Shown in pieces: positions 1 through 64,000 of a DNA stretch of 64,000 nt. Source of the DNA: Macrostomum lignano (taxonomy: Eukaryota). Numbering within the stretch: the first letter of the stretch is position 1; each line of letters opens with the position of its first letter. The stretch covers positions 1-64,000 of the forward strand of contig NIVC01001082.1 in assembly GCA_002269645.1 (NCBI GenBank). The letters are read 5' to 3'. A model generated the notes under the pieces. That model had not been told where the DNA came from. It ran no database searches and was given only the letters and a program-made list of their open reading frames with translations. The translations under genes and the position numbers were made by a program.

Positions 1-123
1 TCTCAAACATAATAATATTATATTCTTTATTCTCCAACATATTGGGTGTGAGATAATTAATCACATTAGAATCGGTTTTGAACGCAGCTCTCCATTTTTA
101 ATCTAAAAAAAATAACAAAAAAA

Positions 124-288
124 ATGAAAGACATTTATGTTTGTAATAAATGTAATGTGACTATGCACAGAGGGCAAACAGCAAACGGAGATATATATCA
201 TATGTGTTATTCATGTTCTAAAATATATCAATTTGAAAAAACAAAAAAGATTGAAAACTCATATTACTATTTTAAAATACAATTTTAA
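124..288 (+). CDS. Small zinc-ribbon protein (54 aa)
   Basis: Hand translation MKDIYVCNKC...HMCYSCSK... gives two CxxC pairs; shorter than any ORF in the supplied track. Confidence 0.5.
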   Translation: MKDIYVCNKCNVTMHRGQTANGDIYHMCYSCSKIYQFEKTKKIENSYYYFKIQF

Positions 289-821
289 GAAATCTTACAA
301 GAGACATTTCTGATCCAATTTTAATTCCCGGAAATAATGTTTATTTATATAATAACTTTTTCCATTTAAATAAAGGAAAGGGATTAAGTTCGAAAGACTC
401 TGAAAGGATTTTAATTTTAGTTGATATTATTTCAATTTTCTTATTCGAGAGAATACAAAGTTTATAAGGATAGGTAACATACCTAACGAAATGTTTGAAA
501 AAGTCATTGGAATTTTATGTATTGATAAAAATTTAAACCTAGATCAGAAGAGAGTTACCACTTTGGGAAGAATATATAACATATGCATTAGAAAAACTAA
601 ACAACCTGAAGTTCTACCGCACTTCCTGACGCGGGCTTTGTGCCCCAGTAGCAATAGTTTCAGGTTCGTAAATGCCTAATGTTTCTATCGGTGGAGCTTT
701 GGGTTTATCGAGTCTCAACTCTTTTAATTCCATATCGGTAAAAGTTTCAACATCTAAAATTCTATTTCTATCTTTTAAATATTTTTCATATAATCAACCG
801 CGGTTGATAATTCATGAATCG

Positions 822-1250
822 TTATCTCTCCGTCATCCAATATTTTTTGCACATATAAATATAATTGATTTTTATATTGTTTGCAACATCTCTTAAAGAT
901 TTATATTTTTCCTTTCTTTTTTTAAGATATAATTTAATTGCTAAAAGTATTGATAAGTTCCTGATCAATTCAAAACCTGATATTGAGCCAATTGAAATAC
1001 CTAAAAATAATTGAGATAAATTAAGAGTTGGAATAGATTGTAAAATACCTAAAACGATTACACATAACATTGATAAGCTTCCAAATCCAATATTGAAAAA
1101 GTCCATATTTCTTATATGGTTTGAAACTCTTCTTACTTTTTTAGCATATAAATCATAATCATAATTTATTCGATCAACATTACTCAACATCTGACCTTTA
1201 CGTTGGTTGAACCGGTCGCGTTCCCATTTATCTGCTTCAGATACCGACAT
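822..1250 (-). CDS. Hypothetical viral protein with two hydrophobic helices flanked by charged helical segments
   Basis: 142-aa ORF; hydrophobic stretches IGFGSLSMLCVIVLGIL and LFLGISIGSISGF...ILLAIKL. Confidence 0.6.
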   Translation of the reverse strand: MSVSEADKWERDRFNQRKGQMLSNVDRINYDYDLYAKKVRRVSNHIRNMDFFNIGFGSLSMLCVIVLGILQSIPTLNLSQLFLGISIGSISGFELIRNLSILLAIKLYLKKRKEKYKSLRDVANNIKINYIYMCKKYWMTER

Positions 1251-1560
1251 TCTCGTCTATTTTTAATAGCACCAAAATGAATTCCCACGCTCTTTGGGAT
1301 TTGCCCGAGCTTAATAGGTATTGTATTGGAGTGATTCTTTCTTTTTTCTCCCATTTAAATCCTATTTTCCAAAACTCTTGAAGTATAATATGATTTTTTA
1401 ATAACTTAATTAATTCTTGAAGCTTCTTATTATCCTGAACATTTACAGTACTAAATAAAAATTTGGTATGAGATTTGAATGTTTTTATATTTGATTCTTG
1501 TTTAGGAATAGGAATAATAACATTATTTTGCCGCATCGATGGAGTTCTACTAAAAGCCAT
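1237..1560 (-). CDS. Hypothetical viral protein (probable start MAFSRTPS at 1560)
   Basis: 3' part of track ORF 1237..1716; the upstream part overlaps the fiber C-terminus in another frame. Confidence 0.45.
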   Translation of the reverse strand: MAFSRTPSMRQNNVIIPIPKQESNIKTFKSHTKFLFSTVNVQDNKKLQELIKLLKNHIILQEFWKIGFKWEKKERITPIQYLLSSGKSQRAWEFILVLLKIDENVGI

Positions 1561-1591
1561 TTTATATAGAAATATTTTATATATAAATATT

Positions 1592-3633
1592 TTATATTTG
1601 AGTAGGAGGTTTTTCCAAATAAGCAGTAGAGGGAAAAACATAACCAAACGACGTACTACCACATACAACTGCGCCACGAATAAAATGTGCAGCATCCGCT
1701 CCAGTTCGAGCACCAAAACCCATAAGGGTTCCAGATTTATCTAAAGTTCCCCAAGTTCCACTATCATATGTGAAAACGTTCTGCCAATGAGGGTAAAAGA
1801 ATCACCAGCAACATTGTATGACTGTAATCGGTACCAAACCCTTTGATTTAAAATATTAACTTCAAATAAATGCCAATCGCCGTTATCAATATTAGCATAG
1901 GCTACAGTTTGATCCGCATCACTACTAACATCGTTACGAACCGTAGATCCGTCTGATTTTTTATTACTCCAAACAACTCCAAACCTATCATGCCACTCAC
2001 TTGCAAAAACTATCAATCCGGCGTCGGTTGATAATCCAGATCCAAATTCCGATGTTGGACGTTGGTGACAGTATGCATAAAACCAAACCGCATCTGCACC
2101 ATCTCCTGTAGCATTAGCAACTCGGAAAAAGAAAGACGCAGATATATTTTGAAAATGTGTGAAATTGAATTGTAAAGCACCACTTACTCCAGAAGTTTCA
2201 CGAGTAATTCTAGCGCCGTTTTGATAATCGATATAAGAAGCGTCACCAATTAAAGAACCGACTGGATATATATCTCCGGCGGTTGTTGGATTTTGATATC
2301 CAGACCAATTGCAAATTACTGGTTCGAACAAGGCCGCATCAATAGCAGGTATTCCATCCAATTTATTTTTATCGCTTCCAGACATTCTACCATTTGATGT
2401 TGGAGTAGCTAGCTGATCTACGTACGCTCGCGGAACTGCAGAAAGTATTTGAGTTGGCCAATTAAGATCTTGAATTTCAACACGGTGTTCAAATAATTGT
2501 ATTTGACGAACCTCGATAGGTTGTGTACCGGTACCACCAGTTGGGAAGAATACGCTATAATATTTCCAAAAATTAGTCGTTAAATTAGATAGAGCAAATG
2601 ATGTTGCTTGAACTGGTGATCCCGACGTAGTTAATGTTGTCCATGAATCGGTAGCAACATTTTTTGCGCGAACCGACCACCCGAGGGTATCTCAATTGTT
2701 TCACTGCCTGTAATTCTTAATTCAAATATTCTTCTATTATAACCTAAAAATTCAAATTGAATTTCCATATTGGTTGTGGTTCCGGTATTTGGTGACCATT
2801 GTGTCGCAAGGCTTCCATCTCCAACTCGAAAAGCTGTGTTGCCATTTTCAGATGCTGTAAGAACAACATCAGGATTTGAAGTATTTGATGTAAGCGGCGT
2901 GGTAAAAATATCGGCGTCGGTTGCATTAGCTCGCTCATTTACTTGGCCTAGAGTTATCGAGTCTGCGTTATCTGTTCCAAATAATAAATTTGTTAATTTA
3001 AAATTATTCATATTAATATTACCACTACGAGTGGCAACTTGATTATCGACATAGTTCTTATCAACCACTGAATCACTAGTTGTAATTGAAACATTTATAA
3101 TTCGGTTGTTGCTCATATCTAGGTTTCCGGTTGCGGTGGTTTGAACATAACGTGAATCAGAATCAGTTCGAGAATAAGAATCAGTTACATCTCTTTTTAA
3201 ATTTAATCCATTATCAACTTCGGTTTTGGTATAAGAATCGGCTACGTTCCGTTTCAAATTTAATGAATTATCAACTTCGGTTTTGGTATAAGAATCGGCT
3301 GTATTGCGTTTTAAATTTAATGAATTATCAACTCGTTTTGGTATAAGAATCGGCTGTATTGCGTTTTAAATTTAATGAATTATCAACTTCGGTTTTGGTA
3401 TAGGAATCGGCTACGTTCCGTTTCAGATTTAGTGAATCATCTATTTGAGTTTTGGTATAGGAATCTGCAACATTTCTTTTTAAATTTAATTTATTATCAA
3501 TTTCAGTTTTTTTATAACCTTCATCCTCATTAATATATCGATTATCTCCAAATGTAACACTTATTCCACCAGATGTGCCACCACCACCACTACTTGTTGT
3601 TCCGTTCCATGAGGGTGTTCCAGAAAATAACAT
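1592..3633 (-). pseudogene. Fiber/receptor-binding protein: 19-aa repeat shaft, discoidin(F5/8)-like domain, phage-tail-type motif, L-lectin/ConA-like head; about 3 frameshifts
   Basis: Joins ORFs 3328..3633, 2631..3257, 1741..2385 and the gaps between them. Repeats KTEVDNSLNLKRNVADSYT; ATPTSNGRMSGSDKNKLDGI; GDGADAVWFY; C-terminal GFGARTG...PPTQI* in a shifted frame. Confidence 0.75.
3170..3520. repeat. 57-bp coding tandem repeat (~6 units) in the fiber gene
   Basis: Unit approx. ttttaaatttaatgaattatcaacttcggttttggtataagaatcggctgtattgcg. Confidence 0.9.
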
Positions 3634-3657
3634 TTTTTACTGTCTATTTTATAGAGT

Positions 3658-4115
3658 CTAAAATCGCCCTAGATCGTCATCATGCTTTGCATGATATAAA
3701 TACTTCGGGGTTTCCTTCGAGTTATTAATCGAATTTAGTCGATATAAAAAATACAACGCCGCTTGCCCGCAATAACTTTTATCAAAGGTTTGAAATTGTT
3801 CGTGATGATCTCCACATAAACGATTTTTAGTATGATTAAATTTGTCTTTTATTTCCTGTAACGGAGGAAGCGCGTATGAATCAAAAAAATAAACAAGTTT
3901 AGGTTTGAATAAACTGCCGACCAATGAACACCATTTTCTTTTGTTGTTTCAATATTAACAATGAAAGATCCATATTGTGGTAAGTCTTTGATCTCATCTC
4001 GCATAACACATCTGAATGGTTTTATTTTTAACTGCCTCGCCCAATTTGTTAATTCGATATTGCTTGTTGTGTCCGTTCCATATCTTTGTTTAAAATCATC
4101 CCACGTCATGGTCAT
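3658..4115 (-). CDS. Adenain-like cysteine maturation protease (one frameshift near 3905)
   Basis: Catalytic motifs GVHW, YFFDSY and Q..DKSYCG are split between ORFs 3849..4115 and 3658..3924. Confidence 0.85.
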
Positions 4116-4116
4116 T

Positions 4117-4323
4117 TTATGTTCCTGAAAAACTCTTGGTTTTAGTTAGTTTCGTAGGTGTGGGTTTTAACAATTCCTTTCTTATTTTATCAGCTTGTAA
4201 CTGCCTTAATTTTGCTAGTTCTAGTTCGTAATTATCTTCAGCTTTTTTAACTTTTTCTGATTGTTTTTTTATTAAATTATTATTATCGTGCTTTGCACGC
4301 GAACATGTTGTTCGATTACCCAT
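4117..4323 (-). CDS. Small basic coiled-coil protein with a possible N-myristoylation start (MGNRTT)
   Basis: 68-aa ORF that fills the gap between penton and protease. Confidence 0.55.
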   Translation of the reverse strand: MGNRTTCSRAKHDNNNLIKKQSEKVKKAEDNYELELAKLRQLQADKIRKELLKPTPTKLTKTKSFSGT

Positions 4324-4333
4324 TTTTACAGTA

Positions 4334-5115
4334 CTAAACCTGTTTTATACGTAAAATTATTGTTATTGACTGCCCACCAAAACTTATTAATCTATCGCTT
4401 TCATCTACAATCCTAATATAAATTGATTGAACATTATATTGATTTAATGGGTAATATATTGGGGTTTGGGTGCAACAATCATTTTCTCTCCAATTGGAAC
4501 AGCAAGAAATGGGATTGAATAAATAATTCCACGTTGAACCAAAACTCCGTTATCGTCTGTTATATAACCGCCGTTTGAAATGTCGGTTGTTATATTAATT
4601 GTATTGACTCCGCCCTCAATTTTCCACGTATCACCGGTGCTTGATGTGGTAACTATTCGGGAATTAAATCCAAGTATGGTTCTGAGTGAATTTGCAATTG
4701 TGAAATCAACCTGATATCCGGATCCTAGTGATAGTGTGAATCTGCCAGACGGTAAATCAACACCTATAACAATTGCTCCTGCTACCCAATCACCATTAGT
4801 TGTTAATTCTCCTTCTATATAAGCATTCAAATCAGTATAGCTATACGCTCCTGGGTTAACGCTAAATGTTGTCCAATTGGCTCCGGAATCTTTAGAATAT
4901 CTAAATTGATTATTTGTTGCATTAATTAATTGAGGCATGTTGAAAACCGAAAATAGTATTAAACCTATTTGATAACTTAGGCTTTGATCAAGTTGTAATG
5001 GATCGCGCAATTGAATCCGTTGCTCGCTGGTTGTCATTATAAACTGTAATGTTGTACTAAATTTTGAATTAGTTCGATCTACCAATTGTTTTATAGTATT
5101 TAAATTTGTAGTCAT
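4334..5115 (-). CDS. Minor capsid protein (penton), one frameshift near 4450
   Basis: PLQLDQSLSYQIGL..NNQFRY..PGAYSYTDLNAYI; the shifted frame continues IYIRIVDESDRLISFGGQSITIILRIKQV*, typical of a Polinton minor capsid C-terminus. Confidence 0.8.
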
Positions 5116-5152
5116 TTTTATAGTGGGAAATTAATCGGACGAAGTCCGCATG

Positions 5153-5983
5153 CTATGCACGATCGAACGAAGTTCGCGACCCTATGGGGCGATCCTCTTC
5201 TTCCTCATTATCTTCTTTTATCAAATTTGTTAAAATTCTATGTTTCCTTTCTAACCTCGGATTGATATAAATATGTTTGTATTGGCTATCATCCCAAATT
5301 TTTTTACACATACTTTTAAATGGTTTTGCATCCAATCCGGGATTAAATCTAGCGTGAATATTTTGTAGATCATAGTTATCTAAATCAAACATTACACAAC
5401 AGCTAGCATTCTTTTTTATAATCGATTCTAATTCTCTAAAGGATTGAGTAAGATAAAAAGCTCCAATTCCATCTCCTCTACCACTAACAAAAATTTCCTT
5501 TTGTAATTCTTGATCACCGTCATTAATACAATCATCAAAAATAATTAGTGTTTTATCATGTTTTGGAATTTGATCATAGGCTAATCGGGTTGATACTCTA
5601 ACAGTTGGGGCGCGATCGGACGAAGTCCGCGACCCTTCGGGGCGATCGGTGATGTTTTCTGGCTGTTGTGCCATTGTTTTACATAAATCCTCAATGTCTG
5701 CTAGATTAAATCGCGGTTCGTCATCATCCTCATATTGCTCATATGCTCTTAACATTCTAAACAAGACATCTTTTTTTAATTTGTTTTTTAATCCATGTTT
5801 AAGAAATTCATAATATTTTATTCTAGGTTTATTAGTATAAATTATTAAATTATTATAGTCTAACATTCCATCTGTTGTTAATAAATCGTAAACAAAGTGT
5901 GTTTTTCCTTTACCTGATCCTCCGATTACTAAACAAAGAAAAGGATCATTTGGAAATATTTTATTGTGTTTTGCCTTTACCAT
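5153..5983 (-). CDS. A32/FtsK-like genome packaging ATPase
   Basis: Walker A GGSGKGKT, Walker B LIIFDD, then SGRG and LTQS motifs. Confidence 0.93.
   Translation of the reverse strand: MVKAKHNKIFPNDPFLCLVIGGSGKGKTHFVYDLLTTDGMLDYNNLIIYTNKPRIKYYEFLKHGLKNKLKKDVLFRMLRAYEQYEDDDEPRFNLADIEDLCKTMAQQPENITDRPEGSRTSSDRAPTVRVSTRLAYDQIPKHDKTLIIFDDCINDGDQELQKEIFVSGRGDGIGAFYLTQSFRELESIIKKNASCCVMFDLDNYDLQNIHARFNPGLDAKPFKSMCKKIWDDSQYKHIYINPRLERKHRILTNLIKEDNEEEEDRPIGSRTSFDRA
5160..5195. repeat. 36-bp double-hairpin cassette, copy 1
   Basis: cgatcgaacGAAgttcgcgaccctatggggcgatcc; a related single hairpin cggacGAAgtccg lies at 5136-5148. Confidence 0.8.
5613..5648. repeat. 36-bp double-hairpin cassette, copy 2 (inside the ATPase ORF)
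   Basis: cgatcggacGAAgtccgcgacccTTCggggcgatcg. Confidence 0.85.
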
Positions 5984-6034
5984 TTTTAAAGAAATAATTT
6001 AAATAGGTGCGACGGTCGGAGACCTGCACTCATT

Positions 6035-7500
6035 TTACAATGGCGCGTCCCGAACAATCGTGCCATCAGCTTTAGCAATTGACATATATTCCTCTAGAAA
6101 CAATACGTGGGCGTCATGCCTGATTACCGGTTTTATTAATCTCTAACATATAATTAAGTCCAATATTGGCTACGTTTTCTTTCTGTGCCGTTAGATCATA
6201 AACAACCACTGGATGAATGTTTAGAAACTCTGTGGGTGTGTACTGAGGGACGGCATACGCTTCATTTTTGGCATAATCTTGATAATATTTTATAAAATCA
6301 TTAACATTATTATTTGCAATATTTAGATTAAGAGGATCTTTAACCGGATAATATTGATCATCAACCTGCAGGCGGATATTCTGAACATTAAACTCGTTAA
6401 TTGCAGCAACTGCGTTGTCTGTTGCGGTGCTGCTTGTGCTGCTATGTCACCCGATTGAAGCCAATATAAATCCCCATTTGCTCTTTTACTCCTTCTATTT
6501 GTTATCTTAAACCAAACAAAAATATATCTCACCCGACGTTTTGATGTCAGTATTTGCCACTGGAATGAATCCTGATTGTTATTAATGGTTCGCATAAAGT
6601 GTCTACGATTCAAATAAAATATTTCCTGATCATGCGTTAACTGATTATCGATGTGTTTTAAAAGCGGGCTGTTACCTCAATAGTTGGTACGACTAATTGA
6701 ATTGAATCTATACGAACTGCTATATCGGTTGAAATTGAGGTTCCATAAAGTATCCTAGGCTGATATCCACCAGATATTTGCAACTGTATCCCAAATTTTA
6801 ATCCTTTCCATACCCGATTTGGTGAGAAAAACCCAAATAGTGGAAAGATTGAAAAGTCCTGCTCATATGCTGTTGCTGTGGTTAAAACCGCGACTGGGAA
6901 TTTATTCTGACGATCTATAAAACCAGTATTAATATCTTTTGTATTAGTCATAGTGGTTACAACTGGAACTATGTTTGTATTAAGGTAAACAATTAGCGCT
7001 GCAGTATCTGCACCGGCTGCGTTTTGTACATTAGGGAAAACTACTGCTTGCCGTTACCTTTATCCGGCATCCACCCAACATTATCACCAACTTGTTTTGA
7101 TAAATAAGTATAATTTAAATGTTTCAAAACTCCATTAATCTCTGCGGGGTTTGATGATGTCTCAACCTCAGCACCATTAACAGTTAGTTGAGCTTGGGAA
7201 AAACATTTATAAAACCAATCATTTTCATTATTATTCCGGATCGATCTGCGATATCTCCGCCTGCAAGAGCAGTTCCATCATTTCTAGTATACAACCATCT
7301 AACGCGGAAAAACGCATTTTTCATATCCAATATAGTGTTGGTTGCGCCGATGTCAAAAGTTACCGTTCCAGTAGTAAAGTTATTTGAATTATCACTTGTT
7401 GGTAGGGTATAATTTAAATCTTTGCTCTGACCTCATTAATATACTGTCGGTGCTTTTTGAAATGAAATTTATCACTCCACATAGTTTTTGTTTCAGCCAT
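6035..7500 (-). pseudogene. Double-jelly-roll major capsid protein with about 6 single-base frameshifts
   Basis: Reassembled from MAETKTMWSDKF... to ...DQYYPVKDPLNL..YYQDY..EFLNIHPVVVYDLTAQKE...IVRDAPL*; the C-terminus has the YYP/DL-Q-E signature of Polinton MCPs. Confidence 0.85.
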
Positions 7501-7534
7501 TTTTTTAAGTTAAAAAAGTTTTTTATGTTAAAAA

Positions 7535-8200
7535 ATGAGTCAATTTATGGACGTTGATGGAGAGTTAGCGATTTATAAAGAGAAGCAAAGATATTCTGAT
7601 TTTGTTAGAAATTTACAAAAAAGAAAGTTAGGAATACAATTAGCGGGTGAAAGATTTGCTGCTCCTTTTGTTAATCCTATTACTGGGAAAATTAGTGAAC
7701 TAGAAAAAACAGATAAAGATCTTCTGGAAAAAATTGCTAAAAATACGGAGCCAAAAGAGGATGAAATTTTGGATGAGCCGCCTGCTTATGATGTTGATCA
7801 AGCACAATTGAGAATTGCAGAGATTAGACGTGCAGAGCGGGGCGATCGGGAACAATATCCAAGAGTACCAGCTAGTATTGCTGCGACAGATTTAGGTAAT
7901 AATAATTATCGAATTGGTGGAGTTGATAAAAATCGAAATGAACTATATAGAGAATTGGGTGGAGCATATAATATTGTTATGAACCCTAGGGTAAAATTTA
8001 ACCCTGATTTATATACTAGGGATGAATTAATAAGTGCTAGAATTTTTTATGATGAGTTAGGAGGAGCTGTTAAAAATACCAGCTTGTATAAAAGGATTGT
8101 TAATTCTATAAATAACAAACCGGCTGTTGGAGAAGGATTTAAAACTCCTAGAAAACTTGTTTTAGCTGCCGCGAAAGCTGCTGGACATACTGGTGTTTAA
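7535..8200 (+). CDS. Hypothetical Polinton protein (221 aa; possible core protein)
   Basis: Intact ORF divergent from the MCP, with viral codon usage. Confidence 0.7.
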   Translation: MSQFMDVDGELAIYKEKQRYSDFVRNLQKRKLGIQLAGERFAAPFVNPITGKISELEKTDKDLLEKIAKNTEPKEDEILDEPPAYDVDQAQLRIAEIRRAERGDREQYPRVPASIAATDLGNNNYRIGGVDKNRNELYRELGGAYNIVMNPRVKFNPDLYTRDELISARIFYDELGGAVKNTSLYKRIVNSINNKPAVGEGFKTPRKLVLAAAKAAGHTGV

Positions 8201-8227
8201 TTAATTGTTAAATTTATTTTTTATAAA

Positions 8228-8830
8228 ATGGAAACTAATAAGATTTGTACTAAGTGTAAACAAGAAAAACCGATGACAAAAGAATTTTATTTTTGGAGAA
8301 ATGATTCAAAAAAATTTAGAAATGATTGTCGATCTTGTCATAATACCTCATCTGCTATTTGGATAAAAAACAATAAAGATAAATGGAATGAATATAGAAA
8401 AAATAAGTATCACACTGATGATAATTACAAACATATTGTTTTAATTAGAAATAGAATAAATTGGGCGTTGAAAAATTTTAATGACAAGGACTATATCTCA
8501 TATCTTGGTTGCACAAAAGAATTCTTTTTTGATTGGTTAAATTTCACAAGAAATTATTATGTATCAAAAGATTATACTGGAAAGTTAGATATTGATCATT
8601 TCATTCCCGCTTCTTCGTTTAGTTACAAAGATGAAGATCAGATGAAAAAGTCTGAACATTGGACAAATAAAAGATACTTAACTAGCGTAGATAATAACTA
8701 TAAAAAAGTTAAACAACCAACCATTGAAGAGTTTGCAAAACAATTGGTGCTTTCATGTATTTTTAAGGCTATTAAAAATGAGCAACCGAACGAAGTTCGC
8801 GTTCCTTCGGAACGATCAAATAGTGTTTGA
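8228..8830 (+). CDS. HNH (endonuclease VII-like, giant-virus type) endonuclease with N-terminal zinc finger
   Basis: CTKC...CRSC zinc finger; YLGCT; IDHFIPASSF...HWTN..L..DN..K HNH core. Confidence 0.85.
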   Translation: METNKICTKCKQEKPMTKEFYFWRNDSKKFRNDCRSCHNTSSAIWIKNNKDKWNEYRKNKYHTDDNYKHIVLIRNRINWALKNFNDKDYISYLGCTKEFFFDWLNFTRNYYVSKDYTGKLDIDHFIPASSFSYKDEDQMKKSEHWTNKRYLTSVDNNYKKVKQPTIEEFAKQLVLSCIFKAIKNEQPNEVRVPSERSNSV

Positions 8831-10388
8831 AGGAGGATTGTTAGATGTTCAAAAAGGATTAACAAGCTTACCACCAATCTTTACTACTGGTAAATATACA
8901 GGGGAACTACACCTACCATCAATGAACTTCACAGGTTAACCCGTGGCCTGAGTGGTAGAAGCAAAGCTACTGCTAGTCACTATTAGTGGCGATGTCTCCA
9001 AATTGCGTGAAACCCGTCATACAGCTTCAAGTACCACTTCAATTGAGAAATCTTTTGAAGGAACAGAGGTAACTCCTCTTCCCAAAGGTAAAAAGCTTGA
9101 AGACACGGTGGCAATGCGCAGCCAAGCTCCTAAGTATTTTAAATATAAGGAGAAGGTTCAGAGAGCAGACGGAGATGGGCGGTAATTATCGCCGCTTAAG
9201 GTGTGCTCCAGCCTCTTTCGAAAGATTGAGGGTAAACTACCCGGCACTCGCTTAGATTTGAGATTAAATCCTGATGACACCCCAAAAGCCGATTCAATTC
9301 CAATAAATGGGATTGATTGGTTAGCATACTATCACGACTTAGCATATAGAGATGCTGACAAGAACCCGCCCGAGGAAGCATTAAGATTAAAACATGAAGC
9401 CGATCAAAAAATGATTCAAGGATTAGATAACTTGCAGGGATTATCGGTAGGGCAAAGATTAACTAGGTGGATGGTTAAAAAAATTCTACAATCTAAAGTT
9501 AAATTTGGTTTAGGAATTAATTACAACCAACATGGTAATAATTGTGTCGAATGTTTGTTATTAAGTGGTAGTGGGCTAAGTTATGATAAGGCTAAGGTTC
9601 TTCATAAAGAATATCGAAAACCTAAATTTTATAGAAAAATCATGAACTTCAAAAAGAATGAAATTTGGTATGCTGATTTAATGTCGATGCCGAACGAAAG
9701 AGGATATAAATATATCTTAACCATATTAGATGGTTTTACTCGATACGCGTGGGCTGTTCCTTTGAAATCCAAAAAAGGAGAGGATGTTGCTGCTGCTTTT
9801 AGAAGTCTTGGAGAAAAAAGCGAACGTTTGTGTGTTGACGAAGGAAAAGAATTTTACAATCCTCATATGTATAAATTATATCATTTTGAAAAAGGACAAG
9901 AAAGGAAAAAAGACGCGAATGGGGAGTATATTAATAAAATTTATTCTATTTATGGAGAGAGTAAAAACGCATTAATAGAAAGATTTAATAGAACTTTAGG
10001 TAAGAAATTATGGTTTCAGTTTAGTCTTAATGGTAACCAAAAATGGGTAAAAATATTACCAGACGTAGTGAAAGATTATAACAATTCATATCATTCGGCG
10101 ATAAAGATGACTCCTCAACAAGCTTATAACAATCCTGAAAACGTTAAAGTTACTTTTGGAAAATTTGAAAAAAATAAAAAGAAATCTTTTAAGGTTGGTG
10201 ATTCTGTTTATATCTATAAATGGAAAGATAAGTTTGAAAAAGGAAGAAAAGGATATTGGAAGATAAGTGAGAAATTTACTATCAGTAAAGTTTTAAATAC
10301 CAATCCTACAACCTATATAATTGCTGATAAGGACGGTGAAGAAATATTGGGTTCGTTTTATGAGAACCAACTAATATCAGCGAACTAA
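8778..10388 (+). CDS. PLA2 (parvovirus VP1u-like) - DDE/rve integrase fusion, 435 aa after splicing; exon 1 8778-8936, exon 2 9240-10388
   Basis: Exon 1 ends GELHLPSMNFTG and exon 2 starts PGTRL..PINGIDWLAYYHDLAY (Ca loop plus HDxxY). Integrase motifs WYADL, CVDEGKEF, IERFNRTL, YNNSYHS and GSFYENQL follow in the same frame. Confidence 0.9.
8783..8818. repeat. 36-bp double-hairpin cassette, copy 3 (HNH/PLA2 overlap)
   Basis: caaccgaacGAAgttcgcgttccTTCggaacgatca. Confidence 0.8.
8937..9239 (+). ncRNA. Group I self-splicing intron (IC-like architecture with P2, P2.1, P5abc), 303 nt, no ORF, terminal A
   Basis: P AAAUUGCGUGAAA 9000-9012; Q CAAUGCGCA 9112-9120; R GUUCAGAGAGCA 9156-9167; S UAAGGUGUGCUCC 9197-9209. 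P3 GUCUCC/GGAGAU; P7 G(A)GAGCA/UGCUCC; P1 CAGGU/GCCUG with a U.G pair at the splice site. Removal restores NFTG-PGT. Confidence 0.93.
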
Positions 10389-10398
10389 GTTCGAACAA

Positions 10399-10623
10399 TT
10401 ACTTGAGACAACATGGTAGTAAATTTTTTATAACAAACAAAAACAATATTATTACTATAATTGTTACTAATATTATTATTGACATTTGTTCAACTGTTAT
10501 CAAACTTAAATTTTCATTAAGTTCATTAATCGGCACATTTCCGATGTAGGAATAGTTTACCTTCATTTTTTTATATATATTTTTCACAATAAATGTCGTT
10601 TCTGTTATAGAATAATAGTTCAT
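10399..10623 (-). CDS. Small membrane protein (74 aa, C-terminal TM helix ending PCCLK)
   Basis: IIILVTIIVIILFLFVI hydrophobic run. Confidence 0.55.
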   Translation of the reverse strand: MNYYSITETTFIVKNIYKKMKVNYSYIGNVPINELNENLSLITVEQMSIIILVTIIVIILFLFVIKNLLPCCLK

Positions 10624-10639
10624 TTTTTAAATATTTTTT

Positions 10640-10954
10640 TCACATAAAAATTTCACTTTCATTCTCTGAATCACTGGTTTCATATGAACTATTTGTTGAT
10701 TCGGAATCTGTTGATCTAACCTCCCAATCATCCGAATTTAAATAATCTCCAAGTTGAAATATTAACTCACCCTCTTGTTCTAAATCATACATCTCATCTA
10801 GCTCTAATGGATAAAGTTTTAGGTCGTGCTTGTCGTCATATTTTAAATAAACTTCATCAATTATTCCATTCAAAATATGTTGTTTTATTATCTCTGCATT
10901 TTTAGCAACAGTCTCAAAAGTATCACTAACAGAAAAGGTGTAAACTCGGGTCAT
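10640..10954 (-). CDS. Hypothetical acidic viral protein (104 aa)
   Basis: Intact ORF with a Ser/Glu-rich tail. Confidence 0.6.
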   Translation of the reverse strand: MTRVYTFSVSDTFETVAKNAEIIKQHILNGIIDEVYLKYDDKHDLKLYPLELDEMYDLEQEGELIFQLGDYLNSDDWEVRSTDSESTNSSYETSDSENESEIFM

Positions 10955-11011
10955 TTTTAGTATCAGAAAAAGACCCTTCGCGCCTGCGGCGCGGGCAAGG
11001 GGTTATAGAGT

Positions 11012-11279
11012 AGTAGTATAGAAAAAGACGCTTCTAGATCAGACCTTATTTTAATGGCCGTTTGTAAGGTCTTAGGAGGGGGGACGCGAGGGGGGTGTTG
11101 GGGAGTGTTTGGAAGTGTTGGGAAGTGATTTTTATTGTTAGGGGTGATTATGGGTGATTAGATGTGTTAATGGTGTTTAGATGTGTTTTTTTATTTACCC
11201 CCCGTGTCCCCCCTCTAGACCCTTAAAACGGTCATTAAAAAAGTGCTCTGGGTCTAGAAGCGTCTTTTTCTATACTACT
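11012..11279. repeat. Polinton terminal region with an internal inverted copy of the terminus
   Basis: agtagtatagaaaaagacgcttctaga (11012-11038) is the exact reverse complement of 11253-11279, and the match extends imperfectly to about 80 bp. Confidence 0.9.
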
Positions 11280-12571
11280 GAGGCCGACAAGGAGGAGGAG
11301 GATCGAGACGGGTATTTAAGCGCGACCAATGAGAGATGATCTGAGTTCTTATCTGCCCAGCCCTGATTTGTGCAATATTTCACTATATTGAATGCTCTCG
11401 GGTCATGAAGCCGCTCCTTAAATTTTCCTTAAAAGGGTAGAGAGCAGTGGGACAGTAAAGAGTATAGATAGGGTAGGGTGCGATCGAAATTCCTAAAACA
11501 GCAAAAGAGCATATCATAATAAGCCAACGAGGATTTGCAAATGGCACCAACAAATGTGACTGTACACTATTTCGAAAGTCTAAAGTCATAAAGCGAGTCT
11601 TTATTTTCACAGTACACAAAGTTTTAAAACTGATTGATAAAATTTTCATGTAACCTAAGTTTGGTTTGACGCAGGCACACCTCTACTAATCGTATTGTCG
11701 TGCACGTGTCAAACGAAAACTTTCTACACGAAGCATGATTCACTTGGCAATACAAAAAAATAAATTAATTATGTGCAGAGGCCAGAGGCTGAGCTGAGAA
11801 GTGAGAAAGAGTGGCGGATTATATTAATGCCTTATTTTTGTTATAATAAACTGAGTCTGTCGCATGCAAAACGCACTACTTTCAATGGAATAGATAGGGT
11901 GCAAATTGCCCACGGCTAACAAAAATATAATAAATAAATTAATTTTTTGATAACCACTGTTTAAAAGTATTTAAAATGAATAATTTTATTAGCAAAATAT
12001 TACACGAAGACTGTCTAAAACTTATGAGGCGCAATTTTTATTAAATGAAAATTATAATTAGCTAAAATTAAATAAGTAAGAAAACAATAAATAAAATATA
12101 TTGAACATTTAGTATTATCATAATAAAAATAAATTGGCTTGCTTTCGTCGCAAATTATAACGTGTGCAGTGAATTCGGATAAATAATAAACACGATTTAA
12201 ATTAAAAATGTTTTCATTAACGGCTTATATTCTTAAATTTAATTATCTCTTTCTTTTATGCAATATTAATCATATATAGCTTTCTATATTCAATATATAA
12301 ATAGCATGGTATTTGTATTATTCGTTCGTATATTTTATAATTAAAATATTTGCTACATTAGGTACATGTTTGGTAATTGGTATTTGCTAAAATTAAAAAT
12401 ATACCTGTGGTGATTAACAGCATACTAGCAAACTTCATTTTTAAGCTCCAGGATCTGAGATGGTCAATAATATATTACTTGCAATTATTCAATATATTGC
12501 GACAAAAATAAACCAAAACAATACTACTTAACCAACTATTAAGTTATTATAATAAACATTGACCGTTATGA

Positions 12572-13801
12572 TTAAACACTTTGAATCTTTCCACCAGTGC
12601 TACTAGAAGCGGCAGCGGCAGCGGCAGATTTCAATTTCTGCTGCTGCAACTGTTGCAGATGCAGCTGGTGCAGCTGGCGCATATCGTTGGCCCTGGAGGC
12701 CGCGTATCCGAGAGTGCCGAGCAGGATCAGAAACACCGACAGCCACCACAGCGGGCTTGTGCTCTGCCGGAAGTAGAACACCGCAACCAGCGTCTGCGCA
12801 GTGGTGTGAGCGCTATTGCTAATCACCAGGGTTAGCGGAGAGGTCACGTGAATCACTCGATACGTCAGCACGCCGAACGCCGCGGTGCCAATGTTAGACA
12901 GGACCAGAGTGGCCAAGAAGCCGGGGGTGATCAGTTCAGTCCAGTGCTGGCGCAGCAGCCACAGCTGGTCTGTGCACATCAGCAGCGGCAGGAACAGCAC
13001 AGCGCAGGTGGCATTCAGAGCGCAGGTGAGCAGCATTGGCGAATAGGCAAAGCTGGGCAGCACCTTCTTAGTCAGGGTTGTCTCCATAGAGGCGAACAAG
13101 CTCGACACGGTGCCGAATATGAAGCCTTTGAAGGTGACACTGTCGAGCGACTGGTTGACGCCCAGGCTGAAGCCGGCGATCACCACTCCGCAGCAGGCGA
13201 GGCTCGACCGGCGAACCGGCGAGCTGAGCAGCCAGTACGTGAATGCCAAGGTGAACACGACAGTCAGTGAGCGAGATATCTGCAGGCAGGCGACGCCAAC
13301 CTGCCGTAGCGACATCCGGTTAAAGGTGAGCATACCGATGAAGCTCAGGCAGAGCGGTAGGAAAGCTCGGTTGCGGGTCAGAAGGTCTCGAACCTTCAGC
13401 TGGAGCAGCTGGTCGCGCTGCCACGTCCAGATCAGCGGGGCCAACAGGATGCTGGCGCTCATAGTCTGCACTGCGGACAGCAGGATGGCGAGGTTAGGCA
13501 GTCGGTGATCCACCAGGAAGCTGTTCGAGAAGGTGATAGTGGAGGATAGGATCCAGTGCGCCGCCAGAACCAGCAGTACGTTCAGGTCGGAGCGCCAGCC
13601 ACCGCCGACGTCGCCGCTAGCGGTATCGCTGTCCTCGGAGTCCGAGCAGGTCGACAAGGAAGCCGTACTAGGCGACCTTGGCGCGTCATTCGATGGCATC
13701 TTAGTCAACGAGGAGGCACTGCCAGATTCCAGATTGCAGTCTTGATTAGCCACCGCTGCTGCTGACGACCTAAAGACGTCCGTGTCACCAGCTGTTGTCA
13801 T
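12572..13801 (-). CDS. SLC35C1: GDP-fucose transporter-like nucleotide-sugar transporter (SLC35C1-like), single exon
   Basis: Multi-TM protein with GVA....RSLTVVF, FGTVSSLFAS....LTKKVLP and VTSPLT...S....TAQT..AV motifs. Confidence 0.75.
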   Translation of the reverse strand: MTTAGDTDVFRSSAAAVANQDCNLESGSASSLTKMPSNDAPRSPSTASLSTCSDSEDSDTASGDVGGGWRSDLNVLLVLAAHWILSSTITFSNSFLVDHRLPNLAILLSAVQTMSASILLAPLIWTWQRDQLLQLKVRDLLTRNRAFLPLCLSFIGMLTFNRMSLRQVGVACLQISRSLTVVFTLAFTYWLLSSPVRRSSLACCGVVIAGFSLGVNQSLDSVTFKGFIFGTVSSLFASMETTLTKKVLPSFAYSPMLLTCALNATCAVLFLPLLMCTDQLWLLRQHWTELITPGFLATLVLSNIGTAAFGVLTYRVIHVTSPLTLVISNSAHTTAQTLVAVFYFRQSTSPLWWLSVFLILLGTLGYAASRANDMRQLHQLHLQQLQQQKLKSAAAAAASSSTGGKIQSV

Positions 13802-15072
13802 GACAAACGGCGCATCTACCTATGCTCCGATCGGAACAACTCTCTAGAGCAAGGGTTCTGCTGGTTCGCCGTCTTTATTTTCAATAATTTTTCACTGCTG
13901 TCCGCCTGAAACCTATTTGCTCACGTGTCTCTCTCTCTCCTCTCTCCGGCCCCTCTAACGGCCGTTTTTCTCCTTTCCAACTTTTTGGAACTGTAAAGAA
14001 TTTCACAGCTCGAATGAGAAGTAAGAGAGAGAGAGCGGAGTGCTTGCAAAAGCGAGATATACAATAGTAATAGTGGCACAGGGCACAGTAGTTGCAGGCG
14101 ACCTATGAGGAACTTGTATAAGGACGAATGCAAATGCTATCCCTTTGCCACTATACCCGTGCCCCGCTCCCAACACAGCTGTTCCTACACTGCCATTGGT
14201 TTGCAAGCTTTGGGTCTATGCTGTATTGTTCTCTATTAGGGGCAGAGTCAGAGAGCTAAATAGAAGAAATCGATTGTGGGCGCGCTCTGAGTACGTGACA
14301 AGCAACCACTATATACTTAAACCCTTCTTGCTCCTTCGCCAATCTTTCGCTTCCTTCTCATAGCTGTTCGACGTTTAGCTTCGATCTTGCAAGTAGCTAA
14401 GGAGAAGTTGGTCGTAGAAAATTTTTGAGAAAAGGAAACTCACGTTTCAACTACTCTATTTCGTTATATTTGCTTAGTATAGGGAAGTCGTAGGCAGCTT
14501 GCAGCTCGCATACTTTCCTTGAATCTCGACTTGGCTCTGCTCGTGCAATTAACGGCTTAACGCCTTTGAGGGCCAACCTCCCTAAAGGTACAGTGAAGTG
14601 TACATGCCTAACGATAATTAAGTTAGGGCTCTTGGGGGTATGGGGTGGTTGCTGAGATGCCAAGGGTCAATTTCAATTGGAAATTATCGGTAGGCCAAGC
14701 CAAAGGTAGCAAAATTGTGGCAAAACAGTTGTCGTGATACAGTTAAATTTGAGAGAAAATGCACTAGAAAGATTAGAGCTGCCTGAATAACAATTAATCT
14801 ATCATAAAGCAACTGAGGCATAAAACTAAATGAGGCCGGATTTCAACGCAAAGCTTAACTTAGCTATTGTACATACAATAGGAAAGACTTTAAGTTAGCT
14901 TGGTTGGCAGTTTACAATAAATATTCCTGCCGGATCGAATCAAGACCAGAGTACCAATTCAAATGCAATAATATACTGGCTTCACTGCGCTTCACATGCT
15001 GGAGTGGAAATCGAAGGACCATAACTAGATGCTATTTTTAGAACTGCAAACGTCACAGGCCTGTAATAAAAG

Positions 15073-18000
15073 TTGACTTACTTGACTTAGCTGCAGGGGG
15101 GCGTCCGGCGGATGCAGCGAAAAGGCGGAGACCGCCCATTCCGCTAGCCCCTGGCGACCAATGGCTTCCGTCGAAGCGATGTCGCGCAGGGGAACCCGTC
15201 GGTCTGCAGCGCGGTCCTCCTCACCAGCGGTGGGGAAGAAATCAGCTCGTCCCGTGTCCCTAGGGTACCGGGCGAGCAGCGGGATGCTCACGGGCCTGCA
15301 AACGTCGGAAAGAACCGACATAGTGAGTGAGCCTGGCCCTGGTGAAAGCCGGGCAGTGGCAGATAAAGTGCTCGGCGTTTTCACTGCCTGAGCGGCAGAA
15401 GGGGCACCGCTCCTCGGGTACTTGGCCCTGAAGGAAGCGGTGGCGAGAGAAGCAGCCATGCCTGGAGAGGGCCATGCTGACTGCTCTGAGGACTCTGCGG
15501 TTGAGCCTGAGGAGGGCTCTACGCAGGTGAGGAGAGGGGCAGGGGACGGCCGCACGGGAATTGCCTACTATTCCGGGTGTCCTGCCACCTGTTGAGATGC
15601 TCGGAGTCAGTCCAGCGCTTAACGCGGGAATTGATCCCCGAGGCGGGCATCGGGGCCCCCGGGCCTGGCCCTAGCAGCGCGCCGGCGGAGCCAGCCTTGG
15701 CCAGCAGGTCAGCGCGCTCGTTGCCGAGGAAACCAGCGTGGCCCGGGATCCATCTGAGCTCCACCTGGTTGCCTAGCGCAAGCCCGTTGAGCTGGGCGTT
15801 GCAGTCCAGGACAGATCTGGACAGACAGGACAGACAGGACAGACATTGTCGAAGGCCCCCTCAATGTCCAGGAAAAGCGAGAGGGCAAAGCCGCTGCCAA
15901 GAACGGCCCTCTCCAGGAAGTCAACAATGACATGGAGGGCACTCTCGGTAGACCTGCCCGCGCGGAAGGCGTGCTGGTTCTGCGAGAGTGGAAAGGGCTT
16001 CAACACGACCGAAAGTAGTCGCCAAAGCACCAGTCTTTCGAGGAGCTTGAGGCAGAAAGATGTGAGGCTGATAGGCCTGAAGGCCTTCACCGATTGATAG
16101 TCTCTCTTTCCAGGCTTGGGGATAAAGACCACCCGGGCCTCTCTCCACGCAACTGGTACATAGCCCAGCTCCACACAAGCTCGGAGGAGACGACAGAGCA
16201 GGTCCAGGAAGCGTTGGTTTTTCACCGCCTCGTGCAAGAAAGCTGGGTAGATGCCGTCGGGCCCAGGCGCCTTGAACGGGTTAAAGGACCTTGCCGCTCT
16301 AATAATGCGGTCTTTGGTGATTATAGACTTCGCTAGGCCTTGCCCTCCAACGGTGTGGTCAGATAGGCCCTGCTGAGTCGGAGATTTAGGGAGGAGACTA
16401 TGGAGCTTTAGAGTTTCGTCAGAGCTCTCTGTGACCGAGCCATCAGGTCTGATCTTCACAACAGAGAGTTTAGAAAAACGGTCATTCGTGAGTGCCTTTA
16501 CCATGCGGGCTACGGGGCAAGAGCCCTCAAGCCCTTCGCAGTATTGGCGTCACTTGGCCGTCTTGGCCCTTCTGACTTGGCCCTTAAATTTGTGGATCGC
16601 ATGGGTATAGGCCTCTCTATCAGATGGGTCTTTGGTTTTGAGCGCTCGCCTTTGGAGGGTCCTGGCTCGGCACCGAAGGGCCCCGAGCTCTGGGTTCCAC
16701 CAGGGAGCAGATTTCTTGCCTTTGTAGGCCTTTAGAGGGCAGGCTACCTCAAAGGCAGTGGTGATCGCCCCGCCCAGGGAGGAGGCGAGATCATCCACAA
16801 CCCGGCAGTCAGAGAGGTCACTGGGGAGGTCAAGATCCCGAATGTCGCGGCTCAGCTTCGAGCCAAAGACGGCACAATCGGTATTCCTGACGTTCCTCGT
16901 GAGAGTGAGACCTCCTCCCACACTCGCCAGCCCGTAACTGTGGACAGAAGTCCGGGTGAGGCGATGGTGGTGTCGATGACTTCGGCCCACAGCCCGTTAT
17001 TAAACTTTGGTGCATTGCCCACGTTACAGAAGTTGAGGTTCGTGCTGCTGACGTAGGCCAGCTCCTCGCTTCTGTTGTTGGTGCTCTTGCTGCCCAAATG
17101 CAGGTGGTGCGCGTTCACATCCCCTGCAATGAGCAGTTCGAACCGGCGGGACGCGACGTAGTCAATGAGGTTGACTAGCGCGTCGCAGACTACTGGGGCA
17201 TCGCCTGGGAAATAGGCAGATGCTGCCAGCACGCGTTTATTGGGAAGGAGGTTATTGGTTTGAACAACACAGATGTCCCCGGTCGAGAGATCAGGTCTCA
17301 TTCATGCCTCAAAAGCTTTTGCAGCAAAGACCAGAGATCTTGGTGAGAGTCCGCCATGCAAAAGCAGTGGTAGTCAGATGGCACATTATTTGGCGTACCT
17401 TTAGTCATCCAGGGCTCCTGCACGAAAAACAGGCCCGGAAGCTGTTGCTCTGTCGTGCGCATCAGGTTGAATGACGCCGCCACGCAGTGCTGGGTGTTGA
17501 TCTGCAGACACCAGGTAGCCGCTGGCATCATTGCAGATCGGGCGTTGCAGCCGCCAGGAGTTCCTCCTCCTCCTCGGCGCTCACCAGCTTCGGGTCAGGG
17601 TCACCGGTGTCCATGGGCTCCTCTTCAACAAAAGGCCACTGGCCAGTCGATCGGAAGGCAGTAGGCAGCGTTCGCCGCCCTTCGCCCATCGGCTACGGGG
17701 TCCTCCGTCTCGGAGTGGCCCAATGCCCTGGAGCAGCCAGCCGCCTGGGCAGGCGGGTCCGTCTCCAGTCGGCCCTGCGGCCGAGGGGTTGGGCCCAGCT
17801 GAGACGTCCCCACCCTCCCTGGACGAGCTGCTGCGCCTGGGCGTCCCGGCGACCTCTCTCCTCAGCTGGGTGATTTTAGCGGTGCGGACCGCCTCAGCTG
17901 CGCGCTGGTACAGGCCGCGCCGTCTGGTGCTGCGCGCTTCTGCTAGTGCTGAATTCCTTCTGCTTTGAGCTCTAAGCGCATGGAACGAAACAGAACAGTA
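15073..18000 (-). mobile_element. Degenerate LOA/I-group non-LTR retrotransposon (APE - partial RT - RNase H - CCHC), 5'-truncated and internally deleted
   Basis: QINTQH, VQEPW, GDVNAHH, KAPGPDGI, FRPISLTSF, FLDIEGAFDNV, WIPGHAGFLGNERADLLAK, CPFC...HFICHC; short 3' tandem repeat ttgactta at 15073-15090. Confidence 0.9.
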
Positions 18001-18701
18001 AACAGAACTCTGCATCGCCAGATTGAAGCGAAAAAGTATTTCTGTGTTACCGAATTTCTTATGAAATTTATTCTAGTTTAGTCTAGATGTTATTTTTTCA
18101 ATTCTTTCTCAACGAACTTGTGAGTTGTGAGGGCATCGCAAACGAAGACACACGCTTAATGCTTCATTTGGAATTCGGAAGTCCAGGCTCCTAGAAGTTA
18201 AGACATTGAGAATTTAGTGACTTAACACGAATTAGCTGGCTTATCCATGAATAACAGATATCGACTGTTTGCTCGTATTAGGTTTGATGCTGATTTGTGA
18301 GTAGTATTTTTTGCGTTATACTCGTATTTTATGTATTTATTTAAAGAGTATTAAAAAACTGCTGACTTAAATAAAAAAATGAAGAAATAATTATAGTGAT
18401 TAAAATACATAAAATGAGATAGAAAATCGGATAATGCACTTTATATTTTAATCATTATCTAGTAAAAGATACTGCTGCAGCACGCTCTGGCAAAAAAGCT
18501 ACGTTAAAACAAAAAACTGGCAGACAGACGGACCTACAGACAGACAGACAAACAGACAGATAAACAAACTAACCGGCTGCGTTATAACAAACGCTATCCT
18601 AAAATGTATCCAAGACTTTAAAAGAATAATAAGTTCATCGTGTCTCTTAAAGCAAGTTTGATCATGACATCTCTTAAGCTTAATTTTTATTGATGATCTC
18701 A

Positions 18702-19475
18702 TCACTCAGTGCGCAGGTACTTTGTCCACTGCAGCTTCTCCATTTCGTTGGCAGAGAAGTCGGAGCCGTCAAGCGGCAGGCTGGCGTCAAAGTAGGGCAG
18801 CAGGACGCACTGCCTCCTTGTCGGGTGCCAGTAGAATCCAACGCAGTCACCGAACTCGAACTCATAGCAGATCAGGGCGCAGTCTTCCAGGGTCTTGATG
18901 GCCGGCACTTTGATCCAACAGCCCGGGTCGGGCTGCTGAAACTGAGCGATTCTTACCAGCTCAAATTTTCCGTTGTTCCGCTTGGGGACTTTTCGATAGG
19001 CGGCGGTGATGTTAGAATAGCAGTAAAACACGTGCTTCTCAACACAATTCTCATCTCTCAACTGGATGCTCAGACCCATTATGGTAGCGCAGTCTTGCTT
19101 GCCACCAAGGTTGTTGGGCTCGGCTGGGTGAAAATCATTGCCGCTAACTGACGTAACCTGGCCGTCCTTGATCCAAACCCAGCCGTCTTTGTTAGTGCTC
19201 CTCTCATTCAGCGAGTCCACCAGTCCCACCCACCATCTCTGGCTAGAAAAGCCACCGCTGGCCTTCATGGCGTCGTACACGGGCTTGCTGATCATCTCCT
19301 GACCGTTCTGGTGGCAGGTCCTCACCGCATCGCAAAACGTCAGCAACTGACTGTAGTACTGGCTACACCATGGCTGCGCATCAATCTGAGTCATGCCAGG
19401 AGGACAAGCCGACTCAGCAGACATCGCAAGCTGAACAGCTGCCAAGAGCAAAGCTTTGAGCACTGAGGACTTCAT
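18702..19475 (-). CDS. Secreted C-type lectin (EPN motif) + PAN/apple domain protein, single exon
   Basis: Signal peptide MKSSVLKALLLAAVQLAMS; WWVGL, EPNN..QDC, DENC..FYC; C-terminal CALIC..CVGFYW..RQCVL. Confidence 0.85.
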   Translation of the reverse strand: MKSSVLKALLLAAVQLAMSAESACPPGMTQIDAQPWCSQYYSQLLTFCDAVRTCHQNGQEMISKPVYDAMKASGGFSSQRWWVGLVDSLNERSTNKDGWVWIKDGQVTSVSGNDFHPAEPNNLGGKQDCATIMGLSIQLRDENCVEKHVFYCYSNITAAYRKVPKRNNGKFELVRIAQFQQPDPGCWIKVPAIKTLEDCALICYEFEFGDCVGFYWHPTRRQCVLLPYFDASLPLDGSDFSANEMEKLQWTKYLRTE

Positions 19476-19849
19476 CACTGGGTGACTAAACTCAACCCAG
19501 CGAATAATTTTGATCAAGAGGTTTTATAGTCGCTGCAGGTGTATTGTTTCCTGTCACGAGTCTCCTGTCACGAGTCTGTCAAAACAGATGATTGACACCT
19601 CTGTCATAGAGCTGGCAGGCATTTTATTGCTGAGGCGTTACGATCGATTCTGACTGCCAACTTCCGTATGGAAGAAGCCATTGTTGGACTGCGTGCTCAT
19701 GGTTCACTCACTCATCGATTAACTTACTCATTTATCTTGCTCACTCATCTTGAGCAGATCCCAGTCAATAAATGGCTTGCTAATTCTATTCTTTAAAACG
19801 GCCCCTCCTGCCGATGTCTAATATATACCACTGCGAATCAATGAAACTA

Positions 19850-20105
19850 CCAGACTACCAACATACAAGCGTAACGAACTACCAAACTAACTAACTAACT
19901 GCCAAACACAACCAAAGTACGAAACTACCAAACTTTCCAAACTACCAGACGCTACCAAACTATGAAACTAAGAAACTACCAAACAGTAACAAACTACCAA
20001 ACGACGTCACTACCAAACTACCAAACTGCCAAACACAACCAAACTACCAAACTACCAAACTGCCAAACACAGCCAAACTTACTCAACTACCAAACTACTA
20101 AATTA
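19850..20105. repeat. Degenerate (ACTACCAAA)n repeat
   Basis: Visible 9-bp periodicity. Confidence 0.7.
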
Positions 20106-20324
20106 ATAGATATTATACCAAATGTCTCTCTGTGTCCTATGCCACCCCTAATATGGCGAATCTGGTACTGGAGCCACTGACGCTCCCCAGTGAAAAATCA
20201 AGGGCTACGCCCTTGAATTTACTGATATGACCATTTGATCGATAGACACATCGACTGTGAAATCTCGTAAAAATTACATGCATAAATGCTCGGCCAGTAT
20301 GCAATAATTTTTCATTGGATAAAG

Positions 20325-21228
20325 CAGGGTTGGCGAGCTCCAGCCCGCGGGAACACATGCGGCCCGCGAAGAATCTCAATCCGGCCCTTTGGTCCTTTGA
20401 AACTTCATAACAGCCCGTCCAGGGTTGGAGTCTTATCTAAGTACTCTGCTCTCTTTTCTTCTCTCTCTTTTCTCTACTCTCTCCTCTCCTCTCCTCTTCT
20501 CTCCTCTCCTCTCCTCTCCTCTCCTCTCCTCTCCTGTCCTCTCCTCTCCTCTCCTCTCCTCTCCTTTCCTCTCCTCTCCTTTCCTCTCTCATCTCCTCTC
20601 CTCTCCTCTCTCATCTCCTCTCCTCTCCTCCCTAATCTCCTCTCCTCTCCTCTCCTCTCCTCTCCTCTCCTCTCATCTCCTCTCCTCTCCTCTCCTCTCC
20701 TTTCCTCTCCTCTCCTCTCCTCTCATCTCCTCTCATCTCCTCTCCTCTCCTCTCCTCTCCTCTCCTCTCCTCTCCTCTCCTCTCCTCTCCTCTCCTTTCC
20801 TCTCCTCTCCTTTCCTCTCTCATCTCCTCTCCTCTCCTCTCTCATCTCCTCTCCTCTCCTCCCTAATCTCCTCTTCTCTCCTCTCCTCTCCTCTCCTCTC
20901 CTCTCCTCTCATATCCTCTCCTCTCCTCTCCTCTCCTCTCCTCTCCTCTCCTCTCCTCTCCTCTCCTCTACTCTCCTCTCCCCTACTCTCCTCTTCTCTC
21001 TCCTCTTCACTCTTATCTCCTCTCCTCACCTCACCTCTCCTGTCCTCTTCTCACCTTTCTTTTCTCTAATCTCGCTCTTATCTCTCTTCTCTCCTCTCTT
21101 CTTTCATCTCCCATCTCCTCTTTAATCATCTCTATCCCCATCCCTTCTCCTTTCCACTCTCATCTGGCCCGCAGCAATGATCTAGATTCTTGCCCGGCTC
21201 TTGAAGTAAAACAGCTTGTCAACTTCTG
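20325..21228. mobile_element. hAT-type MITE carrying an expanded (CTCCT)n microsatellite
   Basis: Ends cagggttggcgagct / agcttgtcaacttctg; subterminal gcggcccgcg; 8-bp TSD ggataaag/gtataaag. Confidence 0.7.
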
Positions 21229-21377
21229 GTATAAAGCATCGCTACAACTGATTTCCAAGCAATTCGATTTTCCTTGCATGGGAGTATATTTTCGGAATTA
21301 TTCAGTGTTATCTTGGGCAATCGTCTATGTTGTATGCAACATTAAATATACGACATTTTACTCGGAAGAAATCAAAA

Positions 21378-22190
21378 CCCTTCACAATCTGTTAAAACCC
21401 TTCACTATCTGTCAAGAGCCTTCACAATCTGTCAAAAGCCTTCACAATCTGTCAAAAGCCTTCACAATCTGTCAAAAGCCTTCATAATCTGTCAAAAGCC
21501 TTCACAATCTGTCAAAAGCCTTCACAATCTGTCAAAAGCCTTCATAATCTGTCAAAAGCCTTCACAATCTGTCAAAAGCCTTCACAATCTGTCAAAATCC
21601 TTCACAATCTGTCAAAATCCTTCACAATCTGTCAAAAGCCTTCACAATCTGTCAAAAGCCTTCACAATATGTCAAAAGCCTTCACAATCTGTTAAAAGCC
21701 TTCACAATCTGTTAAAAGCCTTCACAATCTGTCAAAAGCCTTCACAATCTGTTAAAAGCCTTCACAATCTGTCAAAAGCCTTCACAATCTGTCAAAAGCC
21801 TTCACAATCTGTCAAAAGCCTTCACAATATGTCAAAAGCCTTCACAATCTGTTAAAAGCCTTCAAAATCTGTCAAAAGCCTTCACAATCTGTCAAAAGCC
21901 TTCACAATCTGTCAAAAGCCTTCACAATCTGTCAAAAGCCTTCACAATCTGTCAAAAGCCTTCACAATCTGTCAAAAGCCTTCACAATCTGTCAAAAGCC
22001 TTCACAATCTGTCAAAAGCCTTCACAATCTGTCAAAAGCCTTCACAATCTGTCAAAAGCCTTCACAATCTGTCAAAAGCCTTCACAATCTGTCAAAAGCC
22101 TTCACAATCTGTCAAAAGCCTTCACAATCTGTCAAAAGCCTTCACAATCTGTCAAAAGCCTTCACAATCTGTTAAAAGCCTTCACAATCT
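21378..22190. repeat. 20-bp minisatellite (CCTTCACAATCTGTCAAAAG, ~40 copies)
   Basis: Direct inspection. Confidence 0.95.
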
Positions 22191-23152
22191 TTAAAACTTA
22201 ACTTCCCCTTCTCACCGCTGCATCTTCGCGTGTCTCGGAGGAAAAGCGCTGATTTTACCTCTTGTTTTTATAGTAGCTAGATGTACTTTTATAGAGCAGC
22301 CATTTCGACTATGGTATATGATCTTCAAGTAGTTGGTCTCCTTTGATCACAACCTTAACTGTTGAAAATATGAGATACGAGCTACAAATGAAACTAAAAA
22401 ATATTTTAAATTGTCTGTTGAGTCCTTTTGATTTGTCGAAGGACTATATGCGCTTTGTATACTACTGACAAAGTAGCTTAAATCTACAACTTAAATTTCA
22501 TAAATAATTTGTTGGTTAAATAAAATACAAATCCAGACTCAGATAAAATAGTTTATAGATGTAGACAGTTGTCAATAAAACATTAAGATCAGTGGTAATG
22601 TTTATTTGGACTGAATAGTTCGAGATAGAAATTAAAAAAATTATAATCGCGTTTGTGAAAGTTTGTAAGGAAGGATAAAGATAAAAAAGATGGCTGTAAA
22701 GTTAAAAATAACCAAAACTTTTATTGAATAATAACACATAATCTACGGTCAAGTATAGACAGACTAGGATATTATTGCTTAAAACGAATTTAAATTTAGA
22801 CAGAATAATTAATAAAATGCCACACGTAACACACCGTCAAGTTTTATGGTTGTTCGAGTGATTCAAAAAATTTCTAGTTTTTTATGGATAATAATCAACA
22901 TTCCATATTTTAGAAGGAAAGTGTCTATCGTTAAGTCCTTATCAAAAGATTTCCACAAAGAGAAAAAGAAAATATTGTAATTTTGAAGTCATTGATAATT
23001 AACGGATCAACGCTTTATTAACGAGTTACCGTTAAGATTCTTTTCTGCTGAAATAAAAGTAGTTTTTAAAAGAAAGAAACAAATAAAAATAGCGCTTTCA
23101 TTTCAATTCAATTGATTTCAATAACTCACACTTTACCTTCTTAAAAGTTTCA

Positions 23153-23830
23153 TCACTCAGTGCGCAGGTACTTTGTCCACTGCAGCTTCTCCATTTCGTT
23201 GGCAGAGAAGTCGGAGCCGTCAAGCGGCAGGCTGGCGTCAAAGTAGGGCAGCAGGACGCACTGCCTCCTTGTCGGGTGCCAGTAGAATCCGACGCAGTCA
23301 CCGAACTCGAACTCATAGCAGGTCAGGGCGCAGTCTTCCAGGGTCTTGATGGCCGGCACTTTGATCCAACAGCCCCGGTCGGGCTGCCGGTATTCGGTGA
23401 TATTTGTGGGTTCAAACTTTCCTTGAGTTCGTTTCGGATTTGGCTGAATGTTAGCAGCGATGTCAGTGTAGCAGTAGAAACTATATTTATCGGCACAATT
23501 CTTGTCGCTCAGAAGCTTGTTCGATTTCGCTGTGATCGCACAATCTTGATGGTGTTGATCATTAGGCTCGGAACTTTCAAAGTAGTTCTCATTGCCGGTA
23601 GTGACTCGGCCGTCCTTTGCAGCAGCATCTAGTGTCTGTAGCCCTAATCACGGGGTTTTCGGCCCCGCGGAGACGGCAGCTGAATACTGCAGTAGTGAAT
23701 ACTGAAGTGACCCATCTAGGTTATGTACTCGTAGAATCTGTGAGCATGTCTGCTCATGTTAATGGCCTTCTTGACTTGCTACGGATCCAGGGTTCTTCGT
23801 TAACTAGTTTTTTGAAGACGGGTATAAAGT
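23153..23830 (-). pseudogene. Paralog of the CTL-PAN lectin with an in-frame TGA at the conserved Trp of W(L/I)GL
   Basis: Frame reads ..KTP*LGLQ..EPNDQHHQDCAI..DKNCADKYSFYCY.. and then a PAN domain nearly identical to 18702-18930. Confidence 0.7.
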
Positions 23831-25892
23831 AAAAAAGGAAAATCAATAAGGCTAGTGATTACATATCAGAGTAGATGAAGTCTTCAGAATACTGAAGAAC
23901 TTGGAGAGTAAGACGCAAATGCTCCGGATAGTCGTTGATTATCGATGGCACCAGCGACTTCGGAATGGTTTTTTGTCTGACTGATTTGTTCCGCACATGC
24001 CAGGACTTGAATAGGCAGGTGTTGCAGATCACGCTAGGTGGCGCTGGAACCTGGATCCGGTCGGCAATCGAGTAGGAAAATTCTTGCAAAGCATTTCTGC
24101 TCGTGGCGGCTGCGGTATCGACTGTGGAAATCGATGCACAGAAAACGAAATGCGATATACGTTAAGACTTTTTAACAATTATGAGTTGACCCCAAAGTAC
24201 TAATGCACTAAATGATGCACTAAATGGCACTACCGGGCCACTCCGGTAGTAAAACTACCGGAAAGAATTTTGCTGTGCTGGAACTAAGCAACGCAAGGCT
24301 CACGACATTCAAGAATACAAGCTAACTTTTTGTTGCGCACCTTCTCAAACAAGAATCAACTCGCCAGATATTCAAAATTCTGCCAGAAGGTCGGATTTTT
24401 TTCTCATAAGCGCCAGTGTATTCAGTACACCCCTGTGCGCCAGTCAGCACTGCGCCTCAGTGCAGTCTTGCAAAGCCTCCAAATTTCATCAGCACGTCGA
24501 CCACATGTGCCTGCATCAGCTCTGACTTCGTGAGTCACTGGCCTTTACCCAGGCGGAGCTTCTGGACCTTCAACAGATGGCAGCAGGGGACTATGGAATT
24601 TCTCTAGTTTCGCTGATCAAGCCACCAACCAGCCAACCCAAAGTGGAATCAGGGACGGTGCTAAGACCAAGTCCACCCAAGCCACCCCCACCAGCAGACA
24701 AATCCCCAGAGTGCGCGAAAAAGGATTTGAAAAACTTTGAAATGCTACTGAAGGCGGTCCGAGAGCGGGGAGACCCCGAAGTCTACGGAAAAGGCTTAAT
24801 TTTGGAGGGAGTCTAGGCAGCTTATTTACCAAGGGCGAGTCTCCTATCAAGAGGTGGCACCAAACCCTCCTATAGGGCTGCGAGGGTCAAGGCTTTTTTA
24901 CTACCCATGCTCTAAACAATATTGGAGTATGTATAAGCGGTCTGAGAGAGGAAATATCCTAGTCTGCGGAATGGGGCCAGGCCAAGGGGTCGGAGAGGGG
25001 CACAAGGAGCAAGAGGAACCCGGACTCAGCCGGTATTCCCCGATTCGGGACGAACTCGATCATTCCCCAGAACTCCAATCCACTGTCAGTGATGAAAGCC
25101 AAGACACAATAAGCAGGGAGACAACCAGAGGAGCCAGCAGATGGACCAAGGCAAGCAAGATGCACCAGGCTTCGAGGCCGGGGAATTTTGTCTGCATTGC
25201 CTCCCCAATGCATATAAAGAGATTTACCCGATCAAAACGTTTTGATAGTAAGTGCATATCAAATTCATATTTTTCTTGTAGGTATTCAGTTCTATATACA
25301 TGCAGGGGTACATCGGTCGCGCACTTGCACTTTATTATTTGCGATCCAACCTGAATAGATGATCTCAGAAAAAACCAAACTACTCGAAGTTGACAGACTG
25401 ATTCAGTTAATCCTATCAAAGGACAAACATCCCCTCCATAAAGCAGATAAAATTATGGGTTCTCCCAGACAACCGAAACCTTATAGCGCACCCTAAATAA
25501 TCGCGAGTCTCTTACTAGTCGTGCTACCCCTGTACTAAACCTTCTTTTGTAAGTCAGCATCACCTGTCATTTGAAGGACTTCAGTTTTTAGGCTGTGAAT
25601 TCGACGATTGCTTTTTTGTCATTGAAATCTGTCCTGAAACAACGGTAGCTTTTAGGGGCAAGGGGACGTAGCCTTGTGGCTCGATTACAGGCCGCTGTAC
25701 AATCCTGTGTGAGGGTGTGCCTGTGCGTACGACTGCGCACGTATCCGCGCGTCTGTGTGCCTGCTCAGGGGAGTCGGCGGAATGGGCAGTAATGCCTCAC
25801 GCCGGTTGCGTGACAATGTCGCTTAAAGTGCAAAAGGATGTACACAGCCCCTGCCTGTAATAAAAAGTATTCTAGTAGCGGAAATTCACTTA

Positions 25893-27249
25893 CTTCGCCT
25901 GTCCGGAAAGTCGTGAGAATGTGTCAGTCAAGCAAGAAAGCAGCAAGCTGATGACATGGCACACATAAAATTTCAATAATAGACTTATATATGTCTATGG
26001 TGAAAATTTTTGTTATTCTAGCAGCAAAATTGGGGGCAGGGGCGAGCTCAGCATAAAGTGCTCAATAACCAATGCAACGCGGTGATCAAGCTTGAAAAAT
26101 CTAACAGCGAGTTCGTCAAAATGGAAGATTTCCAGGCTTATGCCTACGCTAGATACCGTCTTGGAATCTCTGTATTAGTTGTTATGACGAACTACTTAAA
26201 GTTTATGGAGATGCCGCACCAGGTCAGTCAACGGTTTACAGATGGTACTCAAAGTTCCGTGATGAAGCATTTCCCCTGGCCTCAGCTCCTCGGACTGGCC
26301 GGCCACGGTCAACAAGGACAACGGAACTGATCGAAACCTGCCGAGCTCTCGTTGAAGAGGATTCAAAAGTTAGTGTCCGAGACCTCGCCGACTTTTTGGA
26401 AGTTGGTAAAACAACAGTGCACGAAATTTTGACCGAGGATTTGCACCTTCGAAACGTTTCTGCCGTCTGGGTTCCTCATGCTCTATCCGAGGAGAACAAG
26501 ACTGCTCGCATCAATTGTGCCAAGCAAATCCGCAGGCTTTTTTACAACGAGGGGGTGGAAAACTTTTGCGACAAGTACGTGGTGGAAGATGAGACGTGGG
26601 TGTACCTGAACAACACTGGCACAAAGCAAACAACAGGTGCTGGCTTGGCCAAGGAGATCATCGGCCCCAGGTTGTCAGGCACTCGGTCGGGAATGCAAAG
26701 ACAATGCTTCTGGTTGCTTTCACTCCAAGCAAGCGCTTCTCCATTGAATCCACAGCCCCGAAGCAAACTGTTGATGCAGATGGCATAGTTGAGTTCATTC
26801 GGCACACGGGAGACCTATGGCGTACTCTGAGGTCAAAGCCAATTCACCTGTCGGATGTTCTTTGGCAGTGGGACAATGCGCGACCTCACCTAGCCCGTTC
26901 TGTGCAGCAGTACATGGAGTCCCGTGGAGTTCAGCTGGTGTTTCAGAGTCCCTACAGCCCAGACTTCAATCTGTGCGACCGTTTTTTGTTCAGTTGGATG
27001 AAGAATGATTTCTCCAGGCGAGTATTCAGCGACCACAATGAAGTTCGAGAAGCTGCGTTGCAGTGGGCAAGAAGCCTTGACGAAGATTGTTTAAAAAGAG
27101 AGGTTCAGCGATTCGTTGACCATTGCCAAGCTGTAATCAATGCAAGGGGAGATTACATTACCAACTAGTGCTGTTATCGTGTTTTTTTATAGTTCTGACT
27201 GATTTTTTAAATACATTCTCGCGACTTTCCGGACAGCCGAAAGCCGAAG
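25893..27249 (+). mobile_element. Mariner (DD34D) transposon with TIRs, flanked by TA; transposase ~26121-27168 frameshifted
   Basis: WVPHAL, DETW, WDNARPH..(34)..YSPDFNLCD; TIR cttcgcctgtccggaaagtcgtgagaatgt, with a 7-bp duplication in the right copy. Confidence 0.92.
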
Positions 27250-28929
27250 TACAATCGAGGGTACTCTCGCGAATAGCAGCAGCCTTGCCGGTGGCAACAG
27301 CCAAGGCAGCGGCCAGAACAAGCAATTGTTTCGCATTGAACTCCAACATTTTAACCGATATGGTTCAAAGACTATAACAATAACACAAGCGTATGTTTGC
27401 TTAAGGCACAAGGACTAAACTAGGGAACTTCTGTAGGGGCGGTCTTTTATCAACCAGCAAAGCTCCCGTCAAAGATAAAATATGTCAAAAATCCAGAGAT
27501 AAAATCATTGAAGATCTGGTGTGAAAATAACAGCCTTGGTGTACGCGTAAATTGTCAAACGGTTATGTCTGCATGACAGGTCGGTCTGCAGCGTCTGGCA
27601 GACATTTTTTTTTATTTTTAAGCTATCTAATCCCTCGGTACTTTCGAATAGCAATGAAGCAAAAGCCCTGGTAGCTCAGAAACTTCAGAGCAGAGTGTCT
27701 ATTGTAGAGTACGCTCGTCGTAGAATCGGTGTCTGTTTCTGATTCACTGACCATAAAAGATGGGGACAAGATAAAGTTTAATGTAGTGATGCGAGGAGTG
27801 AAAGAAGTTCAAGGTCTGTTTAAAAAGCTATTTGCAGATTTTTAGCCCGTGAAGCCTCTCTCCGACCAAGGATTTCTTTATAATTATAAGCTAGTTATAA
27901 GAAGTCCTTGATCCGGCTTTTAGGTCTGAATTGAAACTTCACAATAGCAATCCGACCCGCTCAAGATTTGTGTCGCTTCTCAGCTCTCCATCTATTCTCT
28001 CTCTTCTCTCTTCTCTTTTCCCCCTCTCCCCTCTCCTCCTCTGTCTCCTCTTCCCTCTCTTCTTCCTTCATATATAAAAATATCAGCTGACAATTCTCAC
28101 TTCTAGAGAATTGTCAGCGTGGCGAATCTGCCGTATCAAATGGCGTCCGGATTACTAACCGAGGAGCTGCCAGGCGAGTGTGCTCGAAGAGACTGGAGAA
28201 ATTGACTCGAGAGCTAATATTTGAGTACCCACCAACTATTTTAAACCACTGCTCGCGCCTCTTCTACTCAACACTGACAACTCAGGATGGTCTGCTCTAT
28301 GCACATCCCCAACACTGATCGATATTCGGGCTTGACTGGAATCAGTTCTTCAACCTTAACTATCGATGGAGCAGAAATTTAAGCTTGTTAGCTCGTAATC
28401 AGCCAAAAGCGCGAGATGAGTTTGCTGCTATTGCGAGAAATTACCATCTGGCCAAAATCATGGGTTTCCTTTAATCGGACAAATGGTACTGCAACCAGGA
28501 GATGATGTTGCATCTAATCTACTAGGTGGACGAGAGACGTCATTGTTATCCAAGACCAAAATCATGACACCACAAGCGAGAATTCGAAGGCTTGGATGGA
28601 GCTGCGAGTAAGAAACGTCCCGATGAGAAAGTTCGGTGATCTGGCGGACAGCAGCTAGGAAGCTTTTTACTCATCCTCGGCATGCAGCATATCACACATG
28701 ACAAGACAGGTCGCCAGGCACATACAGCGTCTATCCTGCTTTCTGGCATCGGCAGCGGGACTGCACATCCGCAACTTCAACGCCAGTCAAGAAGCCACTG
28801 AAACGCTCCGTTGTCAGCATTGACGATGAAAAGCTTCTAAACTAGGAGAACCTCAGGCTCTTTCTGTTTACTCAGTCATACATGTAGTACTGAGCAGTTC
28901 ATTGCTTCAGAAGCAACTGTGGAACAAAT

Positions 28930-29390
28930 ATCCGGATCTCATGAAGCATCACGAACGACGTTGGTAGCCGTTCGTCGCGTAGAAGCGAAGCGCAATTGGC
29001 AATGGCTCCCTAGGAAATATGGCGTATAGTTCTCTGCGTCGCACAGGGACAGGTGGGCCAACGTCTCCGACTGCCGGCAATCCTGCGCGGCTGTTCCCCT
29101 GTCCTTCCTCGCCCTGCGCAGAGCCCTGCTTGGACTCAACCGCAGGGACATCAGGGCGGTAACCATGGCCCTCTCCGGACATGGCTGTTTTGGCAGGCAT
29201 CGTTACCTCCAGAAAAAATCCGCAAAGAAGACTGCCCATTCTGCCTCTACAGTGTTGAGAATGCAGAGTACTTCAGCTTTGGATTCCCTGTCAACGAACA
29301 GGCTCACTTACCTCCCGCCCGAACCCGGACCTCTCCGATCGTTTTCAGGCCCAAGAACTTCTGCCAGCTCGTCCGCTACGTTCCTCATTA
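28930..29390 (+). mobile_element. 3' fragment of a LOA-type LINE related to the 15-18 kb copy
   Basis: [28 protein letters not shown] matches MALSRHGCFSRHRFLQ..CPFC..ENAEHF. Confidence 0.75.
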
Positions 29391-29799
29391 AAATTATTTT
29401 CGTAAGAGGGATGAATTTTCCCATCTATGACTACGAGTATTCCAGTTTGCTAATATGCATAGTCTAAAAAAACCTAGCCTAAGAATAAGATATATTTTTG
29501 CGAGTTAAAATACGCGAATAAGCGAATTAAAAAAATGTTAAAGGATCTATTATATACTCAAAAGTATGGCATAATTACTGGAAGAAACAGACTGTCAATA
29601 GATTTCTGACATAATGTCCGATGACGGAGGCCTTCATGTCAGAGGACGAATCCGGTGAGTTTGGATAGCCCAAATACGGTAGATGAAGATCGTAACGAGT
29701 AAATAAAGTCAATAAGACACTCTTGGCATAGCCCATGACTTTTGCTTTTCTATAAGCATAATAAATTTTGGCACCATATGGACTTTGGCATGGAATTTT

Positions 29800-30375
29800 A
29801 TTTTGGCACAGTTAAGATAAGTTTTGGCACAAGTAGGACAAAGTTTTGGCACAAGTAGGACAAGTTTTGGCACAGGTAGGACAAGTTTTAACACAAGTAG
29901 GACAAGTTTTGGCACAAGTAGGACAATGTTTTGGCACAAGTAGGACAATGTTTTGGCACAAGTAGGACAATGTTTTGGCACAAGTAGGACAAAGTTTTGG
30001 CACAAGTAGGACAAAGTTTTGGCACAAGTAGGACAATGTTTTGGCACAAGTAGGACAAGTTTTGGCACAAGTAGGACAATGTTTTGGCACAAGTAGGACA
30101 ATGTTTTGGCACAGTTAGGACAAGTTTTGGCACAAGTAGGACAATGTTTTGGCACAAGTAGGACAATGTTTTGGCACAAGTAGGACAAAGTTTTGGCACA
30201 AGTAGGACAATGTTTTGGCACAAGTAGGACAATGTTTTGGCACAAGTAGGACAAGTTTTGGCACAAGTAGGACAATGTTTTGGCACAAGTAGGACAATGT
30301 TTTGGCACAGTTAGGACAAGTTTTGGCACAAGTAGGACAATGTTTTGGCAAAATTAGGACAATGCTTTGGCACAA
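29800..30375. repeat. 20-22-bp minisatellite (TTTTGGCACAAGTAGGACAA...)
   Basis: Direct inspection. Confidence 0.95.
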
Positions 30376-31859
30376 TTCGGAGTGGTACATTTGATGCTTT
30401 TAACATTACAATTCTATACTTATTGATATGCTAATGATATTTAGGAAGAGATTTGGCAAGTTATATACAACATGTACAGTATTCAAGCAAATGAAGAATA
30501 TTGACGCCAATATTGATGCCATGGATGGCATGGATGGCAGGTAATCGCTCGCATGCCAGATTATTACAGGTACAGATACATGCTAGGATAACCCAAGCAT
30601 GTAAGTAAGTAAACATTTTGGCTTACAAATGTACTGTCGATACTGTAAATGTACAATAGGATGATTTGGCACAGAGAACATTCACACAAAAAACAAGAAC
30701 TACAAGGAAGCTACAAGTACATAAATTGGCAAGCTAAGGCAAGTAAGTACACATACTACTATAGAGTAGTTTATATTACCATATATGCTCATTACAGTTT
30801 AATATGTCGTCCATTCCGGTGTTGACGTCCTCTACCAGGCGATCTGATCCACTAACGGCCATAGCAGGGCGCGCCTCCGTGCGCCCGCTCCCTACGTAGC
30901 TTTCCTAGAAATGGAACAACAGCAGCAGAGTAGCTAACAGCAACTGGCAAAAATGAGAATACAAGATAAAGTTGACAGCTTTTTGCTGCTAGACTAGAAG
31001 TTGGAGCATTTATATACGCATTCTTTTACACTCAATTTTTTCATAGGCAATTACGCTGCTGGTAAGCTTGAGTCGATCGTCTCGTGCAGGTTGCGGCACG
31101 TGTTCTGTTGCTTCTAAATCTAAAGTGTCTATTTTTCAACCTTGAGTTAGGACGGGGCTGTCAATTGCTTTCTACGTTCTAAACAAGCTGGGCCACGTGT
31201 CTCGTTGAGTATCTATTGTCTTGGCAGAGAGGTATAGCTACCCTCTAAACTGGTTAGGTCTCAAATGGCCACTGTAGCTCGTAATTGAAGCACAGTCCAA
31301 TGCAGAGAGGAAAGGAGCATGCAAGTACGAGTGAAGATTAGTCACATGAACCCAGTTGAGTCTCCAGCACGTGAGCGGTGAGTGCAGACCTAGTCAAGAA
31401 GCATCCAAGTTGGTTCGGGTGGTTTTATACAGTTTAAATGTTGTTTGCGAATGAGTTTAATCTTTATTTGCTTTCCTAATTGCAGCTGCATAGCTAGCAT
31501 CTTGAATGGTAGAAAGACAATTTTGAGAAACACGTGTCTGCGCAACAAACTCTGCTTTTGCTAGCAAGAGTTCACTAAACCTCAGTCAGTTGCCTTTACA
31601 TAAAGACAAGCTGTTGAAACCCGCGGATTTTGAACCCGGGGAACTCCATTCCCCAGAATTATTTTTGCATGTAATCTAAAATCTGAGGTCAAACTCAAAC
31701 AAAAACTTGTTAATAGTTAGGATGGAGTTAAACATAAAATAGAGTATAGATTCGTGTAAAATTAGGATTTGAAGCAAACATTGATATTGTTGGCTGGGGT
31801 GCTGCGCAGAATGTCAGGCAAACTCTGGCCTCTACCTCTGCCTCTCCCTATGTACTTTG

Positions 31860-32882
31860 CATCCTTTAAAACTTCCATCTTCTTTTCTGTTTCCTATCTT
31901 CTCTCACGTCTCTCGTCTCCTCTTTTTCTCCTCTTATCTCTTCTTTCTTCTCTTCTCTGTCCTCTCTCCTCTCTCCCCTCTTCTCTCGTCTCTTCCCTCT
32001 CCCCTCTATTCTTTTCTCTCACCTCCCTTCTCTCTCGTCTTCGCTCTCTTATATCTCATTTCTCTTCTTTTATCTTCTCTCTCTCTCTTATCTTTTCTCA
32101 TTTCTCTCTTCTCTCTCTCCTCTCTTCTCTCTGCTCTCTCCTGTCCTATCTCTCTTCTCTCTAATCTCTCCTCTCTTTCCTCTCCTCTCTCGTCCTTTTC
32201 ACCAATTTCCCCTGTCCTCTCAATTCTCTCCCTTCCCCTCCTCTCTCCTCACTCACTTCTCATCTCTCCCTTGTCCCCACATCTCATCTCTTATTTCTTA
32301 TCTCTCCTCTCTTCTCTCTACTCTCCCATCTCTCGTCTGTTCACTCTGGTTTCTGCTCTCTCATCTCCCCTCTCTCATCTGTCATCTTTACTCTCATATG
32401 TTCTCTCACCTCTCTCTTCTTGTACTCCTCTCTTTCCCCTTTTTTGACTCAGGACTCTCTTTCCTTTCTTCTTTCTTCTCGTCTCTTCTCTTCTCTCTTC
32501 TATACTCTCTCCCTCTCTTGTCTTCTCTCTTCTCTCTCCACTCTCCTCTCTCCTCTCTTATATCGTCTGTTCACTCTCATCTTTGCTCTCTCATATCCCT
32601 CTCTCTTCTGTCATCTCTACTCTCCTCTCTACTGTGTACTCTTCTCTTTCTCCTCTTCTGACTCCTCTCTTTCCTTACTCCTCTCTTCTCTTCCCTCTTC
32701 TATACTCTCACCCCTCTATTCTCTTCTCTCGTCTCTCTGCACTCTGCTCTCTCTTCCTTCATCTCTCATCTCTACTCTCTCATCTTTCCTTTCATCTCCC
32801 TCATCTCTACAATCTCATCTCTTTTTTCTCTCCTCCTCTTCCCTTTACTCTATCATCTCTCCTTTGTCCTCTCTTCTTTCTC

Positions 32883-32946
<64 letters not shown>

Positions 32947-33378
32947 TCTTATCTCCTCTCTTCTCACTCCTCTCTCTCCCCCTCTTATCTCCTCTCTTCT
33001 CTATCCTTTCTAATCTCTTCTCTCGATGCTCTCTCATTTGCCTCTCTGTTCTCTCATCTCTCATCTCTTCTCACTCTTCTCCACTCTCCTCTCTCATCGA
33101 TCCTCTGTCTCATCTCTCCCCTCTTCTCTCTCCATCTTCTCACCTCTACTATTTCGTCTCCCTTCTCTCTCCCCCCTCTCGCTTCTTCGTCCCATATTCT
33201 CTGCTCTCTCCTCAACCCCCTCGTCTCTCCTGTTATCTTCTATCTGCTCTCTTATCCCCCCTCTCGCCCCTTCTCCCTTTCTAATAGTCTATTCCTTTTC
33301 CTTTTCACTCTCATCTAGCCCGCAGCCATGAGTTGGATTCTTTATCTGGCCTTTGAGATAAAAATCTGCCGATCCCTG
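31860..33378. repeat. Degenerate CT-rich tract ending in a hAT-MITE right end
   Basis: Polypyrimidine tract followed by catctagcccgcagccatga...tctgccgatccctg, similar to 21160-21228. Confidence 0.75.
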
Positions 33379-34604
33379 CTTCGAAAGCCAGTTTGTGCAT
33401 GGGATGGGAAGTAATACTATCATGGTTGTTATTTGTTATCATTTCTCATGCTTTAATCGCGTCATCTTTCTGGCCAATTAGCAGCCCTGAGAGGAATTTG
33501 TGTATCTCCATTCTCCAGCTCCACCACCAGTCTGCAGCAGTCTAACAACCAAGGAAATACGCATTTCTTCGTAGCCATTTAAATTTTAAAGTTACCTTAT
33601 GCGAATCTTAATGTTAAAAGCTTCATGCTGTAACTAACTAATTTAGTAGGATTGCATTGTAATCAGTTATTCATTAATTTTTCGATATTTTTACAAACCA
33701 TCCCACATCGCCTTGATTTGCCATCCTTGTTTAACTGCTGCAGACTTGTCTATTCAGAGGACAGTGGTTTGAAATTGAATCCTATATACTAAAAATCTCT
33801 CGCTAAACTCTCTCCTCTCCACGCCTCTCCACTCGCGGGGTACAGAGAAGGCTATTAAAAAGTTATTCCAAAACACTGTACATTCGCTATGTACATTGAG
33901 CCCTATCGCCTGACCCTTCGTCTGGCTCTGGGGGAATGAGTGAGTGAGTGGCACAAACAACAGAAAAAGCAGACAAACTTTACATGCTTACAGTTTCTGT
34001 TCTGATTGAGTTAGAGAGTTGAAACTTTACATTTAGACAGAGAATAAGTCAATGAAGAATTGTGTCAAGTTTGAAGTCAATCGCGTTACTTGGAGCAAAC
34101 TTATGGCAGCTGAAAGTTAGTCAATTTTGAAACCCTTTTACACATCTGGGCCCAGATCGGGAAAGAGAGGCAGGCGGGCGGAGGTTGGGGTGGCTGCCTC
34201 GCTGAAAAAAACAGCCTAAGTTTAAAAGTGCACAGCACCGCTCAGGATTAACTTTGAGACTCGAAATTTTACATGGTTGTGCCAAAATAGTTTAAGATTA
34301 GTTGTGTCAAATTTGAAGAGAATCGGTAGAAGCGGAGCGGCGCTATGGAGGATTTAGTGAAAAAATCGCGCATTTTGAGCAGTTTTTTGTACTTTTAGGT
34401 AGGAAGACTTGAGTCTAGGAAGTTAAAAGGTAGCCTAAGACATTCTCCGTAGTGAGTTTAGGGTGGGTGTAAAGTTTGGTGTAATTTGGTTGAGTGGTTT
34501 GGGAGTCCATAGCGATCAAAATTGTCCACACACACACACACACACAGAGTTTTGATTTTTATAGGTAGAGATGACAGCTGGTACTCTTTCTGACAGATTG
34601 CACC

Positions 34605-35165
34605 TAAAGACGGCCGCTCCAGCACCCTAAAGACAGCCGCTCCAACACCCTAAAGACCGCTACTCCAACACACCAAAGACAGCCACTCCAGCACCTTAAA
34701 AACAGCCACTCCAACAGACCAAAGACAGCCGCTCCAACACACCAAAGACAGCTACTCCAACACACCAAAGACAGCCACTCCAGCACCTTAAAAACAGCCA
34801 CTCCAACACACCAAAGACAGCTACTCCAACACACCAAAGACAGCCACTCCAACACACCAAAGACAGCCACTCCAGCACACCAAAGACAGCCACTTCAGCA
34901 CCTCAAAACAGCCACTCCAACACACCAAAGACAGCCGCTACAACAAATCAAAGAAAGCCGCTCCAACACACCAAAGACAGCCACTCCAACACATCAAAGA
35001 AAGCCGCTCCAACACACCAAAGACAGCCGCTACAACACACCAAAGACAGCCGCTCCAACACACCAAAGACAGCCGCTACAACACACCAAAGACAGCCGCT
35101 CCAACACACCAAAGACAGCCGCTCCAACACACCAAAGACAGCCACTCCAGCACCTCAAAAAACAG
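34605..35165. repeat. 22-bp minisatellite (ACACCAAAGACAGCCACTCCAAC-like)
   Basis: Direct inspection. Confidence 0.9.
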
Positions 35166-35620
35166 CAGCACAAGTACAAAATTGACTACTGACAAGAGTA
35201 GAAAGTATTAGAACCCGAAAAATGTACGCAGACCACTTGTTAGGGATCCTGCATTGCTATCCTAAAAAAACTGTACACTGTACGCTTCATATGATTATTT
35301 GATGGCTGGGGGTGACAAACTGACCAATCAAAATTGGTAACTCACTAATTGTTGGGAGCTATTGAACGCTGGTTTAAAACAGAAGTAGACACCCCCAGAG
35401 CCAATGGTTTCCTCGTTATCTGCATCTTTATAAGCCAATCGCAAATGATCAACTCATGGCTATGCTATTCCTCGACTAATGAATGCGTACCCATAGCCCA
35501 CAGCTGCAGGTATTATAATTAATGATCAGGCCAGTTTAATTTAATTAAAAAGGGGCTGAAAAACCATCCGGCAGAGAGGTAGCAGGTATACAGTTATCAT
35601 TATCATTCTGACTTGCGGCA

Positions 35621-36707
35621 ATGAGATCGGGTAAGCTTCATCAATTCATAAATCATATTTCAGCTTCGATAAAAATTAAAATCAATTACATTGTTAACTG
35701 GCCCAGCAATTCTAACTGAATTCGGTTCCGCAGGAAATCTTCTTCTAGGAGCGCTGCAACTGCTCGGCTGTGTGGCTATCGGCCAGAGCAAGTCGGCGGA
35801 CTCGTGGACTCAGATGCAGGCTCAGTGTCAGGACGCGTCAGCCGCAATCCACCAGGCCAAAGTGCTCAATGAGCGGCACTGCACGATGCAAGCCTCTGAC
35901 GCATTCTCATCTGGCCTCATCGTTGCCCAGTTCAACCTGCAGACTCTCGAATGCAGCCTGTTCCGCTACCAGTCCGTGTGCCGCAGTCTGGCCTCCGGTT
36001 CAAGCAGCCACTGCCGACTGTTCATTCGATTTCCCATGGAGTACCCGGCTCGGTTCCACCCGAATCTGACCAAAGTCTGGCTCGGAGAAGACTTAACCAG
36101 ATTTGAGAACCTGCTGTGCCAGACAGACGAAGACATGAACAGAATGCATCCGGTCGATGTGCAGTGGACGCAAGAAGGCGCCAAGTTCAATGGGAACGGA
36201 TCGCATCTGGTCTTGAACAAGAGTGACATCGGATTCACCAGTGGCGGCACGGTCCTGATTCGGTTTAAAAGGAAACCGCAGGTCCAGCCGCTCTTTGAGT
36301 TCACTGATTGTGCCGATTTCACTGCTGGATCACCATACAACCACCTCTGGGAATACGACGCACCATCGAAGCTTTACGCCCTTTTCGGAACAGTTGTTGG
36401 CAATCTTCTACAAATATACCAGTCGGGCTCAGTCATGTCTGCCAGCGAAGACGACTGGGTGGATTTTGGCTTCACAACGAGTCCAACAGGCGATCTCTGG
36501 GGCATGTTTCTCAACAACGCCTTCCTGGCCCAGGGCGGCATCAACGTCGTTACAAATTACGGTCCCGTTCCGTCAATCAGCTGCCTCCGATTCGGCAAAC
36601 GAGTCGGCGAACCAACAAAGTTTAATGGAACCGTGAAAGCCATCGCAATCGGCGGCAGCGTCATGACAGAGAGCGAGATCCGGGAGTTCTTCGCTCTGCT
36701 GCCCTGA
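35621..36707 (+). CDS. Secreted PAN-like + ConA/LamG-like protein (327 aa); exon 1 35621-35630, exon 2 35734-36707
   Basis: ATGAGATCGG|gtaagc...ctaac...ccgcag|GA gives a phase-1 intron and a signal peptide MRSGNLLLGALQLLGCVAIG. Cys spacing is PAN-like; the C-terminus is beta-rich (FNGNGSHL..FNGTVKAIAI...SEI). Confidence 0.7.
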
Positions 36708-36959
36708 CTTGAGATTTGACGACTTGAGATTTGAGATCAGATTCGAAAGTAATAACAAAATAATATTATTTATTACGCTCGTAACCCAGTTATTAAAACC
36801 GTTCTCCTTTTTAATGTGATTTTTTATAAGCTCGATTACTGCTTCAAGAGGTTTCTCAATCGAAAGGAAATTATTCGACCGTATGCTTCTCGCACAGTAG
36901 ATCGAGACCAAAGATACTAGAATAACTAGATGTGGCGACTCAGCAAATTTGCCTGCCAA

Positions 36960-37295
36960 CTACTTTCAGTTCAGTAGTAAGTTAAACAGAAGCATTTTAA
37001 TGTATTTTTAAAGCTAAGGCATATTGGTTCTTACCCCAGGCCCTGCAGCTTAAACCCTCTAACTGCGAATTTTTCCACTACCCCCCGACCCGCCCTGATT
37101 TTTATTGCCTTTCTTGGAAATTCCAGCCTAAAGCTGCCATGTAGATTTCAGTGGACTGGCTAATGTACATTATTGCTGAACCAATTAGCAAGATGTTTAA
37201 GCCTGCAAGCTTGGGCTTCTAAACTTGTCAGTCATTTTGAGCTGCCTTTATTTTTATAGCTTATGTATTCTTCTTTGCTACTGAACTGAAAGTAG
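36960..37295. mobile_element. Putative MITE with 18-bp TIR CTACTTTCAGTTCAGTAG
   Basis: Perfect inverted repeat 36960-36977 / 37278-37295; no clear TSD. Confidence 0.55.
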
Positions 37296-37999
37296 AAAGC
37301 TGGTTTACAAAGTAAATATGCCTGAGTTGCCCATGTACGAGGTAGTGTATTTTAGTATCTGTGATCGAGACAGATGAATCCAAGGCATACTTTTCGCGAC
37401 TTCCTTAGTCATTTCCTTAGTTCATCTGCACTTGTTTCTGTTTACTCTGTTTTTATCTCCCTCTCTGTCTAGTTATCTCTGCTATTCTTATCTCTCTCCC
37501 TCGCTGCTTTCTGATTGGCTCTTCAATCTCGCGAATTCCACCCCTACTCTTCTTACTTGTACTCGTCTCAACCCCAGCCTAATTTAATACACTCATTTTG
37601 GCCCTGAGCCCCACTTACTTTCTTATTTGTTATCAACTCTAATTAAGTATACTCGTAGCCTATCTTAATTTTCTCTCTACATGGTGCCCGACACAAAGTG
37701 CTTGTTAGCACTGTAAATCAGGACAGATGGCCTAAAAGGATACTTAGCGTAGTTGTTCTCATTTCTAGAAGTTCCTACGAAAACTATGTTATAAGCGCTT
37801 CTCTAATCTCTGTTAATCTCAAATGTAATAAATAATTTTTTCATACAAGTAAATTTCGTAAAGGAAGCCGTATCCGTATTTTTCTGAATGGGACTTTTTT
37901 CAACGTTTCTTCGTGAAGTCTTTTGATCAAATTGAATTCGATGACACATTACATCGGCCCAAAAGTTGCGGCCAACTCAGAGCTCGAAGTTGTTGCTGT

Positions 38000-38460
38000 C
38001 TCACCAAATTCTGTGTCCAGAAAGTCCAGCACTCCTTGCCCCGACCTGTCGCACCAGATTCTTTGTCCAGAAAGTCCAGCACTCCTTGCCCCGACCTGTC
38101 TCACCAGATTCTGTGTCCAGAAAGTCCAGCACTCCTTGCCCCGACCTGTCTCACCAGATTCTGTGTCCAGCACTCCCTGCCTCGGACTGTCTCACCAGAT
38201 TCTGTGTCCAGAAAGTCCAGCACTCCTTGCCCCGACCTGTCTCACCAGATTCTGTGTCCAGCACTCCCTGCCTCGGACTGTCTCACCAGATTCTGTGTCC
38301 AGAAAGTCCAGCACTCCTTGCCCCGACCTGTCTCACCAGATTCTGTGTCCAGCACTGCCTCGGACCGTCTCACCAGATTCTGTGTCCAGCACTCCCTGCC
38401 TCGGACCGTCTCACCAGATTCTGTGTCCAGTACTCCCTGCCACGGACCGTCTCACCAAAT
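38000..38460. repeat. 37-47-bp minisatellite (GTCCAG(AAAGTCCAG)CACTCC...CACCAGATTCTGT)
   Basis: Direct inspection. Confidence 0.9.
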
Positions 38461-38861
38461 ACTCACCCCAGTGGACCAGTCTAGACAGCTACCTGAGCGA
38501 TAACTTAAGTCCATAAATAATTAATAAGCACTGCACAGTTGCCTTCATAGACTGATTATCCAGGCGTTTATATTTCTACGCTCATAAACTGCCATGCAGA
38601 TGCTACGCGCTTGTTGGATTTATAGCTAAGTTTGCTTAATTGCATGCGCTAGGTACATGTATGCCGTGTGTATGGTGAAATAGACGGCAAGAGATAATCT
38701 AGCTATGTACTCTTTACAAACTGCTGTGTTACAGTGTATAGAAACGCTACAGGCTTTATTATACGGCCGCATCAACTGCAATTCATAATTAAATGTTATG
38801 CATTTCACTGCCACGTCTGGTTAAAGTCAACTGATCTCGAATTGTGCAAATTTTACGCCTA

Positions 38862-39260
38862 GACTACCAGTGGTCCTTGAACTCACTTTGTGGACTACCA
38901 GTGGTCCTTGATCTCACTTTGTGGACTACCAGTGGTCCTTGATCTCACTTTGTGGACTACCAGTGGTCCTTGATCTCACTTTGTGGACTACCAGTGGTCC
39001 TTGATCTCACTTTGTGGACTACCAGTGGTCCTTGAACTCACTTTGTGGACTACCAGTGGTCCTTGATCTCACTTTGTGGACTACCAGTGGTCCTTGAACT
39101 CACCCTCTGGACTACCAGGTGGTCCTTGAACTCACCTGGATTTTCAGTCCTCCTTGATCTCACCTTGGACTGCGAGTGGTCCTTGATCTCACTTTCTGGA
39201 CTACCAGTGGTCCTTGAACTCAATCTCTGGACTACCAATGGTCCTTGATCTCACCTTCTG
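38862..39260. repeat. ~29-bp minisatellite (GGACTACCAGTGGTCCTTGATCTCACTTTGT-like)
   Basis: Direct inspection. Confidence 0.9.
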
Positions 39261-39769
39261 GTGAGATTACACTACAGAGACAGGAACACAAGAAAATTTT
39301 TAAAGCACTTTTTTGATAAGAATCCGTGTCAATAAAAAAACTTAAAATATTAGCGAAACAGTTTTGTTTAACGTTTGGTAAAATAAGTGCAAGCCTTGGC
39401 AACACGATAATAAATTTGTATTCAATATTAACCATTTATTTGAAGCATCGTAACAAACGTGTCAAATACTGACAAAAAATTTCATCGGCTACTGCCTAAG
39501 TTTTTATTTATTGGGAAGAGAAAAACTTTTAGGATTTAGAGCGAGAAAAACGTATTGAGGTAAAAAAGCTAGAGAACAAAGCGCGGTACAAAGTTTTTTA
39601 CACTCAAAAAGTTAGGAAATGACGCTTTATTATTTGTTTAAACGAGTGCACACCAAAAGCTGCGTAACTATCAATAATAATGCAGAATAAAAAAATCATT
39701 TTAACGCAAATACGCAAGAATCGGGAAAAATGCGTTAATATAAAATTGACTTGAACTTGCAAAAAGTTT

Positions 39770-40157
39770 AAGGAGTGGGGTGGGTGCCCATACCGGGCTG
39801 TACATTGCGGCAAAGTGGAGTGATGGGAATGAGCGGGGCAGGGAGCGAGGTGGGTGCCAATAGCGGGCCCTACGTTGAGTCAAAGTGGAGATGAGAGACG
39901 GGAATGAGCGGGGCAGGGAGTGAGGTAGGTGCCCATAGCGGGCTGTACATTGCGGCGAAGTAAGGGACGGGAATGAGCGGGGCAGGGAGTGAGGTGGGTG
40001 CCCATAGCGGGCTGTACATTGCGGCGAAGTGAAGGGACGGGAATGAGCGGGGCAGGGAGTGAGGTGGGTGCCCATAGCGGGCGGTACATTGCGGCGAAGT
40101 GAAGGGACGGGAATGAGCGGGGCGGGGAGTGAGGTGGGTGCCCATAGCGGGCTGTAC
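39770..40157. repeat. ~65-70-bp G-rich minisatellite
   Basis: gggacgggaatgagcggggcagggagtgaggtgggtgcccatagcgggctgtacattgcggcgaag repeats. Confidence 0.85.
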
Positions 40158-40629
40158 GAAGCTATTTCCTCAGAATCGCTGTAAAAATTTCATAGTATTA
40201 AATTCTTGTATTATAATGTGGACAAGTGGTTTTACTCGTAATAGAACACAAAGCAGTATGAACGATTATATGGGTCCATTTTTGCCAGAAGTATAAACTA
40301 TAAAAAGCTACAAAATTTTTATTGAATACGAAACAGACCGACACAGTGGTTCTATGAAAAGAGGAAAAATATCAGAACGCCATATAATATGTTATGAGTA
40401 GTAGAGCAACTGGCGATACATGAAATGATACGAGTTTATAATAAAATTGTTATCATAATAATAAGAAAACAAGTTTTTAAAGATAATATTGCGAGAATGG
40501 CCAACCCAAAATATAATATTATACCTAAAAACTTTTTAACGCATTGTCGATAAAAAATTATTAATTGACTAGATAAATATTAGTAAATAGAAAAAAATCG
40601 AAACAAAAACACACTTCGGTTTGTTTTTT

Positions 40630-43600
40630 TTAGTTCCACTTGAAAAAGCCGATTTTTCGGCTCATTTTTCTGTCACACCAGAGGCCTCTGCTCTGCTGCT
40701 TCGGCGACTCGCCGCCGGTGGTATCGGCAGCCGCACTGGACGACGGTCCAGCGGCAGCAGGAGCAGCGGCAGCTTCTGGGGCAGCGCCGGCGACCGCGGC
40801 AGTCGAAGCAGCCGGAGTAGCTCCAGCAGCAGCAGCAGCGGTCGTGCCGCCGCCGCGACTGGGCAATAATTTAAAGGGCAAAGCGTTTTTTATATACATT
40901 TCCACTGGCAAAGCCAGCAGAGCGACCAGGGCGCCGATGAGGACCAGGCCATACAGGCAGGCAAAGTCGCCAGGCATGAGGGCCATGGACTTGGCTTCGA
41001 AGCTTAGCTGGTCGGAACAGTCCCGGTTTTTAGTCCACCAGATGTCCTTGGTGGCTGTGAGCTGGCCGGACATCTTCACCTTCAGGATGGCTTCGTTGAG
41101 TATGCAGCGCAGAGAAGAGTCTGGCAGGGTCACGGAGGAGTGCAGCGGTAGCGTAAAGCTAAGGCTTACAATGTGGCCTAGTAACTGAGGATCTAGGAGG
41201 CTGGCCCAGCAACTGAGGATCTAGGAGGCTGGCCCAGCAACTGAGGATCTAGGAGGCTGGCTCAGCAACTGAGGATCTGGGAGGCTGACCCAGCAACTGA
41301 GGATCTGGGATGCTGGCCCAGCAACTGAGGATCTGGGATGCTGGCTCAGCAACTGATGATCTGGGAGGCTGGCACAGCAACTGAGGATCTGGGAGGCTGG
41401 CTCAGCAACTGATGATCTGGGAGGCTGGCTCAGCAACTGATGATCTGGGAGGCTGGCACAGCAACTGAGGATCTGGGAGGCTGGCATAGCAACTGAGGAT
41501 CCTTGAGGCTGGCCCAGCAACCGACACTCTGGGAGGCTGGCCCAGCAACTGACACTCTGGGAGGCTGGCCCAGCAACTGACACTCTGGGAGGCTGGCCCA
41601 GCAACTGACACTCTGGGAGGCTGGCCCAGCAACTGAGGATCTGGGAGGTTGGCTCAGCAACTGAGGATCTGGGATGCTGGCCCAGCAACTGAGGATCTGG
41701 GATGCTGGCCCAGCAACTGAGGATCTGGGAGGCTGGCACAGCAACTGAGGATCTGGGAGGCTGGCATAGCAACTGAGGATCCTTGAGGCTGGCCCAGCAA
41801 CTGAGGATCTGGGAGGCTGGCCCAGCAACTGAGGATCTGGGAGGCTTGCCCAGCAACTGACACTCTGGGAAATCGAGCTTAACAATCAAGGAGTGAAAGT
41901 AAGTAAAAGGTGAAAAGCACCCTGCGCCAGAAAATGATGCACATGTACTTACTTTTGGCTACAGCCAGAGCAAAGTCTAGGGTGGTGATGCCAGTAGCGG
42001 CGGCGATGAGGTCGCAGTTGATGCTGGTGTAGTACTCGGCTGTCAGGCTCTCGGCTAGGAAAGCGTAGTTGCCTGTCTTGGCCCGGCTGATGCCCTGCAG
42101 CACCGTGTTGGCCAGGCTGTCCGGGTTGTCGCGCAGGTATTTGTCGGCCCGCTTGAAGCTGGGCAGCTTGGAGGACTGCGTTGGAATGCGTGGAATAGGG
42201 GTTTGATTCCCTTACTATATTAGGTTCTTAGCCATTAGGTAGATCATCAGGTTTTTAGCCTAACTTATTAGGTCATTAGGTTACCCTATTTGGGCATTAG
42301 GCAATCCTATGAGGCCATGAGACTACCATATTAGGTTATTGACCTTCCTATATTAGGTCATCAGCTTTACCCTATTAGGTCATGAGACTACTCTATTAGT
42401 CTCATGAGTAGCATAGTCATTAGGAAATTCTATTAGGCCATTAGGTAGACCATATTAGATCATTAGGTAATATCCTATTAGATCATTAGCCTACTTTATT
42501 AGGCCATTAGGCAATTCTATTAGGTCATGAGACCACCATATCAGGTCATTAGGTAACCCTATTAGATCATTAGCCTACCATATTAGGTCTTTAGCCTACT
42601 CTATCAGGTCATAAGTCTATCCATATTAGTTCATTAGACTACCAGACCGGGTTATTAGTCTATTAGGTTTTAAGTGATCTAGGAATCAAGTGATTTAAGG
42701 ATTTTTGTGGTTAATCAGAGGCTGGGACATTGATACGCTTGACATGAAACAGAGCCAAACGACTCAAAGACATCTAGATGATTAATTAAAACTCAATCCC
42801 CACCTTGAACATGTTGTGCGAAGCGGCGCCCTTGAGCACACCGTAGGGAATTTTCGATTGACCAACCAATTCTTCGAAGCTTTCAAACGGCGGCTGAAGG
42901 CGTTTAATAGCCAGACGGTCGTTGAGCACGGGGCCCATGTTGCCGATGTAGCAGGCCACGGTGACCAGGGTGAACAGCCACCACACGCTGGCTAGAATCC
43001 GGATGGCTGGCGACTTCGGCGTGCGAGCGAAGCCTGCAGGTTGTATTTGGCAAAGTTTATAAAGTACTGGCATAGCAACAATTAATCTGGCATAGCAACA
43101 ATCAATCTGGCATAGCAACAATCAATCTGGCATACCAACAATTAATATGGCATAGCAACAATCAATCTGGCATAGCAACAGTCAATCCGGCATAGCAACA
43201 GTCAATCTGGCATAGCAACAATCAATCTGGCATAGCAACAATCAATCCGGCATAGCAACAGCCAAGCTGGCATAGCAAAAATCAATCTGGCATAGCAACA
43301 ATTAATCTGGCATAGCAACAGCCAATCTGGCATAGCAACAGCCAATCTGGCATAGCAAAAATCAATCTGGCATAGCAACAATCAATCTGGCATAGCAACA
43401 GCCAATCTGGCATAGTAACAGCCAGTCTAGCATAGCAACAGCCAATTTGGCATAGCAACAATTAATCTGGCATAGCAACAGCCAATCTGGCATAGCAAAA
43501 ATCAATCTGGCATAGCAACAATTAATCTGGCATAGCAACAGCCAATCTGGCATAGTAACAGCCAGTCTAGCATAGCAACAGCCAATTTGGCATAGCAACA

Positions 43601-46186
43601 ATCAATCTGGCATAGCATAGCAACAATCAATCTGGCATAGCAACAATTAATCTGGCATAGCAACAACCAATCTGGCATAGTAACAGCCAGTCTAGCATAG
43701 CAACAGCCAATTTGGCATAGCAACAATCAATCTGGCATAGCATAGCAACAATCAATCTGGCATAGCAACAATTAATCTGGCATAGCAACAACCAATCTGG
43801 CATAGTAACAGCCAGTCTAGCATAGCAACAGCCAATTTGGCATAGCAACAATCAATCTGGCATAGCATAGCAACAATCAATCTGGCATAGCAACAATTAA
43901 TCTGGCATAGCAACAGTCAATCTGGCATAGTGACAGTCAATCTGGCATAGCAACAATTAATCTGGCATAGCAACAGCCAATCTGGCATAGCAAAAACATA
44001 GCAACGGGCACATTTTAATGAATAGAAGTAAAATGCGACTTGCAACGACCATTTAAGTACGAAAAAGCAAGCGAAAAGAAATTACAATAACTCGCCTTGA
44101 ACAAACAGTCCGCCAGTGACCAGCATGAAACTGGAGCAGGCAGATTTCTTAGAGCGACGCAGAATTGGAATCTGATCTAGCTGAGGTTCGCCCTGCTCGT
44201 ACGGCGACAGCAGCCACAGGGTGAAGGCTAGTGCCGTGCAGATAAAGTAGAACAGAATTACCAGAATCCACGTCTGCAACAGGTTATGTGTATGTGAGGT
44301 CAGGCTGGGCACTGTGGGGGTCGCAACTCGCACTTCTGTATTTATAAGACTGTGTACAACCATCAGTCTGTATTGATAAGACTGTGTACAACCATCAGTC
44401 TGCATTGATAAGACTGTGTACAACCATCAGTCTGCATTGATAAGACTGTGTACAACCATCAGTCTGCATTGATAAGACTGTGTACAACCATCAGTCTGCA
44501 TTGATAAGACTGTGTACAACCATCAGTCTGCATTGATAAGACTGTGTACAATCACCAGTCTGTATTGATAAGACTGTGTACAATCACTAGTCTGTATTGA
44601 TTAGACTGTGTACAACCACCAGTCTGTATTGATAAGACTGTGTACAACCACCAGTCTGTATTGATAAGACTGTGTACAACCACCAGTCTGTATTGATAAG
44701 ACTGTGTACAATCACCAGTCTGTATTGATAAGACTGTGTACAATCACCAGTCTGTATTGATAAGACTGTGTACAACCATAACAGCACACAAAAGAACAAA
44801 CTGCAACTTACCGAAGGAGCAAACGGCATCAGGAACAGAGCGGCATAGGACTCGGCCTCCTGCAGCTCCTGCTTGACAACAATTGACATGCCGGATGAAG
44901 CCACAGACACGGTGAAATCCACGTATTTTTCTCGATTAGCGGTAATTCTCAACGGAGCAAGAGCGAAGTCGGCTTTCTGCGTGCGGTGAGTGATTTAACA
45001 GTATGGGGTTTTTAGCAACTGCGCGCCTGAGGTCGGGGGTTCGATTGTCGACCCACTGGAAGGAACAATTTGTGTCCTTGAGCAAGACACTTAACTCTGC
45101 ATTGCTTCAGTTCACCCAGCTGTAAAATGGGTGCCAGCATTAGCTGGGGTAATTGCGGGTGTGTGTGGCGACCCCCCCCCCCCCAGTCCTTGGACTGAAC
45201 AGCCGCACGCAGCCTTCAGATAACGCTAGAAAAATAATATTATACATGCGCATTGTCGCATACCCCATCAATAACTTCTCTGATCAAGCCGTTCCAAGTG
45301 CCGTTGGGCAGCTGGGCTCCGTATTTGCTGTCGGGCACAACGTACAGGTTGTACTTGAAGTTCAGCTCTTCAGCGAGCAGGTCCAGAATGTCGATGTAAA
45401 AGCCGCGAATGCTGCTGCTGTTGTCGCCTTGTTTGAAGCTGAACGGCACTTCCTGGTGGGTGCAGAGCAGGGGACAGCGGTGTGAGCTGCGATGAGGGGG
45501 CCGCCCGGAAACTGGGCATCTGGGAGGCTGGCCCAGAAACTGACACTCTGGGAGGCTGGCCTAGCAACTGTTACTCTGGGAGGCTGGCCCAGCAACTGAG
45601 GATCTGGGAGGCTGGCCCAGCAACTGACTGAGGATCTGGGAGGCTGGCCCAGCAACTGACACTCTGGGAGGCTGGCCTAGCAACTGTTACTCTGGGAGGC
45701 TGGCCCAGCAACTGAGGATCTGGGAGGCTGGCCCAGCAACTGACTGAGGATCTGGGAGGCTGGCCCAGCAACTGACTGAGGATCTGGGAGGCTGGCCCAG
45801 CAACTGACTGAGGATTAGGCTGGCAATTCGACCTGAGGATCTGGGAGGCTGGCCCAGCAACTGACTGAGGATCTGGGAGGCTGGCCCAGCAACTGACTGA
45901 GGATCTGGGAGGCTGGCCCAGCAACTGACTGAGGATCTGGGAGGCTGGCCCAGCAACTGACTGAGGATCTGGGAGGCTGGCCCAGCAACTGACTGAGGAT
46001 TAGGCTGGCAATTCGACCTGAGGATCTGGGAGGCTGCCAGCTCAACCTGAGGATTAGTTATTTGAGCTATTAACGCACCAGCAGGGTGGCCACTTTGAGA
46101 GTTTTTCCCTGCAGGTCCAGCCGGGACCCATCGGCCATTGCCACGGGAGCAGCGGCAAACAGAAGCAGAGCCAAGAGCGGTAGCAT
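40630..46186 (-). CDS. Ionotropic glutamate receptor-family subunit lacking the amino-terminal domain (527 aa, 7 exons: 46186-46079, 45452-45264, 44976-44812, 44273-44096, 43033-42804, 42175-41953, 41120-40630)
   Basis: Signal peptide, then LKVATLLEVPF, GFYIDIL..LAEELNF, KYG..NGTWNGLI, ITANREKYVDFT, RILASVWWLF, YAFLAES, KDIWW. All exon phases are consistent. Confidence 0.9.
41185..41870. repeat. 28-bp satellite CCCAGCAACTGAGGATCTGGGAGGCTGG (iGluR intron 6)
   Basis: Direct inspection. Confidence 0.95.
43070..43990. repeat. 20-bp minisatellite TGGCATAGCAACAATCAATC (iGluR intron 4)
   Basis: Direct inspection. Confidence 0.95.
44340..44775. repeat. ~29-bp minisatellite TTGATAAGACTGTGTACAACCATCAGTCTG (iGluR intron 3)
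   Basis: Direct inspection. Confidence 0.95.
45020..45185 (+). mobile_element. tRNA-derived CORE-type SINE in iGluR intron 2
   Basis: B-box ggttcgatt (45038-45046) followed by tgtgtccttgagcaagacacttaac...cccagctgtaaaatggg, resembling the MIR/CORE domain. Confidence 0.7.
45520..46050. repeat. 28/32-bp satellite, same family as 41185-41870 (iGluR intron 1)
   Basis: Direct inspection. Confidence 0.95.
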
Positions 46187-46547
46187 GCCGTCTTGCCACA
46201 TTTAGCTGCAAGATTAAAATAAGGGATGATTTGTAATTGTATCAAATTATTCAGCAAAAGCAAGTCATCTGGATCCCGGACGTCAGTGACTAGATAAACT
46301 AATTGTAAGCATTAAAATTAGCTATTTGAAAAACGAAGAAAAATGAGGAACATTAAAGAGATAAATCTGGTATGTATGAGTAATAATTGTTCACCAATTC
46401 TGCAAATTTGTTCTATTGTTGCAAGTTACACTGACAGCATTTTATAGCAGCTGATAGAAATCATACAATCCGCTATTAAACATAAAATAATATTAAAAGC
46501 TTTCTAGGCATGCTTTGACGCAAGTGTTCTATTGAACACTGGTGCAG

Positions 46548-46995
46548 GACTCATGGGGAATAACCCTGGTTGCCTATGGCTCATGGGGAATAACCCTGGT
46601 TGCCTATGGCTCATGGGGAATAACCCTGGTTGTCTATGGCTCATGGGGAATAACCCTGGTTGTCTATGGCTCATGGGGAATAACCCTGGTTGTCTATGGC
46701 TCATGGGGAATAACCCTGGTTGTCTATGGCTCATGGGGAATAACCCTGGTTGTCTATGGCTCATGGGGAATAACCCTGGTTGTCTATGGCTCATGGGGAA
46801 TAACCCTGGTTGTCTATGGCTCATGGGGAATAACCCTGGTTGTCTATGGCTCATGGGGAATAACCCTGGTTGTCTATGGCTCATGGGGAATAACCCTGGT
46901 TGTCTATGGCTCATGGGGGTATAACCCTGGTTGTCTATGGCTCATGGAGAATAACCCTGGTTGTCTATGGCTCATGGGGAATAACCCTGGTTGCC
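46548..46995. repeat. 30-bp minisatellite CTCATGGGGAATAACCCTGGTTGTCTATGG (~14 near-perfect copies)
   Basis: Direct inspection. Confidence 0.95.
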
Positions 46996-47499
46996 TTATA
47001 ACGTTTTAGGCGTTATGACTTTGTAGCAGAAAAGTCTTTTCTTTGGAAAGAAAAAAAGCTAGATGAAAAAATAGCAAACAAACAAGCGTAATTAAAGTGC
47101 ACACTGCAGCACAGGTATGCACAGGTAATAAGAGGCATTAATCAGCACCGCGAACAGAATGACAGTATCTGAATGGGCATACATAACACGAAATAATAAT
47201 TGAATAAACAAAGTAAGACTCGGACTGCCAAGTGCGATTCAAAGATTCTTTAAAAAAATCAAAATCAACATGGAACAACTAGCATTAATTACATTTTAAG
47301 TAAGCACAGTATACAAAAGTCTGCAGACTTAACTACATACTAAAACGATGATATGCGCTAATGTTTGGGCTTGTTTTTCTATTTAAAATCAGCATCAAGC
47401 GAAATCTATACAGAAAGGCACTTTTGTTGCGCAAATGAAAGAATATGTCATTGTCAAAGCACTACTTTTCATAATAAAGGGCGGATCTTAAATGTTAGA

Positions 47500-47860
47500 A
47501 AGCGGATCTTTAAGGTTAGAGGGCGGATATTAAAAGGGTAGAGGGCGGATATTAAAAGGGTAGAGGGCGGATATTAAAAGGGTAGAGGGCGGATATTAAA
47601 AGGGTAGAGGGCGGATATTAAAAGGGTAGAGGGCGGATCTTAAAAGGGTAGAGGGCAGATCTTAAAAGGGTAGAGGGCGGATATTAAAAGGGTAGAGGGC
47701 GGATCCTAAAAGGGTAGAGGGCGGATATTAAAAGGGTAGAGGGCGGATATTAAAAGGGTAGAGGGCGGATCTTAAAGTGCAGAGGGCGGATCTTTAAGGA
47801 TAGAAAACGAATCTGAAATGGTAAAGAGCGGATCTTTAGGTGTAGAGGGCGGATGTTTAA
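47500..47860. repeat. ~23-bp minisatellite AGGGCGGATATTAAAAGGGTAG-like
   Basis: Direct inspection. Confidence 0.9.
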
Positions 47861-48149
47861 GGTTAAATATTGAACCTAAAATGATAGAGTGGGTTTACAT
47901 CTGTGGTTGGCGGAACTTTTTACAAGCGAATTATATCTCTACAAGTACAGAGTACACAAATTAGGCTAGCATACTATGTCAGATGTTACAGTATAATATT
48001 TGAAGAAATTGGGTTAAGCTAGCATCAGTTTAAACTTTAAATTGTAACTATCGCACAGACCATTCCCTTCAGAGAGATGATTTTAATCACTGGAATTACT
48101 GACAGTTCAGATAAAAGCGCAGATATTGGGCCAGTATCTTAGAGGTTCA

Positions 48150-49079
48150 TCACACACTGGCAGTGCTAGACGACAAAGTACCCTGCGAGCCTGTTGCAGA
48201 ATAAACCAATCGATGCTTCAACTGCATAAGCAGCATAGAAACACTGCACGATCTACTACTACTATTAGTAATAGAATCCGAACAGGACAGTCCCATTAAG
48301 GAACCCAGACGCCGTACAATGGAAGACAGACAGCTGGGCATCAGGTGGCAGCGCCGACAGTAGCAGGTGACTGATAATAGCCTGGAGCAGACGCAGGATG
48401 CCACTAAACTGGCGGATCGGGCCACAGTCTGCAAGCAGGACTCTGGTGGACAGCCGTCATTGAGGTACAGCGCATAGGAGCAGGCATCGGCCGGGCGGCC
48501 CTCGATCACATAGTAGAACGGCAGCCGGCAGTGCAGCTGAAACCCCTGGCCCTGATAGAACTCTATAGCAGCCCGATTTGTAGCCAACACGTGCAGGTAG
48601 ACGCATTTCACCTGGCTGCCTAAGCTGGCGTGTAAATGGCTTAACAGGTTGCTTAGCAACAGGCGAGCTAAGCCGCGCCTTCTGTAGGGCTGGCTGACAC
48701 CGATGCTGAGCAAGTAGCACACCTTTGTCTCCGGCGGGAATTGACAGCTTAACAAATCGGCATCCTCTTTATTAACTATAGCAATAGGCTTGACCTCGGC
48801 TACTAGCATAGCGACCATCTCGTTGCCTAGCAACGCAGCTTGGGTATAAAATCGATCATTGGTGACGATATCGTGAAACCAGGAGTCTGGATAATCGATA
48901 GGGAACAGGTGTTTAGCCAAACATTTGACATCGTCAGTGTCTGGCGGATAGAGCCGGCGCAACGAGACTGAGTTGTGAAGTGGATCAGCCGGTGCGCTCA
49001 TCTTCATGCCAGCAGAGTACAGCTTGCAGCATAGCAGGTCTGATGAGTGAGTGAGCAATGAACTGGCATTTGAGCACAT
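48150..49079 (-). CDS. NAA60: N-alpha-acetyltransferase 60 (NatF), single exon; the true start may be a downstream Met
   Basis: FPIDYPDSW, MLVAEVK, NKEDADLL, YLLSIGV..YRRRGLA, VYLHVLATN..AIEFY, LPFYY.I.G, YLNDGCPP. Confidence 0.9.
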   Translation of the reverse strand: MCSNASSLLTHSSDLLCCKLYSAGMKMSAPADPLHNSVSLRRLYPPDTDDVKCLAKHLFPIDYPDSWFHDIVTNDRFYTQAALLGNEMVAMLVAEVKPIAIVNKEDADLLSCQFPPETKVCYLLSIGVSQPYRRRGLARLLLSNLLSHLHASLGSQVKCVYLHVLATNRAAIEFYQGQGFQLHCRLPFYYVIEGRPADACSYALYLNDGCPPESCLQTVARSASLVASCVCSRLLSVTCYCRRCHLMPSCLSSIVRRLGSLMGLSCSDSITNSSSRSCSVSMLLMQLKHRLVYSATGSQGTLSSSTASV

Positions 49080-50338
49080 AGTATAATAGCCTTAGATACA
49101 GTATAGCATTATAGTAGCAAATATATATACACAATGTTCAGTGTATCTAAAAAAATTCCATTTCAGGCTATTTATACTACTCAAAAGTACTATAATGTGT
49201 TGCTACAATTGTTGATTAAAAAACATGTCTAAAAAGGAAAAGATTGCAATAGCTTTTTAAAAAATACAAAACACTAAATTCTCAAAAACTATAGAGTATA
49301 GGCATAAATACATTCTATTATTAATGTAAATTAAACAACCATACATTGACAAAATTAAGTTTTTGAAATTAACAAAATTCAATATTAGCTTTAAAAAAAA
49401 TTTATTACATTTTCCCCATTAACTGCACTCCAAGTTGTTTTAAGTTTTTTATATCAATTTCTAGTCTTTTCTAGCTATATTTGGTAAGAGCTTTTAAAAC
49501 ATATTACAATTGAAGTATTCATGGATCTTGTACTGCTGCTTTGTAATTTCAAATCAGGTTAATCTTGAAATTGCATTTGCCAAACAAGTTTAAGATTGCT
49601 CCAAAATGTCTTTCTTTGTCACTGATATATACTAACTAATTGCCTACAAAATAGGCTTATAGTAAAGTGAACCAACTATACCCACTTTGATAGTGTTTTA
49701 TTCTAATGGAAATTTCTGTAAAATGCCCTAAGCAAAAAAAATTGTTTCTACCAATTGATTAGTAAATCAATGAAAATAGTCGATCATAATGGCAGTTTTT
49801 ACCATTAGACATAGGCCTTATTTATACTAGTTATAACCAAAGTATACTGCTAGATGGTCTTATACTGAAAACTGAAAGCTGAGCATGATACATGACAAAA
49901 GGCATTTGAGTAGAATTAGCCAGCTTATACATTATGCATTTTCCATATATCTAACCTAATCAGAGAAGCTACAACTATTGAATTGGATGCCAGTGAGTTA
50001 GTGACATCAATGGCAATACCCTAATGACCTAGGACATGATAGCAGCATAGGTAGTCAATTTACAAAGGCCTATAGAGCAATACTACACACAATTAGCCTA
50101 ATTAGGTACTACATTTGTGCTGCTGGCTGCTGCTACAAGTGTGTGATCAACCATAATAGTGTGGATTGCAACCTGGATACTAGTTAAAACTTTGATTAGA
50201 ATGTCAGCAAAGTTTTTTCTTGTCATGGAAGTTGACAGATTTTTTTCTAAGCTGCAAATGCGATACTTAGCTGATAGATATGAGCCTAATGCCATTGCTA
50301 GTACCAATCACTAGCAGTTGAACATTGAATAGTAGCAT

Positions 50339-50587
50339 GTGTATAACTTTGTTCTCAATTGGCTAGATGAGGCAAATGATAAGTTGGAGAGAGTCAAAGC
50401 AAAAAATTTCATTATACATGGTCTGGCAGACACAGGTAAGAGCTTCTTGATTAGTATATTGTATGGTCTACTAGGCAAAGGTTGCTCACTCCTGGCTCCC
50501 ACTAGCATTGCTCAACATTGGCAGCTTGACAGTGCAGGCAGCTCTACACATTCTAGCTACAAAATTCTGGTAGTAAGAGAGTGGTAG
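50339..50587 (+). pseudogene. Decayed PIF1-like SF1 helicase fragment (Helitron-type relic)
   Basis: FIIHGLADTGKSFLI...LLAPTSIA resembles the PIF1 motifs G.AGTGKS and LAPTGIAA. Confidence 0.6.
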
Positions 50588-50985
50588 CAAAGTGCTAAAG
50601 ACCATTTAGGTAAGGTTGCATTGCATCCTATTGTACATAGAAAGAATGCACACATAAATTACCATTTATTAATGCATTGATATACTACTATTATTTCTCA
50701 TATTGTCTATTTGGCAAAGCCACTTTCTTGTACCCTTTAAGTTTCCCTTTTGTCTATGTCCTATTTCTCTGCAGCCAATTGTATATTCCAAAGCATCACT
50801 CTTTCATTTTGTTTGCCAAAAATAAGCTTGAGCCTTAAGGCAAATTGACAAGAATAAAAATTCATTAGCATTTGCACTGCTCTGATTCCTTAAAGATAAT
50901 CTACAGTTATTCTAATAACTATGCATGAGCCACTTCACATCCCATGAGGTTGATCATTATCAATGAGATATCAATGCTTAGCCAG

Positions 50986-51357
50986 TAGAGGTTGGACGGG
51001 ATTGAAATCTTCGGGCGGGATCGGGATCGGGAATAATTTTTTTCTCGGGATCGGGATCAGGTATTTTAGTGTATTGTCCATGTAAAGTTAAACAAAATTG
51101 AGAAAAGATTGTCAAGATCAAGAAATAAAACACAACAAAATTGATATGAAGTTTTGTAACCAACAAAGTAAATAATATAATGAGTACAAGTTAAAGCAAA
51201 ATACCTTCAAGTAATCACTAATTCTATAAATTTTAATCAAAAGACCTGTTCCCAAATCTTGAGTTTTTTAGGGTCGGGATTCTGGTCCCGCGGGAATTCA
51301 ATTTTCCTCGGGATCCCGAGATTTCAGGATCCAGATCGGGATCCCGTTTGACCTCTA
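50986..51357. mobile_element. hAT-type MITE
   Basis: TIR tagaggt(tgg/caa)acgggat; subterminal tcggga repeats; 8-bp TSD ttagccag/ttagctag. Confidence 0.8.
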
Positions 51358-54300
51358 TTAGCTAGACCATGTTGCACTTCATCAACTGGTATCATTGTCA
51401 TTCATTGTCATACCAACAAAATGAACAAACCATTTGATAGTAGGGTAATGATGCTAATAGGCAACTTTTACTAGCCAAAGGCAGTCTTTTATTTATTGCA
51501 ATAGTGGTCATAGGGGATGGCCAAGCAAATTTAGCTAGTATACAAGTCATTCAACATCATCTTTTTTAAAAAGCAAAAAGTGCAATAGTCATCTGACTTC
51601 GAGTTTAGATAGCTACAGTAATATGCAAGATAGGGCAAGCTTTAGTAGGCTAACTTTGATATACTTTTGCAGTGTTATATTGTAATGTTTTGCTACTATA
51701 AGATAGTTATATTATATAAAACCACAAATGCTACAGTTGATAAGAGAAATAAGAGATGCCTATAACTAAACTTGGCTGATAATCCCATCTATTTGATTTG
51801 GTTGCTCTCTATGAATCTACAGATAATAGCATACAAAGCCACTTGACTACATAAGCCAAATATAGCCAAATAGCAAAATATGCTTACCAAGTTTCTTTGA
51901 TTAGGCTAGGGACTTTAATAAAGGTGTTGTGACTTGCTAGGTCTATCTTAATATAGATATGAAAAGATTTTTAGTAAAAAGGGCTAGTTTTTACAAATTA
52001 ATAACTTCAAATGCAATGCAATTATATAGAATAAAAATCAAATATAAACTAGAAAAAAGAGAAAAACTACTTTTTCAAAAACTCAAATAAAAAAGTTTAG
52101 CCAATTTTTTGGCAAGTCACAAGACCTTCACTGAAGTCCTTATTTATATACTATAGTTAATGATATAATAGGCAATGTTAAATTATTTTGACATTAAATT
52201 TTAAACAAACAACCTAAAAAGCCTAAAATGAGTTCACTAAACTATCCTAACCACCCATTTATCAATCACTAAATTTTGTTAATTGAATGACCTAACCATG
52301 TATATAAGCTATACTTATATAACTTTCTCTAACACATTCTCAGATATATCTTTTAATAGGCCTACTTTTAGGATACTTAAAATATTGCAAAAATGTTTGA
52401 AAATATGTCACTAAAATTTAACTAATATATGACTATTTTCCTAATACTTTTTGTGACAATTTAAGTGTACTAAAATGTATCAAAAGTTGTGTCTAAAATT
52501 GTAATAAATCTAAAAATGTCTAAAATCTCTAATTCAAAGAAAATTATATAGGTATAGTTTTCTATTGGAATAAGTGTAGAAAACTTGCGGATGCACAACA
52601 TGGGGTCTAAAATAGTAACTCAAAAATGCAACATGACACAGAATATTTTAACTTTTACACTGAATATAGGCATATTTAGATAACAAGATAATTGATTAAA
52701 TAATAAGGCATTAAACCTTAATAAGATTGTCATAATTACTTTTGCCATTTATCCAAAACTTGCATTGCACTGCAACAGCACTTGCCTTGACTCTAGTTGC
52801 AATGCAATACCAGAAAATTCAAAATTGCAATGGACACCTTTGTCTCCTTATTCAAATAGGGGTAGGCTATAGCTTATATAGGCCCCTATATGATCAGGCC
52901 TATATCATTTAGATCAGTGAAATATAGTGATTGATAAATGAGTGGTCAAGAAGCACGGCTATCTTCTCGAATCGTTGGTATAATTTCAACCACCACCCCC
53001 TGGCCCCCACCACCCTTGAATAGAGGGCGAAATAATTCTGGAAATAATTAAATGAACGATTCGAGATTGCCAGAAGCACATAGTATATGTATGCCTATTA
53101 GCTATTAGTCAAAATATATGCATTCTCCTAAGTCCTAAGCAACACAATGACCACAACTTGTAATGAGATAGGGGGCCTAAGCCTACTATAATATTAAGGG
53201 GTCCCGTGAGATTTTGAAAGTTGTAAATTTCTAATTTTTTATTATTTAGTATGATAGATCTTGTTTGTATGAGTAAAAAGACACTTCACTTTTGAATTTT
53301 GGTCAAGTAATAAAAAATTTATAGGCCCCTAACATTTTAGTGTTGTATTTTTGACATTTCCATAATGCATTTTCCCATAAGATACTGTGATCATTTTTCT
53401 TTAAAATGTCTGATTTTTCAAGTTATAAATAATATAATAACTTTTGAATTATCCAATGGATTTTTAGCCAATCAATCAAATGGCTAAGCCATTTGTAGGC
53501 ATGTAGGCATGTGGCCTGTTTGGCCAATTCAGGCCATTTCAGGGTCGATATACATTTTTTGTGAATAGAGGATATGTTACATTATATTTAATCTTTTTTA
53601 TATTATGTGAAATTATGTCAACCATTAAACAAGAATCAAATTAGCCTATACTCTAGGCCTATTGAGCTGTAAAATGTAATTTTTATATATTAAGTTTTAA
53701 AGTCCCTCGAATTTTTCCCGTTTAAATTACTTTAAATTACTGCCAAACAGCTTTCGACTTTTCGGCAAAAAATAAAACGAATATTTTAACTGTTTATAAT
53801 GCAACCAGTTCACAGATATGCAATAAAATATCCTTATGCAGTTTGCGAAGAAGGGAAAACAAAATAATTAAATCTGGTATGTACTCAGGCGCATTCAAAT
53901 TTGGTTTGTACTCGTATACTGCCGAAACGACAATATTATTGCTGACTGAACTGGCCATAATTTAGAGGAATATCTCCTGAAAAAGGCCATTTGACCTATT
54001 TAGGCCGAATGATACTACTAGAATGTACGAGCAGATAAGATTCTTTTATCTCAGATAAAATTAAGTTTGTGGTTTGTGTAACGTGAAGCATTTGTAGTGA
54101 AATTACAACTTAGCTTAGATTTGAATTGCATAGGCCCTATATTTTATGAGTTAACGACGAGAAGGATTGGGGCGAGAAACTTAACTGCGAGAAAGAACTG
54201 TAAAAGGAAATTAGTCTATGGTAATTTATGACAAACTGAGTTGCAAATAAAAAGTACAACAAAATACCCATACGACCCCCCTTCCGATTGCGGAGCACGG

Positions 54301-54420
54301 GGAAAAGAGACTGTAACTGAATTATAAAATGGTGGAATGGCTTAAATTATTGAAACGAAGCGGTTATATAGTTGAAATACGAGCTAAATTTTATATGAGG
54401 CGTTGAACATTGAGAAATAT

Positions 54421-56430
54421 TGAGAACATTGGAACAGCAGTCAGTAGACGTTATACATTACAAAGTTTTAATAATAAATGTAATCATTATGGCGTCGGAA
54501 TTGGACTTGGCGGCCGCTAGAGGTCGCTCTAGGAGGTGATGAGTCCGCCGGTTCCTCTAGTTTGGCGGCTTTTCCGGCAGCGGGTTCGCGGCCGGCTGAA
54601 CAGCAGACTTCGGAAACGAAAGTCGCGCCGGCTTGAGGCGATCGATAGAGACAGATTCGGTGTTGCCTGACGGTAGGAAAATAACGAAGAACTTGTCAGT
54701 TCGCTGTTTCACGCGATACGGCCCTGAGTACGGCGCCTCGAGCGGCGACCGCACGCGATCGACCCGAACCCAGACGAATTTAGCTAGCTAGCCATTTCCA
54801 GGTCCTTGGGTACGTAGCTCCGTGTTTCTTGCGTCTTCGCGTGTGGACTCGTTAAACTCTGTCAGCAGTTCCTGCAGCCGTGTCCGAAGACGAGACGAAT
54901 GTATGGGCGACTACTTCCGCGGTTATTGATTCCAGTGGTGTAGCTTCTAGCCAGCCAGTCGAGCGGTCGACCATCGTGGTAGCGGGCAGACTGGTGGCCA
55001 AAGGTGGTAGCATTAGCTGGTGGAAGTGGTCCCACAATATCGATGTGTACCGCCTCAAAGCGATTTGATGGTAATGCGAAGGCCTGTTGCGGGGAGACAG
55101 TGTGGCGAGTCACTTTACTCCGTTGGCAGTCCTGGCAGTTCCAGCAGCAGTAGGTCTTGATGGACTTGCGCATTCCGGGCCAAAAGTAACGTTCTGTGAT
55201 GTGTTTTGCTGTTTTACGGTAGCCGAAATGACCAAGTCGATGGAAGGAGGCAATCACGGCGTCGCGGAGAGACGGCGGAATGATCGGGCGAGGATACGGC
55301 GTTGACGTCTCACACCAAACGACGACGTCTTTGTCCAGAGAAAACGATCGAATATTTTAGTGCAGGTGAGAACGACTCCGGTCGTTGTGCTTCAGCGATA
55401 CTGGGCAGATCAAGAGGGAATTGGCTTGATGGGGCAGCGACTACAGCGACTGTTGCGATGTCGGACACGTGATCATTCACTGGGAAGTCAGGCAGTCGAG
55501 AAAGGGCATCAGCTATTACGTTGTCTGCACCGCGAATGTACTGGACATCTGCCACGTACTCGGACAAGACGGTCAAATAGCGCTGATTGCGATCTGACGT
55601 AGTGGTGCGATTGGCGCGGAAGGCCTGAGCTAGTGGTTTATGATCGGTGAACAAGGTCACGCTCAGTCCTTCAATGAGGTTGCGGAAGTGCAACACTGCC
55701 AGGTACGCCGCGAGTAGTTCTCGGTCGAACGTGCTGTACATCCTTTGAGATGACGACAACTACTTGCTGAACATGCCAAGAGGTGACGTTCCGGTTGAAG
55801 CTGAGGTTTGATGCAGAACGGCACCAACACAGTCGGCTGAGGCATCAGTGACAGGTGGTACGCAGTACAGTTGGGGTCCGGATGATGCAGCAGTCTCTCT
55901 GAGAGAGCTTGTTTGATGTTTTCGAAAGATTTCTGATGCTGCTCTGTCCATTGGAAGTTTCCTGCTGACTGTAGTGATGCAGTGAGTAGGTCTTGCAGTG
56001 GACAGATGCGATCGGCAAAGTTGGGAACGAATCGACGGTAGAAACCAACGACACCGAGGAAGCGCCGAAGTGCGTTCGAATCCGTGGGTGTCGGCCAGTC
56101 AGTGATTGTTTGGATCTTCTTCTGGAGAGGTTTTATTCCTTCAAGAGTCACGCGATGGCCAAGGAAATCTACCTCGGATTGAAAGAATTCGCACTTCTTC
56201 AAAGGAACCTGTAGGCCGTGTGTTCTTAGGCGGTCCAAAACTTGTTCCAAATGCGAGTAGTGGTCCTCACGAGTCTTTGAGAATATCGGAACAGCAGTCA
56301 GTAAACGTTATACATTACAAGGTTAATAATAAATGTAATCATTATGGCGTCGGTTTTTACCGTCGATTCGTTCCCAACTTTGCCCACCGCATCTGTCCGC
56401 TGCAAGACCTACTCAAGACCGACCCTTAGG
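54421..56430 (-). mobile_element. Rearranged Ty3/gypsy remnant (RT C-term, RNase H, partial integrase)
   Basis: KCEFFQSEVDFLGH, FLGVVGFYRRF, TDASA..GAVL, DRELLA..FTDHKPL, GHFG..ERYFWPGM..CQDC, VHIDIVGP, PYSGPYRV..DRLKPA. Confidence 0.9.

Positions 56431-64000: not shown

Follow-up and report, generated by a model that had tools for sequence, protein, structure and literature searches.

The established case of collaborative homing comes from phage, where the free-standing endonuclease F-CphI acts together with the psbA intron of the cyanophage S-PM2 (PMC6083498, whose available text also defines the DHHRN / Endo VII family of F-CphI). Among viruses of eukaryotes, Bodo saltans virus, a giant virus of a protist with HNH and GIY-YIG nucleases, is described as carrying parental HEG-bearing group I introns as well as ORF-less offspring introns, and trans-homing and competition of related viruses have been proposed for it (PMC5871332, as far as its accessible sections go). 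Collaborative homing has also been hypothesised for Polinton-like viruses (PLVs), in the accessible passages for helicases and replicases (PMC11296320; 10.64898/2026.10.13.758929). RF00028 introns of about 300-380 nt are described for protist PLVs in PMC12220804, whose tables S11-S12 list PLV introns; in the available text of that study they occur only in rhizarian, chlorophyte and cryptophyte elements, upstream of the capsid gene, and no nuclease partner is named. A 2013 review, in the part available, describes nuclear group I introns as confined to rRNA genes of eukaryotic microorganisms (PMC3679873).

The locus described here resembles the S-PM2 system in that a free-standing nuclease gene adjoins an ORF-less group I intron in a conserved gene, with the intron predicted to stop self-cleavage. 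The likely partner is a restriction-family PD-(D/E)xK enzyme, unlike the Endo VII-type F-CphI, and, again unlike S-PM2, intronic and free-standing nuclease states occur in one host genome, the nuclease slot is polymorphic, and two intron types are present that assort independently of the slot. With Bodo saltans virus it shares the setting of a eukaryotic DNA virus with ORF-bearing and ORF-less introns, but the virus here is an integrated Polinton with more than 140 copies in a probable animal genome and with genome-wide avoidance of the predicted site. As in the protist PLVs the intron belongs to RF00028, but here it interrupts a PLA2 gene and has a nuclease beside it.

The window, i.e. the whole stretch of 64,000 nucleotides that was analysed, begins within a Polinton/adintovirus-like element (family 1), the right-hand part of which covers positions 1..11281 and ends in a right terminus reading ...ACTACT. 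The element is low in GC, encodes an A32-like ATPase and an rve integrase, and is 80-97% identical over kilobases to other family-1 copies in the 764 Mb assembly that was searched. The host-side flank carries a nucleotide-sugar transporter, a C-type lectin and a reverse transcriptase, and the host is probably an animal. ORFs from the polymerase region, whose sole domain match is Endonuclease_7, are presumably pPolB, judging by their motifs. Other markers of Polintons and alpha adintoviruses that were found are integrase, ATPase and PLA2, the last being an alpha marker for adintoviruses in the available text of PMC8502044, and a DJR match was obtained with the family-2 capsid. The capsid gene of the window (6000-7480, minus strand) is in pieces, through either decay or an assembly error, and a 490-aa ORF lies at the matching place in L205.

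A conserved ORF of 221 aa (7535..8200, plus strand; no Pfam match) forms the left flank of the nuclease slot. It is followed by a leader motif, TTAAATTT..AAAATG (8208..8230, plus strand), which is common to the HNH, the free-standing Eco47II-like and the intronic Eco47II-like genes and may serve as a promoter. The slot itself is occupied in the window by a zinc-finger/HNH endonuclease gene (8228..8830, plus strand; 200 aa, open), one of three alternative occupants. Inside this ORF, at 8778, lies the ATG of a PLA2-integrase gene. Its exon 1 (8778..8936, plus strand) ends N-F-T-G, with the GGT supplying the first three bases of a split GGNCC, and exon 2 (9240..10388, plus strand) begins P-G-T, with the CC that completes GGNCC in intron-less copies, and holds the PLA2 remainder fused to the rve integrase. 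ORFs and coordinates confirm the anatomy given by the first-pass annotation, namely an intact HNH gene that overlaps the PLA2 start and ends 106 nt before the intron site, counted to the end of exon 1. In family 2 an intact PLA2 gene has matches to Phospholip_A2_4 and rve. Purifying selection on exon 2 is strong (dN/dS 0.06, first 150 codons), which suggests, without being proof of splicing, that the PLA2 gene is expressed.

The intron, referred to as type A (8937..9239, plus strand; 303 nt), matches RF00028 with 57.8 bits (gathering score 50) and showed no ORF of its own in an open reading frame scan, in line with the earlier description of an intron without an endonuclease. Its limits follow from three natural intron-less copies that join the exon-1 end straight to the exon-2 start; the 3′ end at G9230 indicated by Rfam was rejected, since the same copies put the join at 9239/9240. 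Helices were read from the sequence and the Rfam alignment (P1 8932-8950; P7 9161-9167 with 9204-9209; P9.0 9210-9211 with 9237-9238). The P1 hairpin holds the terminal U of exon 1 in the U-G pair of the 5′ splice site. The P7 strands pair in 109 of 111 type A copies (110 if a G-U pair is counted), and between families 1 and 2 the P7 letters differ yet the pairing is kept by compensation. The last intron base in the window is A9239 instead of G. Across family-1 type A introns it is A in 85 and G in 30 (n=115), with near-identical copies being polymorphic, and G in all 28 family-2 introns with a readable 3′ end; in the family-1 type A introns terminal A follows only CT (intact P9.0), and terminal G also follows CA, AT and CG. 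A terminal A for G is shared with the hexacoral mitochondrial ND5-717 intron, which is spliced accurately in vivo according to the accessible text of PMC6545197; unlike in the coral intron, the ends here are polymorphic, the G-binding pair is intact and splicing is a prediction. Contigs of six runs, none on record as RNA, gave intron-exon ends and no exon-exon bridge when compared with the window and the intron-less locus L098; since contigs can show presence but not absence, this is no evidence for or against splicing.

A second group I intron, type B, occupies the same site at L036:2210-2537 and in 23 other family-1 loci. It is mostly 324-328 nt long and scores 34.2 bits against RF00028, below gathering. 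The core differs from that of type A and P2 and the P5 extension are common to both, as if peripheral domains had been swapped between the two types. There are two choices for its 3′ splice site, one leading to a stop codon and the other to one added codon.

Family-1 copies were gathered by an intron search (40 of 173 candidates scored), an HNH search (131/131) and exon searches (150 of 506 and 150 of 241), which gave 160 loci, or 148 distinct ones after removal of 12 duplicates. The slot upstream of PLA2 holds HNH in 106 of these, an unrelated Eco47II-like ORF of 167 aa in 37 and an acidic ORF in 2, with 3 unread. The acidic ORF, in L089 and L134, is about 155 aa long. Intron state was read in 144 loci, of which 117 carry type A (slot: HNH 83, Eco47II-like 30, acidic ORF 1, unread 3), 24 type B (HNH 16, Eco47II-like 7, acidic ORF 1) and 3 no intron (all HNH); it was unread in a further 4 HNH loci. 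Slot type shows no association with intron type (Fisher p = 0.80), and a nuclease without an intron is found in 3 of 102 HNH loci vs none of 37 Eco47II-like loci, which is no difference (p = 0.56; intron-less copies are few). The first-pass annotation had expected HNH and intron to occur together and had named independent distribution as the outcome that would speak against it. With 37 intron copies accompanied by another nuclease and HNH in every intron-less copy, independence is largely what we see, though three copies are few, and HNH and intron therefore do not appear to travel as a unit.

The 167-aa alternative occupant is an Eco47II-like PD-(D/E)xK nuclease. It matches PF09553 with 26.2 bits (cut-off 25.9; Atlas 0.94), its PD-(D/E)xK residues D65, E76 and K78 are invariant in 20 rows, and its structure model (pLDDT 90.5) aligns with EcoO109I (TMq 0.66) and weakly with AvaII. 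With E 8e-4 and rmsd 6.4 this structural resemblance is modest, and DdmD is the top match. The sites of EcoO109I and AvaII are subsets of GGNCC, and with the shared family match, motif and EcoO109I-like fold a GGNCC-type site is predicted for the Polinton protein; Eco47II homologs are assigned GGNCC in the available text of PMC10305163. The gene is under purifying selection (dN/dS 0.23).

In a second Polinton family the Eco47II-like gene is found inside the intron: in 29 family-2 loci an 880-nt version at the same PLA2 site contains the ORF, which is 60-66% identical to the free-standing gene of family 1. Another 19 family-2 loci are intron-less, and no Eco47II-like gene was found within the 2.5-5 kb examined around them. 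Intron-plus and intron-less forms are 98% identical over 6.5 kb, as expected for a pattern of recent homing. The tails of 9 of 20 database Eco47II-like homologs match the translated intron core, so that intronic forms probably exist elsewhere. In a midpoint-rooted tree of 36 rows the free-standing group and the intronic group are sisters (96/86), nested together with tailed homologs in one clade (92/81), and all of these stand apart from the restriction-system enzymes (100/100). This topology hints that the free-standing gene left an intron, a direction opposite to the pathway of Bonocora and Shub as cited in the available part of PMC11296320. A C5 methylase lies next to the nearest non-Polinton relatives in all 15 loci that were scanned for it (21 fetched). 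Unlike Eco47II, EcoO109I and AvaII, the Polinton gene lies in or beside a group I intron and comes without a methylase in the element ORFs scanned: no DNA_methylase match was obtained among 28 proteins (13 from the window and 15 element ORFs). No close Polinton relative carrying the cassette turned up in scans of viral and metagenome contigs, which yielded distant HNHs, restriction systems, chance pattern matches and giant-virus introns.

A Gly-Pro codon pair necessarily reads GGNCC. The intron splits GGT|CC between the Gly and the Pro of a PLA2 loop, and GGNCC is otherwise avoided by these elements. Within positions 1-11000 of the window element it occurs 0 times vs 9.2 +/- 3.4 or 4.0 expected under two models; in 7 of 7 family-1 elements none of the other words in a set of 256 gapped ones has so low an observed/expected ratio, and the same holds for one family-2 element (0 vs 8.5 expected), these counts coming from related copies that represent about two independent lineages. 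The single GGNCC in 16 kb of the intron-less element C3967 is the PLA2 junction, and so are 3 of the 4 GGNCC found in 259 kb from 137 family-1 loci, the set that remained for site counts and linkage after 11 incomplete or garbled loci had been set aside. Protein sequences show the same: Gly-Pro in the long ORFs of five elements was counted 0, 1, 0, 0 and 1 times vs 3.8, 8.0, 5.9, 6.1 and 4.4 expected, occurring only at the PLA2 junction, vs 18 in host ORFs (17.1 expected). Host DNA is rich in GGNCC (45 vs 37.6 expected). CANTG, CCNGG and CTNAG are also down in family 1, at about 0.3-0.7 of expectation; the family-2 stretches that were tested do not show this, which hints that the family-1 lineage met other nucleases in its past. 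Among 21 loci of distant relatives GGNCC is strongly depleted beside one distinct relative (L213 = L226), most loci have too few expected sites, and there is no consistent signal; L206 lacks CCNGG rather than GGNCC.

In intron-less family-2 copies the junction reads GGC|CC in 17 of 19 (L161-L178), lacking the U that the 5′ splice site requires, and intron-plus copies have GGT together with other linked exon bases. The junction site is absent from two copies, L262 and L263. A second GGNCC located 730 nt upstream in intron-less family-2 copies was considered as a within-family contrast and set aside, since the flanking DNA there is not common to other copies.

Taken as a whole the system works like collaborative homing, and in this respect the first-pass annotation was right: an immunity-like intron sits beside a slot for free-standing nucleases, and relatives of the HNH occur in giant-virus introns. 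The partner it named, the HNH, is probably the wrong one. The pair of HNH and intron lacks two features of such a system, in that an unsplit target coexists with intact HNH and there is no joint inheritance, and the Eco47II-like nuclease is tied to the site by position, family and site avoidance. For the latter pair, the gene is absent from all 19 intron-less family-2 loci within the DNA examined and from the few (3) intron-less family-1 copies, and the intron removes the predicted site. We thus consider it rather probable, on the strength of these comparisons, that the intron, which splits the sole GGNCC of the element, shields it from the Eco47II-like nuclease, and that the HNH is a rival selfish nuclease of the slot with another target. 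On the best reading, a GGNCC cutter without a methylase would serve as the homing and exclusion enzyme of the intron and would act specifically within the virus because every other site there has been purged. That a restriction enzyme thereby turned into a homing endonuclease without gaining specificity is conceivable, if a little doubtful.

The following course of events may be proposed. The Eco47II-like nuclease would stem from a viral restriction-modification system and would have arrived without its methylase. The elements have lost every GGNCC that could be lost, Gly-Pro included, save the Gly-Pro of the PLA2 loop, presumably under attack by this enzyme, and a group I intron is placed exactly inside that remaining site. 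Relatives being free of GGNCC, a five-base cutter would have a single target among them, the intron-less PLA2 allele, which would be destroyed or else converted by repair from an intron copy. The nuclease is encoded within the intron in family 2 and is free-standing in family 1, where it would act for either of the two intron types, in cis or in trans. HNH variants would displace the Eco47II-like gene from the slot by homing of their own or by recombination, and the intron would be retained in such copies because nuclease-bearing relatives live in the same host. What counts against this reading is the GGNCC-rich host, since an enzyme that really cuts at any such five-base site would be expected to harm the host nucleus, unless it is confined or lytic. 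The relatedness of the copies, the partial depletion of other palindromes, the inconsistent GGNCC signal in distant relatives and the modest structural match also weigh against it.

It could instead be that the target of the HNH is the unsplit PLA2 junction and that nuclease and intron spread jointly in the manner of F-CphI, the HNH perhaps having taken over from the Eco47II-like gene as a further enzyme acting there; we regard this as unlikely. The HNH protein retains the CxxC..CxxC and D-H..N..N..K residues in common with viral relatives (D123 invariant in a 16-row alignment; H124, N147, N156 and K159 nearly so) and matches phrog_1035 (E 3.4e-8). A Pfam search of the window protein gave no HNH match, and a single-sequence search found no homologs where a profile search gave 54; the range of the family is a lower bound. 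The structure model (pLDDT 54.5, below 50 over residues 116-200) is too poor for fold comparison, and there is no PDB sequence match. The Endo VII catalytic motif has its own cysteines; the window HNH does not contain its DHDH..RGLLCxxCN stretch, present in the PF02945-bearing P0056, and has no PF02945 match. Relatives at 25-32% identity were found in 9 of 139 viral loci. Seven of them were mapped, three within an intron of a giant-virus gene (L357, L294, L319) and four directly upstream of the same gene (L321, L331, L297, L304), which we take from its motifs to be the major capsid gene. This places the window HNH in a homing-type family and speaks for a role in spreading the intron, as do the slot and leader motif shared with the Eco47II-like gene, the presence of the intron in 99 of 102 HNH copies, and the linkage between slot and exon 1, which peaks at -20 to -12 (phi 0.43-0.47).

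The intron-less copies argue the other way, as all three have HNH and in two (L098, L109) it is intact as an ORF. Their HNH variants (68-88% identical) and junction flanks differ from those of the window, however, and the common exon-1 haplotype of the window is seen in no intron-less copy, which leaves some room for cleavage of the junction by the HNH. The exact unsplit junction that had been named as the target did not hold up: a degenerate N-F-T-G-P-G-T pattern has 0 matches in the genome, the natural intron-less copies having other flanking codons. Besides the independence of intron type from slot, tight linkage of intron B is confined to exon bases -6 to +21, and no family-2 locus examined has an HNH match. 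HNH copies are mosaic in their N-terminal regions, which are weakly constrained (dN/dS 0.52, vs 0.34 for the catalytic part and 0.48 overall), and every subtype is found with several junction haplotypes. Linkage of flanking variants with slot type across family-1 loci did not bring out a clear HNH target.

The Eco47II-like protein might also be a homing endonuclease of the ordinary sort, recognising a long site of which GGNCC is only a part, the avoidance being driven by an outside enzyme such as the restriction system of a co-infecting giant virus. Host toxicity would then cease to be a problem, giant-virus and other viral contigs commonly hold Eco47II-like systems complete with methylases, and other palindromes are depleted too. 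We nevertheless find this improbable, in view of a protein of about 167 aa that is a bare nuclease core in the model, shorter than its restriction-system relatives (183-238 aa) and with no visible extra DNA-binding domain. Furthermore, the sole word that is fully missing agrees with the site assigned to the Eco47II family, and it is missing from two divergent Polinton families that carry the gene.

That the slot nuclease is kept for the virus's own use (host DNA breakdown, packaging or defence), with HNH and Eco47II-like genes interchangeable and the intron a fixed passenger, is very unlikely: one of the two nucleases is present in nearly all copies, both are under purifying selection, and packaging or restriction roles are proposed for PLV HNH in the available text of PMC12220804, but intron-less family-2 elements have neither gene near PLA2, two family-1 copies have the unrelated acidic ORF instead, and the position of the intron on the sole GGNCC is left unexplained.

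If the intron does protect the junction from the Eco47II-like nuclease, it would be an immunity element, which would suggest that, apart from methylation and the simple loss of sites, there is a third strategy for coexisting with a restriction enzyme. Conversion between copies driven by such a nuclease, if true, would argue for continuing co-infection and recombination of these Polintons as viruses. One site is represented here by dozens of near-identical copies in a single genome, with the nuclease intronic, free-standing or absent, which offers a direct and inexpensive test of endonuclease gain and loss by mobile introns. The introns lie in a protein gene of an integrated virus in a probable animal genome, in contrast to the restriction to rRNA genes stated in the available part of PMC3679873. 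In the open-licence PMC and bioRxiv literature (articles without their supplements) we found no report of an Eco47II-like intron nuclease, of an intron that protects a restriction site or of animal Polintons with group I introns.

Two further observations concern the elements themselves. The Endonuclease_7 domain lies within the polymerase-region ORF of L196:1445-3754 and L198:1832-4426, and the nematode pPolB2 is likewise described with an HNH insert (10.1101/2023.08.22.554363, in the text available). Inserts of 28-30 nt that form double hairpins were found in ORFs and intron loops (L045:2327, L177:954, L032:2060-2119, L203:37, L265:9936 and, in the window, 4287-4314 and 8787..8814, the latter of 28 nt and situated in the overlap of HNH and PLA2). 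These inserts resemble the double-hairpin elements of fungal mitochondria. They number 2 in the 11.3 kb of the window element vs 0 in 52.7 kb of host DNA.

Follow-up and report, generated by a model that had tools for sequence, protein, structure and literature searches.

A group I intron whose inherited majority allele ends in A, in a PLA2-integrase gene of Macrostomum lignano

A group I intron near the beginning of a 64,000-nucleotide stretch of Macrostomum lignano DNA (contig NIVC01001082.1; the whole stretch is referred to here as the window) has A9239 as its terminal base, in the position known as the omega nucleotide. This terminal A is not a peculiarity of one copy but a standing, inherited allele, carried by the majority of the copies in a recombining viral population. 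Omega-A as such is an already known exception amongst group I introns; less usual are the occurrence of both alleles together, the majority held by A, and the setting in a nuclear protein-coding gene of what is probably an animal endogenous virus. The explanation that we prefer, and to which we give somewhat better than an even chance, is that the A-ending ribozyme still joins its exons at the expected G|PGT junction, probably more slowly than the G-ending copies do, with A as the inherited majority allele.

The intron, its host gene and the element that carries it

The intron occupies positions 8937-9239 on the plus strand (303 nt, without an ORF of its own) and matches the Rfam group I intron family RF00028 at 8927-9230 with 57.8 bits (E 5.7e-14), where the gathering score is 50. 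A faster Rfam gathering scan of the whole window did not pick it up, and no RNA family besides RF00028 was found within positions 1-12000. The intron opens with TAA, a stop codon when read in frame with exon 1, and its bounds are given by intron-less sister copies (L117-119, L129-136), which read across the junction as ...YNFAG|PGT, YSYAG|PGT or YSFTG|PGT. This G|PGT junction fixes the end of exon 1 at U8936, the start of exon 2 at C9240 and the last intron base at A9239, in agreement with the original prediction of a 3' splice site directly after this A, and sister alleles carry G in exactly this column. Splice sites slid by one base were considered from the sequence and rejected in both directions: a shift to the left loses the U.G wobble and yields omega-U, and a shift to the right converts the Pro to Ser and yields omega-C. 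A reading of the intron 3' end as coding sequence, with omega at a silent codon position, was likewise rejected, as several lineages have stops in this frame. An intron-less allele with the window copy's own exon 1 ending was found at no place in the genome, and a second junction pattern, sought for intron-less alleles, occurs at three. A protein search for spliced forms recovered five relatives, none of them identical at the junction to the window's intron family, designated family A. In the exon 2 protein search of the genome 150 of the 489 candidates were scored, and the loci of all 150 were examined.

The host gene encodes a parvovirus-type PLA2-like domain joined to an rve integrase. Exon 1 (8778-8936, plus strand) contributes 53 codons from the ATG at 8778, the last being the Gly codon that precedes PGT at the junction, and exon 2 (9240-10388, plus strand; 382 codons and a stop) contributes the rest of the PLA2-like domain, including its YYHDLAY motif, and the integrase. 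In Pfam, exon 2 matches PF08398 weakly and PF00665 at 32.7 bits (cut-off 32.6), and the protein of an intron-less sister matches PF08398 at 31.6 bits (cut-off 23.9). The PLA2 part gave nothing significant against the PDB and had no relative among the viral contigs searched; four protein relatives (P0001-P0004) also have PLA2 fused to integrase. Small palindromic inserts of ~33-35 nt lie in frame in exon 1 (8782-8816) and in the ATPase gene described below (~5135-5200 and ~5605-5650). Other copies are without them, the joint in exon 1 then being 8781>8817, and a similar palindromic insert is present in the intron of family B, a second family at the same site. These inserts are possibly a tiny mobile palindrome.

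The gene belongs to an AT-rich, multi-copy element that makes up the first 11.3 kb of the window. From its sequence it is called Polinton-like, on account of the rve integrase, an A32-like packaging ATPase (5153-5983, minus strand; PF04665, 28.9 bits) and a right end at 11012-11279 that has a 27-nt perfect inverted repeat, with the terminus AGTAGT on the minus strand. The window is the start of a contig in a 764-Mb genome, and as this contig begins inside the element the left end is missing; a target-site duplication was not seen. A capsid-like gene (6114-7053, minus strand) is split across frames in the window, either by decay or by assembly error, and is whole (493 aa) in sister copies; neither this capsid candidate nor a protease-like fragment gave an informative match in Pfam or PHROGs. 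A free-standing ORF at 8228-8830 on the plus strand, directly upstream of the PLA2-integrase gene, encodes a zinc-finger/HNH-like endonuclease (in PHROGs, E 3.4e-08 to endonuclease VII, with matches to HNH families as well). Beside one sister copy (L461) is an ORF in which the motifs DANNLYG, NNAFYGK and YADTDS were recognized by eye as those of a type-B polymerase; it has no polymerase match in Pfam, PHROGs or the PDB. At a further locus (L160, C393:169400-170400), the 3' half of the family A intron stands without its 5' half behind unrelated ORFs and before an open exon 2, an arrangement that reads as a rearranged element without exon 1. Adjoining the element in the window is an uninterrupted ORF for a nucleotide-sugar (GDP-fucose-like) transporter (12572-13801, minus strand), beyond which an RT/RNase-H-like retroelement remnant was seen by eye at ~15000-16500. 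The transporter gene marks the host as a eukaryote, and the PLA2-bearing, adintovirus-type gene set points to an animal (PMC8502044).

Four states of the G|PGT site are found in this one genome, namely intron families A, B and C and the intron-less form. Family B (L081-L108) occurs in a sublineage of ~60% protein identity and has canonical P7 and J8/7 elements. Family C (24 copies, including L152 and L109-L114) shares its P2 and P5 modules with family A and differs in its core, which is unscored by Rfam. For the guide of family C the best pairing is with an exon that begins at the Thr codon, so that the Pro-Gly codons would be lost, and the intron's 3' end holds a copy of these codons plus two bases; the 3' site may have shifted here, or the intron may be removed in two steps. 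The nuclease encoded at 8228-8830 is a candidate partner for collaborative homing of the ORF-less intron. Other copies have, in place of this HNH-type ORF, a nuclease-like ORF of an unrelated kind, judged by eye to be PD-(D/E)XK-like, the HNH-like and the other type numbering 57 versus 25 among A-ending copies and 23 versus 5 among G-ending copies, with the HNH-like type in 27/28 of family B. Intron-less copies also carry the adjacent HNH-like ORF.

Frequency and inheritance of the terminal A

A 17-mer spanning the A-ending junction has exact matches at 56 places of the genome, the window included, and its reversed control at none; the same context with a different last base occurs at one place, and a looser G-ending pattern at 19. 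The P7 marker of family A has exact matches at 113 genome places. The copies analysed here, likewise 113 and all distinct, were recovered with up to two substitutions allowed and form nearly the same set as the exact matches, of which at least three listed places are not included. The base at 9239 in other copies, named as a check by the original prediction, is A in the majority: 84 of the 113 copies end in A and 29 in G, so that the sisters are not mostly G. That G-ending alleles of the same intron exist in the same genome had been absent from that prediction. At 98% identity the copies fall into 54 groups, 36 with A only, 15 with G only and three mixed; the largest groups (19 and 8 copies) are A-ending. 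Short-read contigs from five runs (X2, X3, X4, X7 and X9), coming from four studies of which one is possibly the assembly's own source, span position 9239 and show A with no other letter.

The same counts dispose of two explanations that had been offered for the window copy, a base-call error and a G-to-A change that inactivated the intron after integration. The window copy is indeed damaged elsewhere, as its split capsid-like ORF illustrates, but A is present at the 56 exact places, in nearly three-quarters of the copies and in short-read contigs from four studies, and it occurs on many backgrounds that display no extra decay. Amongst copies with both exons, both are open in 43/67 A copies and 16/27 G copies; exon 2 alone is open in 45/70 and 16/27, respectively (Fisher p 0.65), and exon 1 in 75/81 A copies. 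Error and late mutation are thus refuted as the source of A9239.

Omega changes state at least 15 times on a tree of 109 family A intron bodies, from which four copies were omitted because their 5' site was not found, and identical bodies carry either base, as in the pairs L062/L077 and L161/L035. Support on this tree is weak (three starred branches of 74), and the tree is unable to root A against G. At sites farther than 6 nt from omega, r2 with it never exceeds 0.19, and linkage is confined to positions +3 (0.52, range 0.52-0.65), +6 (0.37) and -1 (0.27). Over the gene as a whole, median r2 is 0.32 for sites 1-6 nt apart and declines to 0.03 at distances above 100 nt, and exon 2 diversity is 0.074 within A copies and 0.078 between A and G copies. 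Because the linkage of omega does not reach past 6 nt, the terminal A is an allele standing in a population that recombines rather than the mark of one lineage. The link between omega and +3 lies near the upper quartile (0.57) for any pair of sites 1-6 nt apart, and therefore does not demonstrate compensation between these two positions.

Family B, the sister intron at the same site (Rfam 72-91 bits), has omega-G in all 28 of its copies, and a genome search found no A-ending match to it. For this reason G is probably the ancestral omega state, although the intron tree itself is unable to root the two alleles. CpG decay was considered as the origin of A and judged unlikely, since 28/29 copies with the G allele have TG or AG at this point. 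The majority held by A over many backgrounds, with G persisting, could also mean that A is favoured, either because it cuts the dose of integrase and PLA2 or because it blocks 3'-site hydrolysis and the formation of circles, in balance with G. A proposal in the published text on the anemone intron is that omega-A keeps the 3' site from being hydrolysed and the intron from circularizing (PMC8146996), and intron retention as a form of regulation has been discussed (PMC6545197). However, frequency cannot tell selection from drift combined with the amplification of a few lineages, and the uniform G of family B at the very same site speaks against an advantage of A, which leaves this explanation distinctly unlikely.

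The ribozyme core and probable splicing at an A-ending 3' site

All parts of the ribozyme lie on the plus strand. P1 is formed by exon positions 8932-8936 with the guide at 8946-8950, and its U8936.G8946 wobble at the 5' splice site is kept in 84/84 A copies and in 28/28 aligned G copies. The common variants of P3 (8993-8999 with 9171-9177) and P4 (9004-9009 with 9115-9120) retain pairing, and among the 113 copies those of P9, a GAAA hairpin at 9212-9231, do so as well. In P7, the guanosine-binding helix (9161-9167 with 9204-9209), all six pairs are retained in 113/113 copies; its G9163-C9208 pair, the equivalent of G264-C311, is invariant throughout this set and is canonical, as had been claimed from the window copy. 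The lower layer of P7 is a natural variant, with G266-C309 and G306 in Tetrahymena numbering. An adaptation to A was rejected as the meaning of this variant, which the 29 G copies all share and which recurs in giant-virus introns with an apparent terminal G. The catalytic core as a whole has five deviations over 41 positions in 113 copies, each in no more than two copies, and shared variants in the A copies fall on 8/89 hand-defined core sites versus 49/213 peripheral sites. The protein is conserved in a comparable manner in both allele classes: YYHDLAY is invariant in the 65/65 A and 25/25 G copies that pass the in-frame filter, and shared synonymous to non-synonymous changes number 25:22 in exon 1, 58:22 in the PLA2 part and 42:19 in the integrase core for A copies, and 15:13, 37:14 and 33:10 for G copies.

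Two pairings bear directly on the 3' splice site. P9.0 (9210-9211 with 9237-9238, that is, A9210-U9238 and G9211-C9237) encloses P9, and the pairing proposed for the window copy proves to be unbroken in 84/84 A copies versus 17/29 G copies, or 39/39 versus 10/17 when the copies are collapsed into groups, a contrast that traces to about three breaking events among the G copies. P10 is formed by intron positions 8940-8945 opposite the first five bases of exon 2. The register proposed for it, CCCGG against 8941-8945, is present in the window with four of five pairs (9240-9244 against 8945-8941), and falls short of a full helix in that C9241 stands unpaired opposite U8944. Exon base +3 pairs with G8943, giving an in-register P10, in 13/20 A haplotypes versus 2/16 G haplotypes; the duplex energy of the commonest haplotypes is -3.3 kcal/mol for A versus -7.5 kcal/mol for G, the latter in a shifted register, and P10 is not stronger in A overall. 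Ten G-ending copies (L038, L041, L044, L045 and others) end in CAG, so that their P9.0 is broken and their 3' end resembles a spliceosomal acceptor; the nearest GT donor for these copies (8935) is out of frame.

In published accounts of the second step, omega-G forms a triple with G264-C311, stacked with P9.0, and P10 follows (PMC10020454, PMC6155759); P9.0 and P10 are both described there as determinants of the 3' site (PMC6155759, PMC10020454). According to the explanation preferred here, the first step of splicing would be normal, with free guanosine bound in the unchanged G9163-C9208 pocket and attacking at U8936. In the second step the A would be unable to form the usual base triple, and P9.0 and P10, each more complete in A copies, would position the 3' site. 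The expected consequence is that less of the full PLA2-integrase fusion is made, translation of unspliced RNA halting at the TAA that opens the intron. An allele frequency of 74% amid a near-invariant catalytic core suggests tolerance rather than decay: if splicing were dispensable in three-quarters of the copies, other ribozyme-breaking changes would be expected to be common, and they are rare. As the copies recombine, selection on the core and the exons may nevertheless have acted in G-ending or intron-less carriers. The natural omega-A ribozyme envisaged by the original prediction is, with a heritable A and an intact pocket, the best reading of these data, on support that is indirect and drawn from sequence; the accompanying suggestion that omega-A may throttle integrase expression is plausible. 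Contigs of eight runs (five guessed to be RNA, one guessed to be DNA and two of unknown kind) contain no 8936>9240 joint for either A or G alleles, and several run unbroken over the 3' site, which counts neither way, given that contigs drop rare forms and may derive from DNA.

A different possibility is that the A allele is dead for splicing, or nearly so, and persists by means of integrase made from start codons in exon 2 or supplied by helper copies, its core being refreshed by recombination. The rve domain does lie entirely in exon 2, where two in-frame ATGs (9411 and 9471) precede it, and possible helpers are at hand in the G-ending quarter of family A (29/113), in family B with its G-ending introns (28/28) and in the intron-less copies. 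Free recombination uncouples omega from the remaining sites, and the omega-G triple is central to the second step (PMC10020454). Yet a dead allele fits poorly with the rarity of other null-type core changes, found in at most 2/113 copies while A stands at 74%, and with P9.0, which is relevant only to the second step and is nonetheless intact in every A copy; the biggest near-identical groups, moreover, are A-ending. We regard this possibility as doubtful, if still the most credible of the alternatives. Unlikely, in our estimate, is a balanced switch between the two alleles, in which the A form, with its intact P9.0 and better-registered P10, would splice accurately and slowly and would thereby set the dose of integrase-phospholipase made from integrated copies.

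Very improbable is a use of some other site, whether a nearby G or a spliceosomal junction, or a bypass of the intron through a start codon in its 3' end. Candidate Gs are present at +4, +5 and -7 to -9, the exon 2 frame is open from 9186 within the intron, and the 3' site of family C has apparently shifted downstream. However, +4, +5, -7 and -8 are out of frame, the G at -9 (G9230) is paired in P9 in 113/113 copies, and use of the next in-frame G, at +21, would remove the PGT motif. A bypass is opposed by stops in the intron-internal frame in several lineages, and spliceosomal joining of the GT at 8935 to the AG at 9229-9230, as read from the sequence, would lead to an immediate stop.

Relation to known introns and value of the two alleles

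The mitochondrial ND5-717 intron of scleractinian corals is an omega-A exception, and the Coxiella burnetii intron Cbu.L1917, a bacterial group I intron, is reported to lack omega-G and still splice; the latter differs from the present case in being an rRNA intron. Omega-A is also reported for the ND5-717 intron of the sea anemone Stichodactyla (PMC8146996), and omega-G has been lost in mushroom corals (PMC6545197). Hexacoral ND5-717 introns without omega-G ligate their exons exactly, with more than 70% of the precursor left unspliced and circles not detected (PMC6545197). The likeness lies in a natural intron without omega-G in a protein-coding gene, and exact ligation at low efficiency is the model adopted here. 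The differences are that ND5-717 is mitochondrial, obligatory and vertically inherited, with its splicing demonstrated, whereas the family A intron is optional, resides in a mobile nuclear element in which A and G alleles coexist and recombine, and is described here from its sequence.

Amongst the viral loci examined, the closest cores are those of introns at the NADFDGD motif of giant-virus RNA polymerase genes (IMG/VR L210, L211, L230 and L261, and metagenome L397), which agree with the family A core at ~70% over 180-190 nt; L210, L211 and L397 also have its variant P7 lower layer. These introns differ in their host gene and in apparently ending in G, at a junction inferred from the protein motif. 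Scanning metagenomes for the P7 marker yielded 119 stretches; two of them had a matching P7 partner, and only L397 resembled a genuine intron. Many viral group I introns among the IMG/VR loci L209-L291 have the P6 motif in common. In three loci (L232, L233 and L274) position 306 is G when 266-309 departs from C-G, and covariation of the lowest layer of the guanosine site in viral introns is possible on the strength of these.

Introns of RF00028 type, ~310-380 nt long, have been described from endogenous Polinton-like elements of protists (PMC12220804); the portions available of that work know them only from Paulinella, Desmodesmus and a cryptophyte, where they interrupt a short gene that lies upstream of the capsid gene, and make no mention of the terminal base. 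These protist viruses resemble the Macrostomum element in having RF00028 introns and differ from it in their hosts and in the gene that carries the intron. Adintoviruses and animal Polintons with PLA2X offer a likeness in gene content, combining a parvovirus-type PLA2, an integrase and a packaging ATPase (PMC8502044), but in the Macrostomum element the PLA2 is fused to the integrase; the sole mention of 'intron' in the accessible text of that paper concerns an unrelated matter. Within a literature search in which subscription journals were thinly covered, no report of group I introns in animal Polintons was found. The portions available of PMC11296320, PMC4227781, PMC2588497, PMC3984707 and bioRxiv 10.1101/2023.08.22.554363 contain nothing on omega-A.

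The setting of the intron matters in its own right, since a 2013 review (PMC3679873), like a further account (PMC8395846), confines nuclear group I introns in its available text to rRNA genes, and the Polinton-like cases found in print are from protists. For exon ligation by a group I ribozyme without omega-G, the natural cases in the published texts consulted are vertically inherited mitochondrial introns, in which A and G are not comparable on one background. The main value of the Macrostomum intron is accordingly the comparison of A with G inside a single genome: as identical intron bodies occur there with either base, allele-resolved RNA reads could measure the cost of omega-A in vivo.

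What the first reader, a model, noticed from the sequence alone, without database searches (positions are those of the whole stretch)
8937..9239. Complete group I ribozyme intron inside a protein gene of an animal Polinton virus
Seen: the PLA2 Ca-loop NFTG|PGT is split by 303 nt that fold into a full group I core. P1 is CAGGU(8932-36)/GCCUG(8946-50) with U.G at the 5' splice site. P2 is AGUGGUAG/CUACUGCU, P2.1 is GUCACU/AGUGGC, P3 is GUCUCC/GGAGAU and P4 is UGCGUG/UGCGCA. P5abc has a GAAA tetraloop at 9047-50, P6a is CUCCU/AGGAG, and P7 is G(A)GAGCA/UGCUCC with the canonical G-C guanosine-binding pair. P8 is at 9178-93, P9 has a GAAA loop, P9.0 is AG/CU, and P10 is CCGUG/CCCGG (4 of 5 pairs). 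The first three intron bases are an in-frame TAA. Established: group I introns occur in protist and fungal rDNA, organelles, bacteria, phages and giant viruses, but are essentially unknown in bilaterian nuclear protein-coding genes. Inference: a Polinton has carried a self-splicing ribozyme into an animal nuclear genome, and both PLA2 and the fused integrase depend on its splicing. I cannot check whether Polinton group I introns have already been reported.
Basis: partly seen in the sequence, partly recalled or inferred. Interest (0 to 1): 0.96.

Follow-up and report, generated by a model that had tools for sequence, protein, structure and literature searches.

The report
Group I intron in flatworm virus-like element
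A real 303-base self-splicing-type (group I) intron splits the phospholipase-integrase gene of a Polinton-like virus element in a flatworm genome assembly; it is a rare setting for such an intron, similar introns are already reported in protist relatives, and this copy may not splice.

Summary
Rfam's group I model matches window 8927-9230 (+) at 57.8 bits against a gathering score of 50, with E 4.5e-12 for the whole window. Rfam's fast-filter mode misses it.

Searched exon by exon, 53 of 120 homologues match exon 1 and exon 2 with no residue between them. That fixes the intron at 8937-9239, inside an invariant Gly|Pro-Gly-Thr of the PLA2 loop. No homologue has an insertion there, and no GT-AG intron reproduces the junction.

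The window is bases 1-64000 of a Macrostomum lignano (flatworm) contig, so the animal setting is supported by assembly contiguity only.

New points:
- Related gene calls show the same intron family at the same site. Interrupted and uninterrupted alleles occur within single 90%-identity clusters, which suggests a mobile intron.
- An intact HNH/Endo VII-type nuclease ORF (8228-8830) abuts exon 1. This recalls collaborative homing in cyanophages.
- One defining determinant of the 3' splice site is not met in this copy, so activity is doubtful.

Group I introns in protist Polinton-like viruses were reported in 2025. I class this as a new member of a known kind.

The parts
8937..9239 (+). Group I intron, 303 nt, with no family-matching ORF inside
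   Evidence: RF00028 at 57.8 bits. Bounds come from exon-by-exon protein homology: 53 homologues have 0 residues between the two exon matches. Internal ORFs have no Pfam match.
8932..8950 (+). P1 hairpin. The 5' splice site lies between 8936 and 8937 (U.G pair 8936/8946). The internal guide bases 8941-8945 can pair with 9240-9244 (P10).
   Evidence: P1 5/5, P10 4/5. The Rfam alignment places its conserved U.G pair here.
8951..8990 (+). Peripheral hairpins P2 and P2.1
   Evidence: 8/8 and 6/6 pairs.
8994..9209 (+). Catalytic core: P3, P4, P5, P6/P6a, P7 (pseudoknot with a one-base bulge) and P8
9019..9104 (+). P5abc-like three-way extension with a GAAA tetraloop at 9047-9050
9210..9239 (+). 3' region: P9.0 partner bases, the P9 hairpin with a GAAA loop, and a short tail up to the 3' splice site
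   Evidence: P9.0 2/2, P9 6 pairs around a small internal loop.
8778..8936 (+). Exon 1 of the PLA2-integrase gene (53 codons from the ATG). It ends on the invariant Gly of the loop motif.
   Evidence: BLASTP of exon 1 alone matches the N-terminal parts of more than 50 homologues and ends exactly where the exon 2 matches begin.
9240..10388 (+). Exon 2: the rest of the PLA2-like domain followed by a retroviral-type integrase, with its stop codon
   Evidence: Pfam rve at 32.8 bits. PF08398 is sub-threshold at 17.5 bits on exon 2 alone, but it is precomputed on most homologues. PFV integrase core matches at E 1e-6. The exon keeps all 70 residues shared by at least 90% of 62 homologues, including H32, D33, D146, D200 and E247.
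8228..8830 (+). Free-standing HNH / endonuclease VII-type nuclease ORF (200 aa). It overlaps the first 53 nt of exon 1 and ends 106 nt before the intron insertion site.
   Evidence: phrog_1035 'endonuclease VII' at E 3.4e-8, also hit by 35 of 36 aligned relatives. Four conserved Cys and a D-H...N...N motif. AlphaFold model pLDDT 91.6. Top Foldseek hits are all HNH nucleases but weak, E >= 0.1. Phage 'HNH endonuclease/endonuclease VII' CDS at 36% identity.
1..10960 (.). Low-GC (30-36%), gene-dense part of a Polinton-like virus element. It is cut on the left by the start of the contig, and its right end was not determined more closely than 10.96-12.5 kb.
5153..5983 (-). A32-type packaging ATPase gene of the element
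   Evidence: Pfam Pox_A32 at 28.9 bits.

Best explanation
Window 8937-9239 (+) is a genuine group I intron by descent, with no ORF of its own. It lies in phase 0 between the invariant Gly and Pro-Gly-Thr of the calcium-loop motif of a parvovirus-type PLA2 domain. That domain is fused to a retroviral-type integrase in a Polinton-like virus element, which occupies the first 11 kb or so of a Macrostomum lignano contig.

The intron has P1-P10 with P2, P2.1 and a P5abc-like extension. By the standard group I mechanism it would be removed through two guanosine-initiated transesterifications, which would restore the PLA2 loop. That step is inferred.

The intron belongs to a family that occupies this same codon boundary in related, mostly metagenomic, elements. 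Interrupted and uninterrupted alleles coexist among near-identical genes, which is the pattern of a mobile (homing) intron.

The intact HNH/Endo VII-type nuclease gene that abuts exon 1 is the likely partner. It would cut intron-less alleles near the insertion site, as in collaborative homing in cyanophages. This is inferred and not tested.

In this copy the exons look fully intact, but one defining determinant of the 3' splice site is not met. The copy may therefore be unable to complete splicing and may be a recently inactivated resident of the genome.
For: - Covariance-model score above the gathering score, and the only such hit in 64 kb.
- All helices pair.
- 53 of 120 homologues match both exons with no residue between. 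The junction columns are G 50/50, P 50/50, G 46/50 and T 50/50.
- Gene calls P0002 and P0043 begin with 13 residues. Twelve of these equal the reading of window 9201-9239, although identity over exon 2 is only 59%.
- P0282 reads 60 residues back through its own intron. These align with window 8952-9182 read in the same frame, at score 62 with 0 of 500 shuffles reaching it.
- Within single 90% clusters there are interrupted calls (P0002; P0008, P0282) and uninterrupted ones (P0274; P0283).
- The nuclease ORF is assigned.
- Exon 2 keeps every highly conserved residue.
- The host assembly is identified.
Against: - There is no RNA evidence of splicing.
- One 3' splice-site determinant is not met in this copy.
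- Covariation could not be tested, because no DNA of relatives was fetched.
- The intron in relatives is inferred from gene calls, not read as DNA.
- The link between nuclease and intron rests on adjacency in a single copy.
- Foldseek and PDB support for the nuclease fold is weak.
- Pfam does not cover the nuclease.
Confidence: 0.8

Rival explanations
1. One reading: the intron is active in this copy. It self-splices from nuclear transcripts of the flatworm, so that a working PLA2-integrase is made.
For: - The core is complete and P1, P9.0 and P10 are in register with the homology junction.
- The exons are intact.
- The nuclease ORF is intact.
Against: - One defining 3' splice-site determinant is not met.
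- At least one other gene of the element looks interrupted.
- There are no expression data.
- No protein at least 90% identical to this gene, spliced or not, came back from the protein collection.
Confidence: 0.15
2. The element is not part of the flatworm genome. It would belong to a virus of a protist in the culture (for example the diatom food) and be joined to flatworm DNA by misassembly at the contig end.
For: - The element sits at the very start of the contig.
- Its GC content (30-36%) differs from the flank.
- Its closest relatives are all from metagenome assemblies.
- Group I introns are so far reported only in protist Polinton-like viruses.
Against: - The sequence is continuous from the element into repeat-rich host DNA with a LINE and a C-type lectin ORF.
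- An identical host gene lies at a compatible distance from the start of a second contig. I did not read that flank.
Confidence: 0.2
3. The interruption is removed by the host spliceosome, and the ribozyme-like fold is incidental or vestigial.
For: Two in-frame GT...AG combinations leave an open reading frame.
Against: - Neither combination reproduces the junction seen in 53 homologues.
- Each would delete at least the invariant Pro-Gly-Thr-x-Leu of the PLA2 loop motif.
- The covariance-model score is far beyond chance.
Confidence: 0.03
4. The match is a chance resemblance, and the 303 nt are an unrelated insertion.
For: - Rfam's standard fast-filter pipeline reports nothing.
- The fold z-score is only -2.0.
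Against: - The score is 57.8 bits with E 4.5e-12 over the full model.
- Every core helix is present.
- The conserved core is shared with the interrupted relatives.
Confidence: 0.02

Closest known systems
Group I introns (RF00028) in endogenous Polinton-like viruses of protists: Rhodomonas lacustris cluster C3/GKS1, Paulinella micropora and Desmodesmus armatus (PMC12220804)
   Same: Same RNA family, similar size (309-376 bp there), and the same kind of carrier. The carrier is a PLV with rve integrase and the morphogenetic gene module. That paper also describes a short gene call of about 50 aa at the intron.
   Different: Here the carrier lies in an animal genome assembly. The interrupted gene is identified as a PLA2-integrase fusion and the exact insertion site is defined. 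A free-standing nuclease gene lies next to it. Whether the two intron sets are homologous was not tested, because no DNA was fetched.
ORF-less psbA group I intron plus the free-standing endonuclease F-CphI of cyanophage S-PM2, i.e. collaborative homing (PMC6083498; Zeng et al. 2009 and Bonocora & Shub 2009 as cited in PMC11296320)
   Same: An intron without its own endonuclease gene lies next to a free-standing nuclease gene with Endo VII/HNH-type catalytic residues.
   Different: F-CphI did not come back as a hit, so membership of its DHHRN family is not shown. Cleavage of the intron-less site is untested. The carrier here is a eukaryotic virus-like element.
Group I introns in protein-coding genes of giant viruses (chloroviruses, mimiviruses). 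This is from my own knowledge; PMC3671162 mentions self-splicing introns in the giant-virus mobilome.
   Same: A group I intron in a protein-coding gene of a eukaryotic DNA virus.
   Different: The virus class, host and target gene all differ.
Nuclear rDNA group I introns of the Tetrahymena type (textbook knowledge)
   Same: The peripheral architecture is shared: P2, P2.1, a P5abc-like extension and GNRA loops on P5b and P9.
   Different: Those sit in Pol I rRNA genes of protists and fungi. The subgroup was not assigned here because no subgroup models were at hand. This intron has only a single P9 hairpin.
PLA2-like virion genes of Polintons and adintoviruses, PLA2X (PMC8502044, PMC3671162)
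   Same: A parvovirus-type PLA2 domain (PF08398) in a Polinton-class element associated with animals.
   Different: Here the PLA2 domain is fused to the integrase, not to a pX-like tail. That fusion is common among the 455 homologues.

Membership tests
Group I intron (Rfam RF00028) | Covariance-model score at or above the curated gathering score | tested here: met
   57.8 bits against 50, over the full model, with E 4.5e-12 for 64 kb. The hit is missed by the fast-filter mode.
Group I intron (Rfam RF00028) | P1 with a U.G pair at the 5' splice site, formed with an internal guide sequence | tested here: met
   8932-8936 pairs with 8946-8950 at 5/5, and the U.G pair is 8936/8946.
Group I intron (Rfam RF00028) | Core helices P3-P8, including the P3/P7 pseudoknot and a G-C pair at the guanosine-binding position of P7 | tested here: met
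   All helices pair in this one sequence.
Group I intron (Rfam RF00028) | Helices supported by compensatory changes among relatives | not tested
   This needs DNA of relatives, and fetching it was left out under the bar on DNA of animal viruses.
Group I intron (Rfam RF00028) | Canonical 3' splice-site determinants (P9.0, terminal nucleotide rule, P10) | tested here: not met
P9.0 is 2/2 and P10 is 4/5, in register with the homology junction.
Group I intron (Rfam RF00028) | Removal restores an uninterrupted, conserved reading frame | tested here: met
   Exon-by-exon BLASTP finds 53 homologues with 0 residues between the exon matches. The junction falls in invariant columns.
Group I intron (Rfam RF00028) | Self-splicing activity | not testable with these tools
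   No RNA data are at hand.
Mobile intron with a free-standing homing endonuclease (collaborative homing) | Intron-plus and intron-minus alleles among close relatives | tested here: met
   At the level of gene calls only. Clusters at 90% identity hold both P0002 and P0274, and both P0008/P0282 and P0283.
Mobile intron with a free-standing homing endonuclease (collaborative homing) | Nuclease gene next to the intron-bearing gene, with intact catalytic residues | tested here: met
   ORF 8228-8830 matches phrog_1035 and has conserved Cys4 and D-H...N...N residues.
Mobile intron with a free-standing homing endonuclease (collaborative homing) | The nuclease cuts the intron-less allele at or near the insertion site, and its gene co-occurs with the intron | not tested
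   Co-occurrence needs DNA of relatives, which was left out. Cleavage is not testable here.
Polinton/Maverick in the strict sense | Retroviral-type integrase | tested here: met
   Pfam rve and the PFV integrase core.
Polinton/Maverick in the strict sense | [quoted passage not shown] | tested here: inconclusive
   None is found in window 1-11 kb, but the element is cut by the contig start.
Polinton/Maverick in the strict sense | Packaging ATPase, capsid proteins and maturation protease | tested here: inconclusive
   The A32-type ATPase is found. Capsid and protease genes are not recognised by Pfam or PHROGs.
Polinton/Maverick in the strict sense | Terminal inverted repeats and target-site duplication | not testable with these tools
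   At most one end of the element is in the window.
Parvovirus-type PLA2 domain (Pfam PF08398) | Profile match above the curated cut-off | tested here: inconclusive
   Exon 2 alone scores 17.5 bits against 23.9. The joined product was not searched. Most homologues carry PF08398.
Parvovirus-type PLA2 domain (Pfam PF08398) | Conserved loop motif and His-Asp pair | tested here: met
   The loop columns are invariant across the junction. H32 and D33 of exon 2 are shared by 98% and 97% of homologues.

The most novel reading that the evidence does not exclude
A family of group I ribozymes lives in Polinton-like viruses that infect or colonise animals. It would be transcribed as part of a nuclear, protein-coding, presumably Pol II message in a bilaterian, splice itself out to rebuild a PLA2-integrase, and spread between virus genomes with the help of the neighbouring HNH/Endo VII-type nuclease. 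That would be the first group I intron system working in an animal nucleus.
Probability: 0.2. Interest if true: 0.85.

Novelty: new member of a known kind. Interest (0 to 1): 0.6.

Why it matters
Group I introns are known from rDNA of protists and fungi, organelles, bacteria, phages and giant viruses. Since 2025 they are also known from Polinton-like viruses of protists. To my knowledge, none is known in a nuclear protein-coding gene of a bilaterian.

This locus places one, with its exact insertion site and a candidate homing nuclease, in a flatworm assembly. If integration and splicing were confirmed, it would show that virus-like elements can carry self-splicing ribozymes into animal nuclei. 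It would also give a natural case of a ribozyme acting on a presumably Pol II-made message in an animal.

Two results stand even if this copy is inert. The intron family targets one invariant codon boundary of a widespread PLA2-integrase gene, and standard Rfam annotation misses it. Such introns may therefore be under-counted in eukaryotic virus-like elements. The short 'orphan' genes reported beside PLV introns may be first exons.

Tried and rejected
- A 3' splice site at the end of the Rfam match (9230) was rejected. It would add three residues inside a motif where 53 homologues have no indel, and P10 would not form.
- Spliceosomal GT/GC...AG introns were rejected. None gives the homology junction.
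- A word-based protein search with exon 1 alone found no candidate, so that search was wasted.
- Searching the host transporter for named relatives returned only itself. Look-up of a second host ORF found nothing on record. The source was then identified through the transporter gene fetched with a 50-nt flank.
- blastn of the intron against phages gave only weak partial hits, E 0.3. The best one lies between two DNA-polymerase CDS pieces of Flavobacterium phage FpV21, but Rfam finds nothing there at E <= 0.001, so I dropped this lead.
- The nuclease has no Pfam match, no direct PDB sequence match, and only a weak profile hit to Hpy99I, E 0.27.
- The supplement of PMC12220804 held as text has no intron table to compare with.
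- There is no second copy of the element or of the intron in the window.

Full report
**Observation.** In 'evalue' mode Rfam's Intron_gpI model (RF00028) matches 8927-9230 over the whole model. The score is 57.8 bits against a gathering score of 50, with E 5.7e-14 on 801 nt and 4.5e-12 on all 64 kb, where it is the only strong hit. In 'gathering' mode, which uses Rfam's fast filters, nothing is reported on 64 kb or on 2 kb. This is probably because the long P2/P2.1 and P5abc insertions break the filter stage. A routine annotation would therefore miss this intron.

P1 is 5/5 with U.G at 8936/8946. P2 is 8/8, P2.1 6/6, P3 6/6 and P4 6/6. There is a three-way P5abc-like extension with a GAAA loop. 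P6a is 5/5. P7 is 5/5 plus an outer G-C after a one-base bulge. P8 is 6/6, P9 has a GAAA loop, P9.0 is 2/2 and P10 is 4/5. The first three intron bases are an in-frame TAA. The thermodynamic fold recovers most of these helices, with z = -2.0.

**Boundaries.** Exon 2 (9240-10385) has 455 homologues. Most carry PF08398 (PLA2-like) plus PF00665 (rve). Among the 120 listed, 53 match both exon 1 (8778-8936) and exon 2 with no residue between the two matches. None has an insertion there. In 50 of them the columns around the junction are G 50/50 | P 50/50, G 46/50, T 50/50. This fixes the interruption at 8936|9240, in phase 0, inside the calcium-loop motif. The alternative end at 9230 would add three residues and was rejected. 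No GT/GC...AG intron reproduces the junction, and the open ones would delete the invariant residues.

**Departure from the rule.** P9.0 and P10 are in register with this junction. However, one defining determinant of a group I 3' splice site is not met in this copy. Failure of the second splicing step would leave the PLA2-integrase gene of a virus-like element of an animal broken. I therefore count it (one departure) and give neither its place nor the change that would undo it.

**The gene.** Exon 2 encodes the rest of a parvovirus-type PLA2 domain followed by a retroviral-type integrase. PF08398 scores 17.5 bits on exon 2 alone, which is below the cut-off. The integrase is supported by Pfam rve and by the PFV integrase core at E 1e-6. 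Exon 2 keeps all 70 residues that at least 90% of 62 full-length homologues share. These include H32 and D33 of the PLA2 part and D146, D200 and E247 of the integrase. Apart from the intron, the gene shows no decay.

**Setting.**
- Window 1 to about 10,960 is low-GC (30-36%) and gene-dense.
- It holds an A32-type ATPase, fibre-like repeat proteins and the genes above.
- No polymerase is seen.
- Look-up of the neighbouring host transporter gene with a 50-nt flank shows that the window is bases 1-64000 of contig NIVC01001082.1 of assembly GCA_002269645.1. That assembly is Macrostomum lignano Mlig_3_7 (PMC10733133). The element is therefore cut by the contig start.
- The flank carries a degraded LINE, a C-type lectin ORF and many minisatellites.

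So the 'animal' claim is supported by provenance and contiguity, but integration is not proven.

**Relatives, from proteins only.**
- Gene calls P0002 and P0043 start with 13 residues. Twelve of them equal the reading of window 9201-9239, although identity over exon 2 is 59%. The gene callers evidently started inside a homologous intron.
- P0008, P0011, P0026, P0034 and several cluster mates start exactly at the junction.
- P0282 reads 60 residues back through its intron. These align with window 8952-9182 read in the same frame, at score 62 with 0 of 500 shuffles reaching it. This shows the same ribozyme core in a more distant cluster.
- Within single 90%-identity clusters there are interrupted calls (P0002; P0008, P0282) and uninterrupted ones (P0274; P0283).

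This presence/absence pattern at one fixed site is what a homing intron leaves behind.

**A candidate partner.** ORF 8228-8830 (+) overlaps the start of exon 1 and ends 106 nt before the insertion site.
- It matches PHROG 'endonuclease VII' and 'HNH endonuclease' families.
- It has 3,671 representative relatives.
- It keeps four Cys and a D-H...N...N motif.
- 35 of 36 aligned relatives hit phrog_1035.
- The structure model is confident (pLDDT 91.6). Its best PDB neighbours are all HNH nucleases, though weakly, at E >= 0.1.
- Phage CDSs annotated as HNH endonuclease or endonuclease VII match at 36% identity.
- The intron itself has no recognisable ORF.

An ORF-less intron beside a free-standing Endo VII-motif nuclease is the arrangement of the psbA intron and F-CphI in cyanophage S-PM2 (PMC6083498). 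I propose the same collaborative homing here, as inference only.

[quoted passage not shown] PLA2 domains are known in Polintons and adintoviruses (PMC8502044, PMC3671162). My searches found no report of a group I intron in an animal-associated Polinton-like element, nor of this insertion site. That is absence in a limited library, not proof. I class the finding as a new member of a known kind.

**Left out.** The element lies in an animal assembly, and I could not tell whether the metagenomic relatives are animal viruses. Covariation, nuclease-intron co-occurrence and the 3' ends of other copies therefore stay untested. I took no contig in this work for human.

- Two early notebook entries state the 3' departure explicitly. 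They were written before I saw that it counts as a break. They are left as they are and not repeated here.
- In my working I twice recalled short motifs from memory: a parvovirus PLA2-loop motif and a tetraloop-receptor motif.

Noticed in passing
window 8228-8830 (+): An intact HNH/endonuclease VII-type nuclease ORF lies directly upstream of the intron-bearing gene and overlaps it. It is a candidate free-standing homing endonuclease.
   Followed up: yes
window 8927-9230: Rfam's standard 'gathering' pipeline with fast filters misses this intron, although its score exceeds the gathering score (against 3 and 57). Such introns may be under-annotated.
   Followed up: yes
window 3174-3517 (- strand ORFs 2631-3633): Six tandem copies of a 57-nt unit (83% matches) encode a repeated 19-residue motif in fibre-like proteins. 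A neighbouring ORF has a PHROG tail-fibre match.
   Followed up: partly
window 3658-4115 (-): Two overlapping 88-aa ORFs in different frames read like one gene interrupted once by a frame change. No family was recognised. An indel error of the long-read assembly cannot be excluded.
   Followed up: partly
window 5984-7535 (-): This 1.5-kb stretch lies between the ATPase gene and the divergent genes, where a capsid gene would be expected. It holds only ORFs of up to 97 aa in more than one frame, with no family hit. Whether it is broken, spliced or misassembled was not resolved.
   Followed up: partly
window 11012-11093 / 11198-11279: An 82-nt inverted repeat (82% identity) sits in a G-rich stretch just past the last ORF of the element. 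It may be an end structure of the element or a small foldback insertion.
   Followed up: no
L001 (NIVC01003768.1, 15682-17011) and L002: An identical copy of the host transporter gene lies on a second, 24-kb contig at a distance from its start that would fit a sister copy of the element. The flank was not read.
   Followed up: no
window 15025-17301 (-) and 18702-19517 (-): A degraded non-LTR retrotransposon (APE endonuclease and RVT_1 pieces) and a C-type lectin ORF lie in the host flank.
   Followed up: partly
window 19.8-22.2, 29.8-33.1, 34.6-47.9 and 58.5-62.9 kb: The host part is packed with minisatellites (20-70-nt units, 10-45 copies) and CT-rich simple repeats. These explain the extreme GC skew and many of the long 'ORFs'.
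   Followed up: partly
L003 1501-1550 (Flavobacterium phage FpV21): A weak 50-nt similarity to the P4-P7 part of the intron falls in a gap between two DNA-polymerase CDS pieces that also holds a 221-aa ORF. This looks like an unannotated intron, but Rfam gives nothing at E <= 0.001.
   Followed up: partly
window 56997-57364 (+): A sub-threshold match to a plant miRNA family (MIR5048), at 30.7 bits against a gathering score of 160, is almost certainly chance.
   Followed up: no
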